Below are positions 1-64,000 of a DNA stretch of 64,000 bases, piece by piece (position 1 is the first letter of the stretch; each line of letters starts with the position of its first letter). The position numbers and the translations under genes were made by a program. Under the pieces are notes generated by a model. The model searched no databases and had not been told where the DNA came from. It saw only the letters and a program-made list of their open reading frames with translations. This stretch comes from a bacterium. GTDB taxonomy: Bacteria; SAR324; NAC60-12. The stretch spans positions 224,001-288,000 of the forward strand of contig CBDBHR010000028.1 of NCBI GenBank assembly GCA_965205865.1. The letters run 5' to 3'.

Positions 1-675
1 CCGGGGGAAGGAACCCCATTGCATTCTCAGGAAATCAAGTCTTTTTTATCCGGTTTTAAGCCTCATTGGGGAATCCTGGGAGAATTGAAAAAATACGGAT
101 TACAGCATTTGGAAGGACATGATCTTTCTTTCTATTCTGAAGGGACTCCCATGATCCGTTTTCTCCGGAAACACCGTCTGAAGCTGGTCATCTGCGTAGT
201 ATTTTTTATGCTTATGGTGGGAAGCTCGGGAGCCAACTATTTTCTGGAACTAAACTATTGGGAAAATGAGATAGCCCGAACCGAATCCCAATTGAATAAC
301 ATATTGCATCATCTGCTTCCAGACGATTCCAGCCTTGATATCCAAGCAGCCATTACTTTGTTGCAAACCCGAGTTTCACAAAAAAAGAAGCTCCAAAAGG
401 AAACACGTTTCAATCATCGCAAATACCACATCCTATCATTTATAAAAAAAATTTCTGCAGCATTGCCGGATGATGAATCTTTCAATATCAAAAGTATGGA
501 ACTGAACAACTCCCGTTTCAAAGTCACCGGGAACGCCGGTAGTTACGAAGATCTGGAAATCTTCACAAACAGACTGTCCGTATTCGAGGAATTCAAAGAC
601 AAAACCCTGCTTCCGGATTACCGGAAAAGCCAAGATAAAATTTTCTATACCATTACATTCAATCACCAACCATGA
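1..675 (+). CDS. gspL: Type II secretion GspL/PilN-like protein, C-terminal part (frame open to window edge)
   Basis: Single TM segment, coiled coil and PilN-like C-terminus (FKVTGNAGSYEDLEIFTNRL); directly upstream of gspM/N. Confidence 0.65.
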   Translation, partial: PGEGTPLHSQEIKSFLSGFKPHWGILGELKKYGLQHLEGHDLSFYSEGTPMIRFLRKHRLKLVICVVFFMLMVGSSGANYFLELNYWENEIARTESQLNNILHHLLPDDSSLDIQAAITLLQTRVSQKKKLQKETRFNHRKYHILSFIKKISAALPDDESFNIKSMELNNSRFKVTGNAGSYEDLEIFTNRLSVFEEFKDKTLLPDYRKSQDKIFYTITFNHQP

Positions 676-1154
676 GTTTATCACCACGGAAATGGATTTT
701 GATTGCCATCATGCTGATTTTGCTTGCTTTCACTGGCGGCACGTTCGGATTTCAGAAATTGCGGAACCATCGTGCCCAAATTCAGGCAAATCTTAGCTTG
801 AAGCAAAAACAACTGGAAATTTTGCAACTTCTGGAAAAAGAGTGGTTGGCATTGAATCGCAATCCCACGCTTCCGGTGATCCCTCAATCTTTGAATGCGT
901 CTCTTGAAAATATGGCCCGGCAATTGAATATTGGAGAGAAACTGCAATTGAACCCTATTCCCAAGCCGCCTTTGGGAATGGAAGGGATTCGGGTGCGGAT
1001 GAATCGGTTGAACCTCGATGAAATGTTTGATATTCTTTATTTTCTGGAAAATCATAAACCGGTTTTATTGATCGAGCAATGGGAAATTATAACCCTTCCC
1101 AGCTCCGCGTTGCTGCGTCTTTCTTTTCGTATTTTCAAACAGAAACCAGCATGA
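672..1154 (+). CDS. gspM: Type II secretion protein M
   Basis: N-terminal TM, coiled coil, GspM-like C-terminus; ATGA overlap with gspL. Confidence 0.65.
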   Translation: MSLSPRKWILIAIMLILLAFTGGTFGFQKLRNHRAQIQANLSLKQKQLEILQLLEKEWLALNRNPTLPVIPQSLNASLENMARQLNIGEKLQLNPIPKPPLGMEGIRVRMNRLNLDEMFDILYFLENHKPVLLIEQWEIITLPSSALLRLSFRIFKQKPA

Positions 1155-1226
1155 TGATGGCTCCAACGCTCTTCATGCCCATCCATGACCTCCTGCAGGA
1201 GGACAAACTTTGATGTTTTGGAGAAG

Positions 1227-2150
1227 ATGCTGGCTATGTGGTTCCGTAACGGATTGTTTTTGATTGTTTTTCTGCTTCTCGGCAGCCTCTTTTTGTTGTT
1301 GGGATTACAATACAATTTTCCAGGTCACGCCGTTGCCACTTATGCAGAACAGCAATTTGCGGCACACACGCCGTTTCAACTCCGGATTGCGCCCTTACAG
1401 TGGAAAAATCCGAAGAATCTGGTGAGCGATCGCGTCGTCGCGCTCGCTCCTCCCACGATTCCTCTCTCCCATCTTTTCGTTCTGGAAAACCTCCAGTTGG
1501 ATTTTCTTCCTTCATTGCCTTGGATTGATCCACGAAAAATACTGATGCCGGATTTGCAAGCACAGGCTTATGGGGGGCAAATCCTGGCAACCGTCAATCT
1601 CCTAAAACGGGAGAATGTGGAGTTAGCAATCAAAAAAATGACCTTGGATCATATCCCCGCTCTCCTTTTGATCCCTTACATCGAGTTGAAGGGTTTGCTT
1701 TGGTTGGATGCAAGCATCGACAATTTGCAAGAACTACAAAGTGGAGAGAGCATACTACCCAAGGGCAAAATAATCGCGAAACTGGAAAATACTCGGATCA
1801 TTGCGAAGAATCTGCAGGAATTGATTCCAGGAGGACTGACTCTCCCGGAATTAACGTTTCCGGAAATCCTTCTCGAATTGGATTACAATAATTCGCTCAC
1901 CATCCATCATATTCGCTTGACAGGAGCATTGGAGGGAACCATTGACGGAAAAATATTCTTGAACCAGCGCGATTTACCGGCATCACGCGTACAGTTGCAC
2001 TTGAAACTCAAATTGTCCGAAAAGACTGAACGGGAATTTGGTCCCTTGGCTCTCTTTTTTCGCGGATTCAAATGCGGCGATTTGATGGATTTTGATCTCT
2101 CCGGAACCCTGGGACGCTTGAACCCTCCCACAAAACGGGCATGTTCATGA
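1227..2150 (+). CDS. gspN: Type II secretion protein N
   Basis: N-terminal TM then beta-rich region ending LSGTLGRLNP; position after gspM; start chosen from upstream GGAG. Confidence 0.6.
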   Translation: MLAMWFRNGLFLIVFLLLGSLFLLLGLQYNFPGHAVATYAEQQFAAHTPFQLRIAPLQWKNPKNLVSDRVVALAPPTIPLSHLFVLENLQLDFLPSLPWIDPRKILMPDLQAQAYGGQILATVNLLKRENVELAIKKMTLDHIPALLLIPYIELKGLLWLDASIDNLQELQSGESILPKGKIIAKLENTRIIAKNLQELIPGGLTLPELTFPEILLELDYNNSLTIHHIRLTGALEGTIDGKIFLNQRDLPASRVQLHLKLKLSEKTEREFGPLALFFRGFKCGDLMDFDLSGTLGRLNPPTKRACS

Positions 2151-3202
2151 AAATAATCTCCCTTAAATTCGGGGTGTTTTTTTTCCTTTCCTCTCTTTTT
2201 ATTGGCAGCACGCTGGTCTATGAGACTTATACTTTTCTGCGCAATCCGGTGACGGACCAGCAAAAACCCCTGTCGAAAGTCATTGAAATCCCTCAGGGCG
2301 CAGGATTTGGACAAGTGGTGCGGATCTTGTCGGAAAACAATTTGATAGATCAGCCTTTGTATTTTCATCTATTGGCTTATTTTCGTAGCGCCTTCTCCCA
2401 AATCCAGGCCGGAGAATTTGAAATACAAGGTCACTGGACTCCCGGTCAGTTGCTGGATTACTTAGTACGGGGACGACCTCAATTGCACCGGGTGACCGTC
2501 CCGGAAGGATTGGTTTTCGAGGACATTGCGGCACGTCTGGAGCAAGCAGGAATGGGTGAAAGGGAAACATATCAGACCTTGAAAACTAGTCTGACCCTGC
2601 GAAAACTGGTGAAGATCACTTCTTCCGTGGAACACCCGGTCGTTCCCTCACTGGAGGGATTTTTATTTCCTGAAACCTACTTTTTCAGCAAAAATGCCTC
2701 TGAAACCACTATTTTGACGACCATGATCGAGCAGTTCAATCAGAACTACGCGGAGCTCAACCGTCAAAGAGCCATCAAGTTGGGGCTCAGCGACTATGAA
2801 GTGATCACCTTGGCTTCCATGGTCGAAAAAGAGACCGCCTCGGAGCATGATCGCTATTTGGTTTCTGCCGTGTTTCACAATCGTCTGAAAAAGAAGATGC
2901 GGCTCGAGAGTGACCCCACCGTGATTTATGGAATTGATAATTTTGATGGCAATCTGACCCACCACCACTTAAAAACACCAACGCCATATAATACTTATAC
3001 CAATTTTGGTTTGCCACCCGGTCCCATTTGCAATCCGGGAAAAGCGGCCATTCGAAGTACGCTGAATCCGGCAGATGTGGATTATCTCTATTTTGTGGCA
3101 CGAGGCGATGGCAGCAGTCAATTTTCTTCAAATTTGAAAAACCATAACGAAGCCGTGCAACAATATCAGAGAAACCGAAGAATAGCCTCAGGTCGTCTGT
3201 GA
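2147..3202 (+). CDS. mltG: Endolytic transglycosylase MltG (YceG)
   Basis: LEGFLFPETY, ASMVEKET, RLESDPTVIY, SPYNTY-like, GLPPGPICNPG motifs. Confidence 0.95.
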   Translation: MKIISLKFGVFFFLSSLFIGSTLVYETYTFLRNPVTDQQKPLSKVIEIPQGAGFGQVVRILSENNLIDQPLYFHLLAYFRSAFSQIQAGEFEIQGHWTPGQLLDYLVRGRPQLHRVTVPEGLVFEDIAARLEQAGMGERETYQTLKTSLTLRKLVKITSSVEHPVVPSLEGFLFPETYFFSKNASETTILTTMIEQFNQNYAELNRQRAIKLGLSDYEVITLASMVEKETASEHDRYLVSAVFHNRLKKKMRLESDPTVIYGIDNFDGNLTHHHLKTPTPYNTYTNFGLPPGPICNPGKAAIRSTLNPADVDYLYFVARGDGSSQFSSNLKNHNEAVQQYQRNRRIASGRL

Positions 3203-3236
3203 GGCATCCTGTTTTGCATTGCATCAATTAAATTCC

Positions 3237-4481
3237 ATGCCTCTTTATCAATACCGCGCATTTGATCACAACGAAAAACTCCACAAAGGGACCCATCATG
3301 CTTCCTCGGAAAGTGAAGTTCAGCAGTTTTTGCGATCCAACAATCTTTATCCAATTGAAATCAAACTCACCCGTTTTTCACGAAATAAAGAAAAAGGACA
3401 GTCTCGGGGCTCAATAGTAAACTGGCAAGCATGGGGTTTTTATAAAAGAAACCGGCACAAACAAGTCAGCATCTTCACTCGGCAGTTGCAGACTCTTCTG
3501 GAAGTGACGATTCCCTACGACAAGGCCTTGGAAATGATCATCGTGCAAACCGAAGATCCTGCATTTCAAAGCGTCCTTTCAGACATGCGGAGCAGAGTGA
3601 TGGAAGGGGCTCATCTGGCTGAAGCCATGGAACACTATCCGTCTGTCTTTTCTCGCATGTATGTCAGTATGGTTCGTTCCGGAGAGAACAGTGGAACACT
3701 GGGAGTGATCATGCATCGGCTGGCGAACTTTTATGAAAATCAGGAAAAACTGCGGAGCAAACTCAAATCAGCCATGATTTATCCCGCGTTTATGGTTTGC
3801 TTCAGCCTGTCCGTCATCACCTTCATGATGCTCTATATCGTGCCAAAAATCACGGCGGTTTTTCAAATACGAGGGGTGATCCTGCCCTTACCTACTCGAA
3901 TATTGATCGGAGTCAGTGAATTTCTCGCGGAGCATTGGTTCATTTCATTATGGGGATGCGGCTTCCTGTTCGCCGGCAGCGCTTACTTTCTGAAAACCCC
4001 CGCTGGCATGCGCTTCAAAGACAGGCTGAGCCTTGTCATTCCTCTCTTGAATCGACTGGTCATCAAAATATTGGTCTTTCGTTTTTGTCAAACCTTGGGG
4101 ACTTTGCTCAAGAGCGGAGTTGACCTCAAATCCGCCTTGGAAATTTCCAAACACGTGGTTGTCAATCACCTGTTTCTGGAAAGATTAAATCAACTGATTA
4201 GGGATGTTAATAACAAGGGAATCCCCCTTTCCGCAGCCATGCGGCGTGTTTCTTTTTTCCCGGACTACGTCTGTCACGTGGTCGCTATCGGTGAGCAGTC
4301 CGCCAAGGTGGACGAACTTCTCGAAAAAGTAGCGGACCAAATGGAAGTCGAAGTTTCTAATACAATGGAAGGGCTCACCTCCTTGTTGCAGCCTGTCATG
4401 ATTTTGATAATGGGAGGAATCATCGGATTCATTGCCGTGGCCATTTTATTACCGATGCTCACCATGAATCAATTGTTGTAA
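3237..4481 (+). CDS. gspF: Type II secretion inner membrane platform protein F
   Basis: MPLYQYRA start, FTRQL, GENSGTL, AMIYP, GEQSAK, LLPML motifs. Confidence 0.93.
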   Translation: MPLYQYRAFDHNEKLHKGTHHASSESEVQQFLRSNNLYPIEIKLTRFSRNKEKGQSRGSIVNWQAWGFYKRNRHKQVSIFTRQLQTLLEVTIPYDKALEMIIVQTEDPAFQSVLSDMRSRVMEGAHLAEAMEHYPSVFSRMYVSMVRSGENSGTLGVIMHRLANFYENQEKLRSKLKSAMIYPAFMVCFSLSVITFMMLYIVPKITAVFQIRGVILPLPTRILIGVSEFLAEHWFISLWGCGFLFAGSAYFLKTPAGMRFKDRLSLVIPLLNRLVIKILVFRFCQTLGTLLKSGVDLKSALEISKHVVVNHLFLERLNQLIRDVNNKGIPLSAAMRRVSFFPDYVCHVVAIGEQSAKVDELLEKVADQMEVEVSNTMEGLTSLLQPVMILIMGGIIGFIAVAILLPMLTMNQLL

Positions 4482-4494
4482 ATGACTCTACTTA

Positions 4495-4726
4495 ACCTGA
4501 GTTCGAGATAATAATTTAATAATTTCAATATGTCATGGAATCTTCATATCTTAGAGAAAGCTTGTCATTCCTGCGAGATCCCTGCGTACGCAGGGAAGGA
4601 ATCCGGAGGTATACAGCCAGACTGAAATCCGGATCCCCGCTCCCCGCTTTCGCGGGGACAAGTTTCGCGAGGATGACGTCTACACCAGGATACTCATCTT
4701 ATTGAAGATTTATGTCGAACTCGGGT
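4495..4726. mobile_element. MITE with terminal inverted repeats enclosing a GTCATTCC-type REP doublet
   Basis: TIRs ACCTGAGTTCGAGATAA / TTATGTCGAACTCGGGT; 6-bp direct repeat TACTTA at 4489-4494 and 4727-4732; internal palindromes GTCATTCC...GGATGAC at 4564-4677. Confidence 0.8.
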
Positions 4727-4826
4727 TACTTAAGGTGAAGGGAGAGAAAAGAATTTTTTCGACTATTTCCCAGAGAAGCGGTACTATGAATTCAGCAAAC
4801 CTCTTTCTGCAGATTCAAGGTTTCAT

Positions 4827-5279
4827 ATGAAAGTTCTCAAGCAAAAAAAATCCCTTGCAAAACGAAGAAAACGTAATGGATTCAGCTTCATCGAAATCAT
4901 GGTGGTCATTATCATCATCGGATTGTTAGCAACCATCGTGGGGGTCAATCTGCTCCCTTCGGTTGATGAAGCAAAAATCAAAATCAGTATTGCCAATATC
5001 CGCAGTTTGGAAGCAGCCTTGGATTTGTATCGTCTTCACAACGCCACCTATCCCAGTACGGAACAAGGACTGAAAGCATTGAAGGAAAAACCGGAAGTTG
5101 GCAGAATCCCTGAGCAATGGAATGGACCCTATCTTAAAAATAAGCTGCCTCAGGATGGCTGGAGCCGGGATTATACATATTCCAGCGACGGGCAAACCTA
5201 CGAAATCAACTCCATGGGTAATGATGGCGTCGAAGGCGGAACGGATGCAAACGCAGATCTCTCTTCCCGTGACATCTGA
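4827..5279 (+). CDS. gspG: Major pseudopilin G
   Basis: GFSFIEIMVV prepilin motif, ALDLYRLHN, YPSTEQGL, WNGPYL, DGWSRDY. Confidence 0.95.
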   Translation: MKVLKQKKSLAKRRKRNGFSFIEIMVVIIIIGLLATIVGVNLLPSVDEAKIKISIANIRSLEAALDLYRLHNATYPSTEQGLKALKEKPEVGRIPEQWNGPYLKNKLPQDGWSRDYTYSSDGQTYEINSMGNDGVEGGTDANADLSSRDI

Positions 5280-5832
5280 TCCACAATCATTTCGTTTAAC
5301 GCCAGGAAAACGCTTTGCCGGATTCTCATTCCTGGAAATGATGATCGTGCTGTTTCTGTTAGGCCTTTTGGCGACTTTTGCCGCACCCCAGTTTATTACC
5401 GCCATCGAAAAAACCAGGGATACGGAGTTTCGCCATTTGACCCGGGTACTCAACCTGCTGCGCAATGAATCCATCTTGGGGAATAAGCGTTTTTTTATTA
5501 TTTTTGATCCCAAAGAACAGAAATTCCATATTGAACTACAGCGCAAAGAGGGAGGACGGATTGAGGTGGAAAATCCCCGTATCTTGAGACCTCACAGCTT
5601 TGCGGAGAACTTCCATTTAGAGAATATTTCTTTGACGGTTCAAGCTCCTTCCAGCCGGGCCCAATGGATTTTAATGGAAACTTCCATCAAAAAACCGGTG
5701 GCCATCCGGATCGACAGCTCCGGATTTGTCACTCCATTCATGCTATTCTTTTCCGTTGGTAAAAAGATTTGGGTCATTCAAAGCAAAGATATCTTGGGTC
5801 ATCTGGAAATGAAGGAGCTCCAAGATGCATGA
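5269..5832 (+). CDS. gspH: Minor pseudopilin H
   Basis: GFSFLEMMIV motif; GTG start overlapping the gspG end is inferred. Confidence 0.75.
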   Translation: MTSDPQSFRLTPGKRFAGFSFLEMMIVLFLLGLLATFAAPQFITAIEKTRDTEFRHLTRVLNLLRNESILGNKRFFIIFDPKEQKFHIELQRKEGGRIEVENPRILRPHSFAENFHLENISLTVQAPSSRAQWILMETSIKKPVAIRIDSSGFVTPFMLFFSVGKKIWVIQSKDILGHLEMKELQDA

Positions 5833-6223
5833 CCCGCAAAAAGAGATGGAACCAGTAAAAGGATTTACCTTGCTTGAAGTGCTGATCGCCTTGAGTATTT
5901 TAACGATGGTCCTTATCACAATCTATCAATCCTTCTCCTCCTCTGTCTTCTTGCTTTCTTCCACGAAAAACCTTTGGAACGCCATGACCCATACCCAAAA
6001 TGAATTGACGAGGTGGGAACGCAGTGTCAACGCGCCGATTTCCATCGCGCAAGGTACTTTCGAGGAAGATCATGAGTTGGCGGGTTTCAATTGGATACGG
6101 GAAATTTCCGATGTTTCTCCTTTTCCAGGAGTATTTGTCAGAAAAGTGGAATATGAGATTCAATGGCAGGAAGGGGGGCAGGATTATTCATACGATGCCG
6201 AAATTTACATCCACCCCGACTGA
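5825..6223 (+). CDS. gspI: Minor pseudopilin I
   Basis: GFTLLEVLIAL motif, size and gene order. Confidence 0.8.
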   Translation: MHDPQKEMEPVKGFTLLEVLIALSILTMVLITIYQSFSSSVFLLSSTKNLWNAMTHTQNELTRWERSVNAPISIAQGTFEEDHELAGFNWIREISDVSPFPGVFVRKVEYEIQWQEGGQDYSYDAEIYIHPD

Positions 6224-6968
6224 TTCTCTGATCATTCAAAATGGATTTTCTTTGCTGGAGGCGTTGGTCGCGATTGTTTTGCTTTCAACCATCTTAGCAT
6301 TGCTTTACAACGCATTTTTTCAAATTTCCGATGCCACCAAAGATATTGCTGACTCCCTGAAAGCTGAACAGGAACTGCGCCTGTTGATGAAAATCGTCTT
6401 AGATGACCTGCAAGCGGTCCAATTCTTGGAACGCTTGATCGTGCATAACCATGCGGATGAAGCGGAATATTATCACACGGGAATATTTTCACGAAGAATT
6501 TCCGGCCCGGATGAAAAGAGGGTCAATTTCATTCATTTCCATACGGCCATTCCCACTCGTTTTTTTCCCCAAGCGATTGAACTGGAGAAAGATCCGGAAC
6601 TGCATGAAGTGGAATATTATCTGGATTTTGATGCCTTTTCCCAAAAATGGCTTTTCAAACGTCGGGAAGATTTTTATGTCGATGCTGATATCTCTGAAGG
6701 AGGAATTGAACAAATCTTGTCAGAATCGGTGGTAGGCTTTGATTTGCAGTTCATGGAGCAAAATATCTTACAAGCTAATGGGGAACTTCGGGAAGTTTGG
6801 GTGGAAGAATGGGATTCTCGAGAAGGTGACTGCACTGCCACGCCCCAGCCCGGAAAAATCCCCTGCTTGCCCTTAGCAGTTCGATTAACGATGGCTCTGA
6901 AAAGGCAAAACAACTTGATCGTCTCCGACGTCTTGGAGGTCAACTTGCCCTTATCGTTACAACAATAA
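6195..6968 (+). CDS. gspJ: Minor pseudopilin J
   Basis: GFSLLEALVAI motif, W..EWDS and LPLAVRLT C-terminal motifs; start uncertain. Confidence 0.8.
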   Translation: MPKFTSTPTDSLIIQNGFSLLEALVAIVLLSTILALLYNAFFQISDATKDIADSLKAEQELRLLMKIVLDDLQAVQFLERLIVHNHADEAEYYHTGIFSRRISGPDEKRVNFIHFHTAIPTRFFPQAIELEKDPELHEVEYYLDFDAFSQKWLFKRREDFYVDADISEGGIEQILSESVVGFDLQFMEQNILQANGELREVWVEEWDSREGDCTATPQPGKIPCLPLAVRLTMALKRQNNLIVSDVLEVNLPLSLQQ

Positions 6969-7125
6969 GACTCTTCAGAATTTTAAATTGGTAAGCGCAT
7001 CCCAAACTGTTTGGGAGTCTGTCCGCAGTTCAATCCTCTTCTCTATTTGTATGGAACTCTCCTGACGTCATAGAAAAATCAGATTTTTAGTACAGATCAT
7101 ATCATCCGCACTTCAAGGCACTTTT

Positions 7126-7434
7126 TTACGCAGTTTCATAGATTTCCAGAACAGAACTTTCGACAAAATCCTTAACACGTTCGCGGTATGCTGTCAAGTG
7201 GTCAGTTACAAGATGAGCTTTCAAGGCGTCGAGGTTCTCCCAACGTTCAATGATAATGATTACATCCTCTCCGGCCAGACGCTGGGCATCGAGGCCCGTT
7301 TTGGCATCGAAGGTCGGTCCATATTCTATGCATCCCTGTTCGCTCAACACTTGCGGAACGACCTTTTTGAACTCGGTCAAAAAGTCATCACGCCTACCAG
7401 CCGTGGTTTTTACCTTTGCGATTACGTGGATCAT
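7126..7434 (-). CDS. Antibiotic biosynthesis monooxygenase / quinol monooxygenase family protein
   Basis: 102 aa; EQGCIEYGP, IIERWENLDALKAHL. Confidence 0.88.
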   Translation of the reverse strand: MIHVIAKVKTTAGRRDDFLTEFKKVVPQVLSEQGCIEYGPTFDAKTGLDAQRLAGEDVIIIIERWENLDALKAHLVTDHLTAYRERVKDFVESSVLEIYETA

Positions 7435-7983
7435 GGTTCACTTTCAGAATGGACGGTGAGTGAGTCCGTGTTATACTTTGTCGAAGACTTTCCCCGATAG
7501 GAAAATCAAATTTTACCACCGGCCATATTATCTGAAAATTGGAGTAAAGAGAAATTAAATGGGAAGATTTTTCAATGGGAAAATGTATGTTGGAAGTTGA
7601 TGAGAAAAAGCAAACAATTTTATACTGACATTCCTCAAAAAACCTACAACTATTCCTCACCTCGAAAAATGAAAATACTTGGAAATGGAGAGGTAGACTT
7701 CCCGACAAACCGTGATTCGACGTCTGGCGGTAAAATGGCCGACTGTCGTGGTTTTGATGAAGACGGATTCCTACGATTGCCCTGGAGACCCGATTTTTCG
7801 CGCATTTGTCCACCAGTAGTAAAAAAGAGAGAGGGTTTCAACCCGTAATAACACTGAATTGCGAGAATTTTAAAATTCACGCCGGATCTTGCACCGCACA
7901 CTTGCGTCTCTCCCGAGATCATGGTAAAAGTATAGTGGTTGCTTAGACCTTTTCATCAATTAAATTTCAGATTCAGGAGGAAT

Positions 7984-8271
7984 ATGACGAAAGCAGAATT
8001 AATTGCAGCCATTGCTATTGAAGTAAATGGTACAAAAGCTAGCGCGGAACGGCATTTGAACGCCACGCTGGGTGTAATCCAAAAAACGTTGAAGAAAGGA
8101 GACACTATTCCTTTAGTAGGATTTGGTACATTTTCGGTTGTCAAGCGCAAAGCAAGAAGAGGACGCCATCCCCAAACTGGCGCCGTTTTGAAAATTCCTT
8201 CAAACAAAGTCGTGAAATTTTCAGCCGGGAAAACTTTGAGAGAAACCGTCCATAAAAAACGGAAAAAATAG
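7984..8271 (+). CDS. hup: Histone-like DNA-binding protein HU
   Basis: MTKAELI, LVGFGTF, RKARRGRHPQTG; AGGAGG RBS. Confidence 0.95.
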   Translation: MTKAELIAAIAIEVNGTKASAERHLNATLGVIQKTLKKGDTIPLVGFGTFSVVKRKARRGRHPQTGAVLKIPSNKVVKFSAGKTLRETVHKKRKK

Positions 8272-8283
8272 CTCTTCTTTTAA

Positions 8284-11106
8284 CTATCCCCTGGGAGACG
8301 CGTATCGGGTCCCATGATCAATCTGTGGGACCAATGAAGAATGCTCCCGCCACAATTGAATTTCCTGCGAGGACGTCAAATGGTTCTGGTCCCGGGCAAA
8401 AATCAAAATCCGGTTATGTCCTTCCTGTAGTTCGACCCTTGTGGAAAACGGAAGGCTGGTGAGGGGTCCTTTCTCCAGGTTGGTTTGATAAAAGATTTTT
8501 TCTTGATTCAGAAAAATGTAGACATCTTTCAGTTGCTGATCATCTTGGGCCATTCCCGTCAACTCCACCGTTTTCAAAAAAGTCACCCTCTCAATTGTTT
8601 TGTTGGCCGGACCGTTTATTTCGAAATCGATAGTGGGGGCCTGAAAAAACGCATGCGCACTTTGATGCGGTGAGAATTGATAGATGAGATTGCTCCGATT
8701 CAAGACTACGTCACGCACTTCAACGAACAACTCCGATGTTTCAAAGGCTGCGGGATCGTTAATCTGAAACAATAAAATAGCCTGTTTTTCCTCGCCGGAA
8801 GGCAAGGCTCCCAAATCAAATCGACTGCGGGAAAGTACGACTGCCGACTGCCCACCTCTTTTTCTGAGCAAAACCACCGAGTTTTCGGAATCCCCTGCCC
8901 CGGAATTGCGCACTCTGAGCTGGAGTGCGATTTTTTCTCCAGCCTGAATTTTCCGGTCTCCGTTACCCTCCGATCCAAAACGGCCATCATCGATCAGTTT
9001 CAAGTGGAATGAGAATTGCGGTGAAGGGGCGGCACTGGAGGCCAGAAAAATTCGATGTGTTGCCAATTTTTGCAGTTGATGATCCACAAATTCAAAATCA
9101 ATAGCATGGATACTGTTGTTCATGTCTTTGGGAATATCCATCTGGAAAGTACGTACTTGTACTTCTCCGGAAGCCAGGTAACCAAAGGGTAACTGGTGGC
9201 CGTTGAAAATTGAATGATCGCTTTTAATCATGCTGATCAAACGACTTGCAGGACCACTTCCCATATTTTTTACGCTTACCCGAAACCGAATCCGGGAGTT
9301 TGCCGGAATCAAGGGTGGTGCCGGTATCCAGCTTTCCTGGGAATTTTTTTGCATTTCAGTATGAATCTCAACCTGCAGCCGGGGGGTAGTTTTCGAGGCG
9401 ACTCGTTTCCAATTGATATCTCGTTTTTTCAGCGTTTCCACAATGCGAGAATCCTGAATCGGTATCATGCGGCGCTGCGCATCCAAAGCTGTTTGTAAGA
9501 GAGTTTGTTGACCGTTTTTGAGATACCGGGTCAATATTTGCCGGGCGATCTCAACAAAAAAATCCTCACTCAGCGTCTCTTCAGTATTTTCCTCACCCAA
9601 TAAAAAAGCATTTGAATCCACTGTCTCTGAAACAACATAAGGCAAAAAAGCCGAAGGGTTGTCAGCATGATCCGCAACCTGGAAATGCCTTGCCAAGTCT
9701 TGTTCCCGGTTTTCTCTCTCCCAAATCAAGCGTACCTGATCTTCAGTAATGATGACCGGGTACAACGCAATATCGGGGGTCACTCCCATAGATTGGATCG
9801 ATTTGTTGCCGGGAGTGAGATATTTGGCGACTGTCAATTTCAGGGCGGAATTGTCCTGAAGCGACCATAGGGTTTGGATTGATCCCTTGCCGAAGGTCTG
9901 CTCTCCCAGCAAGATTGCGCGTCTGTTGTTTTTTAAGGCTGCCGCCAGGATTTCCGAGGCGGAGGCACTGCCATTGTTGATCAACACAATAATGGGGAGT
10001 GTCATCAGTTTCCTATTATTCAAACCCCAATGGGATCGATAAATGGTGGAGTTTTGCCGATTTCCTACGGTTGCCACAATGGTTTTTTTATCAGTAAGGA
10101 AGTGATCGGAAACTCTGACCACCTGACTCAGTAATCCTCCCGGATTGTTTCTGATATCGATGATCAATCCTTTGAGTTGATCAATGTCGCGCAACTTGGA
10201 AACAAGGTCTTCATCCGTGTTTTGTTGAAAATTTTTAATTTTTATGTAGCGGATAAGACCGTCCGATTGGGGGGCCAGGTCAACGGATTCGACGCTATCA
10301 ATGTGAATGATCGTCCGAATCAATTCAAATTTTTTAGGGGCGCTGAAGCCTGCCCTCATGATATATAAAATGAGTGGAGTCCCCGCTTTTCCCCTTAATT
10401 TATTAGCCGTGTCGGTCAAGTTCATATTTTTTGTTTCTTCATCGCCAATGCGCACAATCCGGTCCATCGCCCGGATACCTGCTTTGGCGGCAGGAGTGCC
10501 ATCGATGGGAGTGATCACTGTCATCTGATTGTTCCGGATCCCCACCACGATTCCGACCCCTCCAAAATTTCCACGCGTATTGACTTGAAATTCATTATAA
10601 ATTTCTTTAGGCAGCAAGGTCGAATGCGGGTCCAATTCGGAAAGCATGCCTTCTATCAAAGAATATTCCACTTTGTAGATCTGGGCCGATGCGCTCCAAG
10701 ACTGTTTGATGGAAGAAACAAGTCGCTGTAGCAACTGATTCAACTCATCGAGATCGCGAAGCGGATGGAAAGGGATCGCTTCATGCCGGGTTTCGACCGT
10801 CAGATTGAGCAAGTGAGGACTTTGCTCCATTTGCAGGGTCACCAGTATTTCTGGAATATTGAAGGAAAGTTCATCCAGGGCACCCTGGAGCATTCGTTGC
10901 GGGACCAAACGATTCGGATCAACATAATCCAATTGCACTCTCATTAAAACTTCGGCAATCAATCCGGAAGAAGAAGACGTTTCATTGTGTCTCAACGGTG
11001 GCGCTGCCGATTTTTTGAAGCAGGACAACACAAAAAACAGTAGGAAAGAAACCCATATAGTCTGTACGGTGAGTTTTTTAAATTGAAATCTGTCTGACAA
11101 CTGCAT
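8284..11106 (-). CDS. Large S41 C-terminal processing peptidase (PDZ + S41 + Ig-like C-terminal domains), probable lipoprotein
   Basis: LDPHS, FGGVG, DIRNNPGGLL, SASASEI, TFGKGS motifs; start from GAGGA RBS. Confidence 0.9.
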   Translation of the reverse strand: MQLSDRFQFKKLTVQTIWVSFLLFFVLSCFKKSAAPPLRHNETSSSSGLIAEVLMRVQLDYVDPNRLVPQRMLQGALDELSFNIPEILVTLQMEQSPHLLNLTVETRHEAIPFHPLRDLDELNQLLQRLVSSIKQSWSASAQIYKVEYSLIEGMLSELDPHSTLLPKEIYNEFQVNTRGNFGGVGIVVGIRNNQMTVITPIDGTPAAKAGIRAMDRIVRIGDEETKNMNLTDTANKLRGKAGTPLILYIMRAGFSAPKKFELIRTIIHIDSVESVDLAPQSDGLIRYIKIKNFQQNTDEDLVSKLRDIDQLKGLIIDIRNNPGGLLSQVVRVSDHFLTDKKTIVATVGNRQNSTIYRSHWGLNNRKLMTLPIIVLINNGSASASEILAAALKNNRRAILLGEQTFGKGSIQTLWSLQDNSALKLTVAKYLTPGNKSIQSMGVTPDIALYPVIITEDQVRLIWERENREQDLARHFQVADHADNPSAFLPYVVSETVDSNAFLLGEENTEETLSEDFFVEIARQILTRYLKNGQQTLLQTALDAQRRMIPIQDSRIVETLKKRDINWKRVASKTTPRLQVEIHTEMQKNSQESWIPAPPLIPANSRIRFRVSVKNMGSGPASRLISMIKSDHSIFNGHQLPFGYLASGEVQVRTFQMDIPKDMNNSIHAIDFEFVDHQLQKLATHRIFLASSAAPSPQFSFHLKLIDDGRFGSEGNGDRKIQAGEKIALQLRVRNSGAGDSENSVVLLRKRGGQSAVVLSRSRFDLGALPSGEEKQAILLFQINDPAAFETSELFVEVRDVVLNRSNLIYQFSPHQSAHAFFQAPTIDFEINGPANKTIERVTFLKTVELTGMAQDDQQLKDVYIFLNQEKIFYQTNLEKGPLTSLPFSTRVELQEGHNRILIFARDQNHLTSSQEIQLWREHSSLVPQIDHGTRYASPRG

Positions 11107-11123
11107 TTCCTCCTCATTTATTT

Positions 11124-12137
11124 TTAAAATCCAAGCCGGAACCTTTTGGCGCCGGCACAAATGACCTGGTTGCGACCTTGTCGTTTTGCCTGGTACAACG
11201 CCGCATCCACTTGTTGCAAAATGGCATTGAAATTGGGTGAATCCCCACACACTTCCGGATACGATGCAATCCCGGCGCTGCAAGTGATTTTCAATTCCAG
11301 ACCTTCAATCCTGAAGGGAAATTTCTCCACTTTTGTGCGGATTCGTTCACCGGTTTTATAAGACTCATGCGTCCTCTGCCCACTCAAACCAATGATAAAT
11401 TCTTCTCCTCCATATCGTGCGACGATGTCATGCTTGCGGATACTTTGCCTCAGAATTTCTGAAAACTGGAACAAAACCTGATCTCCACACTGGTGCCCAT
11501 AGGTATCATTCACCTCTTTGAAATGATCGATATCCAGCATCACTAACCCAATAGGTTGTTGATGACGCAGGGTTCGCAGAAACTCTTTTTCAAGACGATC
11601 GACAAAATAACGACGATTGTAAAGCAGGGTCAAGGAATCAGTAATGGCAATTTCCCGCAAGGTTTTCTGCATGGCCTCCAGTTCATGGTTTTTGCATTCT
11701 AAAACGTCATTCAAGCGGGCTAATTCAAAATTTTTTTTTGCCAGTTGATCTCTTTGGTTTTTGAGGCGGAACATCCCTTGGATGCGTACCAGTAACTCAG
11801 GAGCGCTCAAGGGTTTGCAAATATAATCATCTGCCCCTGATACCAACCAATTGGTGAAAGTATCTCCATCTTTCAGTCTTTCCGCCATTAGGATAACCGG
11901 TATCCCTGCCGTTCTTTTTTCCCCTTTCAATTGTCTGCATACTTCAAAACCATCGAGTTCCGGTATTTCAATATCCAGTAAAATCACATCGGGTTGCTCA
12001 GACAGAACTTTCTGCAGGGTTTTTTTGCCATAGTCTGCAAAGATTAGTTCATAATCGCCCTTGCAGGGGAGCAGGGAAGCCACATTTCGGCAGGCTCGAC
12101 AGCCACCCGTAATCAGTACTTTAGCCATTGGATTCAA
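11124..12137 (-). CDS. Response regulator receiver-diguanylate cyclase
   Basis: REC (DVILLD, GADDYICKP) plus GGEEF domain. Confidence 0.92.
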   Translation of the reverse strand: MNPMAKVLITGGCRACRNVASLLPCKGDYELIFADYGKKTLQKVLSEQPDVILLDIEIPELDGFEVCRQLKGEKRTAGIPVILMAERLKDGDTFTNWLVSGADDYICKPLSAPELLVRIQGMFRLKNQRDQLAKKNFELARLNDVLECKNHELEAMQKTLREIAITDSLTLLYNRRYFVDRLEKEFLRTLRHQQPIGLVMLDIDHFKEVNDTYGHQCGDQVLFQFSEILRQSIRKHDIVARYGGEEFIIGLSGQRTHESYKTGERIRTKVEKFPFRIEGLELKITCSAGIASYPEVCGDSPNFNAILQQVDAALYQAKRQGRNQVICAGAKRFRLGF

Positions 12138-12454
12138 TCAAGGTTTCAGAAGACCAATTCCCTAACGAGTGCGGCGTCGCTATTACAGACTTTTAGCTGT
12201 TTTTCTTGTCACCGGAGTGAACGTCCGGTTCATGGTACGGGGGTCGGAATGGCCCCTCCGGCAATTCTATTTCCCGGAGCATATTGTTTTGTTCACTTCC
12301 GGACCTGTTTTACCGTGATAGGGGGTAACTGATTCCAGCTTGCCATTTATTATTTGACCCAATACTCTACCACGTGAAACAAGAAAACTTCATACTATCT
12401 TACCTTTCCAGGACGCGCAACCTTGAAGCATCGCTTATGCCGCGGTCGAATCAA

Positions 12455-13066
12455 ATGTTTCTCACCTGCCTCGATTTAGAAGGAGTACTAGTTCCTGAAA
12501 TCTGGATAAATTTGGCCGAAAAAACGGGAATCGAAGCATTCAAACTCACCACTCGTGATGTTGCTGATTACGATGAATTAATGAGAAAACGATTGGCTTT
12601 GCTTGCAGTACACAATCTAACGATAAACGATTTCCGGGACGTAGTCGCCGGTATGGAACCCTTGGAAGGGGCCATTGAATTTCTGGACTGGCTGCAAGGG
12701 CGCTGTACGGTGATCATCCTTTCAGATACCTTTGTCGATTATGCCCGGCCTCTTTTTGTAAAACTTCACAATCCGACCGTTTTCTGTCATTCCTTGATCA
12801 TTGATGAACATAACCGGGTACGTGACTATCGATTGCGACAGCGGGATCAAAAAAAGAAAGCGGTCGCTGCCTTCAAGTCATTGAATTTTCACGTAATTGC
12901 TATAGGTGATTCCTACAATGACTTGAGCATGCTCGAAGAAGCTCATACCGGCATTTTCTTTCGTCCGACCTCCCGAATCGTAAAGGATTATCCCAATTAT
13001 CTCGTTAGTCATACTTACACGGAATTAAAACAAAAATTGTCTCAAATTGGATTGTCGGGTGTCTGA
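12455..13066 (+). CDS. thrH: Phosphoserine phosphatase/homoserine phosphotransferase
   Basis: CLDLEGVLVPEIW, ILSDTF, GDSYNDL motifs. Confidence 0.93.
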   Translation: MFLTCLDLEGVLVPEIWINLAEKTGIEAFKLTTRDVADYDELMRKRLALLAVHNLTINDFRDVVAGMEPLEGAIEFLDWLQGRCTVIILSDTFVDYARPLFVKLHNPTVFCHSLIIDEHNRVRDYRLRQRDQKKKAVAAFKSLNFHVIAIGDSYNDLSMLEEAHTGIFFRPTSRIVKDYPNYLVSHTYTELKQKLSQIGLSGV

Positions 13067-13105
13067 GTCCCTTTTTGACCTGATCATGCGAACACACACT
13101 GCCAT

Positions 13106-13504
13106 ATGAACGATTCTAATAAAAAATCAATTTATTACCTGGGTGAGGGAACCGAAATCGAAGGGAAATTGACTGTCGACAAGACAGTTGTCATCGATGC
13201 AACTATCAAGGGTTCTGTCGAGGGACAACAGGAAGTGATTTTTGAGAGAAAAGGCCGAATGGAAGGTCCTATCCATGCGCAAACCGTAACGGTGAAAGGT
13301 AAAATCAAGGGGGATATTTTTTCCAAAAAAGTCGTCAAAATTCTTCCGGGAGGAGAATTGGAAGGCAACGTGACCACTCCTCCGGGAGGGGTGGTTGTTC
13401 AAAAGGGAGGCATTCTCAACAGTCGTTTGTCACCACCGCAATCAAGTCCCAATCCTCCGGATCAGCTCTCCCGGCAAGCAAAAGACGGCATTCTCACCAA
13501 ATAG
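13106..13504 (+). CDS. Bactofilin (polymer-forming cytoskeletal protein)
   Basis: Repeated I.G beta-helix pattern (GTEIEGKL, VKGKIKGDI). Confidence 0.85.
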   Translation: MNDSNKKSIYYLGEGTEIEGKLTVDKTVVIDATIKGSVEGQQEVIFERKGRMEGPIHAQTVTVKGKIKGDIFSKKVVKILPGGELEGNVTTPPGGVVVQKGGILNSRLSPPQSSPNPPDQLSRQAKDGILTK

Positions 13505-13613
13505 TCTCTTTTTGAAATGCTATTAAAACAGGCGCGAGTTCATGCTGCCGTATTAGAAAGCGGTCCGTATACGCGACTCTCCTTGTTCAGCAGAGCTTAA
13601 CAGAGCAACGGCA

Positions 13614-15032
13614 ATGAATCATTGCTACACAGTCGAGGAATTGTCTCAAATCCTGCAAAGTCAGTCCGTTCAACTGCCGGAACAAACATTGTTCCGCAAC
13701 CTCTCCACCGACTCCAGAAAAATCCAGCCCGGCGATTTGTTTTTTGCCCTTTCCGGTGAAAACACCGACGGGCATCTTTATATCAAACAGGCATTGGAAA
13801 AAGGGGCGACAGGAATCGTTGCCTGTCGCAACAAAGTGGCACCTGCGTTACTTTCTTCCCAAATACCACTGATTGCGGTGAACGATCCTAATAAAGCTTT
13901 GCTGGACCTGGCGCAGGAGTATCGCACACGCCTCGAGACGGGCACAGTGATTGGCATTACAGGCAGCAATGGAAAGACCTCCACGAAAGAAATCGCGGCC
14001 ACCCTTTGCCAGTTTCTGGATCCTAAAACTCATGCTACCGAGGGAAATTTCAATAATTTTGTGGGCGTGCCCCTAACGATTTTATCTGCGAATTTGGAAG
14101 AAGCATGGTGGTTGATAGAATTGGGTACTAACCATTTCGGGGAAATCGCCACGCTCTCCAAAGTGGTCAAGCCCGACTTGGGATTGATTACCAATGTAGG
14201 GGAAAGCCACCTGGAGTTTTTAGAAAACACCCAAGGCGTAGCACGTGAAAAATCAGGATTGTTTGCGGGAATGGTTCCCGATTCTTTTGCAGCAATCCCC
14301 GCCAACCTGCTGCATCAGGATTTTGTCAGGGACTATGCGTCGGAACATAGAGTTTGCTTACTCACTTACGGTTTCGAACACTGGAAAGTTCCCAAGAAAC
14401 CCGATTTTTCAGCAAGACTCCTTTCCTCTTCTCCCACTCGGACCCGATTCGAATGGCTTGGCCAACCTTTTGAAACATCTCTGGGCAATCCTTTGCTACT
14501 TGGCAATTTATTGGGAGCGCTCACTTTGTTTCACCTCTGCGATATCCCTTTGGAATCACTGCAGAAAGCGACGCGGGCCTTGTCCTACTGCGTCGAAGGG
14601 CGGATGCAATTACATGAAATGGGAAGGTTTTTATTGGTCGATGATACTTACAATGCCAATCCTACCTCATTCTGCAGTGTGATTGACAGTTTGAGACAGA
14701 TGTACCCCCAACGCCGTTTGATTGTTGTTGCAGGCGCAATGGCCGAACTGGGTAAAGAGAGCAAACGCCTGCATTTCCAGTTGGGGAGGCAGATGAGAAA
14801 GGCCAACGTTGCTTTCCTTTTTGCCTTTGGTGACAATGAAGCGCACGAATATGTGGCTGGATGGCAGAAAGGCAATAACCTTTCCAACAACGTGTATTGG
14901 ACTGACGATATGATTGCATTCATGGACGCCTTTGAATCAGTGGTTCGGCAAGAAGACCTGATATTGGTCAAAGGGTCCCGCTCTGCTCGCATGGAACGAT
15001 TTGTTCACCTGATTCGAGCACGATCCTTATAA
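13614..15032 (+). CDS. murF: UDP-N-acetylmuramoyl-tripeptide--D-alanyl-D-alanine ligase
   Basis: TDSR, GITGSNGKTSTKE, GNFNN, DDTYNANP, LVKGSR. Confidence 0.96.
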   Translation: MNHCYTVEELSQILQSQSVQLPEQTLFRNLSTDSRKIQPGDLFFALSGENTDGHLYIKQALEKGATGIVACRNKVAPALLSSQIPLIAVNDPNKALLDLAQEYRTRLETGTVIGITGSNGKTSTKEIAATLCQFLDPKTHATEGNFNNFVGVPLTILSANLEEAWWLIELGTNHFGEIATLSKVVKPDLGLITNVGESHLEFLENTQGVAREKSGLFAGMVPDSFAAIPANLLHQDFVRDYASEHRVCLLTYGFEHWKVPKKPDFSARLLSSSPTRTRFEWLGQPFETSLGNPLLLGNLLGALTLFHLCDIPLESLQKATRALSYCVEGRMQLHEMGRFLLVDDTYNANPTSFCSVIDSLRQMYPQRRLIVVAGAMAELGKESKRLHFQLGRQMRKANVAFLFAFGDNEAHEYVAGWQKGNNLSNNVYWTDDMIAFMDAFESVVRQEDLILVKGSRSARMERFVHLIRARSL

Positions 15033-15052
15033 TCAACCACGAAGTACGAATA

Positions 15053-16951
15053 TCAGACTGAAAAGATCACGTGCTTCTCCAGAAAAGCGCTGATGGCTTT
15101 GTAAAACTGATTGATCGTTTCCTGCTTTCTCCATCCATGCCCTTCTCCCGTAAATAAGTGATACTCATGGGGGATCTTGTTTTGACGCAGGACTTCCACG
15201 ATTGCTTCTGTTTGATTTTTTGGCACCACCTCGTCATCTTCTCCCTGAAAGAGGAGCAACGGACGTTGAATGAGGTTGGCAAAAAAGAGAGGCGAACGTT
15301 CATGAAAGACAGAGGCTGCCTCCGGAAGGACGCCAATCAGGGAATCGGTGTAATGTTTCTCGAATTTATGGGTATCTTGTACCAGGTTGAACAGGTTGGA
15401 TATCCCGTATGAGCATATGCCAGCGCAGAAAACCGTAGGATGGCGTACCATCACCTGCAGGACCGTGTAGCCACCAGCACTGCCACCTTTGATGATCAGA
15501 CGCTTGGAATCCACCCGTTGTTGCTCGACCAGACAGGATGCCATGAAAATCGCGTCTTCCACGTCGGTAACACCCCATTGTCCCCGTAGTAAGTCCCGGT
15601 AGGCTTTTCCATAGCCACTGCTTCCTCGATAATTGAGGTTGAGGACGGCATAACCCCGCGATGTAAAATACTGCACGTTCCCACTCCAAATCGGCAGCGC
15701 TTGACTGGTGGGTCCGCCATGAATCCGAACCACCAAAGGAGGTAGACCCTGACTTTCAAAATGAGGATGTTGCGGGGGATAGAACAAACTGTGAATGGTT
15801 TGCCCTCGTTCATTTTTCGCCTGCAAGGCTTCGGGATGGGAATAATGATCCGCGGCAATCTGTTCATTGAAGGATCGTTTGAGAATCCGGAGAGTACTGA
15901 TTTTATGCTTTTTCTCAATTTTGATCAGCCGTTTTGGAACGTCGGAGCGAGATGCCAGCAAAACCGCCTCCCCTTTTGCGGAGATGCAAAGAGATTCCAA
16001 GTGGCTATACTGGTCTTGCATCCCTGGCCAGGGGATCATTTTACCTGAATTGCACTCGAATAATTGCAAAGAAGAGAAGCCGCGCTCGCTTTTAATGACG
16101 GCCAGCCTTTTTCCATCCGGCATCCAATCGTACCAGCGCATTCCCAGAATCCAGGCCGGTCCTCCAAATTCGATTGCCTCGTTGGTGAGCGCGCGTGTCG
16201 ATTTAGATTTTAAATGAAAGCAGTGCAGGTTGTACCAACCACTTTCATCACTGAGATAGACGAGTTGGTCACTGGCAGGAGAAAACTCGGGTTGGATGAT
16301 TGAATTTTTTTCTCCCCCGGCAATGGAAAGCACTTTTCCCGTACGGGATTGAGAAAGCAGGGTTTCGGAGATTGGCGCAAGCTCCAGGAAACTTCCGTCC
16401 CAGGGCATATTGGGATGATTCCAACAAACCCAACTCAACCATTTGCCATCAGGGGACCAACGAGGGTCCATATAAAAATCTGCACCGGATATCAATTTCT
16501 GCGGCCAGTGATTGCCGGATATTGGCACCAAGGCCAAGCCACCTTCCCCTTCATTTTCATAGACATAGACCACCCATTCTCCGCCAGGCGAAATCTGTGG
16601 AGACGCGCAGTGCCCAAATCCCGGTGTGATGGCGAGCGCATCGCCTCCCTGCAAGGATTGGCGATACAATTTTCCTCCGTTGCCCACAAAAACGACCATT
16701 CCACCATGCGCGCAAAAATTTCCTCCACCATAACCAACTCGCGCCCGGACGTTTTGTCCCAAGGTGAGCTCCCGAGGGCAATTTCCGGAAGAATCCATTG
16801 CCACCAGCGTGCCCACGCCATCGCGCTGTTCCAGCCAAACCAATTGATCGCTGACTTTGTCCCACCGGGGTTCACTCAAACCCAAAGCATTGGATATCAA
16901 TTCAGGCGTAAACAAACTCGGCCACAATCCATAAGCTTTTTCTGTTTTCAT
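15053..16951 (-). CDS. S9 family prolyl oligopeptidase
   Basis: HGGP, NYRGSSGYG, GGSAGGY, EGHGWR. Confidence 0.93.
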   Translation of the reverse strand: MKTEKAYGLWPSLFTPELISNALGLSEPRWDKVSDQLVWLEQRDGVGTLVAMDSSGNCPRELTLGQNVRARVGYGGGNFCAHGGMVVFVGNGGKLYRQSLQGGDALAITPGFGHCASPQISPGGEWVVYVYENEGEGGLALVPISGNHWPQKLISGADFYMDPRWSPDGKWLSWVCWNHPNMPWDGSFLELAPISETLLSQSRTGKVLSIAGGEKNSIIQPEFSPASDQLVYLSDESGWYNLHCFHLKSKSTRALTNEAIEFGGPAWILGMRWYDWMPDGKRLAVIKSERGFSSLQLFECNSGKMIPWPGMQDQYSHLESLCISAKGEAVLLASRSDVPKRLIKIEKKHKISTLRILKRSFNEQIAADHYSHPEALQAKNERGQTIHSLFYPPQHPHFESQGLPPLVVRIHGGPTSQALPIWSGNVQYFTSRGYAVLNLNYRGSSGYGKAYRDLLRGQWGVTDVEDAIFMASCLVEQQRVDSKRLIIKGGSAGGYTVLQVMVRHPTVFCAGICSYGISNLFNLVQDTHKFEKHYTDSLIGVLPEAASVFHERSPLFFANLIQRPLLLFQGEDDEVVPKNQTEAIVEVLRQNKIPHEYHLFTGEGHGWRKQETINQFYKAISAFLEKHVIFSV

Positions 16952-17384
16952 CTTGCAACCATTATCTTTACTCTTGCTATCGCGTCCACCTCTTCATACG
17001 ATTCAAATTCATTTATACCTTCGTGTTTTTTATCACAATGTCGCATGCCTGCATAGAAGGGAAATTGGAGGAAGGAAATGCTCAAATTCCTCAAACCCGG
17101 TCTGAATCCGCATCGTCACACGTCGATAAGTGTTGGGCCAAGGTTTAGGAATGAAATTTAAATAAGTTAGAAATATGGATACGCAAAATTAGGGTACAGG
17201 TAACAGCAGGAAAACAGTAGAGTTGGGATGCGCAGCAGTGTACATGTCCCCCAATTTTGCTCACACCATTGGAAGAATTACAGGTTATTTAAGGTTTGTT
17301 CCTTAATATACAATTATTACGCACAATATTTCTAACAGTTTTGAAATACCTATGAAGTATTCTTTGTTCTGTACACAGAATCAA

Positions 17385-17461
17385 TGTCATTCCTGGCTTG
17401 CCCAGGAATCCAGGGGGCCTGCCAAAGAACTCCTGGATGCCTGATCAAGTCATGCATGACA
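17385..17461. repeat. GTCATTCC-type REP doublet
   Basis: TGTCATTCCTGGCTTGCCCAGGAATCCA plus a degenerate inverted arm; nearly identical to the repeat at 53449; outer imperfect IR CAGTTTTGAAATA/TATTTCAAACTG. Confidence 0.8.
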
Positions 17462-17666
17462 CAGGCACCGGGATTGCTTGAATTATTTCAAACTGAGAAA
17501 CTGACTCAGAGTTGTAAATAATTCAGATACTTTTTCTAAGTATTTGAAATGATTTTTTTCAATTTATTAAGAATTAAAAAAAATGTCAGAACCATTGACG
17601 CACAATTTATGTTTAAAATTTCCTTCTCCCTGGTGAGAGATGTTCCTTACTTGGAGTGAAGAAACG

Positions 17667-17704
17667 ATCCCCCTCCCCTGGAGGGAGGGGTTAGGGGAGG
17701 GGGA
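17667..17704 (-). repeat. CCCCTC...CCCTCC-type palindromic repeat
   Basis: Related in reverse orientation to the repeats at 59512 and 63564. Confidence 0.6.
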
Positions 17705-17934
17705 AAGGGGAGAGCGGCACCACGAGCGTTTCATTTATCGTCAGCCGTGATTCCAGTCTTGCTTTGTAGATATGATTGGGCTATTTTTTATTTCCAGCCG
17801 AATAGGGGAAATCCATTTGTTCCGTTTGATCATTCCCCCGACCGTTGCGCATGCGACGGGTGGGAACCCTCCCACAGTACCGTTTGATCGATGGGGTGGA
17901 AACCCTCATTTTGATCGGAGTGGCAACAGAAAAA

Positions 17935-18011
17935 GGGCCCATAGCTCAGTTGGTTAGAGCTGCCGACTCATAATCGGCCGGTCCCTGGTTCGAGTCCAGG
18001 TGGGCCCACCA
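17935..18011 (+). tRNA. ileX: tRNA-Ile2 (anticodon CAT, lysidine type)
   Basis: 77-nt cloverleaf GGGCCCA...TGGGCCC-ACCA; GACTCATAATC anticodon arm and overall sequence resemble Ile2 rather than Met tRNAs. Confidence 0.88.
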
Positions 18012-18044
18012 AACCGTTCAAAATCACAAGCAGGAAGAAGAGGC

Positions 18045-20780
18045 ATGGCAACACTTGAAACACTGACCTTCGGATCCCTTGTTCGCGGAGTGGCTCCGGA
18101 CGGGCCCACTGAGGTCGTCAACGTCAAGTGGTTCGGCGACTCGGCGGTCGAACTTACATTCAAGATACCAACCACTGGGCTCGTGGGAACTCGGCTCCTC
18201 TACCGGGATGACGAAGCCAGTTTGGAGGTGCTCGAGCGCGGGCTTCCATGGTCCTTCGATGGGGACGGCCACCTCTTCCGTCTCGTCTCCGAGGCCCAGA
18301 GAATCCGGTTAGCCCACCTCTTCGACCCGGTACTCGCCGTTCACACGTCCATTGTGGATCCTTTACCTCACCAGATCACAGCAGTGTACGACTCGATGCT
18401 GACCCGCCAACCGCTGCGTTTTCTTCTTGCCGATGACCCGGGAGCCGGTAAGACGATTATGGCCGGGTTGCTGGTAAAAGAACTCGTAGCCCGTGGTGAC
18501 CTGGAGCGTTGCCTGGTAGTGTGTCCGGGCAACCTGGCCGAGCAGTGGCAAGACGAACTCTACCGTCGATTCCAGTTGCCGTTTGAGATTATGACCAACG
18601 ACAAGCTGGAGGCCGCGCGTACGGGAAACTGGTTCTCCGAGACGCCTTTGGCCATTGCGCGTCTCGACAAGCTGGCGCGTGACGTGGATGTTCAAGCCCT
18701 GCTCCGCGCCTGCGAAGGCGGATGGGACTTGGTGATCTGCGACGAGGCCCACAAGATGTCGGCCTCTTTCTTTGGCGGCGAGATCAGGTACACCAAACGC
18801 TACCGCTTGGGTCAGATGCTCTCGACTCGCACTCGCCACTTCCTGTTGCTGACAGCAACTCCGCATAATGGCAAGGAAGAAGACTTCCAACTGTTTATGG
18901 CCCTATTGGATGGCGACCGCTTCGAAGGCCGCTTCCGGGATGGGGTACACACTGCCGACGTTACGGACCTGATGCGTCGCATGGTCAAGGAGAGGCTGTT
19001 CAAGTTCGATACCACGCCGTTGTTCCCGGAACGTCGCGCCTACGCGGTTCCTTACAAGCTGTCCGATAATGAGGCCCGTTTGTACCGGGAGGTGACCGAC
19101 TACGTGCGGGAAGAATTCAACCGCGCCGAAGCTCTTCAGAACGACAAACGTGCGGGAACCATAGGATTTGCCCTCACCATCCTGCAACGACGACTGGCGT
19201 CCTCGCCCGAGGCTATCTACCAGTCCCTTCGTAGACGGAAGGAGAGGCTGGAGAGTCGTCTCCGTGAGCTTCAACTGTTGCAACGAGGCTCGCAGGTCTC
19301 GGTGTCCCTCTCTGCAAGCGTCCCAGACTGGGACGAGGAAGACCTTGTGGACCTGGAGGACGCTCCCGGTGAAGAGGTCGCAGCGGCCGAGGAAGAGATA
19401 CTGGACCGCGCTACGGCTGCGCGGACGGTTGGTGAGCTTGAGGCCGAGATCCAAAGTCTGCGCCGGCTGGAATCGCTGGCGCAGACGGTACGGTCCAGTG
19501 GCGAAGACAAGAAATGGCAAGAACTTGCCGATCTTCTCAACAAGCTGTTTACCAATGCAGCGAAAGCAACCGGAGAGTTGTTCGTACCCTCTCAGCATCA
19601 GAAACTCGTCATCTTTACCGAATATCGGGATACCCTCAACTACCTGCGCCAACGGATTGTAACTCTCTTGGGTCGCCAGGAGTCAGTTGTCATGATTCAC
19701 GGCGGTATCGGGAGAGAGGAAAGGCATCGGGGAGTACTCCGGCAAAGCTCAGCGCTTGTCGACGACAATGACGCAGGTGACAGGCCTCGGGTCCTCTTGT
19801 ACTTGGAGCACAGCATCCAAGACGGAAGCCATACGCGCTCCGGGGAACAGAGGACCATCTCCAAGAGGACTCTCTACGTGGGACTGGATGCGGATTCCAC
19901 GGTTTTAGGCCAGGACTATGCGCCTTATCTCGACTACCGGCCTTTGGGTAATGAGGAACCAAGCCTGGAGAAGATAGTCAATCGCCCCGAGTGTAGCTGG
20001 ATCAACTGCGACCTGGAAGCGAAGGCCGTCGAATATGCCGTCTCTCATCTGGTGCCCACCCACCTTGAAGAGCTACGGTCGCGTAAGATGGAACTCCTTT
20101 CAAAAACAGAGGCAGCGGTCAAGGAACGCCTGACCAAGGAGATCGCCTACTGGGACCACCGGGCCGCCGACCTCCAGTTGCAGGAGCAAGCCGGAAAGCC
20201 CAATGCGCGCCTGAATTCCTCCGAAGCTCGCCGCAGGGCCGATGACCTGCAAGCACGCTTGCAAAAACGCATGGATGAAATTCAACGCGAGCGTCAGCTG
20301 TCGCCACTGCCCCCTGTTGTGCTGGGCGGCGTGCTGGTGGTGCCATCCGGACTCCTTCGCAAGATGACCGGTGTGGTCAGCGCGCCTCCGGCGAGTCGAG
20401 ACACGCAAGCGGCTGCGGCCAGGGCCAGGGTTGCGGTCATGGAAGTCGAGCGCGGACTTGGATTCGAGCCAGTGGATCGAGAGTCGGACAAGCTTGGCTA
20501 TGATGTCGAAAGCCGCGTGCCTGGCACCGGCAAGCTACGGTTCATCGAGGTCAAGGGCAGGGTTCAGGGCGCGTCAACCGTGACGGTCACCAAGAACGAG
20601 GTGCTCACCTCCCTGAACAAACCGGAGGACTACATCCTGGCAATCGTGGAGTTCCAAAGTGACGGGGCGGGTCATGTCCACTACGTCCGCAGACCCTTTC
20701 GCCGGGAGCCGGACTTTGGCGTGACCAGCGTCAACTACGACCTGCCGAAGTTGCTGGCTCGTGCCGAGGTACCGTCATGA
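18045..20780 (+). pseudogene. SNF2 helicase with C-terminal DUF3883/NOV nuclease domain; in-frame deletion of most of the Helicase-C domain
   Basis: ADDPGAGKT, DEAH, LTATPH, VIFTE present; motifs V and VI absent after IHGGIGREER (~19724); GYDVES/FIEVKG nuclease motif. Confidence 0.8.
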
Positions 20781-23550
20781 TCGTTCGTAAGAAGCTGATA
20801 GAGGTGGACCTTCCACTGGACGAGATCAATGCGGAGTCCAAGCGGGAAAAGTCGATCAGGCATGGGCACCCTTCCACGCTTCACTTGTGGTGGGCGCGCA
20901 GGCCACTGGCCGCCTGCCGCGCCGTCATCTTTGCCAGCATGGTGGATGACCCATCCTCTTGCCCTGACGAATTCCCCACAGATGAAGAGCAACTCGCCGA
21001 ACGCACCCGGCTTCACAACATCATCCGCCAGATCGTCAAGTGGGAGAGCACCGACGAGAGGAAACCCGCATCAAGGGAGGTTAAGAATGAAGCCAGATAT
21101 GAGATTGCTCGTTCCGTTGCTCGCTCCCGCGGAGAGACCCCGTCCGACAAGGACAGGCCAACCGATGTGCTACGTTACTTGAATGACAACGCGCCGCCTA
21201 TCTACGACCCCTTCGCCGGGGGCGGTTCCATTCCCTTGGAGGCGCAGCGCCTTGGTCTGCGGGCCATTGCGTCCGATCTCAACCCTATCGCGGTGCTCAT
21301 CAACAAGGCGCTCATTGAGTTGCCTCCCAAGTTTGCCGGCAGACCGCCCGTGAACCCGGACGCCTCTGGTATCATGGGTGACACGGCTTGGCATGGGTCC
21401 GCCGGGCTTGCCGACGACATCCGATACTATGGCAAATGGATGAGAGACGAGGCGGAGAGGCGAATCGGACATCTGTACCCAAAGGTCCGGCTTCCCGATG
21501 GAGGCGTGGCCACGGTGATTGCCTGGTTGTGGGCGCGTACTGTCCCTTGTCCTAACCCGGCATGTGGGATAACGATGCCGTTGATGGTGACCTTTTAACT
21601 GTCCAAAAAGGCGAACAATCAGCATTGGACGAGGCCGGTTGTCGATCATGGGGCAAACGTTATTTCCTTCATAGTGCAGGACCACGAGGGCGGTGTGCCG
21701 AAGGAAGGCACGGTGAACCGCAATGGGGCGACTTGCTTTGCCTGCAACACTACCTCGCCACTGTCATACGTCCGTGAGCAGTCCAGATCCGGAAACATGG
21801 GCGAGCAGATGACGGCGATAGTTGCCGAAGGCGACCGCAAACGGTTGTTTCTATCGCCGACGGAGGAGCACGTCCATGTAGCGCTATCAGCACAACCGAA
21901 TGAATGTTCTATTCCCCAACAAAAAATGCCCACGAGCGCTTACAAGGTAAGCGGTCGTGCGTACGGGATTACACACTGGCACCAACTGTTTACAAATCGG
22001 CAGTTGACAGCGCTCTCCACCTTCAGCGAATTGCTGCCAACCGTGCGGGCTACGATGTTCAGGCATGGAGCAGATGAAGAGTACGCTGATGCCATCTGTA
22101 CATACATCGCTCTTGTTGTGGGAAGGAGTGCAAATAGTTGTTCTAGTTTTGCAAGATGGCAAAACACCGGCGACAAAGTCGCCGGTGTTTTCGCGCGTCA
22201 GGCAGTTCCTATGATGTGGGACTTCGCAGAGACCAACTTGTTCTGTACTTCGACACAGAATTGGATGGCTCAGGTGGAATGGATTGCAAAGGTTATCGAG
22301 CAACTACCTCCCAACGTAAACGTTGGAGAAGCGTACCAAGCAGATGCTTCCACTTCAATACTCGCTAGCGATGGTTCTGTAATAGTTACAGATCCGCCCT
22401 ACTATGACAACATCAGTTATGCAGAGCTCTCCGACTTCTTCTATGTGTGGCTGAGACCTCTGCTCCGCGATGCATACCCTGAACTGTTCGCTGGCATCCT
22501 GGTTCCCATAGACGAAGAGATGATAGCTGCACCCCGATTCGAGAATGCGAGAGAGCGATTTGAAGAACTGATGAGCAAGACCCAGAGTTTCCCTCGTCCA
22601 TCTTCTACGCCTACAAGCAGCAAGAGGAAGATCGGGATGGCAGTACTTCTACCGGCTGGGACACCATGCTTTCTGCGCTGGTCTTAGCTGGATTTCAAAT
22701 AGTCGGCACTTGGCCTATGCGCACGGAGCGCTCTGGAAGGTCTAACGCTTTGAGTGCGAATTCGTTAGCCTCTTCAGTCATTCTCGTCTGCCGAAAGCGA
22801 CACCATGACGCTCCCGTTGCGACGCGCCGGGAGTTTGTCACCGCCTTAAGGTACGAGTTGCCTAATGCGCTGCGCCAGATGCAGACGGGCAACATTGCAC
22901 CTGTGGATTTAGCCCAGGCCGCTATCGGTCCGGGGATGGCGGTATTTACCCGCTACGCTAAAGTATTAGATACCGATGGCGAGGCGGAGTCTGTGCGTGA
23001 AGCCCCCGCTCTCATCAATCAGACGTTGGATGAGGTGATGGCGGAGCAAGAGGGCGACTTCGACGCGGACACCCGCTGGGCGTTGGCCTGGTTCGAGCAA
23101 TCGGGCTTTACGGAAGGTGAATTCGGCATGGCCGAGACGCTCTGCAAAGCCAAGAACACAAGTGTGTCAGGATTGGTGGAGGCGGGTATACTGGAATCAG
23201 GCGCGGGCAAGGTGCGCCTGCTCCGGCCCAACGAATTGAAGGAAGACTGGGACCCGGAGAATGAACGAGGATTCACGATTTGGGAGGCAACTCATCACCT
23301 GGTCCGCGTCCTGGACAAGGGTGAGCTTGTCGCAGCCGAGATGATTGCCAAGCTTGGAGTCAATGCGGAAACCTCCCGTGAATTGGCCTACCGCCTCTAC
23401 CGTATCTGCGACCGGAAAAAGCGTTCCCGGGAAGCCCTGGGCTACAATTCTTTGGTTCAAAGTTGGCCGGAGATCGCTCGCTTGGCTCGAGAAGTTGGCA
23501 GAGCGCCCCGGCAAACGTCCTTTATCAGCGATGAGGGTACTACGCAATGA
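20777..23550 (+). pseudogene. DUF1156 adenine DNA methyltransferase, disrupted
   Basis: LHLWWARRPLAACRA, DPFAGGGSIP, TDPPYYD; in-frame TAA at 21596-21598 and frameshift/deletion near 22580. Confidence 0.9.
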
Positions 23551-23900
23551 CCATTGAGACGATCATTTCTACCATGGTGGACCGAATCGTCGGGCGATTC
23601 CAACCGGCTCGCGTGGTGCTGTTCGGTTCCTATGCCCGTGGAACCGCCATCGAGTCGAGCGACGTGGATCTGCTTGTAGTGATGGGGGACGTTCAAGACA
23701 AACGACGTGCAGCGGTAGAGATAAGACGGTCTCTGGGCGACCTCACTATCAGTAAGGACATCGTGGTGACCACGCCGGACGAAATCGCGAGTCGAGGTGA
23801 CGTGGTGGGAAGCATACTCCACACCGCTCTTCGAGAAGGAGTGACCGTCTACCGGAAAGTTGGTCAGTACGGACTACGCACGCCGACTTGGCCGAATTGA
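23547..23900 (+). CDS. Minimal nucleotidyltransferase (MNT) antitoxin; last residues derive from a deletion junction
   Basis: LFGSYARG...SDVDLLVV motif. Confidence 0.88.
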   Translation: MTIETIISTMVDRIVGRFQPARVVLFGSYARGTAIESSDVDLLVVMGDVQDKRRAAVEIRRSLGDLTISKDIVVTTPDEIASRGDVVGSILHTALREGVTVYRKVGQYGLRTPTWPN

Positions 23901-24043
23901 CTGAGTGGGCGGTGGAAACAAGATACCCCGGCAACTGGCCGGAACCTGCGGATGCGGATGCAACCCGCGCCGAATCGGAGGCCCGCGCAATTTACAATTC
24001 CATAGCGGCAGAATTCAAGCGTCGTGGGGCGCTTGCAGAGTAA
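23849..24043 (+). pseudogene. HEPN protein, C-terminal remnant
   Basis: Unlisted frame reads LPESWSVRTTHADLAELTEWAVETRYPGNWPEP...*; N-terminus missing. Confidence 0.75.
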
Positions 24044-24061
24044 CTTTTTAGAAAGGATCAC

Positions 24062-27000
24062 ATGGCAGCAACCAACAGAGATCGCGTAGGAAACGCGATG
24101 GACACGCTTAAAGACGGGCTCATGCCGTTCGTTTCACGTGAATTCATCAATCACTACGGGGGGAGTTCCGCGCAAGCGTTACAGAAAATCCTGGGAGAGT
24201 CGGTCTTGGATGGGAAAGAGCACTTTTCCAACATGGACGCTGCGGCGCTCCTGAGAGTTATGTGGGAGTCCTGGAACGAGGTCTATCGCGACACCCTTGG
24301 TTACGCTGAGCGGAGTCTCGTGAGCGAGTTGCGGGACATCCGTATTCGTTGGGCGCACCAAAAAGCATTCTCCGGCGATGATGCCTACCGGGCTCTCGAT
24401 TCGACTCACCGCCTCCTTTTGGCAGTCTCGGCTCCGGAGGCCGGGAAAATCGAAGGCATGAAGATGGAACTCCTGCGCGTGCGCTTCGACGAGCAGGCAA
24501 GGACGCAACGGCGCAAGACCGCCAGCGCAGTTGTAGAAAGCCAGGGAATATACGGTCTCGCCCCCTGGCGTGAAGTGGTCAGTCCGCATCAGGACGTCGC
24601 TAGCGGCAGATACCAGCAGGCCGAATTTGCGGCAGACCTCTGGCAGGTGCAGCTCGGAGAGGGGTCACCCGAATACCTCGACCCCTCTGAGTTCTTCCGC
24701 CGCACCTACTTGACGGAGAGTCTGAAACAGCTATTGAGCGGCGCAACGCAACGGCTTTCCGGCTTGGGTGGGGACCCGGTATTGCAGCTTCAGACGACCT
24801 TCGGCGGTGGCAAGACACACTCTATGCTGGCCCTTTACCATCTCTTCTCCGGAGCGACGGTCAATAAACTGTCCGGTATGGATACGGTTATGCAGGATAC
24901 CGGAGTCGAGTCACTTCCTCTGGTTAACCGTGTGGTCCTGGTCGGTAACCGGATTTCACCGGGCAATCCCGTCACCAAGGCTGATGGCACGGAAGTACGA
25001 ACGTTGTGGGGAGAGCTTGCCTGGCAGCTTGGACAGGCGGCGGGTGGCGAGTCTGAAGCCCGCCGCGCCTACGAACGGGTGCGTGTAGACGACGAACGAG
25101 CCACCAACCCCGGAGACGTGCTGCGCGAACTGCTGAACCAATACGCTCCCTCCCTCATCTTGATCGACGAATGGGTGGCCTATGCCCGCCAACTTCATGA
25201 CGAGGGCGACCTTCCCGCCGGGAGTTTCGAGACCCAGTTCACCTTCGCCCAAGCCCTCTCCGAATCGGCGAAGCTGGCGAGGGACTGCCTCCTGGTCATC
25301 AGCCTTCCGGCCTCGGACGCCACCGAATCACCCCATGCTCAAGCTGACGACGTTGAGGTGGGTGGACGGAGGGGCAGGGCCGCGCTCAGCCGTCTGGATA
25401 ACGTTATCGGGCGTCTCGAGTCCTCGTGGCGTCCGGCCAGTGCGGAGGAGAGCTTCGAGATTGTGCGCCGTCGTCTGTTTCGACCCATTGTCGATCCGTC
25501 AAACTTCGCAACCCGCGACAACGTGGCCCGGGCCTTCTGTGACCTCTACCGCGCAAGCAACCAGGAGTTTCCTCCGGAGTGCGCAGAGGCAGATTATGAG
25601 AAACGAATCAAGGCGGCGTATCCCATTCACCCGGAGGTCTTCGAGCGCCTCTATAGCGATTGGTCGACGTTACGGAGCTTTCAACGTACGCGTGGCGTCT
25701 TGAGGTTCATGGCGACGGTGATTCACAACCTCTGGGAAAAGGGTGACCGCAATCCTTTGATACTGCCGGCTCACCTTCCCATGGACGATCCCCGGGTGCA
25801 AACCGAACTCGCGCGTTATCTCCCGGAAAACTGGCTCCCCGTCATCGAGCGTGACATAGACGGCGTCAACTCTCTTCCCTTGAGGATTGACAGCGAGGTC
25901 CCAAACCTGGGTAAGTACAGTGCCTGCCGTAGGGTGGCCCGCTCGATCTATCTGGGTTCCGCGCCCATCCCGGGGGCGGCCAACCAGGGAATCGAAGACC
26001 GGAGGATCAAGCTGGGGTGCGTCATTCCGGGAGAGTCTCCCGCAGTATTCGGGGACGCGATGAGGCGACTGGGAAGCAAGGCAACTTACCTGTACCAGGA
26101 TGGCGCGCGCTACTGGTACTCGACTCAGCCGACTGTAGCCAATCTCGCCGAGAACCGGGCCGAGGAGTACCGAAGAAACCGTGACAAGGTAGACGAGGAG
26201 ATTGCTCGGAGGCTCCGGGAAGAACTGAAAAATCGGGGCGATTTCAATAAGGTCCACATCCTTCCTTCATCGGGTCACGACGTGCAAGATGACCAGGATG
26301 TGAGCCTGGTGATACTCGGCCCGAACTACCCTCATACTCGTGAAGAAGGATCAGATAGCCGTGGCATCACAGCTGCCAAATCCATACTGGAGTCGCGGGG
26401 AAACGCGCCGCGCCTGTTCAGGAACACCCTGTCCTTTTTGGCGGCGGATGAAACGCGCCTTCAAGAACTGGAGGACGGAATAAGGCGATTCCTGGCCTGG
26501 CAGTGGATTCTCGCCGACAGAGAACCTCTCGACCTTCCACCACACCAAGTACGGCAGGCCGAATCCCAACTAACCGCCGCCGAGAGCGCCGTCATTGCGC
26601 GTATCGGGGAGACTTACCAGTGGCTGCTGGCGCCTGTGCGGACAACTCCCCAATCAGACTTGGAATGGCAAGCCATCAGACTGAGCGGACAAGGATCTCT
26701 TGCAGACCGAGCCAGTAAAAGAATGCGCAACGATGAGTTGCTGGTAACCAACTTCGCCGGGACTCGCCTCCGTATGGAACTGGATCGCATACCCCTGTGG
26801 CGAGGAGACCACGTTTCGGTTCGACAACTCGTGGAAGACTTCGCGCGTTATCCCTATTTGCCCAGGCTCAAGGATCCGGCTGTGCTGCTCGAAGCAATAC
26901 GCAATGGACTGTCACTCCTCACCTGGGAGCAGGACTCTTTCGCATATGCCGACTACTATGATGAAGTAGAAGAAAGATATCGTGCTCTGCGATTCAGAGA

Positions 27001-27433
27001 ACAGATTGCTATTTCCGATAATGACCCTGGCTTGGTTGTCCGTCCGGAGGTAGCTCGTAAGCAAATAGATACGGAGGTACTGCGCGCTGCCAATGCCGCC
27101 GAGGGAAAGGGATCCACCTACGTCAAAGAATCGGAAGAACAGGGGAAGGTGCATGAGAATTCGGCAGAAGAACTTACTACGTCCACTCCACACCCTGCGG
27201 CTAGGCGCTACCACGGGTCAGTGAAACTGGACCCCACGCGTGTCGGGCGAGACGCGAGCCAGGTAGCAGACGAGGTGATCGCTCACCTGGCGGGTCTGAT
27301 GGGATCGGAAGTGAGGTTGACCCTGGAAATCGAAGCCGACATCCCGGACGGCGCACCGGAGCACGTCAAACGAATAGTTATCGAGAACAGCCGGAACCTG
27401 AATTTCGACGACAGCAGCTTTGAGAATGAGTAG
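24062..27433 (+). CDS. DUF499 AAA+ ATPase with N-terminal Swt1-like HEPN domain
   Basis: RIRWAH (Rx4H), PWREVV.PH.DV, EFAADL, TTFGGGKTH, LIDE, AYPIHP, FQRTRGVLR. Confidence 0.92.
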   Translation: MAATNRDRVGNAMDTLKDGLMPFVSREFINHYGGSSAQALQKILGESVLDGKEHFSNMDAAALLRVMWESWNEVYRDTLGYAERSLVSELRDIRIRWAHQKAFSGDDAYRALDSTHRLLLAVSAPEAGKIEGMKMELLRVRFDEQARTQRRKTASAVVESQGIYGLAPWREVVSPHQDVASGRYQQAEFAADLWQVQLGEGSPEYLDPSEFFRRTYLTESLKQLLSGATQRLSGLGGDPVLQLQTTFGGGKTHSMLALYHLFSGATVNKLSGMDTVMQDTGVESLPLVNRVVLVGNRISPGNPVTKADGTEVRTLWGELAWQLGQAAGGESEARRAYERVRVDDERATNPGDVLRELLNQYAPSLILIDEWVAYARQLHDEGDLPAGSFETQFTFAQALSESAKLARDCLLVISLPASDATESPHAQADDVEVGGRRGRAALSRLDNVIGRLESSWRPASAEESFEIVRRRLFRPIVDPSNFATRDNVARAFCDLYRASNQEFPPECAEADYEKRIKAAYPIHPEVFERLYSDWSTLRSFQRTRGVLRFMATVIHNLWEKGDRNPLILPAHLPMDDPRVQTELARYLPENWLPVIERDIDGVNSLPLRIDSEVPNLGKYSACRRVARSIYLGSAPIPGAANQGIEDRRIKLGCVIPGESPAVFGDAMRRLGSKATYLYQDGARYWYSTQPTVANLAENRAEEYRRNRDKVDEEIARRLREELKNRGDFNKVHILPSSGHDVQDDQDVSLVILGPNYPHTREEGSDSRGITAAKSILESRGNAPRLFRNTLSFLAADETRLQELEDGIRRFLAWQWILADREPLDLPPHQVRQAESQLTAAESAVIARIGETYQWLLAPVRTTPQSDLEWQAIRLSGQGSLADRASKRMRNDELLVTNFAGTRLRMELDRIPLWRGDHVSVRQLVEDFARYPYLPRLKDPAVLLEAIRNGLSLLTWEQDSFAYADYYDEVEERYRALRFREQIAISDNDPGLVVRPEVARKQIDTEVLRAANAAEGKGSTYVKESEEQGKVHENSAEELTTSTPHPAARRYHGSVKLDPTRVGRDASQVADEVIAHLAGLMGSEVRLTLEIEADIPDGAPEHVKRIVIENSRNLNFDDSSFENE

Positions 27434-27630
27434 GGCAGGATTCCCAACTAGGTGAATCCGTTGTTGAATTCTTAAAGGCCGACAAGCAAGGATAGCGCAA
27501 ACTATTTTGCGAGAATTTATAAGACATTGATTTGCTTGAAGAAAGGTAAATTATTTGTACTTTCCCGATGGGAGTTGATCGCCTGCGCGGTTTCAATTCG
27601 AGGCTTGTAAAAGGCAACAGTCGATTTTGA

Positions 27631-29059
27631 TCATATCCAGAAGGTCTCAGATTCGACCTCAAGCTCTCGGTAAGTTTCACGTCTCGCTGTCCGGCGAACC
27701 CGCACCAACCTGGCAATTTCCACAACAGGGGAAGCGCGAAGCTTGTCCAAGCTGGAATTCAAGACCGTTGTCATTGAACCAACGGCCGATCCGAGTTCAG
27801 GAAATATCGCAGGTTCCCAATCCGCATACCAGTGAATCCAACGAGAAAGCACGTCGTCTCCTGCTTCGAGGCGGATCTCAGAAGGACCGCATTGGACATA
27901 GGCAGACGTTCCGAACACGTTTGGTGACGCGAGTCTCACGTTTGGTGACGCGAGTCTGATGTTAAAAGCCATTTCAGTGTGGACGCGTCCAATGTACTCC
28001 GGTAAAACGCCTTGGGTCATGTCAAGAGGGTGGTCGATGGAAAGGGGATCGATACCTCCCTTCCGGCCCACCAACCCTGCCATTTTGCCGAGACGATTTT
28101 TCAGAATTGGCAAGTCGAGTGTTTCCGCCTCGGCAGGATCGGCGGTGAAGCCGGACGGGCCGATGGTCAAGCTCATGTCGAATTCAACGAAACCCGTTGT
28201 GTCAAAATCGACCACTCGGAGGGCAAGTGGTACTTCGCCGGGATTCACAGCGGCTTCTGAGCGCGCCCAGAGTTTCTGCGCAAGTTCCTTTGTACCCCCG
28301 GCGTCGCAAGAGAGAAGGTTCCTCGCCCAATCTGGTCTGTCGATGGGCTCCAGGTCGGCCAATCCTCTGTTCATCGTAAGAGCAAGCATAGCGCAGTCTT
28401 CCGCGACTTCATGCGACACTGCTCCTATTATGGCGGCAAAAGCATGTGTCCGAAGATACGCGGAGACGTAAAGTTCCCGTTGCCCATGGTCGAACTGACC
28501 CGCGACGACGCCGGTCCCCTCTGGAGCAGAAGTAGGGGTACTCGGCAGCTGGACGGGGATGGGTCACCTGAAGCCAGCGCCAGTCATGCTCCCAGCGTTT
28601 CCTGAATGGGAAATTGAACAACTCTTGAAGTCGTGTGAGCTTACTTGAAAAGATCGATGCTACTGCCCACTTGCGGTAAAGATCGAACCAAGCCTCCTGA
28701 TGCTGTGGCAACGGGGCCGGTTCGGATGGTGAAATTGCGTAACGAAATGGATAAAGGCCGCTCGCATCGGTGAAGTTTCTCTTCAGAAGCAAATCCGAAA
28801 GATGTGAAGGGGCTTGGACGGCCTTCGCTACGTCGGCGAACTCGAAGTAGGCACCGAGATCAAACGCGTCAATAATGCCAAGACCTAGTATCGCTTCGCT
28901 CTCCAATTGACGGGCACTGATCCAGTTGAGAAGACCATTCGCAGCCTCCCTCTCTTCCTCACGAATAAGGCGCGCCAAACTACGAGCCGCTTCCCATCGT
29001 ACCCGCGGGACCGGCCACAGCAGTCGTTCGAGCAGCATTAAGAGTGCGGGATCAGTCAT
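27631..29059 (-). pseudogene. Partner protein of the nuclease-STAND gene, frameshifted
   Basis: ATGA overlap with the STAND stop; ORFs 28409-29068 and 27631-28419 join across a frameshift near 28500 (GQFDHGQRELYVSAYLRT). Confidence 0.7.
27916..27957. repeat. Perfect 21-bp tandem duplication (in frame, RLASPNV x2)
   Basis: CACGTTTGGTGACGCGAGTCT occurs twice. Confidence 0.95.
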
Positions 29060-32000
29060 CTCGACCACTCCGGCGCTTCAATTGGCTGTTCTGTCAACTC
29101 TTCTTTGAAGACTCGTGCCATCTCCAAAGCGTATGCCCGCGCTACATCCAGTTCGCCAACTTCGACCAAGAAATAGACAAGGAGAGACAATCCTATGACA
29201 ATGCCGTTTCGCTCGCTCTTGGTTGCGTATACGGGTTTTGCTGTGTTTCTGATGAACTCTCGCCACTGCTCGCGATAATGCTGAGCCACCTTCCGTATTC
29301 TGGCCTGCGCTTCGTCTCTGCTCGTAAACCATCGCTGCCATCCGGAACGCGAGACATGGGCGCGGATGAGCCAGGGAAGAGCCTTGGACCGGCCCTGCGC
29401 CTTGAGTGCGATGTCGAACGCCACATCCAGCGCATCATCAAAATCGAGATAATGCCTCGTCTCTGAGGTCGCAGATTCGAGATTGGTCAGCGCCTCTTCG
29501 ACATGCCCTGCTCTTTCCCAAAATCTCAGCCACTCGGTGACGAGTTTTCGCCGATAATAATAAGCGCGCGCTTCGCGTGTTGCGCTCAAGTAACCTCGCA
29601 AGCACCCGGGAGGAAACTCACTTGGATTGGGAACTGACACTTCTGCTTCCCCGGACTCAGAGTCATCGACAAAAGAGGTCGGGTTTCCAACTACCGTTAA
29701 TTCCTTCTGCTCGGGCGTCTCGTCGATAACCTTACCGGTTTTCCTCCTGATAGCTATCAGGGCCGCATTGGTCTGGGGCCGGGCCTTCGAACAAATATTC
29801 TCCACCGCGCGAGCTTCAGAAGGAACGATGTAAGTCTCCAGCAACGCTCGCCCTGTCCGCGACTCGACTTGGTCGGTTTCAACGAATGCAATTGCCAACG
29901 CTTCGGCATATCGCCATTGTTCGTCGCGGATAAGGTGCGCGTAGCAGGCCGGAACCCTTTTGGGAAAGTGTGCGGCGATCGCCTTGTAATATTCTTCACG
30001 GACATAGTTGGTTTCGTCTCCGTCTGTGTAATCGGTTATGGCTTCGAACTCGCCGGCAAGATCAAGCATGGCTTTTCGAGCGCCCGCATCGCCGTTTTTC
30101 ACCAAGAGATCCAGTGACTCGAGGACCTCGTCTGCAAACATGTCCTTGTGCCAATCGTAACCGAGCAGACACCCTACAGCTCGTCTCAGTTCCTTCTGAG
30201 CCAGAGGTGCGAGGCCGTTGTCGGAGGCGAATATTGCCAGTTTAGCAGCGGTCGTAGCTCGCTCGTTGAATCCAGTGATCTTGGTGTCGAGGTAGCATCC
30301 AATGCGCTCAACCAGTACCTGTGCCGCATCCTCTGAATGTAATGGCAAGCGCCGCTCAGTAAAGCCTTCAAGCCAGATTTCGTCCAGCCAAAACGGCGAT
30401 ACTGAAGCGGATTCAATGTCGCTCATGTCAATGCAAGCATTCGCGTCGAGACCTTTAGCGATAGTACAAAGGTCGACTGCGATATCTCGAAGCGCGAGAC
30501 GGACGGCTATGAGGTGGCGTTTCACTTCATGAGAACTCGATGTGGACTGTTGCAATTCGAAAACCCTGTAGATGTCCTGAAGGGTTGGCCATTTCCGCGA
30601 TTCTTTCCATCCTTCTGCGATGTTTTCTGCTAACCGTTCCAGCGCTCTCACGGCATCGCTCAGCCAAGTTTTCCGGGCGTGCTCTGGGATCTTCGACCAT
30701 CCTTGGGCTTTGCCTCCAGATAGTGCTGCAGCAAGCGCAACGAAGAATGCCTCGTACAAGACACCACGCATCTCTACTGCAAACATCGTGTCAGAGCCTT
30801 CACTTCCGACGAACAAGCGAGAGAGATCCTTTTTCGTCCGAGATCGTCTGGTGGCGCCACCTTCCTTGAGAAATGCGAGGCAACGGATTGCCGGATGTGA
30901 GAGTGCTTTGAGTTCGGGTTTCGCCGCTGGGTTAAGACCTTCGAAACACAGTGCCACGAACACATCGCGATCTAAATCGTGCCTGGACCATTGCTTGCCT
31001 ATCCCGAAAACGTTTTCGAAATTGCGAGCAAGAATAGATTCCTGAGTGTAGGCAGCGATCAGCGCTTCGGCATTCGCATCGCGCTTCGTACATGCCAAGA
31101 CACGCTGGGCGCTTTGCGATCCGTCGCTAGCGAGCACGGCGACAATGGCGTGAGCCAACTCGTGATACTCTGCGCTGCTCTCCGTCTCATTGTCATGGCG
31201 ACGCGCAATCCGCCGCTTCAACTCTGTGATGGCGTCCCGTGCTACGACCTCGCGGATTGATTCATCTGTGTTGCGTACGATGAAGGGCAGCAGGCCTTCA
31301 GGCGCGCGGTGGAGTTCTGTACGTAGGAGGACCCCTATGTAGGGATCAACAGACAGCGAAGCCGCGATCTCTTGAAAGAGTGGCCATTCATTCGTCTGGA
31401 AATCCGGCCCATTTACTGCACGCGTCTTGAGCAAACGAAGGGCGAGTAGTCGGGGAAGATCGAACGCGTCGAATGCAGCCTTCTCCGCATAGTCGAGTAT
31501 GGTGATTAGTTGCTCGATCGGATATCCGACGACAAGCGAATTGATCGCCCATTCACGGTTGGGTTCAACGAGAAGGTCTGATGGATCGTCGAGTTGCGCT
31601 TTGGTGATCCACAACCAAGCCCAATGCCAATACGCCGGAGCTCGTGTCTTTAACCAAGCGAGAACATCGGACGCATGCAGTTTGAAAATGGCTTCATGCT
31701 CTTGAAGGTCTCGCACGAAGGCAAACAAACTTCCGTGGAACGGCCGCACCTCCATTTCTCGATAGTCAAGCAGGTGATTGATCTCGTCGCGCGCGGTGAG
31801 ACTTTCGTTGCTGCGACCAAAGCATTCGCGCATTGCGAAGGGAGGAGGTCCAAACTCCAGACCTGCCAGGACATGCAAGATTATCTGAGCCTTCGCACTC
31901 ATCCTCTCCCAGATTGACCTGTAGTAGTCGCGAATATCGCCGGTGGGACAGGCAGGAAGTGCTACCACATCCTCCGCTGTCACTGCATTGCCAGCTATGA

Positions 32001-33453
32001 CAATCGCCTCGAATGTATAGATCAGATGGAGCGGCAAACCTTGCGAGATGTCGTGGAAAGCTCCCACTACCGCGTGGAGCACTTGGTAGCGCGTTTGCCA
32101 TCTGGTCAATTTCAGATTCAGTCTACCGGCCTTGTCTTGGAATTGCAGCCAGCGTTGCACGGCTGCCTGAGACATCAATGGAAGCTCGGTCCAGCGCTCG
32201 GTGGGAAGCGCGTTTAGAAGTCTCGCAGACAAATGTTTGTTGGCGATTTTCTGTGTCCCCACAACGAGTCTGACATTCGTCGGAAGTGGAAGAAGGTTCT
32301 CGAACAGCGCTTCCATGTCCTCGTGATCTCGATGATCACGCCATACATGATCCAGCCCGTCGACAACCACGATCAGTCGGAGACCATCATCCTGCAGATG
32401 GAGAGCCGCTGATTCGAGAAGTTCCACGAAGTTTTCACACGATCCTTTCAGAGCCGGAATTGACTCCTCAAGCTGATGTATAAATGATCGGGCTATTGCA
32501 TGGTAGTGGAAGCGGCTCTCTGAACGGTCATCGAGACTCAGAAAATAGTGATGGCGTATGCATACGGAATTCTTCCGGTCTATACGCGCAACACAGTGGC
32601 TGAGGTAAGTACTCTTGCCACGCCCAGGTGGGCCCCACAGCACCGTTATTCCGTCCGAACCGGTGATTTTTTCGAGAAAAGCTTTGTCAAAGTGTTCGTC
32701 GGGTACGCTGTATGTGGTTGGTACAAGGAAGTCTTGCGGTATCGGCCTCGGACGTTCGACGGAAAACGCCTGTCGAAGATGGATGTATTTGATTTTGCCG
32801 TCTGGGGCGGGTTGACTCTTTAACGTTGACCACCGTTGAACCTGTTGCTGGAACCGGGCCCATCCGCCACTGTCCGTATCGGAGGCGATCCTCGACCAAA
32901 GCTTCTTTTCAAGATCATCGAGTACCGGTTGCGTGTGAATGAATTCGAAGCATTCGAAAAAAGACTCCGCTGCTTCTTGAGATCCGAGTTGCTTTTCAAC
33001 TAAAACTTTGTCTTCCTTGGACAGCAGAGCATAGTTGACCTTCTTACCTTCTAGTGATTTCGCAAACGTGGAATCCGGGACGCGATCCGTCTTAAGAACC
33101 GCTCGAGAAAGGGTACCGGTCTCTTTGTGATGGAGAGTAGTCTTGGCCCATTTTTGTAGAAGGGACTTTTTGCGAGCATTGCCCTTGTCGGTGAGCCAAT
33201 TCCAACTCAAATAGTTGGCTGGAGCAACTGGATCGGCTGTAAATTTGACCTGGATCAACTCGTAGAGGCCCTCGGGTGTGCAGGCAACCACATCTTCAAT
33301 AGATCGGAACGCTTGGTCTTCAGCTTCGAGTTGAACCCATGCATAGAGATTCCGTTTTCTGTAAAAGTTGATCAATATCTCAATGGCGACGAGATCCTGA
33401 TACTGGAAGCCTGCCCTAATCAGACCGACCTTTTTATAACCGTGTCCTGCCAT
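29056..33453 (-). CDS. PD-(D/E)xK (Cap4-like) nuclease-STAND/NACHT ATPase with long helical C-terminus; Avs-like antiviral protein
   Basis: GFQYQD...EDVV...QVK; Walker A GPPGRGKST; Walker B IVVVDGLD; GLPL motif. Confidence 0.8.
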   Translation of the reverse strand: MAGHGYKKVGLIRAGFQYQDLVAIEILINFYRKRNLYAWVQLEAEDQAFRSIEDVVACTPEGLYELIQVKFTADPVAPANYLSWNWLTDKGNARKKSLLQKWAKTTLHHKETGTLSRAVLKTDRVPDSTFAKSLEGKKVNYALLSKEDKVLVEKQLGSQEAAESFFECFEFIHTQPVLDDLEKKLWSRIASDTDSGGWARFQQQVQRWSTLKSQPAPDGKIKYIHLRQAFSVERPRPIPQDFLVPTTYSVPDEHFDKAFLEKITGSDGITVLWGPPGRGKSTYLSHCVARIDRKNSVCIRHHYFLSLDDRSESRFHYHAIARSFIHQLEESIPALKGSCENFVELLESAALHLQDDGLRLIVVVDGLDHVWRDHRDHEDMEALFENLLPLPTNVRLVVGTQKIANKHLSARLLNALPTERWTELPLMSQAAVQRWLQFQDKAGRLNLKLTRWQTRYQVLHAVVGAFHDISQGLPLHLIYTFEAIVIAGNAVTAEDVVALPACPTGDIRDYYRSIWERMSAKAQIILHVLAGLEFGPPPFAMRECFGRSNESLTARDEINHLLDYREMEVRPFHGSLFAFVRDLQEHEAIFKLHASDVLAWLKTRAPAYWHWAWLWITKAQLDDPSDLLVEPNREWAINSLVVGYPIEQLITILDYAEKAAFDAFDLPRLLALRLLKTRAVNGPDFQTNEWPLFQEIAASLSVDPYIGVLLRTELHRAPEGLLPFIVRNTDESIREVVARDAITELKRRIARRHDNETESSAEYHELAHAIVAVLASDGSQSAQRVLACTKRDANAEALIAAYTQESILARNFENVFGIGKQWSRHDLDRDVFVALCFEGLNPAAKPELKALSHPAIRCLAFLKEGGATRRSRTKKDLSRLFVGSEGSDTMFAVEMRGVLYEAFFVALAAALSGGKAQGWSKIPEHARKTWLSDAVRALERLAENIAEGWKESRKWPTLQDIYRVFELQQSTSSSHEVKRHLIAVRLALRDIAVDLCTIAKGLDANACIDMSDIESASVSPFWLDEIWLEGFTERRLPLHSEDAAQVLVERIGCYLDTKITGFNERATTAAKLAIFASDNGLAPLAQKELRRAVGCLLGYDWHKDMFADEVLESLDLLVKNGDAGARKAMLDLAGEFEAITDYTDGDETNYVREEYYKAIAAHFPKRVPACYAHLIRDEQWRYAEALAIAFVETDQVESRTGRALLETYIVPSEARAVENICSKARPQTNAALIAIRRKTGKVIDETPEQKELTVVGNPTSFVDDSESGEAEVSVPNPSEFPPGCLRGYLSATREARAYYYRRKLVTEWLRFWERAGHVEEALTNLESATSETRHYLDFDDALDVAFDIALKAQGRSKALPWLIRAHVSRSGWQRWFTSRDEAQARIRKVAQHYREQWREFIRNTAKPVYATKSERNGIVIGLSLLVYFLVEVGELDVARAYALEMARVFKEELTEQPIEAPEWSR

Positions 33454-33609
33454 TGTTTTCTGCCTCATCCCCAAAGTTTGGTCCGACAGTGGAAAGATCG
33501 AGATCGGAGACGCGGATCTTGCATGTCATCAGCATTTACAGAAACATCTTTAACAGGTTGTTGAGTACGGCGCGCTTGCGGCGGTGTCGATATTGTGGTT
33601 GATGGCGTA

Positions 33610-34499
33610 AGAACCTGTTTGAAATAAGTTGAGCTTCCTATTGGAAGTGTTCCATGTCACATTCATTTTGAGAAAAATGAAACCTTAATAACAAGGAGTG
33701 AACATGGAACGTTCAGGTTATAACAGTGATGTCAGTGATAAACAATGGGAAAGACTTCAAGAGTACCTTCCCGAACTTTCAACTCGTGGAGCCCACCTTC
33801 GTAAATGGGAACCACGAGTTATCATAAACGCCATTTTGTATGTAGTGACCACGGGTTGTCAATGGAGAATGCTTCCCAAAGATTTTCCTCCTTGGCAAAG
33901 TGTTTATTACCACTACAATAAATGGTGCAAGAACAACACTTGGTTCCTGATTCACCAGTTTCTCCATCGGCAAACCCGAATAGAAATGGGCAGAGCTCCC
34001 GAACCCAGTGCTGCAATGATTGATAGTCAATCCGTCAAAACCACGGAACTGGCTGATAGTCGAGGTTTTGATGGAAATAAACGAATCAAAGGGCATAAAA
34101 GGCATGTAGCTGTCGATATCTCGGGAATTCCTCTCATGGTTAAAGTCACTGATGCCAATGCCTCCGATTCCAAAAGTGCTTACGATCTTTTGGAATCGAT
34201 GTTTAGCTGGTTCTTTTCGATTCAGATGATTTGGGCCGACGGAGGTTATCGAGGGGAATTAGCCCAATGGTTATGGAATCGATTTCAATGTGAACTCGAG
34301 ATCACTCTAAACCTCCAAGGAACGGGCTTTCAGGTCCTACCGAAAAGGTGGATCGTCGAAAGAACCTTTTCCTGGTTTGGATGGTATCGAAGACTCAACA
34401 TCGATTATGAAAGAAAAACAAAAAACTCTGAAAACAAGATCTATGTCGCTATGATTTGCTTGATGTTAAAGAGAATTAAATGACTTTCAAACAGGTTCT
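33610..34499 (+). mobile_element. IS5-family insertion sequence
   Basis: TIRs AGAACCTGTTTGAAA / TTTCAAACAGGTTCT flanked by TA on both sides. Confidence 0.92.
33698..34483 (+). CDS. IS5-family transposase
   Basis: GCQWRMLPKDFPPW, IDSQSVK, WADGGY, RWIVERTF. Confidence 0.95.
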   Translation: MNMERSGYNSDVSDKQWERLQEYLPELSTRGAHLRKWEPRVIINAILYVVTTGCQWRMLPKDFPPWQSVYYHYNKWCKNNTWFLIHQFLHRQTRIEMGRAPEPSAAMIDSQSVKTTELADSRGFDGNKRIKGHKRHVAVDISGIPLMVKVTDANASDSKSAYDLLESMFSWFFSIQMIWADGGYRGELAQWLWNRFQCELEITLNLQGTGFQVLPKRWIVERTFSWFGWYRRLNIDYERKTKNSENKIYVAMICLMLKRIK

Positions 34500-34501
34500 T
34501 A

Positions 34502-34816
34502 AAGAATCTTCTCCTTTATTCAAATCGTCTGCTAGATATTTTTCCATTTGATGAACAGCCTTCCCTACTAATTGCTTATGTCGCAACTATTTTTTAGGCT
34601 CAATATAATTTTGTTCTTTTTCTTCCATTTTTTCTTGTGTGATCTTGGCAAGATATAGAACAAATTGTGCTGCCATATCCGGATTTTCACATAGGCTTTT
34701 GAGAACGGTTAGTCGGGTAATGTTAAACCATTTACCTTCGTACAGTTCTTGAACTAAAGAGAAAGTTTTTGAATTTTCTTTGATATGGCTGAGGAAGTTT
34801 TTTTATTTGAAGGCAT
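34502..34816 (-). pseudogene. Degraded hypothetical gene truncated by IS5
   Basis: Reads ...ELYEGKWFNITRLTVLKSLCENPDMAAQFVLYLAK... with a frameshift and an internal stop. Confidence 0.5.
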
Positions 34817-34856
34817 GATAATAATTTTGCTATTGATTTGACAATGTACCAGGAGT

Positions 34857-34928
34857 CACAACAGCCGGGGTTGATAAGCGGACCTAGCGGAGCGGTCCGT
34901 TTATCAGAGTAATAATCGGATGGTGTGG
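34857..34928. repeat. Imperfect palindrome, possible degenerate attC site
   Basis: CACAAC...TGATAAGCGGACC-loop-GGTCCGTTTATCA...GGTGTG between two same-strand genes. Confidence 0.4.
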
Positions 34929-34952
34929 CAGAAATATGTTGAACAGCAATAT

Positions 34953-37661
34953 TTAAAACCCTGGAAGTTTGAACCTCATGGTCACTTCACCGCTGCCTCG
35001 GTCAATTTGGATCATTTTTTGATCCTCATCAACGGATTCCAGTTTCTTCCCTGTTGCCATTTCCATCAGGCCTCCTAAAAACTGCAACCCATTGTTTAAA
35101 ACACTTTCGACCTTTTCAACAGGCTGACTGGCAAAGATATTGGCCGGTTCCGGCTCACCGACGGCTTCCGGCTGTTCAGGAATCGTTTCTTCCGAAATCC
35201 CCACTGTTTCTGCCTCCGGGATGGCTGGTTCGGTTTCTGTCACCTCCTCCTGCAGGGCTTGAGGGTTGAGAAACCCCGGCGCATCTTCAGGGATTTCTTC
35301 GGAGGGCATCGATTCATAGGCGGGGGGCAGAGGTTCTTCTCCCATCATGGCCCGCAGCTGGTTCAGCATTTCCTGCTTCTTTTCTCGTGAAAACTCCACT
35401 TGATCGGCACCGCCTTCAAAAACGCCTTTGAATAAATCGGTTTTCAATTGGATGCCGGTCAGTATTTTTTCTTCAATACTGCCTTTGGAAATAAAATTGA
35501 CCACATTGATACATTTACTGGTTTGTCCGATCCGATTGACACGCCCAATCCGTTGATTCATTTTGGCCGGATTCCAGGGCAACTCAAAATTGATCACACA
35601 ATCTCCTGCCTGCAGATTCAATCCGGTTCCTCCGGCATCGGTTGACAGAAAGATCCGACACTCCGGATTATTGGTGAATTCATCAATCAAGGCCTGCCGT
35701 TTTTTGACAGGAACTTTGCCGGTCAGCTCCACAAAGGAAATGCCGACATTGGATAAATGTTTGGCAATCAAAAAGGTCATGGTGGTCCATTCACTGAAAA
35801 TCACCACTTTTCTATTATTCTGGAGGACCAGTTCCTCTAAAATCCCTTCCAACTCTTTTAGTTTTGGAGAAATGTTGGTTTTCCGATCAATCAGATAGGT
35901 GGAGTCACAAACCATCCTCATTTTGACCATCAATTCCTGAATGCGTCTCACATCCATAGGAGTGAGGAACTTTTTATTCAACAGGGGTAACAGTAATTGG
36001 AGGTAGCCACTGTGAATGTTTGCCTGTTCGTGGGTCAATTCCAAATAGTAATTATTGACCAACTCCTGGGGAAGATCCTTCAAAACCTCTTCTTTTTTTC
36101 TTCGAATCACCAAAGGTTTCAGTTTTTGCGCCAGTAACTCCAGGTTGCGATAGCCCAGGATTTTTCCTTTTTTATCTTTGCTGAGCATGAAATGCTCTGC
36201 AGTAAAAATCCAAAATGGACCCAGGAGATGCGGGTCTAAAAACTGGACGATGGAATAGACATCTTCCAGTTTATTTTCCAAAGGCGTCCCGGTCAGCACA
36301 AGAGCCTGTTTTCGGGGAATACCTTTGACTGCATCAGCGGTTTTGGTGTTAAAATTTTTGATGCGCTGGGCTTCATCCAGGATCACCAAATCCGGTTTAT
36401 AGATCGAAAGGATGGTCACATCTCTCAAAACCGCCTCATAATTGGTGATCTTAAAGAGGTGGCTGGTATTCATGTAGATGTCCTTCCGTTTCTGAGCAGA
36501 TCCCTCGATAATCATGGCTTTTTCATCAGAAAACTTTTCAATCTCTCGATTCCACTGTTCCTTCAAGGAGGCCAGGGTGACGACCAGGATTTTTTTGAAT
36601 CCGAAGATTTCTTTTTTTAAAATCCCCAGGGCAATGGCCTGCAGTGTTTTTCCCAGTCCCATCTCATCGCCAATAAGGACGGCTTTCTTAAAAACCCCAA
36701 ACCGGATCCCCTCTTCCTGATAAGGATAGAGTTTGGTCTTAATCATGTCGGTGGAGGGAAAACCATCCGCCTGAATTTCCTGAAGCTGCTGCTCTTCGAG
36801 AATATGGTCCAAATGTCCCAGAACCGGTTCCTGGATGCGCACCAGTTTATTGTCTCTCAATTGGGAGGTGTGGGGGAAAAAGCGAGAAAGGTCTTCAGGA
36901 ATGAACTGCCCCTGCTCATCAAAACACTCAGAGAGGCTTTCCCGCAATTCCAGGAAGGATGCTTCTTTTCTTTCACAAAAAAACCGGGGTTTACCGGAAA
37001 TGGAATCCCAGTAAATATCGAGAAAAGGAAACGCTTCTTTAGCCACTTGTTGCTCAAACTTTTTCTCCTTTTTAAGTTCTTCCACACAAAAGAAAAGGTG
37101 CTTACAGACCTCCAATTGGCTTGTCAAAAAATCAGGACAACTGCAATGGCCTGTTCCGGAGATCGGATCATGCAGCGTGATGCTGTATTGTTTTCCCCGT
37201 TCCGTTTCTACCAAATGTTCTCCTTTGAACGTATCTCCCTGGATCAGTTTTAAATTTTCGGAGACCGCCCGTTTTTTTCGATCTTCCATGACCTGTTTCT
37301 TGAGTTCTTCCCGTGAAAGCAACGGCTTCTCTGCTTCGATTGCTTCCTCGTCTTCCACTACTTCTACATCGGTCCATTCTTCCAATTTATCTTTCAGGTC
37401 CAACAACATCCCTACGGCATGTTTGCAGCCATTGCCGGGATAAGGACAATCACACCGGACTTCCCAGTCGTCCTGCTTAAAATTGATCAGAGTGGCATAA
37501 TCCCCGTAGTTTCCATCGACTTCATAAGCAAAATTCCCCATATCCGGATTAAAGGTGGTGCAATAATACGCCCCCGCTTCGTAGATATGGATTCCCCTTT
37601 GGAAGATAATGTCTGAATCCGCAATATTTTCATTGATATAATTAACCGATAAATCGTACAT
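34953..37661 (-). CDS. SNF2 helicase with two SWIM zinc fingers
   Basis: CDCP..CKH and CSCP..CKH; DEMGLGKT, DEAQ, LTGTP, STDAGGTGLNLQ, QRIGRVNR. Confidence 0.93.
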   Translation of the reverse strand: MYDLSVNYINENIADSDIIFQRGIHIYEAGAYYCTTFNPDMGNFAYEVDGNYGDYATLINFKQDDWEVRCDCPYPGNGCKHAVGMLLDLKDKLEEWTDVEVVEDEEAIEAEKPLLSREELKKQVMEDRKKRAVSENLKLIQGDTFKGEHLVETERGKQYSITLHDPISGTGHCSCPDFLTSQLEVCKHLFFCVEELKKEKKFEQQVAKEAFPFLDIYWDSISGKPRFFCERKEASFLELRESLSECFDEQGQFIPEDLSRFFPHTSQLRDNKLVRIQEPVLGHLDHILEEQQLQEIQADGFPSTDMIKTKLYPYQEEGIRFGVFKKAVLIGDEMGLGKTLQAIALGILKKEIFGFKKILVVTLASLKEQWNREIEKFSDEKAMIIEGSAQKRKDIYMNTSHLFKITNYEAVLRDVTILSIYKPDLVILDEAQRIKNFNTKTADAVKGIPRKQALVLTGTPLENKLEDVYSIVQFLDPHLLGPFWIFTAEHFMLSKDKKGKILGYRNLELLAQKLKPLVIRRKKEEVLKDLPQELVNNYYLELTHEQANIHSGYLQLLLPLLNKKFLTPMDVRRIQELMVKMRMVCDSTYLIDRKTNISPKLKELEGILEELVLQNNRKVVIFSEWTTMTFLIAKHLSNVGISFVELTGKVPVKKRQALIDEFTNNPECRIFLSTDAGGTGLNLQAGDCVINFELPWNPAKMNQRIGRVNRIGQTSKCINVVNFISKGSIEEKILTGIQLKTDLFKGVFEGGADQVEFSREKKQEMLNQLRAMMGEEPLPPAYESMPSEEIPEDAPGFLNPQALQEEVTETEPAIPEAETVGISEETIPEQPEAVGEPEPANIFASQPVEKVESVLNNGLQFLGGLMEMATGKKLESVDEDQKMIQIDRGSGEVTMRFKLPGF

Positions 37662-38158
37662 TTTTTTTCTCCATTATATGAGTGAATAGTGGCATTGTTC
37701 ATTAGAGCAGTATTATCAACAGATACCAATGACGTAAAGAAAAATTTGAAAAATTTCGATTTGAAGGGGTTGGATGGTTCAGGTGCCGGATAGATAACGA
37801 TAGTCGTGGCTGATTCGGTCTGGGAGGCACAGTCTCTTAGCAGTCATATTCTTCGCAAAATGGCAAGAGATCCAATGGTGTACATTTAATATTTAATTAA
37901 CGTAGATAAAAGTGTACTTCAAACTAAAGGGTTTCGCCAGGTGATTATATTTTATGGGAAGCGGTTTTGGTAGGACAGAGCGGCTTTGCGCAGTGCCGGA
38001 CTATTGACCAAAGCCAGAGAACGTCGCAGCGACATTTAATGCATTCAAACTCTTTTTGCAAAAAAGGGAAATCAGGGGTTGACATCATCATGCATTATAT
38101 ATTCCTGGAAGATTGTTTGGGGAAGAGTGGAAGTGGTATTTTGGACTTAAGTGCGCTT

Positions 38159-38290
38159 AGAACCTGTTTGAAAGTCATTTATTCTCTCCAGGAAAAGGTT
38201 CTTTCGACGATCCACCTTTTCGGTAGGACCTGAAAGCCCGTTCCTTGGAGGTTTAGAGTGATCTCAAGTTCACATTGAAATCGATTCCAT
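38159..38290 (-). mobile_element. Internally deleted right-end fragment of the same IS5, inverted
   Basis: Reverse complement of the IS right TIR joined to ~34273-34373 (RFQCELEITLNLQGTGFQVLPKRWIVERTFSW). Confidence 0.9.
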
Positions 38291-38850
38291 CTGCTAGATA
38301 CCCATACGGATGAAATGGCTGGAGTGACACAGTTCCTCTTAGACAATATGCCCAAAATGGATGACCGCGCGGCAAAATGGCTATCGGATGCAGTAGTACC
38401 GGGACCTTTCTTGACAAAGCCGCTAGATTGGTATGGCCCAAGCCAGCCAAGGACCGTTAAGCCCATACCTCGCTCAGAGTCTTCAATTAAGTTTGACGAG
38501 AAAAAAGAACGTGAGAACAATTACAAGAAATGGTCCGACAAATTTTCTGAGACGAAACCACATCGTTTTGTTGAAAAGCTGGGGAAGATACTGCACTCCA
38601 TTTTTCCCTCCACAAAAGTTCTCGCTCGCCTGGAACCGAACTGGCCGAATGGGAAAAGCATTGACTTTCTCATCCCATCCATAAAATAGCCTTCGCTTAT
38701 CAGCATTCAAATACACCTGATACCCGTATCTTGGAGGCTGTTAAATGGTGTGATGGAAACGGATACAGGCTTATCATGATTGACGGTCCCAACGCAGTAA
38801 CGGAAAGCTCTCTACGCTCGCGTCTCAGAGAAATGCTACTCGAACTATGA
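38291..38850 (+). pseudogene. 5'-truncated, frameshifted hypothetical gene, possibly with a degenerate restriction-endonuclease-like C-terminus
   Basis: ORF 38315-38689 continues in another frame (DFLIPS/KIAFAYQH...WCDGNGYRLIMI). Confidence 0.4.
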
Positions 38851-38896
38851 GCAGCTCTTTCAGGACTATCTGATTCCGCTAAAAGTGGGTCAAGCC

Positions 38897-40380
38897 GTGC
38901 GCCAGGAAAGCTGGCAAGAAATAGAGAGTGAAAGTCTCTTACTCGGTAAGGCAGTAACGACCCGCCGAGTCCCCGAGTCATGAGTGGCTATTCGCAAGGA
39001 TAGGCGCTAAGCGTTGACAGGGGAGAACATAGGTTCGGTATTGAGCTCCGAAATCATAGTTTCAGGTGCTGACCTTGTAGTCTGCTGGGGAAGGCAATAT
39101 CAACCGAAGGCGTTAGCGTGAGTCTCGACTGAGCCTGGCGGAGTCGAAGACCCGGCGCATGTGTGGAAGTTTCTTGATCGGAACCTGGGAGATCCTGAAG
39201 ACGACTGTCAACATTCTATTGGTAGTCGGATCGGGAAAATTAATAAATAACCCCGATATCTACGTCTTCAGGAAGTCGGACAAGTTCGTAGTAGCGTGAG
39301 CAGCCGACAAGGCTGTGGATTTTGGAGAGTGAAAGTCTCTCTGTCGTCAGTTTCCCATTCGGGCGACTAGCATATCCGGTGCGCTTAGCAGGTAACTGCT
39401 TTGCGTTCTGCCCGGAAGTAAAAGTCACCGTCTGCTTTGGACGAGAGTCCATAGTGGGAGCCAACAGGGTGGCGAGCAAACCTGGAGGCCTGAACATTAG
39501 TGAATGATTGCAGCTCCGAAAGAGACTTCCGTCGTGAATTGGCTTGACGGTGTGTTGCCCAACCGCCGACCCGCTCGCTACTCGGGGAAGGCCGAAGTTC
39601 CAAGGGAAGTAATGGGAACAGGCACCTTGGAGGGAGCCGGAGTATGGATCCAAGCATCCAGGGAAAGATCCACAGAGATAACGTCGGGAAGGGCCAACTT
39701 CCAGCAGGGACTCGCAATAACCTGCAAGGACCTACCGTATAGGGTAACACCGAAATCGGCAGGAGGATTTTGGTCTGGCGCATGAGTCCGTATGAGCGAT
39801 GAAGACCGGGTAACGCTGGTCGAGGGGATGCTTGGACATCTCCCTTTTGGAGGTAACACCTCTAAAAGGCAAAGGGGCTCTCGGTAAATGGCGGGCATTT
39901 CATGAACCACTGCCGAACTTGTGTCGGTCAAGAGTGTCACCACAAAGAATGTCGAGCTGGAGATCAAATCACTCACTCCAGGGGTGAATGCAGGCGAGTG
40001 CTTAAGCTTCGGATTGGGTGGGAAGGGTTTCTGGGGAAACGCTGTTGCTGCCAACCGGACTCGGGAAATCCGACCGTCCGGGATGAGAGGGGGGCTTGCG
40101 GAAACGTGATGCAGGGTCTGACGCCCTTTTGCCACGAAACCGGAAACGGGGGATACATTGGAAGTCGTTGACCTAAACATGCGCGCGCCGTATTTCTACC
40201 CGGCATGAAGCGGCGAACAATGAGATCATTTGTAGAGAGTAACAATGCAAAGGAAATCAACGGAGCCTGTGGAGCAAAGGGACTTGGCTGAGAGGAATTC
40301 TGCTTGCCCTCCTGTGTTCGGAACTCAGAGGCCGGTAAAATCAGAGAGCGGTTTAAGCAGGGTGCGCCAAACGGCAACGT
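38897..40380 (+). mobile_element. Outer group II intron, 3'-truncated (DI-DIII and start of DIV), interrupted by the inner intron
   Basis: GTGCG 5' end; GAGAGTGAAAGTCTC, GAGCTCCGAAA, GGGGAAGGC, GGAACCTGGGAGA, GGAAGTCGGA..GTAGTAGC|ATGAAGC..GAAC, GGAGC.AAGGG motifs; ends at SGLSRVRQTA, like a maturase N-terminus. Confidence 0.75.
39296..40204 (+). ncRNA. Inner ORF-less group II intron-like ribozyme (DI-DVI)
   Basis: GTGAG 5' end, second full set of DI-DIII motifs, short DIV without RT motifs, DV-like hairpin CCGGACTCGGGAAATCCGACCGTCCGG (40055-40081), DVI ending TTCTACCCGGC. Confidence 0.8.
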
Positions 40381-40467
40381 TTACCTGACCAGGAACGCGG
40401 ACAATCAGTACCCAAATCTCACTGATCTTCAAGAATGGGTCATGTCCGATATTGAAAGGTTTGTGGC

Positions 40468-40675
40468 ATGACTATGTTGAAAAAGAATCCCCTTAAAATC
40501 ACCCCTATCAAAGGTAGTCCGATGCTGCATTGGGTGGGCAAGAAGCCGTTGGACGTGGAGCGGTATTTCCAGCACAGTTATGCGAAACCCGTCGGCGTGG
40601 ACAATCCACCGGCCGAGTCGTCATACTTGGAATTTGTGAAAAGCGATTACAATCTGCTTTTTCATGGGGACACAG
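40468..40675 (+). pseudogene. N-terminal fragment of a type III Mod-like DNA methyltransferase
   Basis: KGSPMLHWVGKKPL...(frameshift FPAQL)...NLLFHGD, then truncated. Confidence 0.6.
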
Positions 40676-40869
40676 TGGTAAGCCCCCGGAGTTGTTACGA
40701 AAGGTTCCGGGTCAGTTCAGTTTTGGATGCTCTCAAGGGAAAAAATCATTTAAGGTATTGAAAATTGGTAAGCAGAAAATTAGATCGAGTGAAGAAACTG
40801 AAGAAATAATAGCTGGCATTCCCTGATATGAATATTCTGGTACTCTCCGGCGAAAGTGCGTAGATGCCC

Positions 40870-41262
40870 TCATTCACGACGGATTGGCATCAGTTTGACA
40901 TGCTCCTCCAGCCAGGAGAGAAGCTCCGCGAAGCGGAAGGAGTTGGTCTTGAACAGCTTCATAAAGTGATTATAGGCCTCGCGGTTATCGCAGTCGATGA
41001 AATGACTGTTCAGACGGAGGAAGGTATCGGTGGCGCCGAGAGCGGTACGTTTGTTACCGTCCACGAAAGGATGGTTCATAGCGAGACTCTCCATCAAGGC
41101 GGCAGCCTCTTCTATCAGTCCGTCGTAGTAACCCATCTGCGGGCGCAAGAGAGCGGATTCCAACGCTCCCATGTCACGAAGACCGGCGGCGCCACCTGTT
41201 TCTGAAAGCAAGGCGTCATGAATGGCCACGACTTCTTCGATAGTGGGGAAACTGCGGGTCAT
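40870..41262 (-). CDS. doc: Death-on-curing (Doc/Fic) toxin
   Basis: GLRDMGALESAL.RP and HPFVDGNKRT. Confidence 0.93.
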   Translation of the reverse strand: MTRSFPTIEEVVAIHDALLSETGGAAGLRDMGALESALLRPQMGYYDGLIEEAAALMESLAMNHPFVDGNKRTALGATDTFLRLNSHFIDCDNREAYNHFMKLFKTNSFRFAELLSWLEEHVKLMPIRRE

Positions 41263-41486
41263 TCAGCAAGCAATTCATAAAGCAGACGATTTTTCTCGAG
41301 GCTGGCCTGAAAGTGCGCCATCACCTCGGGGCGTACTTTCTCGCGGACCTTGTTTTCGATGTAGCCGCGCATGGCGTCTTCGAGGACTGCTTGAAAATGA
41401 CGGCCTTCCCGGCGGGCGATCGCTCGCATTTCCGACAACAACTCCGGCGAAGCCTGGCTCGAGAATTTTTCACGTGAAACATCCAT
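41259..41486 (-). CDS. Cognate antitoxin (ribbon-helix-helix-like)
   Basis: 75 aa, ATGA overlap with doc, C-terminal LYELLAE. Confidence 0.8.
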   Translation of the reverse strand: MDVSREKFSSQASPELLSEMRAIARREGRHFQAVLEDAMRGYIENKVREKVRPEVMAHFQASLEKNRLLYELLAE

Positions 41487-41550
41487 TACCGTACTCCTCT
41501 CTAATATGGCTCAATTATGGCTCTATGCGGTCACGGTTTCAAGATAAATC

Positions 41551-42562
41551 TTGATGGAAATTGATAAAAGGCCAACTTTGGAGGTTATGCCACGAATTCC
41601 TGCTTCAGCTCCTCCAGGATTCGGGGTAGTTGCTCACGGCTATCCGTCGGCATGGCGACGGCGATTTGTTGAAAAAGGAATAACAGGTCTTAATGATGAT
41701 CCGCGGCCCGGCAGGACACGCATTTATGGAGCGGATAAAATCGAAGAGATTGTGAAGAAAACCATTGAAGAGAAGCCTGAGGACCGTACCCATTGGAGCA
41801 CGCGATCGATGGCCAAGGCAGTTGGCGTAGGCAAGACAACCGTCGCTAAAGTATGGAAGGCCCATCGCCTCGAGCCTCATCTGGAAAAAACATTTAAGTT
41901 GTCGCATGATAAGCATTTCACTGCGAAACTGAAAGATGTCATCGGCTTGTACATGAATCCTCCTGAGAAAGCGCTGGTCTTGAGCGTCGATGAGAAATCA
42001 CAAATCCAGGCACTCGATCGCACCCAGCCAGGTCTGCCACTGAAACCAGGACGCAATGGCACCAGAACTCATGATTATATCCGTCATGGCACCTGCTGTC
42101 TGTTTACTGCTTTGAATACGCAGACAGGGGAAGTGCTCGCTCGCTGTGAAAAACGGCACCGACACCAAGAGTATCTGCGCTTCCTGCGTCTTATTGACAA
42201 GACTACCTCGAAGCAACTGCAGTTACACTTGATCCTGGACAATTACGCCACCCACAAACATCTTAATATGAAAGAATGGCTCAAAAAACACCCGCGATTT
42301 CACCCGCATTTCATTCCTACTTCCTCCTCATGGCTGAACATGGTGGAACGTTTTTTTGGCAAGATCACTGCAGAACGGATTCGACGAGGCGCCTTCAAAA
42401 GCGTGCTCGAGTTGACCGAAGCCATCCATAGTTACATCGAGACACACAATCGCAACCCAAAACCCTATGTCCGGACTAAAACTGCCGAAGAAATTATCAA
42501 CAAACTCAAACCGGTCTATCAAATGACCAAAATTACAATGTATTAACCGAGCAATACACTAG
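41551..42562 (+). mobile_element. IS630-family element, 5' end degenerate
   Basis: Transposase motifs THWSTR, VDEKSQIQAL, THDYIRHGT, LDNYATH, SWLNMVERFF; right end ATACACTAG. Confidence 0.9.
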
Positions 42563-42659
42563 TACTTTTTAAAGTTGTAATCATAATCTGACTAGTATAC
42601 TTTTCGGATAATGTACAGGGGACTCACACCCCATGAGTTCATGCCCATGCCGGGCACAC
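42563..42659 (-). mobile_element. 5' remnant of a group IIC-attC intron
   Basis: Minus strand TTGT|GTGTGCCCGGCATGGGCATGAACTCATGGGGTGTGAGTCCCCTG, inserted antisense into an attC-like hairpin; cut by IS630. Confidence 0.8.
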
Positions 42660-42710
42660 ACAAGGCATTGGAGGTGACGCTTAACAGCGCACCTCAGCTT
42701 CATGCTGCTT
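42660..42710 (+). repeat. attC-like site (intron target)
   Basis: ACAAGGC-ATTG-GAGGTG(A)CGCT-TAAC-AGCGCACCTC hairpin with an extrahelical base; R' box degenerate. Confidence 0.65.
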
Positions 42711-42781
42711 TATGAATCACACTTTCTTCCTCAAAATATAAAAAATCAATTCAATCCGGAGAAAAAGCTCTACAAGAAGGG

Positions 42782-42832
42782 TTGACATATTTTAACCATG
42801 AACTATAATGACTCATATAATTAATATGGTTA
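42782..42832 (+). promoter_or_regulatory. Sigma70 promoter with palindromic operator for the TA operon
   Basis: TTGACA-N16-TATAAT; overlapping TAACCAT/ATGGTTA inverted repeat. Confidence 0.7.
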
Positions 42833-42846
42833 TACAGGAGAGCACT

Positions 42847-43131
42847 ATGGAAAGAGTAATTGATGTGACAACAGCACGCAGACAACTGGGTACCCTATTA
42901 GATGAAGTCTTTTATAAAGGAGAAATTATAACAATAGAAAGGAAAGGGAAGCCTCTCGCTCAGATCATCCCATTTAAAGAGGCCGCTTCTCACTTATCTT
43001 CTGAACAGAAAGAACTTCTTGAGGAACTTCACAGTTTGCCTACGATCCCAACAGCTCAAGATCCAACTACGATTTTAAGAAAAATTCGTAAACAGAAGAG
43101 AATTCAAGCAAATGTGGACTATGGAAAATGA
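42847..43131 (+). CDS. Phd/YefM family antitoxin
   Basis: VTTARRQLGTLLDEV...IERKGKPLA. Confidence 0.88.
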   Translation: MERVIDVTTARRQLGTLLDEVFYKGEIITIERKGKPLAQIIPFKEAASHLSSEQKELLEELHSLPTIPTAQDPTTILRKIRKQKRIQANVDYGK

Positions 43132-43585
43132 TCGTTACGTTTTGGATGCGAACATTTTTTTAGAATACATCTATGGCAGAGCCTTGAAGGATCATGCTAA
43201 AAAAATCCTACAAGATGCCATATTAAAAAAGATACAAGTTCTTGTTCCAAGCTTATTATTGGATGAAATCACAGAGGTTCTTTGCAGTAATTTAGACAAT
43301 CTTAAAGAAGTGAAACACCAGAATATATAGAAAAACTCTCAAAACAAGGAGCCTTGAAGATTATTGTTCCCAATACTGGAGTACGAATGAAAGCCATTGA
43401 AATTGCGAGGACAGGAAATCCTAAAAGTGGCTATCCGGAATTGACTGATTCTTTATACCATGCTTTGGCAATTATTAAATAATGCCGTATTTATCACAAA
43501 TGATATAAAGCATATTAGTAAGGTAAAGCAGTTTAGTCATATCAAGGAACTTTCAAAATATGGCAATATTGCTGAGAAATCATGA
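43121..43585 (+). pseudogene. PIN/VapC toxin, disrupted
   Basis: YVLDANIF N-terminus; frameshift near 43320; DSLYHALA followed by another break near 43480. Confidence 0.8.
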
Positions 43586-43595
43586 CCAAAATCAA

Positions 43596-43678
43596 GCAGA
43601 ACAAGTCATTTGAACGGATTGCTTGAGGGCGCCGCTCGTTCCTCGCTCTGGGTGGCGGGTGATGCCGACGTTAGCGCT
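43596..43678 (+). repeat. attC-like site, probably chimeric or degenerate
   Basis: GCAGAACAAGTCATTTGAAC...GACGTTAGC immediately after the toxin stop; arms pair poorly. Confidence 0.5.
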
Positions 43679-43807
43679 ATGAATAATCCAGGTCTAAAAA
43701 AGGAATAGATTCTCTCGGGCCTGATTCTTTCCAATGGTCCAAACTCGAGGAAGAAGAAAAAACAGCGATTCTCAAGAAGGAAAAAGAGACGGGCTCCTTT
43801 TGTCCGT

Positions 43808-44779
43808 TTACCATTTGAAAGGGTTGATCAGTCGGGCCAGGAGGCCTCTTTTACGTTTCACCTTCGCGGTGCCGTAACGGCCTTCACCGCCTCGCAGCCG
43901 GGGATCGAGCAGATCCCGCATGGCATCGCCGAACATGTTGAGACTATAAACGACAATCGTCAGGCAAAGCCCCGGCCAGAGCGCCAGCCGAGGCGCCATC
44001 TCCATGTATCTACGCCCTTCTCCGCTGAGCATCGCGCCCCAGTCGGGAAACGCGGGAGGCAGACCGTATCCGAGGAAGCTCAGAGCGGCCGCAGAGAGGA
44101 TGTTGCCTCCGATGTTGACCGAGAAGATGATGATCAGGGGAGCCACGATATTGGGCAGGACATGCCGCATCAGGGTTTTGAGGGTGGGGCTGCCCACGGC
44201 TTGGGCGGCCAGAAAGTAGTCATTCTCTTTAATGCTGATCACGGCGCCTCGGGGGACTCGGGAGCCACTAATCCCTCCGGTGATCCCCAGCACCACGATG
44301 ATCTGGAATAAACCCGTCCCCACGATGGACATGATGGTTAACAAGAGCAGCAGTCCCGGAAAACACATCCAGGCATCGACAAAGCGCTGCACCACCAGGT
44401 CGAATTTCCCGCCAATGAATCCGGAAGTGCCGCCGATGAGGACCGCGACGAGCACATTGAGCGTGGTGGCGGCCAGCCCGACAATCAAGGAAAGACGCGC
44501 CCCATAGATCAGGCGGCTCAACAAGTCGCGCCCGATATGGTCGGTCCCCAGGAGATACTGGGCGGAGGGACCCTGAAACTGGTCTCTCAGGTGTATTTCA
44601 TAAAAAGGATAAGGCGCCAGCGCATCGGCAAAGATCGCCACAAAAATCAAGAGCAAGACGATCATCCCGCAGGCCGTCCCCAGGGGCTTCTCCTTGAGCA
44701 GCCGGATCAGGAAATCCGCAAAACGGCTCCGTCGCTTGGGTTCAGGGATGAGGGATGGTGTTTCTTGGGTGTTGTTCAT
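43808..44779 (-). CDS. Peptide/nickel ABC transporter permease (DppC-like)
   Basis: LGTDHIGRDLLSRLIYGAR, RHVLPN, LSFLG, GDAMRDLLDPR. Confidence 0.93.
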   Translation of the reverse strand: MNNTQETPSLIPEPKRRSRFADFLIRLLKEKPLGTACGMIVLLLIFVAIFADALAPYPFYEIHLRDQFQGPSAQYLLGTDHIGRDLLSRLIYGARLSLIVGLAATTLNVLVAVLIGGTSGFIGGKFDLVVQRFVDAWMCFPGLLLLLTIMSIVGTGLFQIIVVLGITGGISGSRVPRGAVISIKENDYFLAAQAVGSPTLKTLMRHVLPNIVAPLIIIFSVNIGGNILSAAALSFLGYGLPPAFPDWGAMLSGEGRRYMEMAPRLALWPGLCLTIVVYSLNMFGDAMRDLLDPRLRGGEGRYGTAKVKRKRGLLARLINPFKW

Positions 44780-44801
44780 GATCCCGATTTTTCTATAATA
44801 C

Positions 44802-45166
44802 AGTCCCGGAGGGACGAAAGGGAATAGCCCAGCGATTCATCGCTGGGAAAGGCCCCCTCCTCCTCCTCAGCTAGTCCCGGAGGGACGAAAGGGAATAGCC
44901 CAGCAATTCATCGCTGGGAAAGGCCCCCCTCCTCAGCTAGTCCCGGAGGGACGACACTTCTTCGATCTTTCGAGTTACTCCCATAAGGAAAAAGGTGCTT
45001 TTTGATTTCAGGAGTCATCCTCTCAATTCGGATTTTTGTGCTAAAGACACAATGAAGATGATTGCTGACGTAGGAATGGACATGAAACCTCATTGTTGTG
45101 TCGTCCCTCCGGGACTTTGAAGGAGACTGTCTTTTGTTCCCAGCTTCCTTTCGTCCCTCCGGGATT
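44802..45166. mobile_element. REP cluster flanking an IS200/RAYT-like TnpA remnant
   Basis: AGTCCCGGAGGGACGA at 44802, 44873 and 44939 with CCCAGCGATTCATCGCTGGG hairpins; inverted copies near 45100 and 45150; minus-strand HSYVSNHLHCVFSTK..PEIKKHLFPY. Confidence 0.78.
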
Positions 45167-45214
45167 TCTTCTTACATACGAATCTCAAACCCATATTTAC
45201 CAGTAGCATAACGA

Positions 45215-46219
45215 CTATTCATACCGAACCCTGGGGTCTAAGTAAGGATAAATCAGGTCGATGAGGAGATTGATGACCATCACCCCGGCGGCGAAAAACA
45301 GGTTGACTCCGGAGACCACCGGGTAGTCTCGGTCCTGGAGTGCCAGCAGCAAGAGACGACCGATCCCCGGCAGGTTGAAGATGTTCTCCATGATCACCGC
45401 GCCCCCGACCAGGAGAGGCAACTGCAGGCCGATCAGGGTCACGACCGGGATGAAGGCATTCTTGAGGGCGTGTCTCACCACGACGACCCGCTCCTTGAGC
45501 CCCTTGGCCCAGGCGGTGCGGATATAGTCCTGCCTGAGCACCTCGAGTGTCATGGTGCGCGTCATCCGCATGGTGGCGGCAGACAGGGCCGTCCCCAGAA
45601 TCAGGCTGGGAACGATGAACATCCCGAGATTCCCTAGCGGATCTTCGGTAAAAGGAATCATCTCCATCGATGGCGCCCAGCCCCACCAGATGACGGGGTA
45701 GAGCATGACCATAATTCCCAGCCAGAAGTTAGGCGTTGCCAGGCCGATGATGGCGACCGAGCGCCCCACGTAGTCGGCGGCCGTATCCTGGCGAATCGCC
45801 GAGTAGATGCCGACGGGCAGCGCTATAACTAGCCCGATTACGATTGCCATGACGCCAAGCTCAATGGTTACTGGCAGTCTACCTAATATCCTCTCCTCCA
45901 CCGACCCGCCAAACAGTGATTGGCCAAATGTGCCCTGGAGGAGGCCGTTGAAGTCGGTCTCACCGGTAACCCAGTCAGGGGTGGGCAACACTCCTATCCA
46001 GCGTCCATACTGCACGTAGACAGGCACGTCTAATCCCAGCATACGCTCAAGAGCTTCGCGGTCTATATCGGCACCCGAGGCATTCCATGCTTCCATCTCA
46101 GCCACCATTGTGTCTATTGCATCGCCGGGGATGAAGCGGACCGAGAGAAAGACCAGGATGGTCAGTATAAACAGGGTGGGGATTATCAGCAATAACCGCC
46201 TGATGATATAGGCTCTCAT
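45215..46219 (-). CDS. Peptide/nickel ABC transporter permease (DppB-like)
   Basis: YIIRRLL, DYIRTAWAKGL, RHALKNA, LDPRVR. Confidence 0.93.
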   Translation of the reverse strand: MRAYIIRRLLLIIPTLFILTILVFLSVRFIPGDAIDTMVAEMEAWNASGADIDREALERMLGLDVPVYVQYGRWIGVLPTPDWVTGETDFNGLLQGTFGQSLFGGSVEERILGRLPVTIELGVMAIVIGLVIALPVGIYSAIRQDTAADYVGRSVAIIGLATPNFWLGIMVMLYPVIWWGWAPSMEMIPFTEDPLGNLGMFIVPSLILGTALSAATMRMTRTMTLEVLRQDYIRTAWAKGLKERVVVVRHALKNAFIPVVTLIGLQLPLLVGGAVIMENIFNLPGIGRLLLLALQDRDYPVVSGVNLFFAAGVMVINLLIDLIYPYLDPRVRYE

Positions 46220-46245
46220 GTGACACACCTCATTGCGATTTCCGC

Positions 46246-46368
46246 CGTCATTGCGAGCCCCGATTTCATTAGGGCCCTCTCCCCGATTCTATCGGGGCTT
46301 CGTCAAGTTCCTTCACTGCCTCTTCGCTGCAGTCAGAGCTTCGGTTCAGGACAAGCCTCGCAATGACA
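46246..46368. repeat. GTCATTGCGAG-type REP element
   Basis: GTCATTGCGAG...CTCGCAATGAC inverted ends with internal hairpins. Confidence 0.7.
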
Positions 46369-46485
46369 GTAAGAAAGGCCCCCTCTCATTATTGAATGAG
46401 TAAGGGAGCTGGGAAGCTTGAGCCTCCGCGCCAAGGACCCCCCGACCCCCTTTTTCCCTGAGCTCAGCCACAAGGGGTGAAACCA

Positions 46486-48339
46486 CTAATAACCCATTGC
46501 TTCCTTCAGCTCCTGGTCAATCCAGATACGGGCGGAGAGGACAGCATAGTCCGCGTGGGTTCCAATAACGATTTCATCGTTATGACCTTTGACCCACGGC
46601 TGGAGCAAGCTAAACTGTGGTGCTTTAACCCCCCATATTTGCCAGTGCTTCTCTACATAGTACTTATCGGCCTCTTTAACCAGCCGCTGCTGCTCCTCAA
46701 TGGTGGTAGCGGCTGCGGCGGCTTCAAGCATGGCGTCATAAACCGGGTCCTGGACCCCGGGGCGGTTCCAAACAGGGAACTTCGTTTTGTCCGAGTGGAA
46801 CGAGCTCATCAGAGTCACAGGATCATTACACCAGTCCGCAACCGCATTCGCCATACCTTCATAAGTATGTTCCTTTAAACTGGAGACATGACGAGCTCGG
46901 TCCTGTATAAAAATCTCTACCTCAACCCCAATGGCACGAAAGTACTCCACGAGTATTTCTGCATAGCTTAAAGGTGAAGCGAAGTAGTATTCCCAGGTGG
47001 TCTTGAATCTAATACCGTCGGCGCCGCGCGGATACCCAGCCTCATCAAGGAGCTTCTCGGCCCCTGCCGGGTCATAGTGATAGCGTTCCTTGATCTCTTC
47101 GGGCCACTCTTCATATGGGTAGTTATAGCCTTTTAGACAACGATGCCCTACCATCCCCGCAGGTTGCGTAGTTCCCCAACCCTTACCCCAGGTCCGGTTA
47201 ATTGTTTCAAGGTCCAGTGCCTTCTGCATTGCTATGCGCACCCTAATGTCATTAAAGGGCGGCTTCTGTACGTCGGGAGCAATAGAGAGATTGTTATAAT
47301 TAAGAATCCTCGAAACCTGGATTTCGGGGTTGGTCCGCAGGAGGCTCTCTAATGCTGAGGCATCCGCCATTTCAGAACAGCCGCCTCTACCTACCAAATC
47401 AATCTTACCCGAGCGCATTGCCGCCGTAACTGTTTCCCTTTCTTTAATAACCAGTAACCTAAACGCATCAACATAAGGCAAGCGGTTCTTCGGGTACTTT
47501 TCGTCATAGCCCCAGTAGTCAGGATTCTTAACATAGGTGATAGAGCTGCCCTCCACCCAGTCAGTCAGCTCAAAGGGCCCGGTGCCGACCAGATTCCTCC
47601 AGTCCTTAAGGTCGCCGTATTGCTCAAAGACCTCCGGAGAGTATATCCAAACACTCGTTGATCTGAGGATAGTCCCCAGCGCACCCAAGTCTGGCTCCTT
47701 CAGCTTGAAAACAACCGTCCATTTGTCGGTAGCCGTTATCGATTCGAGTAAAGCCACGAGCGCAGCTACTCCTGGGCTAGGTCCGTCTTCGGTGAAGTCG
47801 CCCATACCCAAATAGCGGTGATAGTTCCATTCTATATCATAGGCAGTTAGCTCCCGACCGTTCATCGGCACCTTATTATGCCAGTAAACGCCCTTGCGGA
47901 TTTTGAAGACGATCGTTGTGTCGTCGGGCTTTTCCCAGCTTTCAGCTAGCCGCCCTACAAAGACAGATACAGGTACATACCAAGTTTCATAGCTAAGTTC
48001 ATCCCTATCTATTGCCCAGTTCCCCATGCCCAGATTCTCAGAAGGGCCGTGGAAGCCGCTCGGCGACCAGCCGTACCAGGCGTCGACATTACGGTTAGGC
48101 TCGCACATGGTGACTTGGGTGAATGTCCCCCCATATCTTGGGGCCTCCACCATTTCACCGGTGCTGGGATCCATCACCATCTCTTTCTCAGCCGCCACGG
48201 CCGAACCGACCCAGAGGGTGGCCACCATCAGGGTGAGGGTGAGCAACCAGGATTGCAGTTTTGCAGCAGACCAGAAGCCTGCCGGGCTCAACCCCACCAA
48301 AAGGGTGAGGCATAACGAAAACAATTTATTCGCTTTCAT
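46486..48339 (-). CDS. Family 5 ABC substrate-binding protein
   Basis: PRYGG, LAESWE, GTGPF, PFNDIRVRIAM, YDPAGAEKLLDEAGY. Confidence 0.92.
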   Translation of the reverse strand: MKANKLFSLCLTLLVGLSPAGFWSAAKLQSWLLTLTLMVATLWVGSAVAAEKEMVMDPSTGEMVEAPRYGGTFTQVTMCEPNRNVDAWYGWSPSGFHGPSENLGMGNWAIDRDELSYETWYVPVSVFVGRLAESWEKPDDTTIVFKIRKGVYWHNKVPMNGRELTAYDIEWNYHRYLGMGDFTEDGPSPGVAALVALLESITATDKWTVVFKLKEPDLGALGTILRSTSVWIYSPEVFEQYGDLKDWRNLVGTGPFELTDWVEGSSITYVKNPDYWGYDEKYPKNRLPYVDAFRLLVIKERETVTAAMRSGKIDLVGRGGCSEMADASALESLLRTNPEIQVSRILNYNNLSIAPDVQKPPFNDIRVRIAMQKALDLETINRTWGKGWGTTQPAGMVGHRCLKGYNYPYEEWPEEIKERYHYDPAGAEKLLDEAGYPRGADGIRFKTTWEYYFASPLSYAEILVEYFRAIGVEVEIFIQDRARHVSSLKEHTYEGMANAVADWCNDPVTLMSSFHSDKTKFPVWNRPGVQDPVYDAMLEAAAAATTIEEQQRLVKEADKYYVEKHWQIWGVKAPQFSLLQPWVKGHNDEIVIGTHADYAVLSARIWIDQELKEAMGY

Positions 48340-48721
48340 AATTTTACTCCATATATTACAGATTAATCATTCCCCACCTTCTTCACGAACTCGAGCGTGA
48401 AGCCTTCTCGGATGACACTCAAGAACTTTCCACTCACGAGTCATTGAGATGGGATGGAAACAAGATTGCTCAGGAGGCTGATTTTTTTCATTTGATCGCC
48501 TCCTCAAACAATCCTTAGGAAACATTTTTGCAGAAGAAGAAGAAGAAGAAGTCAAATTTTATTCCATTTTTTTTTCATTTTGAGCAAAAAAAGTTCGATT
48601 TCATTAAAAATATGCCCCCTCACTGCTATCATTATTCAATCTTCCCTTGACTCTCATCAAATTTGATTCTAATATGTACGTACTAATCAAATGGTATGTA
48701 CGCTCTGAGAGAGGAAGCACG

Positions 48722-48958
48722 ATGAAAACGGTCACACCCACAGAACTCCGAAGCAATATTTATAATCTACTGGATGAAGTACTCAGCACAGGCATTCCCC
48801 TTGAAGTCAATAAAGGAGGAAAGAAGTTGAGAATTGTGCCCATCGGAAAAATGAATAAACTCCAAAACTTAGTTTCAAGACCCCATGTCATTCAGGGGAA
48901 TCCGGATGATCTTTCAGAGATTAGTTGGGAAGAGGAGGTGAATCTTGATCTACCTTGA
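48722..48958 (+). CDS. Phd/YefM family antitoxin
   Basis: TPTELRSNIYNLLDEV; upstream TTGACT-N17-TAATAT promoter at 48647. Confidence 0.85.
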   Translation: MKTVTPTELRSNIYNLLDEVLSTGIPLEVNKGGKKLRIVPIGKMNKLQNLVSRPHVIQGNPDDLSEISWEEEVNLDLP

Positions 48959-49319
48959 TACTCATGTGGTCGTATGGCTGTACGTAGGGCTCTCTGAAAA
49001 ATTCAGTCAGCAGACCAAAGAATTGATTAATGAAAATGAAATCTATATTTCGACAATTGTCCGATTAGAATTACAATATTTATACGAAATCCAACGCATA
49101 ACCGATGAATCCAATACCATTGTCTCTGACCTATCCAATCGAATTGGTCTCAAGGTGTGCGATAAAAACTTTAATACCATTATTGCTCAATCTTTAGAAA
49201 TCACTTGGACTCGTGATCCATTTGACCGCATTATTACTGCCAATGCCACTCTAAACAATAACATCCTGGTCACTAAAGATCAGAATATTTTAGATAATTA
49301 TACGAATGCTAAGTGGTAA
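48945..49319 (+). CDS. PIN/VapC toxin
   Basis: YLDTHVVVW, ELQYL, TRDPFDRII, LVTKD. Confidence 0.92.
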   Translation: MIYLDTHVVVWLYVGLSEKFSQQTKELINENEIYISTIVRLELQYLYEIQRITDESNTIVSDLSNRIGLKVCDKNFNTIIAQSLEITWTRDPFDRIITANATLNNNILVTKDQNILDNYTNAKW

Positions 49320-49373
49320 ACGAACTTCTGAAAGTATTAACATGACTTTGAAGCTTATCGAATTGCCGATAAC

Positions 49374-49493
49374 GGAGCGAACCAGTCGATGAAGATCGAC
49401 ACCCCATATAGCGCCCCTTCGACAATTTGAGTGAAGTTATTCTTATATCGTCCCCAGATCGTTTTTGGGGCGCCTCTTATCTTGGCGTTCGGC
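49374..49493 (+). repeat. attC site
   Basis: GCGAAC-CAGTC-GAT(G)AAGA...TCTTATC-TTGGC-GTTCGGC: R and L boxes with an extrahelical G. Confidence 0.72.
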
Positions 49494-49539
49494 TATACAA
49501 AGCTAAGATTCACTCACTCAAAATCATTGATTATAAAGT

Positions 49540-49787
49540 ATGAAGATTTACTTGGATAATTGTTGTTTCAATCGCCCTTTTGATGACCAATTACAGTTGC
49601 GGATCAAATTGGAATCGGAAGCAAAACTGAAGATTCAGAATGAGATTAAAGAGGGCGGATTTCAACTTGTTTGGTCTTACATCTTGCAAAGTGAAAACGA
49701 AGCAAATCCATATGGTGAAAGAAGAAGAGCTATTAGAGAAAGGAATTGAAGCGCTTATGAAGTCTCTCGGGGAAGTTGACGCAGAAC
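49540..49787 (+). pseudogene. PIN toxin N-terminus fused by deletion to a fragment of its partner gene
   Basis: MKIYLDNCCFNRPFDDQ...ENEANPY then, in another frame, KGIEALMKSLGEVDAER. Confidence 0.72.
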
Positions 49788-49918
49788 GGTCTCTCAGGTG
49801 CATTTCATAAAAGGGATAAGGCGCCAGCGTATCGGCAAAGATCGCTACAAAAATCAAGAGCAAGACGATCATCCCGCAGGCCATCACCAGGGACTTCTCC
49901 TTGAGCAGCCTGATCAGG
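49788..49918 (-). repeat. Near-identical ~130-bp copy of a dppC 5' segment (44581-44711)
   Basis: Direct sequence comparison; LIRLLKEK..ACGMIVLLLIFVAIFAD.LAPYPFYE.HLRD. Confidence 0.9.
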
Positions 49919-49979
49919 AGGATTGCGCAACAATGGAGGTCAGCTATAAAAAATCTTGGGTCTGTCCCACTTGGGCATG

Positions 49980-50130
49980 AGCCAAAATCGGTGGATGGCG
50001 GCTTACTCGAGTTTTGGCTGTTGAGAGCCAACTGATCCCGAAGTTGCTTATTTTGCGCTTCGAGCGCTTCAATACGTTTATTTTCTGTCTCAAGAGCTTC
50101 AAAACCTTTAAAGAGATCGTCTATTACAGC
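49980..50130 (-). pseudogene. IS66-type transposase N-terminal fragment (DUF6444-like)
   Basis: Coiled coil followed by LALNSQNSSKPPSTD. Confidence 0.7.
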
Positions 50131-50494
50131 CTCGAGTCGCTTGATTAAACCAACGTTAGTTCGAAGTAACTGCCGCATTCCGCTGGTCTGCTCGGCTTGG
50201 TGAGCGAAAGACGACGCGTGCGACGCGATTCGTATTGCCATGTTCAAAGTTACCTCAGCCAAGCGCGTGTTTTAACAAAACTGGCTTTTATCCGGTAAAC
50301 CTCGTAGAAAAGTTTTCGAGAAAAAAGTTGACAAATTTTCAAATTTTTAGTATTCAGATAGGTAATTCACAATTCTGGAGGTTGCGGTTCAATGCAATTC
50401 GCCAGGGAACATCATCGTTCTTTTGTGAAAATATAAGGAAAGGAACGGCACTCCCCTGTCGCCGATTCTAATCTTTTTTCTCTTTGATATAGTT

Positions 50495-50583
50495 GTTCGT
50501 TGGGGGTGGAAAAGCCACTGGACTTTTTCTGAGAAAAACCCTTGGAACCTGAACTGGGTAATACCAGCGTAGGAAATGCGAAG
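50495..50583 (+). promoter_or_regulatory. TPP riboswitch
   Basis: GGGGTG...CTGAGA..AACCCTT.GAACCTGA.CTGGGTAATACCAGCGTAGGAA upstream of thiB. Confidence 0.93.
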
Positions 50584-50678
50584 GTACATTCGATCTCGAA
50601 TCAATCCCAAGTCGTTTCTTCCACGTCGTTTCTCCCCCTCCGAATATTTTCCTGATCCAATCAATTCGGAGTAGTCTC

Positions 50679-51683
50679 ATGTATAAAAAATCAATCATTG
50701 CCTTGTTGGCGTTGTCTATCGCCGCTCTTTTTCCGCTTTTTGCGGCCGATCTCACCATCTATACTTATGAATCCTTCAACAGTAAATGGGGTCCCGGACC
50801 GACGGTTTTTAAGCGATTCGAGGAAAGTTGCCAATGCGAGCTCAAGATCGTTGCCCTGGGTGATTCGGGTTTGATGCTGAACCGTGTCATCTTGGAAAAA
50901 AAGAATCCCAAAGCCGATATATTCCTGGGTCTCAATGACAGTCAGCTGGCAAAAGCATTGTCAGCGGATATTTTTGTCCCTTATCGATCTCCTTTATTGG
51001 AGAATGTGTCCGACGCCCATCTCTTGGACAGTGAATTCCGGATCACTCCCTTTGATTATGGGTATATCGCCTTCGTTTATGATTCCGAGAAAATTTCCAA
51101 TCCTCCTCAAAGTTTGGAAGACCTGTTGAAAGATGAGTATCAACAAAAAATCGTCATTGAAGATCCAAGAACTTCTTCACCGGGGCTTTCCTTTCTGCAT
51201 TGGACCATTTCAGTTTACGGGGAAGACGGCTTTATGAATTATTGGGAAAAATTGCAACCCAATCTGTTGGCCATCACCTCCGGATGGTCGGCTGCTTATG
51301 GGATGTTCACCAAGGGCGAAACCCCGATTGTGTTGAGCTATGCCACCAGTCCCGCATACCATCTGGAATATGAAAACACTGAACGCTATCGAGCTGCAGT
51401 ATTCAGTGAAGGTCATTATCTGCAAATCGAAGGTGCCGGCATCGTAAAGGGTTCTGTAAACATGGATCGTGCCAGACATTTTATCGATTTCATGCTTTCC
51501 TCTGATTTTCAGGATGTCATTCCTTTGACGAATTGGATGTTCCCGGTGGTTCAATACGAGTCCCTGCCCGCGTCGTTCAGGATTGCCATTCACCCCGAAT
51601 CGGCCCCTAAACTGGATGCTTCCCAAATCCTCGAAAAAAATAAAATTTGGTTAAAAACATGGGAAAGGGGACTTGGCAACTGA
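50679..51683 (+). CDS. thiB: Thiamine ABC transporter substrate-binding protein
   Basis: TIYTYESF..WGPGP, PFDYGY, DPRTSSPG, LSYATSPAYH, IPLTNWMFP. Confidence 0.94.
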   Translation: MYKKSIIALLALSIAALFPLFAADLTIYTYESFNSKWGPGPTVFKRFEESCQCELKIVALGDSGLMLNRVILEKKNPKADIFLGLNDSQLAKALSADIFVPYRSPLLENVSDAHLLDSEFRITPFDYGYIAFVYDSEKISNPPQSLEDLLKDEYQQKIVIEDPRTSSPGLSFLHWTISVYGEDGFMNYWEKLQPNLLAITSGWSAAYGMFTKGETPIVLSYATSPAYHLEYENTERYRAAVFSEGHYLQIEGAGIVKGSVNMDRARHFIDFMLSSDFQDVIPLTNWMFPVVQYESLPASFRIAIHPESAPKLDASQILEKNKIWLKTWERGLGN

Positions 51684-53359
51684 CCTTGTTGCAGGGAGTG
51701 GTTTTTATATTTCTTTTTTCAGGTTTTTATCTCCCCTTGCTCAGTTTTTTCTTCGGAAAAAACCCATTCGAGCCCGGGGAATATTTACTGGATCGAGATT
51801 ACCTGCTCGAGTTTTTAAGTGACAGCTGGAATCTCCAAGTGATCTGGTTTTCCTTCTACCAAGCCTTTTTTAGCGCAATCTTTGCAGTGCTTCTTGGCAT
51901 TCCGGGAGCCTGGATCTTGAGCCGTTATGATTTTCCGGGAAAAAGGATATTTCGCATACTTTTCTACCTTCCTTTCATTTTGCCCTCCATCCTCGTGGTT
52001 TTGGGGATGGTGCTCTTTTTTGGCAACAACGGGTTTGTCAATCAATTTGTACAGTGGCTATTGGGGATCGAGGAACCACCGTTTCAATTCCTCTACTCGT
52101 TGCAGGGGATTTTGATTGCCCATGTATTTTACAATTTCCCCATCGCCATGAAAACCCTTGGCGACCACTGGGAACGGCTCTCCCCCCAATACAGTATGGT
52201 AGCGCGATCTTTGGGAGCGAATCGCATTAAAATCTTTTTCAAAGTCCATCTTCCTTTGATGATTCCCTCGCTCATTTCCTCGTTTGTGTTGATCTTTCTT
52301 CTTTGTTTGAACAGTTTTGCCATCATTTTAATATTGGGCGGGGGAGTCCGCTACACGAATATTGAAGTATTGATCTACCAACTCGCCCGCCTCCATTTGG
52401 ATTTCAAAGGTGCCACTTCTTTGGCATTTCTCCAACTTCTGATGAGTCTGTTTTTTTTGTTTTTTTTGTTCCGGGAAATCGAATATCCCGTAGGACAAGG
52501 AATCAATACTAAAAAAGACTTGTTGCGGGAATGCCGCTCCGGTGCGCAAGCAGCGATTTTTTCTTGCCTTTGGCTGGTATTCATCATCAGCTTTGCTTTT
52601 GGTCCTTTGATATCTATTGTCGTAGATTCTTTTCGCGCATTTGAGAATAACCAGTGGAATTTCAGCATTAAATGGTACCGGCAATTGTTCGAATTGAATC
52701 CGCAAAACACTTTTCTGTCAGCCCTTTGGAATTCCTTGAAAATCGGGCTGTCTAGCGCATGTCTCTCTTCAATATTGGGATTGGGGATGGCTTCCATCAT
52801 TCATCTGAAAAGAGGAGTTCCTCGAAAATTATGGGAGTTGTTGGCGCTTTTTCCGATAGGCGTTTCCACTGTTATTTTAGGAGTGGTTTGGTTCGTATTC
52901 TTCCAGGATTTTTTAATTGACTATATCCCTTTGAGTTTGATTTTAATTTTAATTCACGCCATTTTGACGTTTCCCTATTGGATCCGGGTTGTATTGCCGG
53001 CACTGGACTCCATTCCCCCCAAGTGGTTGATGGTTTCTCAAACCTTGGGAAAGACGCCCGTTTATTTTTATCTGAAGATTTTGATTCCCTGGTTGAAACG
53101 GGTGTTGGTCACCGGATTTTTCTTCTCTTTTGCATTATCTCTGGGAGAGCTCAATTCGACTCTGATGGTCGCCGACGACACCCTGCAAACTCTGCCTTTG
53201 GAAATTTACAGAGCGATGGCAGGCTATCGCTTTTCATTCGCATCTGCTGTCGGAGTAATGCTCCTGATTCTGACGGTGGTGGTCTTCATTTTTATCGAGG
53301 AGTGGACCCACAAAGATCCCTATATTTTCCAAGGACAAAAGCTCAATCCTTTAAACTGA
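51647..53359 (+). CDS. thiP: Thiamine ABC transporter permease
   Basis: Duplicated permease, AHVFYNFP, SLGE; follows thiB. Confidence 0.88.
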   Translation: MVKNMGKGTWQLTLLQGVVFIFLFSGFYLPLLSFFFGKNPFEPGEYLLDRDYLLEFLSDSWNLQVIWFSFYQAFFSAIFAVLLGIPGAWILSRYDFPGKRIFRILFYLPFILPSILVVLGMVLFFGNNGFVNQFVQWLLGIEEPPFQFLYSLQGILIAHVFYNFPIAMKTLGDHWERLSPQYSMVARSLGANRIKIFFKVHLPLMIPSLISSFVLIFLLCLNSFAIILILGGGVRYTNIEVLIYQLARLHLDFKGATSLAFLQLLMSLFFLFFLFREIEYPVGQGINTKKDLLRECRSGAQAAIFSCLWLVFIISFAFGPLISIVVDSFRAFENNQWNFSIKWYRQLFELNPQNTFLSALWNSLKIGLSSACLSSILGLGMASIIHLKRGVPRKLWELLALFPIGVSTVILGVVWFVFFQDFLIDYIPLSLILILIHAILTFPYWIRVVLPALDSIPPKWLMVSQTLGKTPVYFYLKILIPWLKRVLVTGFFFSFALSLGELNSTLMVADDTLQTLPLEIYRAMAGYRFSFASAVGVMLLILTVVVFIFIEEWTHKDPYIFQGQKLNPLN

Positions 53360-53448
53360 GGGACCAGCGAGTGATGGATTGCGGACATCCTCTGTCTAAA
53401 TAACTGATGTTACATGAACGATTTTTGCAGTTATGCGTCTCATCGAGT

Positions 53449-53825
53449 TGTCATTCCTGGCGAAGACCAGGAATCCACTTTGCTAGCGATCCAGGGTGAC
53501 TAAAACGTTTCATATAAATCCATCCCTCGATGATAATTTTTCTCAATGAGTTCGATTTTCCAAGCTCGTTTCCATTTCTTACGTTGTTTTTCTCTCCGGA
53601 GAGCAGCTGTTACCTCTGAAGTGGTCTCATAGTATACCAATTGATGTACTTGGTATTTGCTGGTAAATCCTTCTATGAGATTGTTTTTATGTTCATAAAC
53701 TCTTCTAAGAAGATCATTGGTCACTCCAATATATAAAGTGCCATTTCTTTTACTTGATAAGATATAAACGTTGTAGGTTTTCATGATGGCGACTCCTGGA
53801 TTCCTGGTCTTCGCCAGGAATGACA
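53449..53825. mobile_element. GIY-YIG nuclease cassette bounded by perfect 29-bp inverted REP palindromes
   Basis: TGTCATTCCTGGCGAAGACCAGGAATCCA at 53449-53477 and its exact reverse complement at 53797-53825. Confidence 0.85.
53500..53784 (-). CDS. Stand-alone GIY-YIG nuclease
   Basis: VYIL...LYIGVTNDLLRRVYEHK...REKQRKKWKRAWKIELIE. Confidence 0.92.
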   Translation of the reverse strand: MKTYNVYILSSKRNGTLYIGVTNDLLRRVYEHKNNLIEGFTSKYQVHQLVYYETTSEVTAALRREKQRKKWKRAWKIELIEKNYHRGMDLYETF

Positions 53826-54099
53826 CACTTGTGGTGAAGCGTATTCATGGAAACCGCTGAATGCAAAAAATATACACGTAACCTTCATGTAAATTATTTT
53901 CACCCCGGAGGATGAAGAAAAATAACAAACCATATAGTTTCAGTAGGTTAGATAGTTTTTTACACGTTAACATGAGTAAATAAAGAACTGGCCTTCGATT
54001 GCTTCCAATCGAAAAATGCTATTTTGAAAAAACAGGCAAGAGGACTTTGAAAGTTTCCCCGGTTTTTTGGCGTGGACGTATTTGCATCGATCACGGGTA

Positions 54100-54681
54100 T
54101 CAGAGGTTCAAAGGGCAAAGTATCATCTCATCCACGGTCGTTTGTTGCAAAACCTGAAAGTAGATTTTGACGCAGGTCAACGAGGCAGCGGGGGAGGGTT
54201 GCCAGGCTTCGAATCTCATATAGGCAAGTCCCTCTATAAACCGCTGGTAAGCGCCTTTCCCTGATTTTCTCAATAAAATTCCGCGTTTGGCATCATAGCG
54301 ATAAGAAATGCTTTCACGGGAATCCTGGAAATCCCCATCTTGATTGAAATCCGCTTTCAAAGCCAACATCTGCTCCTGGATGTCAATCCCTCTCTCATTT
54401 TCCGAAGGGGGAATTCCGAATCCCGCCTGAATCAGTTCAGCCTTCAGTATCAGTTGAAATCGTTGCATATTCATGGCCAAGTCTGCAGCGACTTGCTGAG
54501 TAAAGGCAAGTTTATGAAATTGGGTGACTGGTGTTTGAAACGTCCATGCTAAAATGGCGCACACTGCCAACACGATCAGAACTTCAAGCAGAGTGAATCC
54601 TGCAGCAGGGCTTTCAATAAAATGGATTTCTTTACTGATTACAGATTTTTTATTGCCGCAGCAGAGCGGATTTCCATTCAT
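54100..54681 (-). CDS. Type IV minor pilin (PilW-like)
   Basis: GFTLLEVLIV, ELIQAGF, ADFNQDGD. Confidence 0.75.
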   Translation of the reverse strand: MNGNPLCCGNKKSVISKEIHFIESPAAGFTLLEVLIVLAVCAILAWTFQTPVTQFHKLAFTQQVAADLAMNMQRFQLILKAELIQAGFGIPPSENERGIDIQEQMLALKADFNQDGDFQDSRESISYRYDAKRGILLRKSGKGAYQRFIEGLAYMRFEAWQPSPAASLTCVKIYFQVLQQTTVDEMILCPLNL

Positions 54682-55033
54682 AAAGGACCGTGTTGTCAGG
54701 AGGATGCTGAAGTTGAAAAACGATGCCTTTCCATACGGGATTCAATTCCTGAACTTGCCATTGCAAGGTATAGACGAGTCCCCGTGGCGTGACAATTTCT
54801 TTTTGATGCCACCCCGGACTCAATGTTGCAGACAAAAAATCACTCTGCTGCACCTCCGCTGTCCAAGCATCCAATTGATTGGCGATGCTGACGAACTCTT
54901 GTCGTTTTTGCATTTCCCGGGAGCCTTGATCAATGACTCGACTGCCAAGCAAAATGAATACGATCAAGATCGTACCTGCAATCATCACCTCCAACAGCGT
55001 GAATCCTTCATGGCTTGCTTTGAATTTCCGTAT
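54650..55033 (-). CDS. Type IV minor pilin (PilV-like); start codon uncertain
   Basis: EGFTLLEVMIA prepilin motif extends upstream of the listed TTG start. Confidence 0.65.
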   Translation of the reverse strand: MRKFKASHEGFTLLEVMIAGTILIVFILLGSRVIDQGSREMQKRQEFVSIANQLDAWTAEVQQSDFLSATLSPGWHQKEIVTPRGLVYTLQWQVQELNPVWKGIVFQLQHPPDNTVLYEWKSALLRQ

Positions 55034-55538
55034 AGCGAATACCTCCTATGGGGCCTACTTTAACTTGCAGGAAATAATGTTCGGATTCCACAACGATAGT
55101 TCCTCCCCTGGCAAATCCATAAGGGCTGAAAGATGGCCAACGGTTTGCCGTCAGTGTCAAATCCGCAGGCAGAGATTCCCATGACTCCTCCGAAAGTTGC
55201 AGCTTGTCGGGGCGGATAATCCACAACTCGCTTCCCGCGCCCTCTATGCCATGAGAGTGTCTCAGGGTCAATGCTAAAAACTGGGCGTGTTTTAAAGTCT
55301 GCATTACTTGGTTGGCACCCATCCTGAGATACCAGCGTTCCAATAACCCTTCCACCGATACAAAAACGGCAACGTACACAATCCCCAAGATGGCTATGCC
55401 AATCAACAACTCCAGCAGGGAAAAACCTTGTTTTGCTTCTTGACGTTGCTGATTTTTTGCGGCAGCAAGGTTGGCGACGGTTTCTTTTTTTCCATTTAAG
55501 AAACAACTCCGGCAGGATTGTTGAATTTTTAATTCCAT
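55008..55538 (-). CDS. FimT/GspH-like minor pilin
   Basis: GFSLLELLIGI, FSPYGFARGGTI. Confidence 0.75.
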   Translation of the reverse strand: MELKIQQSCRSCFLNGKKETVANLAAAKNQQRQEAKQGFSLLELLIGIAILGIVYVAVFVSVEGLLERWYLRMGANQVMQTLKHAQFLALTLRHSHGIEGAGSELWIIRPDKLQLSEESWESLPADLTLTANRWPSFSPYGFARGGTIVVESEHYFLQVKVGPIGGIRYTEIQSKP

Positions 55539-55708
55539 CCCATTGTCTTAAAAAGCTTGTGTGAATCGGCTTAATTTTGTATAAAATTGAAGTTTATCCA
55601 ACTTTTTTCAATGGAATGAATTTTTAAAGAGATCTTGATTTTGGTTTTAAATATATTTTTTATGGGTATTTAACCAAAGTTTTCGTTCTCTTTCTTAAAG
55701 AGTGCAGC

Positions 55709-57619
55709 ATGATACAACAATTACGAGAACAGTCCCAAAGTATTTTCTTCAAAATCCTGCTTGGATTCATTGCAATCACCTTCGTGATTTCTTTTGGAGT
55801 CGGTTCATTTTTTGGCAGTCGTAAAGAAGTAATCGCCCTGGTCAATTCAAGAGAGTTGTTAATGCAGGAATACCAACGTTTTTATACCCAGCAATTTGAT
55901 AACCTCAGAGCCCGCTATGGAACGAATGCAGACCAACTGGCAGAACAATTAAATTTGAGACAGCAAGTCCTGCAGCAGCTGATCAATCGCTATTTACTGG
56001 CAGGAGAGGCCGAAAAACAAGGCATGTGGCTCACCGATTTTGAATTGCGGGATTTCATCAAAAGTCAACCATATTTTCAGATCGATGGTCATTTTGATTA
56101 CAATACATACGAGCAGATTTTGCGGCAAAACCGGATGTTGGTGGAAGAGTATGAAGAGGAATTGCGAGTGGATCTGCTTGCTGGGAAATACCAGAATACG
56201 CTTTCATCAGGCATCGTAGTCAGCGATGCCGAAGTGGATCGCATTTATCATCATGAAAATGAAGAATTTACGGTTGAATTCCTCTATTTCAATCCCCATC
56301 TTTTTACCGAACAAGTCGAAATTGAAGACGAAGAATTGCAGAAATACTTTCAGGAAAATCCCAGCGAATTTGAGCAACCCAAGCGCTTCAAAATTGAATA
56401 TTTCCTCCTCACCCTTGATCAATTCAAAGAAACCGCCGTTGTCAAAGAACGGGAAATTGTCCGTTATTATGAAAGAAACAAAGAAGAATACACGACGCCT
56501 GTTGAAGTCAAAGCAAGGCACATCTTGATCAATGCCAACATGGAAACGTCAGCCGAAGAGAAAGCCGAAAAACGAAAACAAGCCGGAGAAATCTTGCAAC
56601 AACTTCAGCAAGGCGCTGATTTTGAGGAGCTGGCACTGCAGTATTCGGAGGACTTTTCCAAGGAGCAGGGCGGGGATTTGGGCTGGTTTCGGCCGGGAGA
56701 GATGGTAGCGGGTTTTGAGGAGGCCGCCTTTGATTTGGCACCGGGAGAGTTGAGCGCCGTCGTGGAAACGCCATTTGGCTTTCACATCATCCGTGTTGAC
56801 GAAAAGAAAGAGGAACAAATTCAGCCGCTGGAGGAAGTACGCGCCGAAATCGAAGATCTCTTGAAAGAATCGCGAGCTGAGAAAAAGCTGAATTTGGAAT
56901 TCAACAAACTGGAAAACAGAATGGCAGAAGAAAAGGACTTGGCCGCTATTGCTGAAAGTTTGGGAACTTCCTCTGCCCAAACCGATTTTTTTGACCGGGA
57001 AGACAGTCTTGAAAAACTGGGTTCGGTTGAAGCCTTGGCGGAGCAGTTGCAGTCTTTGCAGGCAGGAGATTTTGGACGCTGGCAACGCAATCCAATCCAG
57101 GGATACGTGTTTTATAAGTTGCTCGACGCGCAAGAACCTTCGACCAAACCGTTTGAGGAAGTCGAAGCGGAACTAACCCGGCTGGTCAAAGAGCAAAAAG
57201 CGGTTGACCTGGCGTCTGAAATTGCTCAAAACGAATCCGCAACCTTGACAGAAGGCAAATCCCTGGAAACCATTGCAGCGTCCTATGGTCTCTCCGTCGA
57301 AGAAACAACGTTGACTGCAGTGAGCGATATGATTGCAGGGGTGGGCTATGATCCGGAATTCAAAAAAAACGTGCTGGCGTTGAATGAGTCCGGGAAAGTG
57401 GGAGGCAGCCGGTTTCAGGAAAAGTTTTATCTCTTTGCCCTCAAAGATCGCCAATTACCGGAGGATGAAAACATCGATGTTGAAAAACAGGTGATTCGCC
57501 AAAGACTGATCGGACAAATGAGACAAGTTTTTGTCGACAAGGACATGCAGCGATTGCGGGATGCTGCCAGCATTGAAATTCTCAATCCTTTCTTCCGGTC
57601 CGATTTACCCGAGAGCTAG
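55709..57619 (+). CDS. ppiD: PpiD/SurA-type periplasmic chaperone/rotamase
   Basis: SurA N-terminal domain; ARHILI, FEELALQYSED, GGDLGWF, ETPFGFHII. Confidence 0.9.
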   Translation: MIQQLREQSQSIFFKILLGFIAITFVISFGVGSFFGSRKEVIALVNSRELLMQEYQRFYTQQFDNLRARYGTNADQLAEQLNLRQQVLQQLINRYLLAGEAEKQGMWLTDFELRDFIKSQPYFQIDGHFDYNTYEQILRQNRMLVEEYEEELRVDLLAGKYQNTLSSGIVVSDAEVDRIYHHENEEFTVEFLYFNPHLFTEQVEIEDEELQKYFQENPSEFEQPKRFKIEYFLLTLDQFKETAVVKEREIVRYYERNKEEYTTPVEVKARHILINANMETSAEEKAEKRKQAGEILQQLQQGADFEELALQYSEDFSKEQGGDLGWFRPGEMVAGFEEAAFDLAPGELSAVVETPFGFHIIRVDEKKEEQIQPLEEVRAEIEDLLKESRAEKKLNLEFNKLENRMAEEKDLAAIAESLGTSSAQTDFFDREDSLEKLGSVEALAEQLQSLQAGDFGRWQRNPIQGYVFYKLLDAQEPSTKPFEEVEAELTRLVKEQKAVDLASEIAQNESATLTEGKSLETIAASYGLSVEETTLTAVSDMIAGVGYDPEFKKNVLALNESGKVGGSRFQEKFYLFALKDRQLPEDENIDVEKQVIRQRLIGQMRQVFVDKDMQRLRDAASIEILNPFFRSDLPES

Positions 57620-57628
57620 CGTCGAACA

Positions 57629-58213
57629 ATGTTGTATGACGATTGTCGCATTGCAAAAAAATGCCTTTTGAAAATCCACCCTGGCTCCCTTTTGCCAATG
57701 AGGGGCATCCTCCTGCTCCTCATCCTGACAGGGATAGGGCTTATGAATTCATTCTCTGCCGGATTTGCCCAGCAAGCATGGAAAAAACCATATCCGGGGA
57801 CGTCGCCCCTCAAAATTTATGCTGAATTCGACAATTATCACGTCTCTCCGGGAACTGCCGTGACTTTGATCATTCGAGGTTTTTTGGAACCGGCATGGCA
57901 CATTTATTCGATTCACCGGAATTCTGAAGAGGGACCGCAACCAACCACCGTCACCTATCCCCGTTTGCAACATGAAATCATCGGTCCTTTGCAAGAAACC
58001 CCCCCTGAAATCCTGGATGATCAAGTATTGAATTTACAGTTGCCGGTTCACAAGGAGGAGTTTGTCTTTCAACAGCAATTCAAGATCTCAGCTCAGGCCG
58101 AAGCAGGATCCTTTGTTTTTGAGGGAGTTCTCCATTTTCAGATGTGTGACAACTATATTTGCGCACCCCGCCAACATCGATTGTTCTCGACTCCGTTGAC
58201 TATTGAGAAATAA
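57629..58213 (+). CDS. DsbD N-terminal-domain protein
   Basis: WHIYS, GPQPT, QMCDNYIC; start may be at 57698. Confidence 0.75.
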   Translation: MLYDDCRIAKKCLLKIHPGSLLPMRGILLLLILTGIGLMNSFSAGFAQQAWKKPYPGTSPLKIYAEFDNYHVSPGTAVTLIIRGFLEPAWHIYSIHRNSEEGPQPTTVTYPRLQHEIIGPLQETPPEILDDQVLNLQLPVHKEEFVFQQQFKISAQAEAGSFVFEGVLHFQMCDNYICAPRQHRLFSTPLTIEK

Positions 58214-58259
58214 TTGCCGCATGTGGGGACTCCTTTGAAGTTTTACAGGATATAAAGCA

Positions 58260-58472
58260 ATGGAAAGAACAGAAAAATCCCGCAAGCCAACACCTCACGA
58301 CGCGATTCTACTCAGTCAGGCCATTGTGGAAAAACGGCCCATAAGCATTACTTTCCTGGACGGTGACGTGATGATCGAACAGGTCCGCTGGCATACTGTG
58401 GAATGTATAGGATTGAGGGATGGCAAAATTGTTAACAAGCAGGCCATCAAATTTTGGGAATTGATGGCATAA
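58260..58472 (+). CDS. Small protein, possible divergent Hfq/Sm fold
   Basis: 70 aa; RPISITFLDG and IVNKQAI resemble the Hfq Sm1 and Sm2 motifs. Confidence 0.45.
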   Translation: MERTEKSRKPTPHDAILLSQAIVEKRPISITFLDGDVMIEQVRWHTVECIGLRDGKIVNKQAIKFWELMA

Positions 58473-58490
58473 TTTGGAAAGAGCAGTGCC

Positions 58491-59513
58491 GTGACCAGTT
58501 ATTTTATCCGCCGGCTCCTTTTGGTGGGACCTACTTTCATCGGAATCACCCTGGTTGTTTTTACAATCACCCGCTTTGTTCCGGGAGGACCTATTGAAAG
58601 GATCATTGCCCAAGCCCAGCAAATGAATGCGGGAGAAAGATCCACATCACAATCGCTGGAGAATGACGCGCCCCTCTCTCCCGAACAGATTGAAATGCTC
58701 AAAAAGTTTTACGGGTTTGATAAACCGGTTTTTATCAGTTATATCGAATGGTTGGGCAAGGTCGTCACCTTCGATTTGGGCAACTCCACGCGCTACTACG
58801 ATCCCGTCTGGGAAATCATCAAAGAGAAGTTGCCGATTTCTATTTATTACGGAGTTGTCACTACGGTCTTGACCTACCTGGTATGTATCCCGCTTGGCGT
58901 ACTGAAAGCCATCAAACATAAAACTTTGATAGACAGCACTTCATCTATTTTCATTCTGACCGGATATGCTCTGCCCGGCTTCATAGTGGCCATTGTCCTT
59001 TTTGTCTGGCCGGCAGCTCAATGGGATTGGTTCCCCTTAGGCGATTTCGTCAGTGAGGATTTCGACGACTTATCCCTTCCTGGAAAAGCGTGGGATGTGG
59101 TTTTTCATTCCGTTTTGCCTTTGATTGCCTATATGTTGGGAGGCTTTGCCACCATGACGTTTTTAATGAAAAACACTTTGATGGATCACCTTGCTTCCGA
59201 TTACGTCAGAACGGCCATTGCCAAGGGACTCTCTTTCAGAGGCGCGGTGTTCAAACATGCATTGCGTAATAGTCTCATCCCTTTGGCGACTCATTTTGGT
59301 AACAACATCACTTTATTCCTGGCCGGTTCTTTCCTGATTGAAAAAGTGTTCAATATCGATGGTCTGGGGCTGCTTGGATTTGAATCGTTGGTGGAACGGG
59401 ATTATCCCATCGTGCTGGGAGTCCTGGTTATTTCATCCGTTTTGGGGCTGCTGGGTAATATTTTGTCCGATGTATGCGTGGCCTTGGTCGACCCCCGTGT
59501 CACATTTGATTGA
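58491..59513 (+). CDS. yejB: Oligopeptide ABC permease YejB-like
   Basis: FVPGGPIE, YGFDKP, YVRTAIAKGL, VDPRVTF. Confidence 0.88.
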   Translation: MTSYFIRRLLLVGPTFIGITLVVFTITRFVPGGPIERIIAQAQQMNAGERSTSQSLENDAPLSPEQIEMLKKFYGFDKPVFISYIEWLGKVVTFDLGNSTRYYDPVWEIIKEKLPISIYYGVVTTVLTYLVCIPLGVLKAIKHKTLIDSTSSIFILTGYALPGFIVAIVLFVWPAAQWDWFPLGDFVSEDFDDLSLPGKAWDVVFHSVLPLIAYMLGGFATMTFLMKNTLMDHLASDYVRTAIAKGLSFRGAVFKHALRNSLIPLATHFGNNITLFLAGSFLIEKVFNIDGLGLLGFESLVERDYPIVLGVLVISSVLGLLGNILSDVCVALVDPRVTFD

Positions 59514-59555
59514 TCCCCCTCACCCTGACCCTCTCCCTCCAGGGGAGAGGGAACA
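59512..59555 (+). repeat. Palindromic intergenic repeat, copy 1
   Basis: ATCCCCCTCACCCTGACCCTCTCCCTCCAGGGGAGAGGGAACA. Confidence 0.9.
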
Positions 59556-60611
59556 ATGAAAGAAATGATGCGTATCAATCCGCTTACATTGAAAAAAATA
59601 AAACGATTTCGTTCGATCAAGCGAGGTTTTTTCTCATTGATTCTATTCGGATTCATGTTGCTGCTGGCAATCTTTGCCGAATTGTGGATCAACAACAGGG
59701 CCTTGCTGGTATATTATGAAGAATCATTTTATTTCCCAATATACGGTTCGATTATTCCTGGAAAAGTCTTTGGATTGGAGTATGCCTACGAAACCAATTA
59801 CAAACAATTGCAGAAAAAATTTCAGCAAGAAGGAGGAGCGAATTTCGTGATCATGCCGCTCGTGCCTTACAATGCCTATGAAATCGATTTGCCGGAGACT
59901 GAATTTCCTCCTTTTCCTCCTTCCCTGAAATCCGGACATTATCTGGGGACGGACGCCATCGGTCGGGACATGGTTGCGCGATTGGTCTATGGATTTCGCG
60001 TCTGTATCGCTTATGCTCTCTCTCTGCTTTTCATGACTTTTGTCATTGGAATCGCCTTGGGATGTTTGATGGGCTACTGGGGAGGCAAGTTCGATTTGTT
60101 CTTTCAACGCTTGATCGAAGTCTGGTCCGCCATTCCTTTTCTTTACATCATCATGATAATCGCTTCCATTGTGGAGCCCAACCTGTTAATGTTGGTGGTC
60201 ATTTCCGTTATCTTTGGTTGGATGGGATTGACCTGGTACATGCGCACCGCAACATATAAAGAAAAAGCCAGGGACTATGTGATGGCCGCCAGAGCGCTGG
60301 GGGCTTCCAATGCAAGAATAATCTTTCATCATATACTTCCCAACGCGATTTCCTTGATCGTGACTTTTGTTCCCTTTTCGGTGGCAGCCGGCATTTCAGG
60401 TCTGACGGCGCTGGACTATCTGGGATTCGGCCTGCAACCACCGACTCCGAGTTGGGGGGAATTGCTCCAGCAGGGGACGACGAATCTGCAGGCGCTTTGG
60501 ATCATCAGTTCCATTGTGACCGCCCTGGTGATGGTATTGGTGAGTATCACCTTCATCGGCGAAGCGGTACGGGAAGGATTTGACCCGAAAATGCACACAA
60601 CCTTTGAATAA
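59556..60611 (+). CDS. yejE: Oligopeptide ABC permease YejE-like
   Basis: RFRSIKRGFFS, LGTDAIGRD, LDYLGFGL, GEAVREGFDP. Confidence 0.88.
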   Translation: MKEMMRINPLTLKKIKRFRSIKRGFFSLILFGFMLLLAIFAELWINNRALLVYYEESFYFPIYGSIIPGKVFGLEYAYETNYKQLQKKFQQEGGANFVIMPLVPYNAYEIDLPETEFPPFPPSLKSGHYLGTDAIGRDMVARLVYGFRVCIAYALSLLFMTFVIGIALGCLMGYWGGKFDLFFQRLIEVWSAIPFLYIIMIIASIVEPNLLMLVVISVIFGWMGLTWYMRTATYKEKARDYVMAARALGASNARIIFHHILPNAISLIVTFVPFSVAAGISGLTALDYLGFGLQPPTPSWGELLQQGTTNLQALWIISSIVTALVMVLVSITFIGEAVREGFDPKMHTTFE

Positions 60612-60636
60612 CAAAACCTTGATAATGGAGAAAATC

Positions 60637-62538
60637 ATGACCTTAAAATTATTTGTAAAATTTCTGGTGGGAAGCCTGTTGCTGCTCACTTTGTCAGGGA
60701 ACTCGACGGCTGAAACGTCGTCGGACAATCTCACAGACACTCGTCTGGCTGACGCACTGGCTCAGTGTGAAATCCAGGCGATTGAAACACCTTCAGAAGA
60801 TCTCGAGTCTGAGAACCTCGAACTGCCGGACAATCTCGAATGGCTGACCAATGACACGACCGCCGTCTTTGCCGATCCCAATGCAAAAAAAGGGGGAACC
60901 TACCGCAGGTTCATGCTGGCTTTTCCCTTGACACTACGTCAGGTGGGACCCGATTCCAACAGCAGTTTTCGTAGTAATCTCGATGGCAACACAATGTCTC
61001 TGATAAATCTGCATCCCAACACGGAGGAACTGCTTCCTGAATTGGCAACGCATTGGGCCTATGGCGAGGACAAGAAAACCATGTACTTCAAACTGGATCC
61101 CAATGCTCGTTGGTCAGACGGGCATCCCGTCACGGCCGATGATTATCTCTTTATCCTCGAATTCATGCGTTCCGAACACATAATCGCCCCTTGGTATAAC
61201 AATTATTTTACCGAGAAAATAGACAAGGTGGTCAAATACGATGATCATACGATTTCTATCTCGGCCAATAAAGTTGATCCCGATTTGTTTCTGATACTCA
61301 ATCTTGCCCCTGTTCCGAAACATTTCTATGAAACACTGACGCCGGACTTCGTGCAAAAATACAATTGGGAGGTCGTTCCCAACGCCGGTCCTTACCAGAT
61401 CGATGATGTCAAGAAAGGGAAAAGCGTGACCTTCAAACGTAAAAAGGACTGGTGGGCCAAGGATTACAAATACTTCAAGGGACGTTTCAACGTCAATAAG
61501 GTCGTGATTTCTGTGATACGGGACTACAACACGGTTTTCGAATATTTCAAGAAACAGCGGCTCGATGATTTTGCTCTCACCTTGCCCACCTACTGGCACG
61601 AGAAGGCCAAAGATATGGACATTTATGACAAGGGATATATCGAAAAGCGCTGGTTCTATACGGACAGTCGTATTTCACCAGGGGGATTCTGGTTGAATGA
61701 GGACAAGGAAATTTTCAAAGATCCCAACGTCCGCCATTCCTTTGCCCATGCCATGAACATGGACAAACTGCTCAATGGTTTGCTGCGAGGAGATTATAGC
61801 CGGCTGCAAAGATTCAATACCGGTTTTGGAGAATATACTAATCTAAGTATCCGAGCCCGTACCTTCGATATCGCAAAGGTCGAGGAGTTGATGACCGCAT
61901 CCGGTTGGCAACGGGGTGAGGACGGGATCTGGACCAAAGGGGAGATGCGCTATTCCGTTAAAGTAACCTATCACTTCGATCCCCATACCCCACGCCTGGT
62001 GCTCTTGAAGGAAGAAGCGAAAAAAGCAGGAATCGAAATGAACCTGCAAAAATTGGATAGTAGCGCTGCCTTCAAATTGATTCTGGAAAAAAAGCATGAA
62101 GTGGCCTGGATGGGTTGGAGCACGCCTTTTCGTCCCCGCTATTGGCAGGGCTTCCATTCCGATAACGCGCATAAAGCGCAAACCAACAACATCACCAACA
62201 CCGATGATACTGAATTGGACGAGTTGATCATGAATTATCGTGACTGCATCGTACCGGATGGGCGCGTCAAACTGGCCCACATCATTCAAGAAAAGATCTA
62301 CCAAATAGGCTCCTTTGTACCCAGTTACAAAGTAGGGTATTTCAGAACGGGTCATTGGCGCTGGTGGCGATTCCCCGAGGTGGTAGCCACCAAGAATTCG
62401 GATGCTTTATTTGAGCCATTTGGAACCGGGTTATTTTGGCTGGATGCCGATGTCAAGGAAGAAACCGAGCAAGCCATGAAGAGTGAAAAGACTTTTGAAC
62501 CCCAAACCCTCATCGATACGACCTTCAAGGTGGATTGA
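60637..62538 (+). CDS. yejA: Extracellular solute-binding protein YejA-like
   Basis: Signal peptide, DPNAKKGG, ARWSDGHPVTADD, GPYQI. Confidence 0.82.
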   Translation: MTLKLFVKFLVGSLLLLTLSGNSTAETSSDNLTDTRLADALAQCEIQAIETPSEDLESENLELPDNLEWLTNDTTAVFADPNAKKGGTYRRFMLAFPLTLRQVGPDSNSSFRSNLDGNTMSLINLHPNTEELLPELATHWAYGEDKKTMYFKLDPNARWSDGHPVTADDYLFILEFMRSEHIIAPWYNNYFTEKIDKVVKYDDHTISISANKVDPDLFLILNLAPVPKHFYETLTPDFVQKYNWEVVPNAGPYQIDDVKKGKSVTFKRKKDWWAKDYKYFKGRFNVNKVVISVIRDYNTVFEYFKKQRLDDFALTLPTYWHEKAKDMDIYDKGYIEKRWFYTDSRISPGGFWLNEDKEIFKDPNVRHSFAHAMNMDKLLNGLLRGDYSRLQRFNTGFGEYTNLSIRARTFDIAKVEELMTASGWQRGEDGIWTKGEMRYSVKVTYHFDPHTPRLVLLKEEAKKAGIEMNLQKLDSSAAFKLILEKKHEVAWMGWSTPFRPRYWQGFHSDNAHKAQTNNITNTDDTELDELIMNYRDCIVPDGRVKLAHIIQEKIYQIGSFVPSYKVGYFRTGHWRWWRFPEVVATKNSDALFEPFGTGLFWLDADVKEETEQAMKSEKTFEPQTLIDTTFKVD

Positions 62539-62553
62539 AAACGAGGGACGATT

Positions 62554-63564
62554 TTGAGTAGTGACGTGCTTTTGGAAGTCAAAAACCTGGTGACTGCTTT
62601 TGAAACCGAAGCCGGAGCGATCCATGCAGTGGAAAACGTCAGTTTTCAACTCGAAAGAAGCCAGACCTTGGGGATTGTCGGGGAATCCGGGTGTGGAAAA
62701 AGCGTGACTTCGCTCTCAATAATGCGTTTGCTGCCCAAACCTTTTGGCTACGTGGTTTCCGGCGAGGTTCTTCTGGAGGGACGGGATCTGCTCAAACTCA
62801 CTGCGGAAGAAATGCGTCATGTCCGCGGAAACCGCATTTCGATGATATTTCAAGAACCAATGACGGCGCTCAATCCACTGCATCGCGTTGGCAATCAAAT
62901 TGGCGAAGCATTGAAGCTCCATCAACCCGACATGGAGAAAAAGGATGTATTTTCTGAATCCGTTGAACTTCTGAAGAAAGTCGGAATCCCCGCTCCCGAA
63001 CAACGAATCCGGGAATACCCCCATCAACTTTCCGGAGGCATGCGCCAGCGGGTGATGATTGCCATCGCGCTTGCCTGCAGACCTGATATTCTCATTGCCG
63101 ATGAGCCGACTACCGCTTTGGATGTCACCATTCAAGCACAGATTCTGGAGCTGATGTTGACGTTGCAACAAGAAACGGGAATGGCGATTATCCTCATCAC
63201 TCATGACTTGGGGGTGATTGCAGAGACTTGTGATGAGGTCGTCGTCATGTATGCAGGCAAAGTTGCCGAAAAAGCTTCTGTCTACGATCTCTTCCAGTTT
63301 CCCAAACATCCTTATACTCGAGGTTTGCTGGCTTCCATTCCCAGTTTGTCTTCCGTACCCAAAAAAGAACTGCAGACGATTGAAGGGACGGTTCCCGAAT
63401 TGACCGCATTTCCGGCAGGCTGTCGCTTCCAAAACCGCTGTTTTTACCAAAGAATACGATGTTCAGCGGTTGTTCCCCCTTTAGAGGCGGTCAATGCAAA
63501 ACACTGGGTCAGTTGTTTCCGTTGGCAGGAGGTCGAGAAGGAGATCTCTGCAGATTCTCATTAA
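62554..63564 (+). CDS. oppD: Oligopeptide ABC ATPase
   Basis: [34 protein letters not shown]. Confidence 0.92.
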
Positions 63565-63607
63565 TCCCCCTCACCCTGACCCTCTCCCTCCGGGGGAGAG
63601 GGAACAA
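63564..63607 (+). repeat. Palindromic intergenic repeat, copy 2
   Basis: One mismatch to the copy at 59512. Confidence 0.9.
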
Positions 63608-63619
63608 CGAATGTGGCGT

Positions 63620-64000
63620 ATGTCGGAGTATTTCCTGGAAGTCAAAAACCTTAAAAAATATTTTCCAATCTACGGTGGCGTTTTTTTTCGTCAGATTGCC
63701 AACGTTTATGCCTTGGACGGAGTGTCTTTTGGTATCAGGCAGGGGGAAACCGTTGGTTTGGTGGGAGAATCCGGATGCGGCAAGACGACACTGGGACGCA
63801 CTGTATTGCGCTTGTATGATCCGACTGAGGGACAAATTTTTTTCAAAGGAACCAACATCACCACCTTTCCTCAAAATGCAATGCGTCGAATCCGTAATAA
63901 GATGCAGATGATTTTTCAGGATCCTTTTGAATCTCTCAATGCCCGTCACACTGTGCAAACCATTTTAGAGGAACCGTTTATAATCCACCATGTTGGCGCG
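63620..64000 (+). CDS. oppF: Oligopeptide ABC ATPase (partial, runs off the window)
   Basis: MSEYFLEVKNLKKYFPI...ALDGVSF...GESGCGKTT...QMIFQDPFESLN. Confidence 0.9.
   Translation, partial: MSEYFLEVKNLKKYFPIYGGVFFRQIANVYALDGVSFGIRQGETVGLVGESGCGKTTLGRTVLRLYDPTEGQIFFKGTNITTFPQNAMRRIRNKMQMIFQDPFESLNARHTVQTILEEPFIIHHVGA

Follow-up and report, generated by a model that had tools for sequence, protein, structure and literature searches.

Organisation of the locus and copies of the outer intron

The window, a stretch of 64,000 nucleotides from a SAR324 genome, harbours a group II intron, here named O, which is interrupted in its domain III (D3) hairpin by a second, ORF-less group II-like intron of 908 nt, here named X (39297..40204). 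All features described lie on the + strand. O was recognised by its match to the Rfam model D1D4-6 (163 bits, E 3e-48), which covers its domain I at 38931-39153. The D3 hairpin was obtained by folding, with a fold energy that is not significant, and is to be read as a predicted domain. The flanks of the O copies define a 5' exon or homing-site motif at 38887..38896, which reads GGGTCAAGCC in the window. Elsewhere its consensus is GGGGTCAGGCY, and this motif precedes nearly all copies of O. Motifs of this type form the end of dispersed repeats and occur 145 times; the genome contains three layers, from a dispersed repeat through O to X.

The 5' part of O (38897..39296) comprises domain I and the domain II hairpin (about 39197-39270). 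It also takes in the first half of the D3 hairpin, whose last bases are the IBS1 of X. Within it, the loop at 39077..39085 is homologous to the EBS1 loop of X. Reading the pairing by eye, GGUCUG in this loop could pair with the flank CAGGCY in other copies, and the window copy is mutated to AGUCUG. The 3' part of O (40205..40382) comprises the remainder of the D3 hairpin, domain IV and the start of a reverse transcriptase (RT) ORF, with the ATG at 40245, about 44 codons kept and the ORF-deletion junction at about 40375. As a correction to the earlier note on this DNA, the window copy of O is ORF-deleted and ends at 40382 without domain V (D5) or domain VI (D6), whereas other copies run on past this break with GAGCGTCTGAC...GAGCCGGATGCG... 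Since D5 and D6 are missing, the window copy is a dead end for O.

Forty-one D1D4-6 matches are present in the genome, where O occurs in about 40 copies that are 96-98% identical. Full-length O is among them and encodes a protein of 470 aa, and the genome carries RT-encoding introns, with ten RVT_1 matches over the cut-off. In a census of the D3 site (n=40), thirty-three copies were empty, reading GTAGTAGCG directly followed by ATGAAGC, four carried X and three carried another ORF-less intron, located 3 nt from the insertion point of X. At C30:654255 a short GCGGCG repeat marks the point where this other inner intron is fused to O. All four hosts of X are ORF-deleted copies of O and none is RT-bearing; this bias (4/4) is not significant, because about 22 of the 40 sites are in ORF-deleted copies anyway.

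Limits, fold and coding content of the inner element

The limits of X were fixed by empty sites, together with covariation between flank and loop. In a junction table of 46 blastn hits, O copies without the insertion read ...GGAAGTCGGACAAGTTCGTAGTAGCGATGAAGC..., and the four copies with X read ...GTAGTAGC GTGAGCAGCC...CTACCCGGC ATGAAGC. X begins with TGAGCAGCC and its last bases are CTACCCGGC. The earlier note had placed a second element here and had described a twintron, in which removal of the inner element restores the outer one. The comparison of empty and occupied copies bears this out, as 33 of 40 O copies are continuous across the site and the occupied ones differ from them by exactly 908 nt. 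From the limits given there, 39296-40204, the 3' end stands and the 5' end moves by one base, since the net insertion is 908 and not 909 nt and the joint 39296->40205 skips 908. The G at 39296 is part of O, and X is consequently 39297-40204. This corrected boundary is supported by the relatives of X, in 54 of 68 of which the base corresponding to 39296 is the end of the flank/loop helix. A reading of X as a 3'-truncated or recombinant 5' module, prompted by the lack of a domain V match, a repeat of GGAAGTCG and the missing junction G, was dropped because colinearity with the relatives extends to the last base, and the ...GCGCGCCNGNWTTCTAYCCNNY terminus is common to them.

The X family folds into six domains in the order D1-D6, with 241 pairs, 98 of them showing compensatory changes (RNAalifold, ten members). 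The positions of all six domains in X follow this consensus fold. D1 occupies alignment columns 9-408 of the family, and in X domain I spans 39304..39687 (about 385 nt). It matches the Rfam model D1D4-4 (RF02003) at 39323-39499 with 33.2 bits, short of the gathering score (49); the relatives reach 47-54 bits, most of them at or above this score. Domain II (39688..39779) is followed by domain III, a three-way junction (39784..39880) that contains GTATGAGCGATGAAG, which is the target motif with two mismatches. Domain IV (39882..40050) holds no ORF, according to the ORF checks. The domain V-like hairpin (40055..40081) shows the strongest conservation within the family. Its stem has segments of 6 bp and 4-5 bp with two bulged nucleotides (CC) in the 3' strand, and its loop reads GAAAU. 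A branched domain VI-like structure of about 113-115 nt follows at 40089..40201.

Canonical group II introns possess a domain V hairpin of about 34 nt, characterised by an AGC or CGC triad, two bulged nucleotides and a loop of the GNRA type, and their termini are 5'-GUGYG and AY-3'. In X the triad position reads AAC instead, the helix below the triad position is unpaired, and only six paired bases lie below the bulge. No match of X to the domain V model RF00029 was detected, even at E<=10. X starts with UGAGC instead of GUGYG and ends with GC instead of AY. The relatives begin with GGAGC, GUAGC or UGAGC and mostly end with AC or GU. Because D5 and the termini are atypical, we can only infer that X is catalytically competent. 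In two RNA-library and two DNA runs, RNA-library contigs span X and the O/X junction, i.e. they carry unspliced X. The sole X-less joint in the RNA contigs, 39296->40205, is also found in a DNA run and equals that of the empty O copies, and therefore says nothing on splicing.

The ORFs of X show neither a Pfam match nor codon periodicity. An 89-aa ORF (39902-40171) was considered as a possible HNH or RT remnant and ruled out, as it has no Pfam match. Similarly, an antisense ORF of 200 aa has no Pfam match, and codon periodicity is absent from it (0.57/0.58/0.59). The family gives the same picture. Full units from species genomes (n=17) all measure 909-920 nt, metagenome units near full length (about 40) align over about 860-930 nt, and none of about 70 units bears an RT gene. 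The relatives therefore do not show X to be a simple deletion derivative of an RT-encoding intron, the outcome against which the earlier note had proposed to check. At four metagenome loci, long ORFs preceding the D5 motif were candidates for RTs of the X family, and turned out to be ORFs of the host introns that end about 20-40 nt before the X relative; other long ORFs belong to unrelated genes. X shows no sequence similarity to the RT-encoding introns of its genome (blastn with word size 7; nhmmer profile), so that nothing indicates which protein, if any, serves it.

Pairing with the target and relatives in other genomes

The EBS1 hairpin of X (39565..39592) presents CGCTACT (39576-39582), which pairs through seven Watson-Crick base pairs with the IBS1 AGTAGCG (39290..39296), in the apical part of the D3 hairpin of O. 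The complementarity between GCTACT (39577-39582) and AGTAGC noted earlier is hereby borne out and lengthened by one pair. AGTAGCG occurs 267 times in the genome, 36 of them in the D3 of O, and all four X copies sit in O D3. Across the family, the EBS1 loop and the 5' flank form a best helix of 7.40 bp on average (68 distinct pairs; six units without a pattern-matched loop were dropped). With shuffled flanks the mean was 5.12 +/- 0.14 bp, and 5.54 bp was the maximum of 200 shuffles. The EBS1 loops of the homologues, whose covariation with the flanks had been proposed as a check, do covary with them.

The EBS2 proposed in the earlier note fared less well. Its loop TGAATT (39535-39540), in a conserved hairpin at 39529..39550, can pair with AGTTCG, but no better than expected by chance: shuffled flanks give a helix of at least 6 bp, with G-U pairs allowed, in 31% of cases and of at least 7 bp in 11%. 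This loop corresponds to a conserved GAAGYYG motif and shows no covariation with the flank across the family (observed 4.41, shuffled 4.32 +/- 0.07). Similar to canonical bacterial group II introns, X possesses the six-domain order, an EBS1-IBS1 guide, a GUGAAAGUC-type motif in D1, and a D5 hairpin whose 3' strand has a 2-nt bulge and whose loop is GNRA-like. It differs from them in having no GUGYG start, RF00029 match, ORF or EBS2 covariation, a D5 of 27 nt with AAC, and a D6 of about 113 nt.

Relatives of X, ORF-less units of about 910 nt, are present in many phyla. Species genomes contributed 31 loci, and at least 121 stretches came from metagenomes. At least 17 of the 31 species-genome loci have host-intron Rfam matches alongside, and the metagenome relatives, whose flanks were read by eye, lie in the D3 of the host, in its D5 tetraloop, just after D5 or in its RT ORF. 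A good share of the relatives is located at non-intron sites, some of them after hairpins. The earlier note had named homologues at unrelated sites as an outcome against its reading; the homologues do not share a single site, but many of them are located inside other group II introns. One Bradyrhizobium genome harbours several X-relative loci that are 98-100% identical. There, all three host copies reaching the D3 target are occupied; in the search for an empty version of this D3 site none was found, and only another insertion site had one. X was present in none of 60 related genomes, a sample in which many genomes are incomplete. The published literature that was searched, in which few subscription journals are covered, contains no description of the X family, and within this coverage the family and its targets appear to be new.

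Spread of X and comparison with known nested introns

The four X copies occupy the same D3 site of O at four unrelated genomic places with different outer flanks. Between the three full X-bearing copies, X shows 0/909 differences, and the fourth copy has a 1-nt indel. Their O hosts, compared over 577 sites, show 6-12 differences (11, 11 and 6 between the three full copies). By simple arithmetic, the chance that all 11 differences fall in O, if they were evenly spread, is about 3e-5. Identical X copies in diverged hosts mean that X entered O copies that had already diverged. The best explanation, which we consider likely, is that X belongs to a divergent family of group II-type introns, is non-autonomous and ORF-less, is guided by EBS1 into the D3 of O and moves via reverse splicing. 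The RNA of X would be excised and then reverse-splice into single O copies (retrohoming), with an RT/maturase supplied in trans, most simply by the protein of O or of another resident intron. Because X is located inside O, it would be co-transcribed with O and harm no host gene, and some 33 empty targets would be left to it. Its splicing would restore the D3 hairpin of O. Taken as a whole, the observation in the earlier note is partly confirmed, and its interpretation as an RT-less intron that lands in a ribozyme motif of other introns and may borrow their maturase is supported.

Homologous recombination could produce a similar distribution if a catalytically dead X had arisen once in one O copy and then spread to the three others by recombination or gene conversion. 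The O copies, at 96-98% identity, offer ample homology, X has no canonical D5 triad or GUGYG start, all hosts share the same 140 nt upstream of X, and deletions by recombination do occur in such nests, as in the GCGGCG fusion at C30:654255. However, the hosts carry SNPs of their own at 26 and 36 nt 3' of X, and the four copies show three different combinations of them, so that conversion tracts would need to end within about 25 nt. Such a spread would also leave unexplained both the covariation of EBS1 and flank at many unrelated sites across the family and the existence of relatives in several nearly identical copies whose target sequences differ, and we regard it as unlikely. Movement of O and X as one composite, by retrohoming of O with X as a passive passenger in its D3 loop, would agree with the position of all four copies at O-type homing sites (GGGGTCAGGCY), and the accessible text of PMC2882425 considers mobility of twintron composites possible. 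Against this, a recent composite should be uniformly similar, whereas the hosts differ at 6-12 of 577 sites and X at 0 of 909, and about 8 changes private to the window copy fall within the 5' 399 nt of its O; this route is very improbable.

It is also quite improbable that X is a protein-independent, group II-derived ribozyme, which cleaves or integrates into DNA through its 7-9 nt loop in the manner of HYERs, the nesting reflecting tolerated sites only. The whole family is ORF-less, its catalytic hallmarks are atypical, there is a single long guide helix without EBS2 covariation, and non-intron sites, some of them after hairpins, hold a good share of the relatives. HYERs (Liu et al. 2024, via PMC11754743) are described in the accessible text as ORF-less, multi-copy, DNA-cleaving RNAs derived from group II introns, with a target recognition of about 7 nt. 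They are, according to the same text, compact class IIC elements of 0.4-0.6 kb, from which X is set apart by its size of 908 nt and by its D1D4-4-type domain I of about 385 nt, together with a large D4 and D6. Moreover, precise junctions in a fixed register are the product expected of full reverse splicing.

The closest precedent for mobility of X by retrohoming comes from Thermosynechococcus elongatus, in which ORF-less TeI3 introns are inserted in TeI4 introns (Mohr et al. 2010, PMC2882425). The accessible part of that report already publishes the principle of an ORF-less intron homing into another intron. Similar to X, it describes an ORF-less intron at one conserved site of a mobile intron in several copies, with identical inner and diverged outer copies read as recent independent insertions, good EBS/IBS pairing, and RT-encoding introns present to act in trans. 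By the same part of the report, TeI3 is a close relative, an ORF-deletion derivative, of the outer family, whereas X is unrelated in sequence to O and its genome has no closely related RT-encoding intron. TeI3 lands in domain IV between two ATGs, X in the ribozyme D3 hairpin, and X possesses a non-canonical 5' end, D5 and D6. Trans-mobilisation was shown experimentally for TeI3, while X is known here from its sequence. Nested introns are also present in Methanosarcina acetivorans (Dai & Zimmerly 2003, via the review PMC4424553). As summarised in the accessible part of the review, group II introns, ORF-less ones included, repeatedly home site-specifically into others, and the nests provide 'perpetual homing sites' without host genes and undergo deletions by recombination. 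The targets there are intron ORFs, judging by the title of Dai & Zimmerly 2003. X targets the D3 loop and its relatives D3, the D5 loop, the D5/D6 joint or the RT ORF; furthermore, the case of X is bacterial and its family entirely ORF-less.

Surveys of bacterial group II introns rely on the RT gene or on domain V; the survey of Miura et al. 2022 uses RF00029 (PMC8919778). X and its relatives are the kind that such surveys miss, being ORF-less and, for the X of the window, without an RF00029 match, yet abundant. A broader proposal, which we hold possible but doubtful, is that X represents a distinct, phylum-spanning lineage derived from group II introns, without a protein of its own or canonical signatures and invisible to domain V and RT surveys. 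This lineage would largely be a hyperparasite of mobile introns, with guides tuned to their most conserved RNA parts or their RT genes, and would use the protein of the host intron or none. The signatures lost under this proposal are GUGYG, AGC (replaced by AAC) and the full length of D5, next to a giant D6, and the conserved targets are the D3 motif, the D5 tetraloop and the D5/D6 joint.

If the X family is active, group II-type catalysis tolerates AAC at the triad and a first base other than G, and selfish introns can specialise on conserved RNA motifs of other introns. Retargeting would then have a compact natural model in its single guide of 7-9 nt with a fixed register. If the family is inactive, the covariation and the identity between multiple copies need another transposition mechanism, which would be of interest as well.

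Outer intron O and the limits of the element X within it

The genome carrying the window (4.74 Mb, 30 contigs; the window is C28:224001-288000) harbours a multi-copy group II intron, O, whose window copy begins at 38897 and contains a strong domain I match at 38931-39153 (Rfam RF02005, D1D4-6, 163 bits). The first 399 nt of O (38897-39295) have 41 matches in the genome with 89-100% identity, and blastn retrieved 46 matches genome-wide, fragments counted in. Full-length copies possess an RT/maturase ORF of 470 aa, starting MQRKSTEPVEQRD; RVT_1 gave 11 matches in the genome, 10 above cut-off, and several of these belong to O. The majority of O copies are ORF-deleted derivatives of ~700 nt, in which the first ~44 codons are fused to ...AACGTTTGAGCGTCTGAC. 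Downstream of this fusion lie a near-canonical domain V (GAGCCGGATGCG..., RF00029 ~31 bits) and a domain VI. The window copy is of this kind and ends at 40382, with unrelated DNA after CAACGTTT; it is therefore without D5 and D6 and not a working intron.

Nearly all O copies are preceded by GGGGTCAGGCY, a homing site with 145 occurrences in the genome. Where O is absent, a dispersed repeat of one of two families starts with these bases (GGGGTCAGGCCTTTGATTA... or GGGGTCAGGCTTGCAAGTTTGCAAA...), and downstream of the O 3′ end the sequence reads TTTGATTA... Because the homing site is the start of dispersed repeats, the nest has three layers: repeat, O and the inner element X.

The inner intron proposed in the earlier note is present in the domain III hairpin of O, although it had been drawn one base too long (909 instead of 908 nt). 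Rfam detected only a weak domain I match in it (39323-39499; RF02003, D1D4-4, 33 bits, gathering score 49), and RF00029 (domains V-VI) matched nothing in 38000-43500 at E<=10; a separate search of 39900-40260 gave no match either. The 909-nt stretch occurs four times in the genome, three times identically and once with a single-base indel, always at one and the same position of O; as the sequences beyond O are unrelated, the copies represent four separate loci. The empty site reads GTAGTAGCGATGAAGC and the occupied site GTAGTAGC-GTGAGC...CCCGGC-ATGAAGC, which gives a net insertion of 908 nt, with the G at 39296 assignable to O and the target left unchanged. Contigs from public runs contain the corresponding joint, 39296 to 40205, with 908 nt skipped. 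Two family members in tandem (L067) share a junction, ...CCCAGT|TGAGCAGCC, that behaves as the X boundary does, and a further occupied site (L048) reads GGGACA|GTGAGC...CCCAGT|GCCGGG while a paralogous host is uninterrupted there, GGGACAGGCCGGG. In distant relatives the counterpart of 39296 is A, C, G or T, covarying with position 1 of the guide loop. Together, these data define X as 39297-40204, with the 5′ start UGAGC.

Two partial pieces of X were also found in the genome. A 43-nt piece (X positions 558-600, 91%) lies in a scrambled O copy outside the window (C28:30020-30900, L013/L006), which also has duplicated D4 pieces and a further GTGCGC... start inserted 19 nt past the D3 site. A 197-nt 5′ fragment of an X-like element (96% identity) lies at a non-intron site, likewise outside the window (C29:45404-45599, L005; flank ...CATCCCCTGCAT), and suggests an older ectopic insertion, truncated later.

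The X family, its structure and its guide pairing

None of 60 genomes sharing the genus, family, order or class of this bacterium contained a match to X. An exact scan of species genomes with the first 20 nt revealed 31 loci in Acidobacteriota, Bradyrhizobium (10 loci in one genome), other Alphaproteobacteria, Deltaproteobacteria, Myxococcota and Phycisphaerales. Seventeen out of the thirty-one are complete units of 909-920 nt, 60-63% identical to X. The relatives are colinear with X through the last base and share a common terminus (...GCGCGCCCGATTTCTATCCCAGT; in X ...GCGCGCCGTATTTCTACCCGGC), so X is a complete family member rather than a fragment. Scanning metagenome contigs for the D5-like motif gave at least 121 stretches, and a profile built from the alignment recovered ~40 near full-length units (aligned ~860-930 nt) in 80 metagenome loci among the matches listed, none of which contained an inserted ORF. 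RT ORFs upstream of four metagenome units among the matches listed stop ~20-40 nt short of the unit, and are those of the host introns, not of the X family.

RNAalifold on ten family members predicted 241 pairs, 98 with compensatory changes, which in the window form D1 (39304-39687), D2 (39688-39779), D3 (39784-39880), D4 (39882-40050), a hairpin resembling D5 (40055-40081) and, at 40089-40201, a large D6-like domain. Conservation within the family is highest in the D5-like hairpin, where X and its relatives are 87% identical, against ~62% overall. This hairpin consists of a lower helix of 6 bp, a bulge of 2 nt on the 3′ strand, an upper helix of 4-5 bp with compensatory changes and a GAAAU loop. 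Canonical group II introns have AGC in domain V where X has AAC, and the bases beneath are unpaired. This AAC, together with family 5′ ends of UGAGC, GGAGC or GUAGC, is a departure from the textbook group II signature. In four out of four runs, depth over the D5 region (40038-40091) was many times that of the remaining sequence; other elements in those samples therefore carry it too.

In contigs from two DNA runs, 39816 is connected directly to 40050, so that 233 nt are missing (D4 and the 3′ part of D3); this may be a shorter variant or a related element. A stop-free frame of 200 aa runs antisense to X (39578-40180, minus strand), and frames of 144-276 codons occur in 18/18 family units; the 200-aa frame showed no Pfam match and no codon periodicity, and such frames most likely arise simply because the sense strand is rich in purines.

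In every relative, the hairpin GCCGACC-loop-GGGGAAGGC presents a loop complementary to the bases directly before the element, for instance UUUCCU/AGGGAA, UUCGCU/AGCGAA, UUCACU/AGUGAA, GAUCCU/GGGAUC and GAAUGA/UCAUUC (loop/flank). Over 68 distinct flank/loop combinations (six units were dropped, as the pattern missed their loop), the longest helix averaged 7.40 bp, against 5.12 +/- 0.14 (max 5.54) with flanks shuffled among units, a shuffle that overstates independence since the units are mutually related. The helix ended on the same base in 54/68. The EBS1 assigned in the earlier note is thus confirmed by a family loop that covaries with the flank: in X, CGCUACU (39576-39582) pairs with AGUAGCG (39290-39296). 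The loop it took for EBS2 is the conserved GAAGYYG motif, with no flank covariation (4.41 vs 4.32 +/- 0.07), and its pairing in the window is no better than expected by chance.

Insertion sites and entry of X into O

At 17 or more of the 31 species-genome loci, Rfam recognises host-intron domains beside the element, with domain I of D1D4-4, D1D4-2 or D1D4-6 upstream and, at four loci, RF00029 downstream. The commonest flank, ...GUAGUA(C/G)CG(C/A)UGAAGCCGGGUAACGCCGGUGGAGGGAAG|, corresponds to host D3, and its first half is almost identical to the motif that X targets in O. Reading the flanks of the metagenome units among the matches listed, we found eight within a canonical host D5, in its tetraloop (GAGCCGGAUGGUGGAA|X|AUCU..GUCCGG), three directly after host D5, five in host D3, one in an RT ORF (LDADVRGFFDAID) and two in tandem behind another family member; the remaining units fell in no site class, and some follow simple hairpins.

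A motif search identified 40 domain-III sites of O, 33 empty, four with X and three with another ORF-less intron, type B. Type B (~905 nt, start GTGCGC) has a canonical D5 (RF00029, 44 bits), is unrelated to X and is inserted 3 nt upstream of the X site in the same loop, after GTAGT. Its copies lie outside the window (C28:326614-327520; C29:729061-728160, minus strand; C30:654281-655123), and in the C30 copy D6 is fused to O through a deletion at a GCGGCG repeat. Of the 267 AGTAGCG sites in the genome, 36 lie in D3 of O, yet all four X copies are in O; by our own arithmetic, random choice among these sites would give this with a chance of ~3e-4. The D3 of X itself (39784-39880) holds GTATGAGCGATGAAG, which departs from the target motif at two positions of the IBS1 part; one may speculate that these mismatches would protect X from self-insertion.

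Pairwise comparison of the three complete X-bearing copies gave 11, 11 and 6 differences over 577 positions in the O parts, and 0 over 909 in X. If differences fell evenly over 1486 nt, the chance of all 11 lying in O would be ~3e-5 (our own arithmetic). At the polymorphisms 26 and 36 nt 3′ of X, the four hosts show three different combinations. Identical X in differing hosts, with host polymorphisms this close, indicates that X entered already diverged O copies, which argues against movement of O and X as one composite unit. Spread of X by gene conversion between O copies would be conceivable only with very short tracts, since the same polymorphisms leave room for nothing longer.

Entry of X most likely proceeds in two steps, based on the present results and established group II biology: the 7-bp helix would direct excised X RNA to reverse-splice into O DNA at the D3 loop, and a resident RT/maturase may then copy X. 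X has no detectable similarity to the RT-bearing introns of the same genome. In two studies, RNA-library contigs span X and run across the O/X junction; their sole X-less joint recurs in a DNA run and is identical to the empty O copies, and so would be seen with or without splicing. The earlier note had read X as an ORF-less intron that invades other group II introns and could borrow their maturase; the core of this interpretation is supported, and its maturase part is hypothetical.

Known nested introns and the neighbourhood of O

Bacterial twintrons are known, as is nested homing in Methanosarcina (PMC4424553). In Thermosynechococcus, according to PMC2882425, other introns are entered at a conserved site by ORF-less introns; the copies inside are identical, those outside have diverged, and the protein of the outer intron mobilises the inner introns. 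This is the logic of X and O, so the principle is not new. X differs in that it is unrelated to its host, its family targets ribozyme domains, namely D3 in this genome and the D5 loop or D5/D6 joint in relatives, and is ORF-less throughout, and its 5′ end, D5 and D6 are non-canonical. These non-canonical features make the family invisible to DV- or RT-based pipelines. RF00029 has been used in an intron survey (PMC8919778), and the blind spot of such detection is named in PMC4424553. No description of the X family was found in the literature searched, key subscription papers being outside its scope.

Elsewhere in the window, two tandem Acido-Lenti-1 RNAs (44802-44847 and 44873-44918, minus strand), a TPP riboswitch (50492-50593) and a tRNA (17935-18008), both on the plus strand, scored above the Rfam gathering scores. 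The DNA after the end of O (40383-40761) has an 87%-identical paralogue on contig C3 and includes a 97-aa ORF fragment (40468-40761) whose start, LHWVGKKPL, we take to resemble DNA methyltransferases. Small gene pairs and a 331-aa ORF follow at 40870-41486 (minus), 41551-42546 (plus) and 42808-43330 (plus). The pairs are a 130-aa ORF behind a 75-aa ORF, and a 107-aa with a 72-aa ORF; HPFVDGNKRT in the 130-aa ORF presumably recalls the Doc/Fic motif. By eye, we take the pairs to resemble toxin-antitoxin modules and the 331-aa ORF a transposase.
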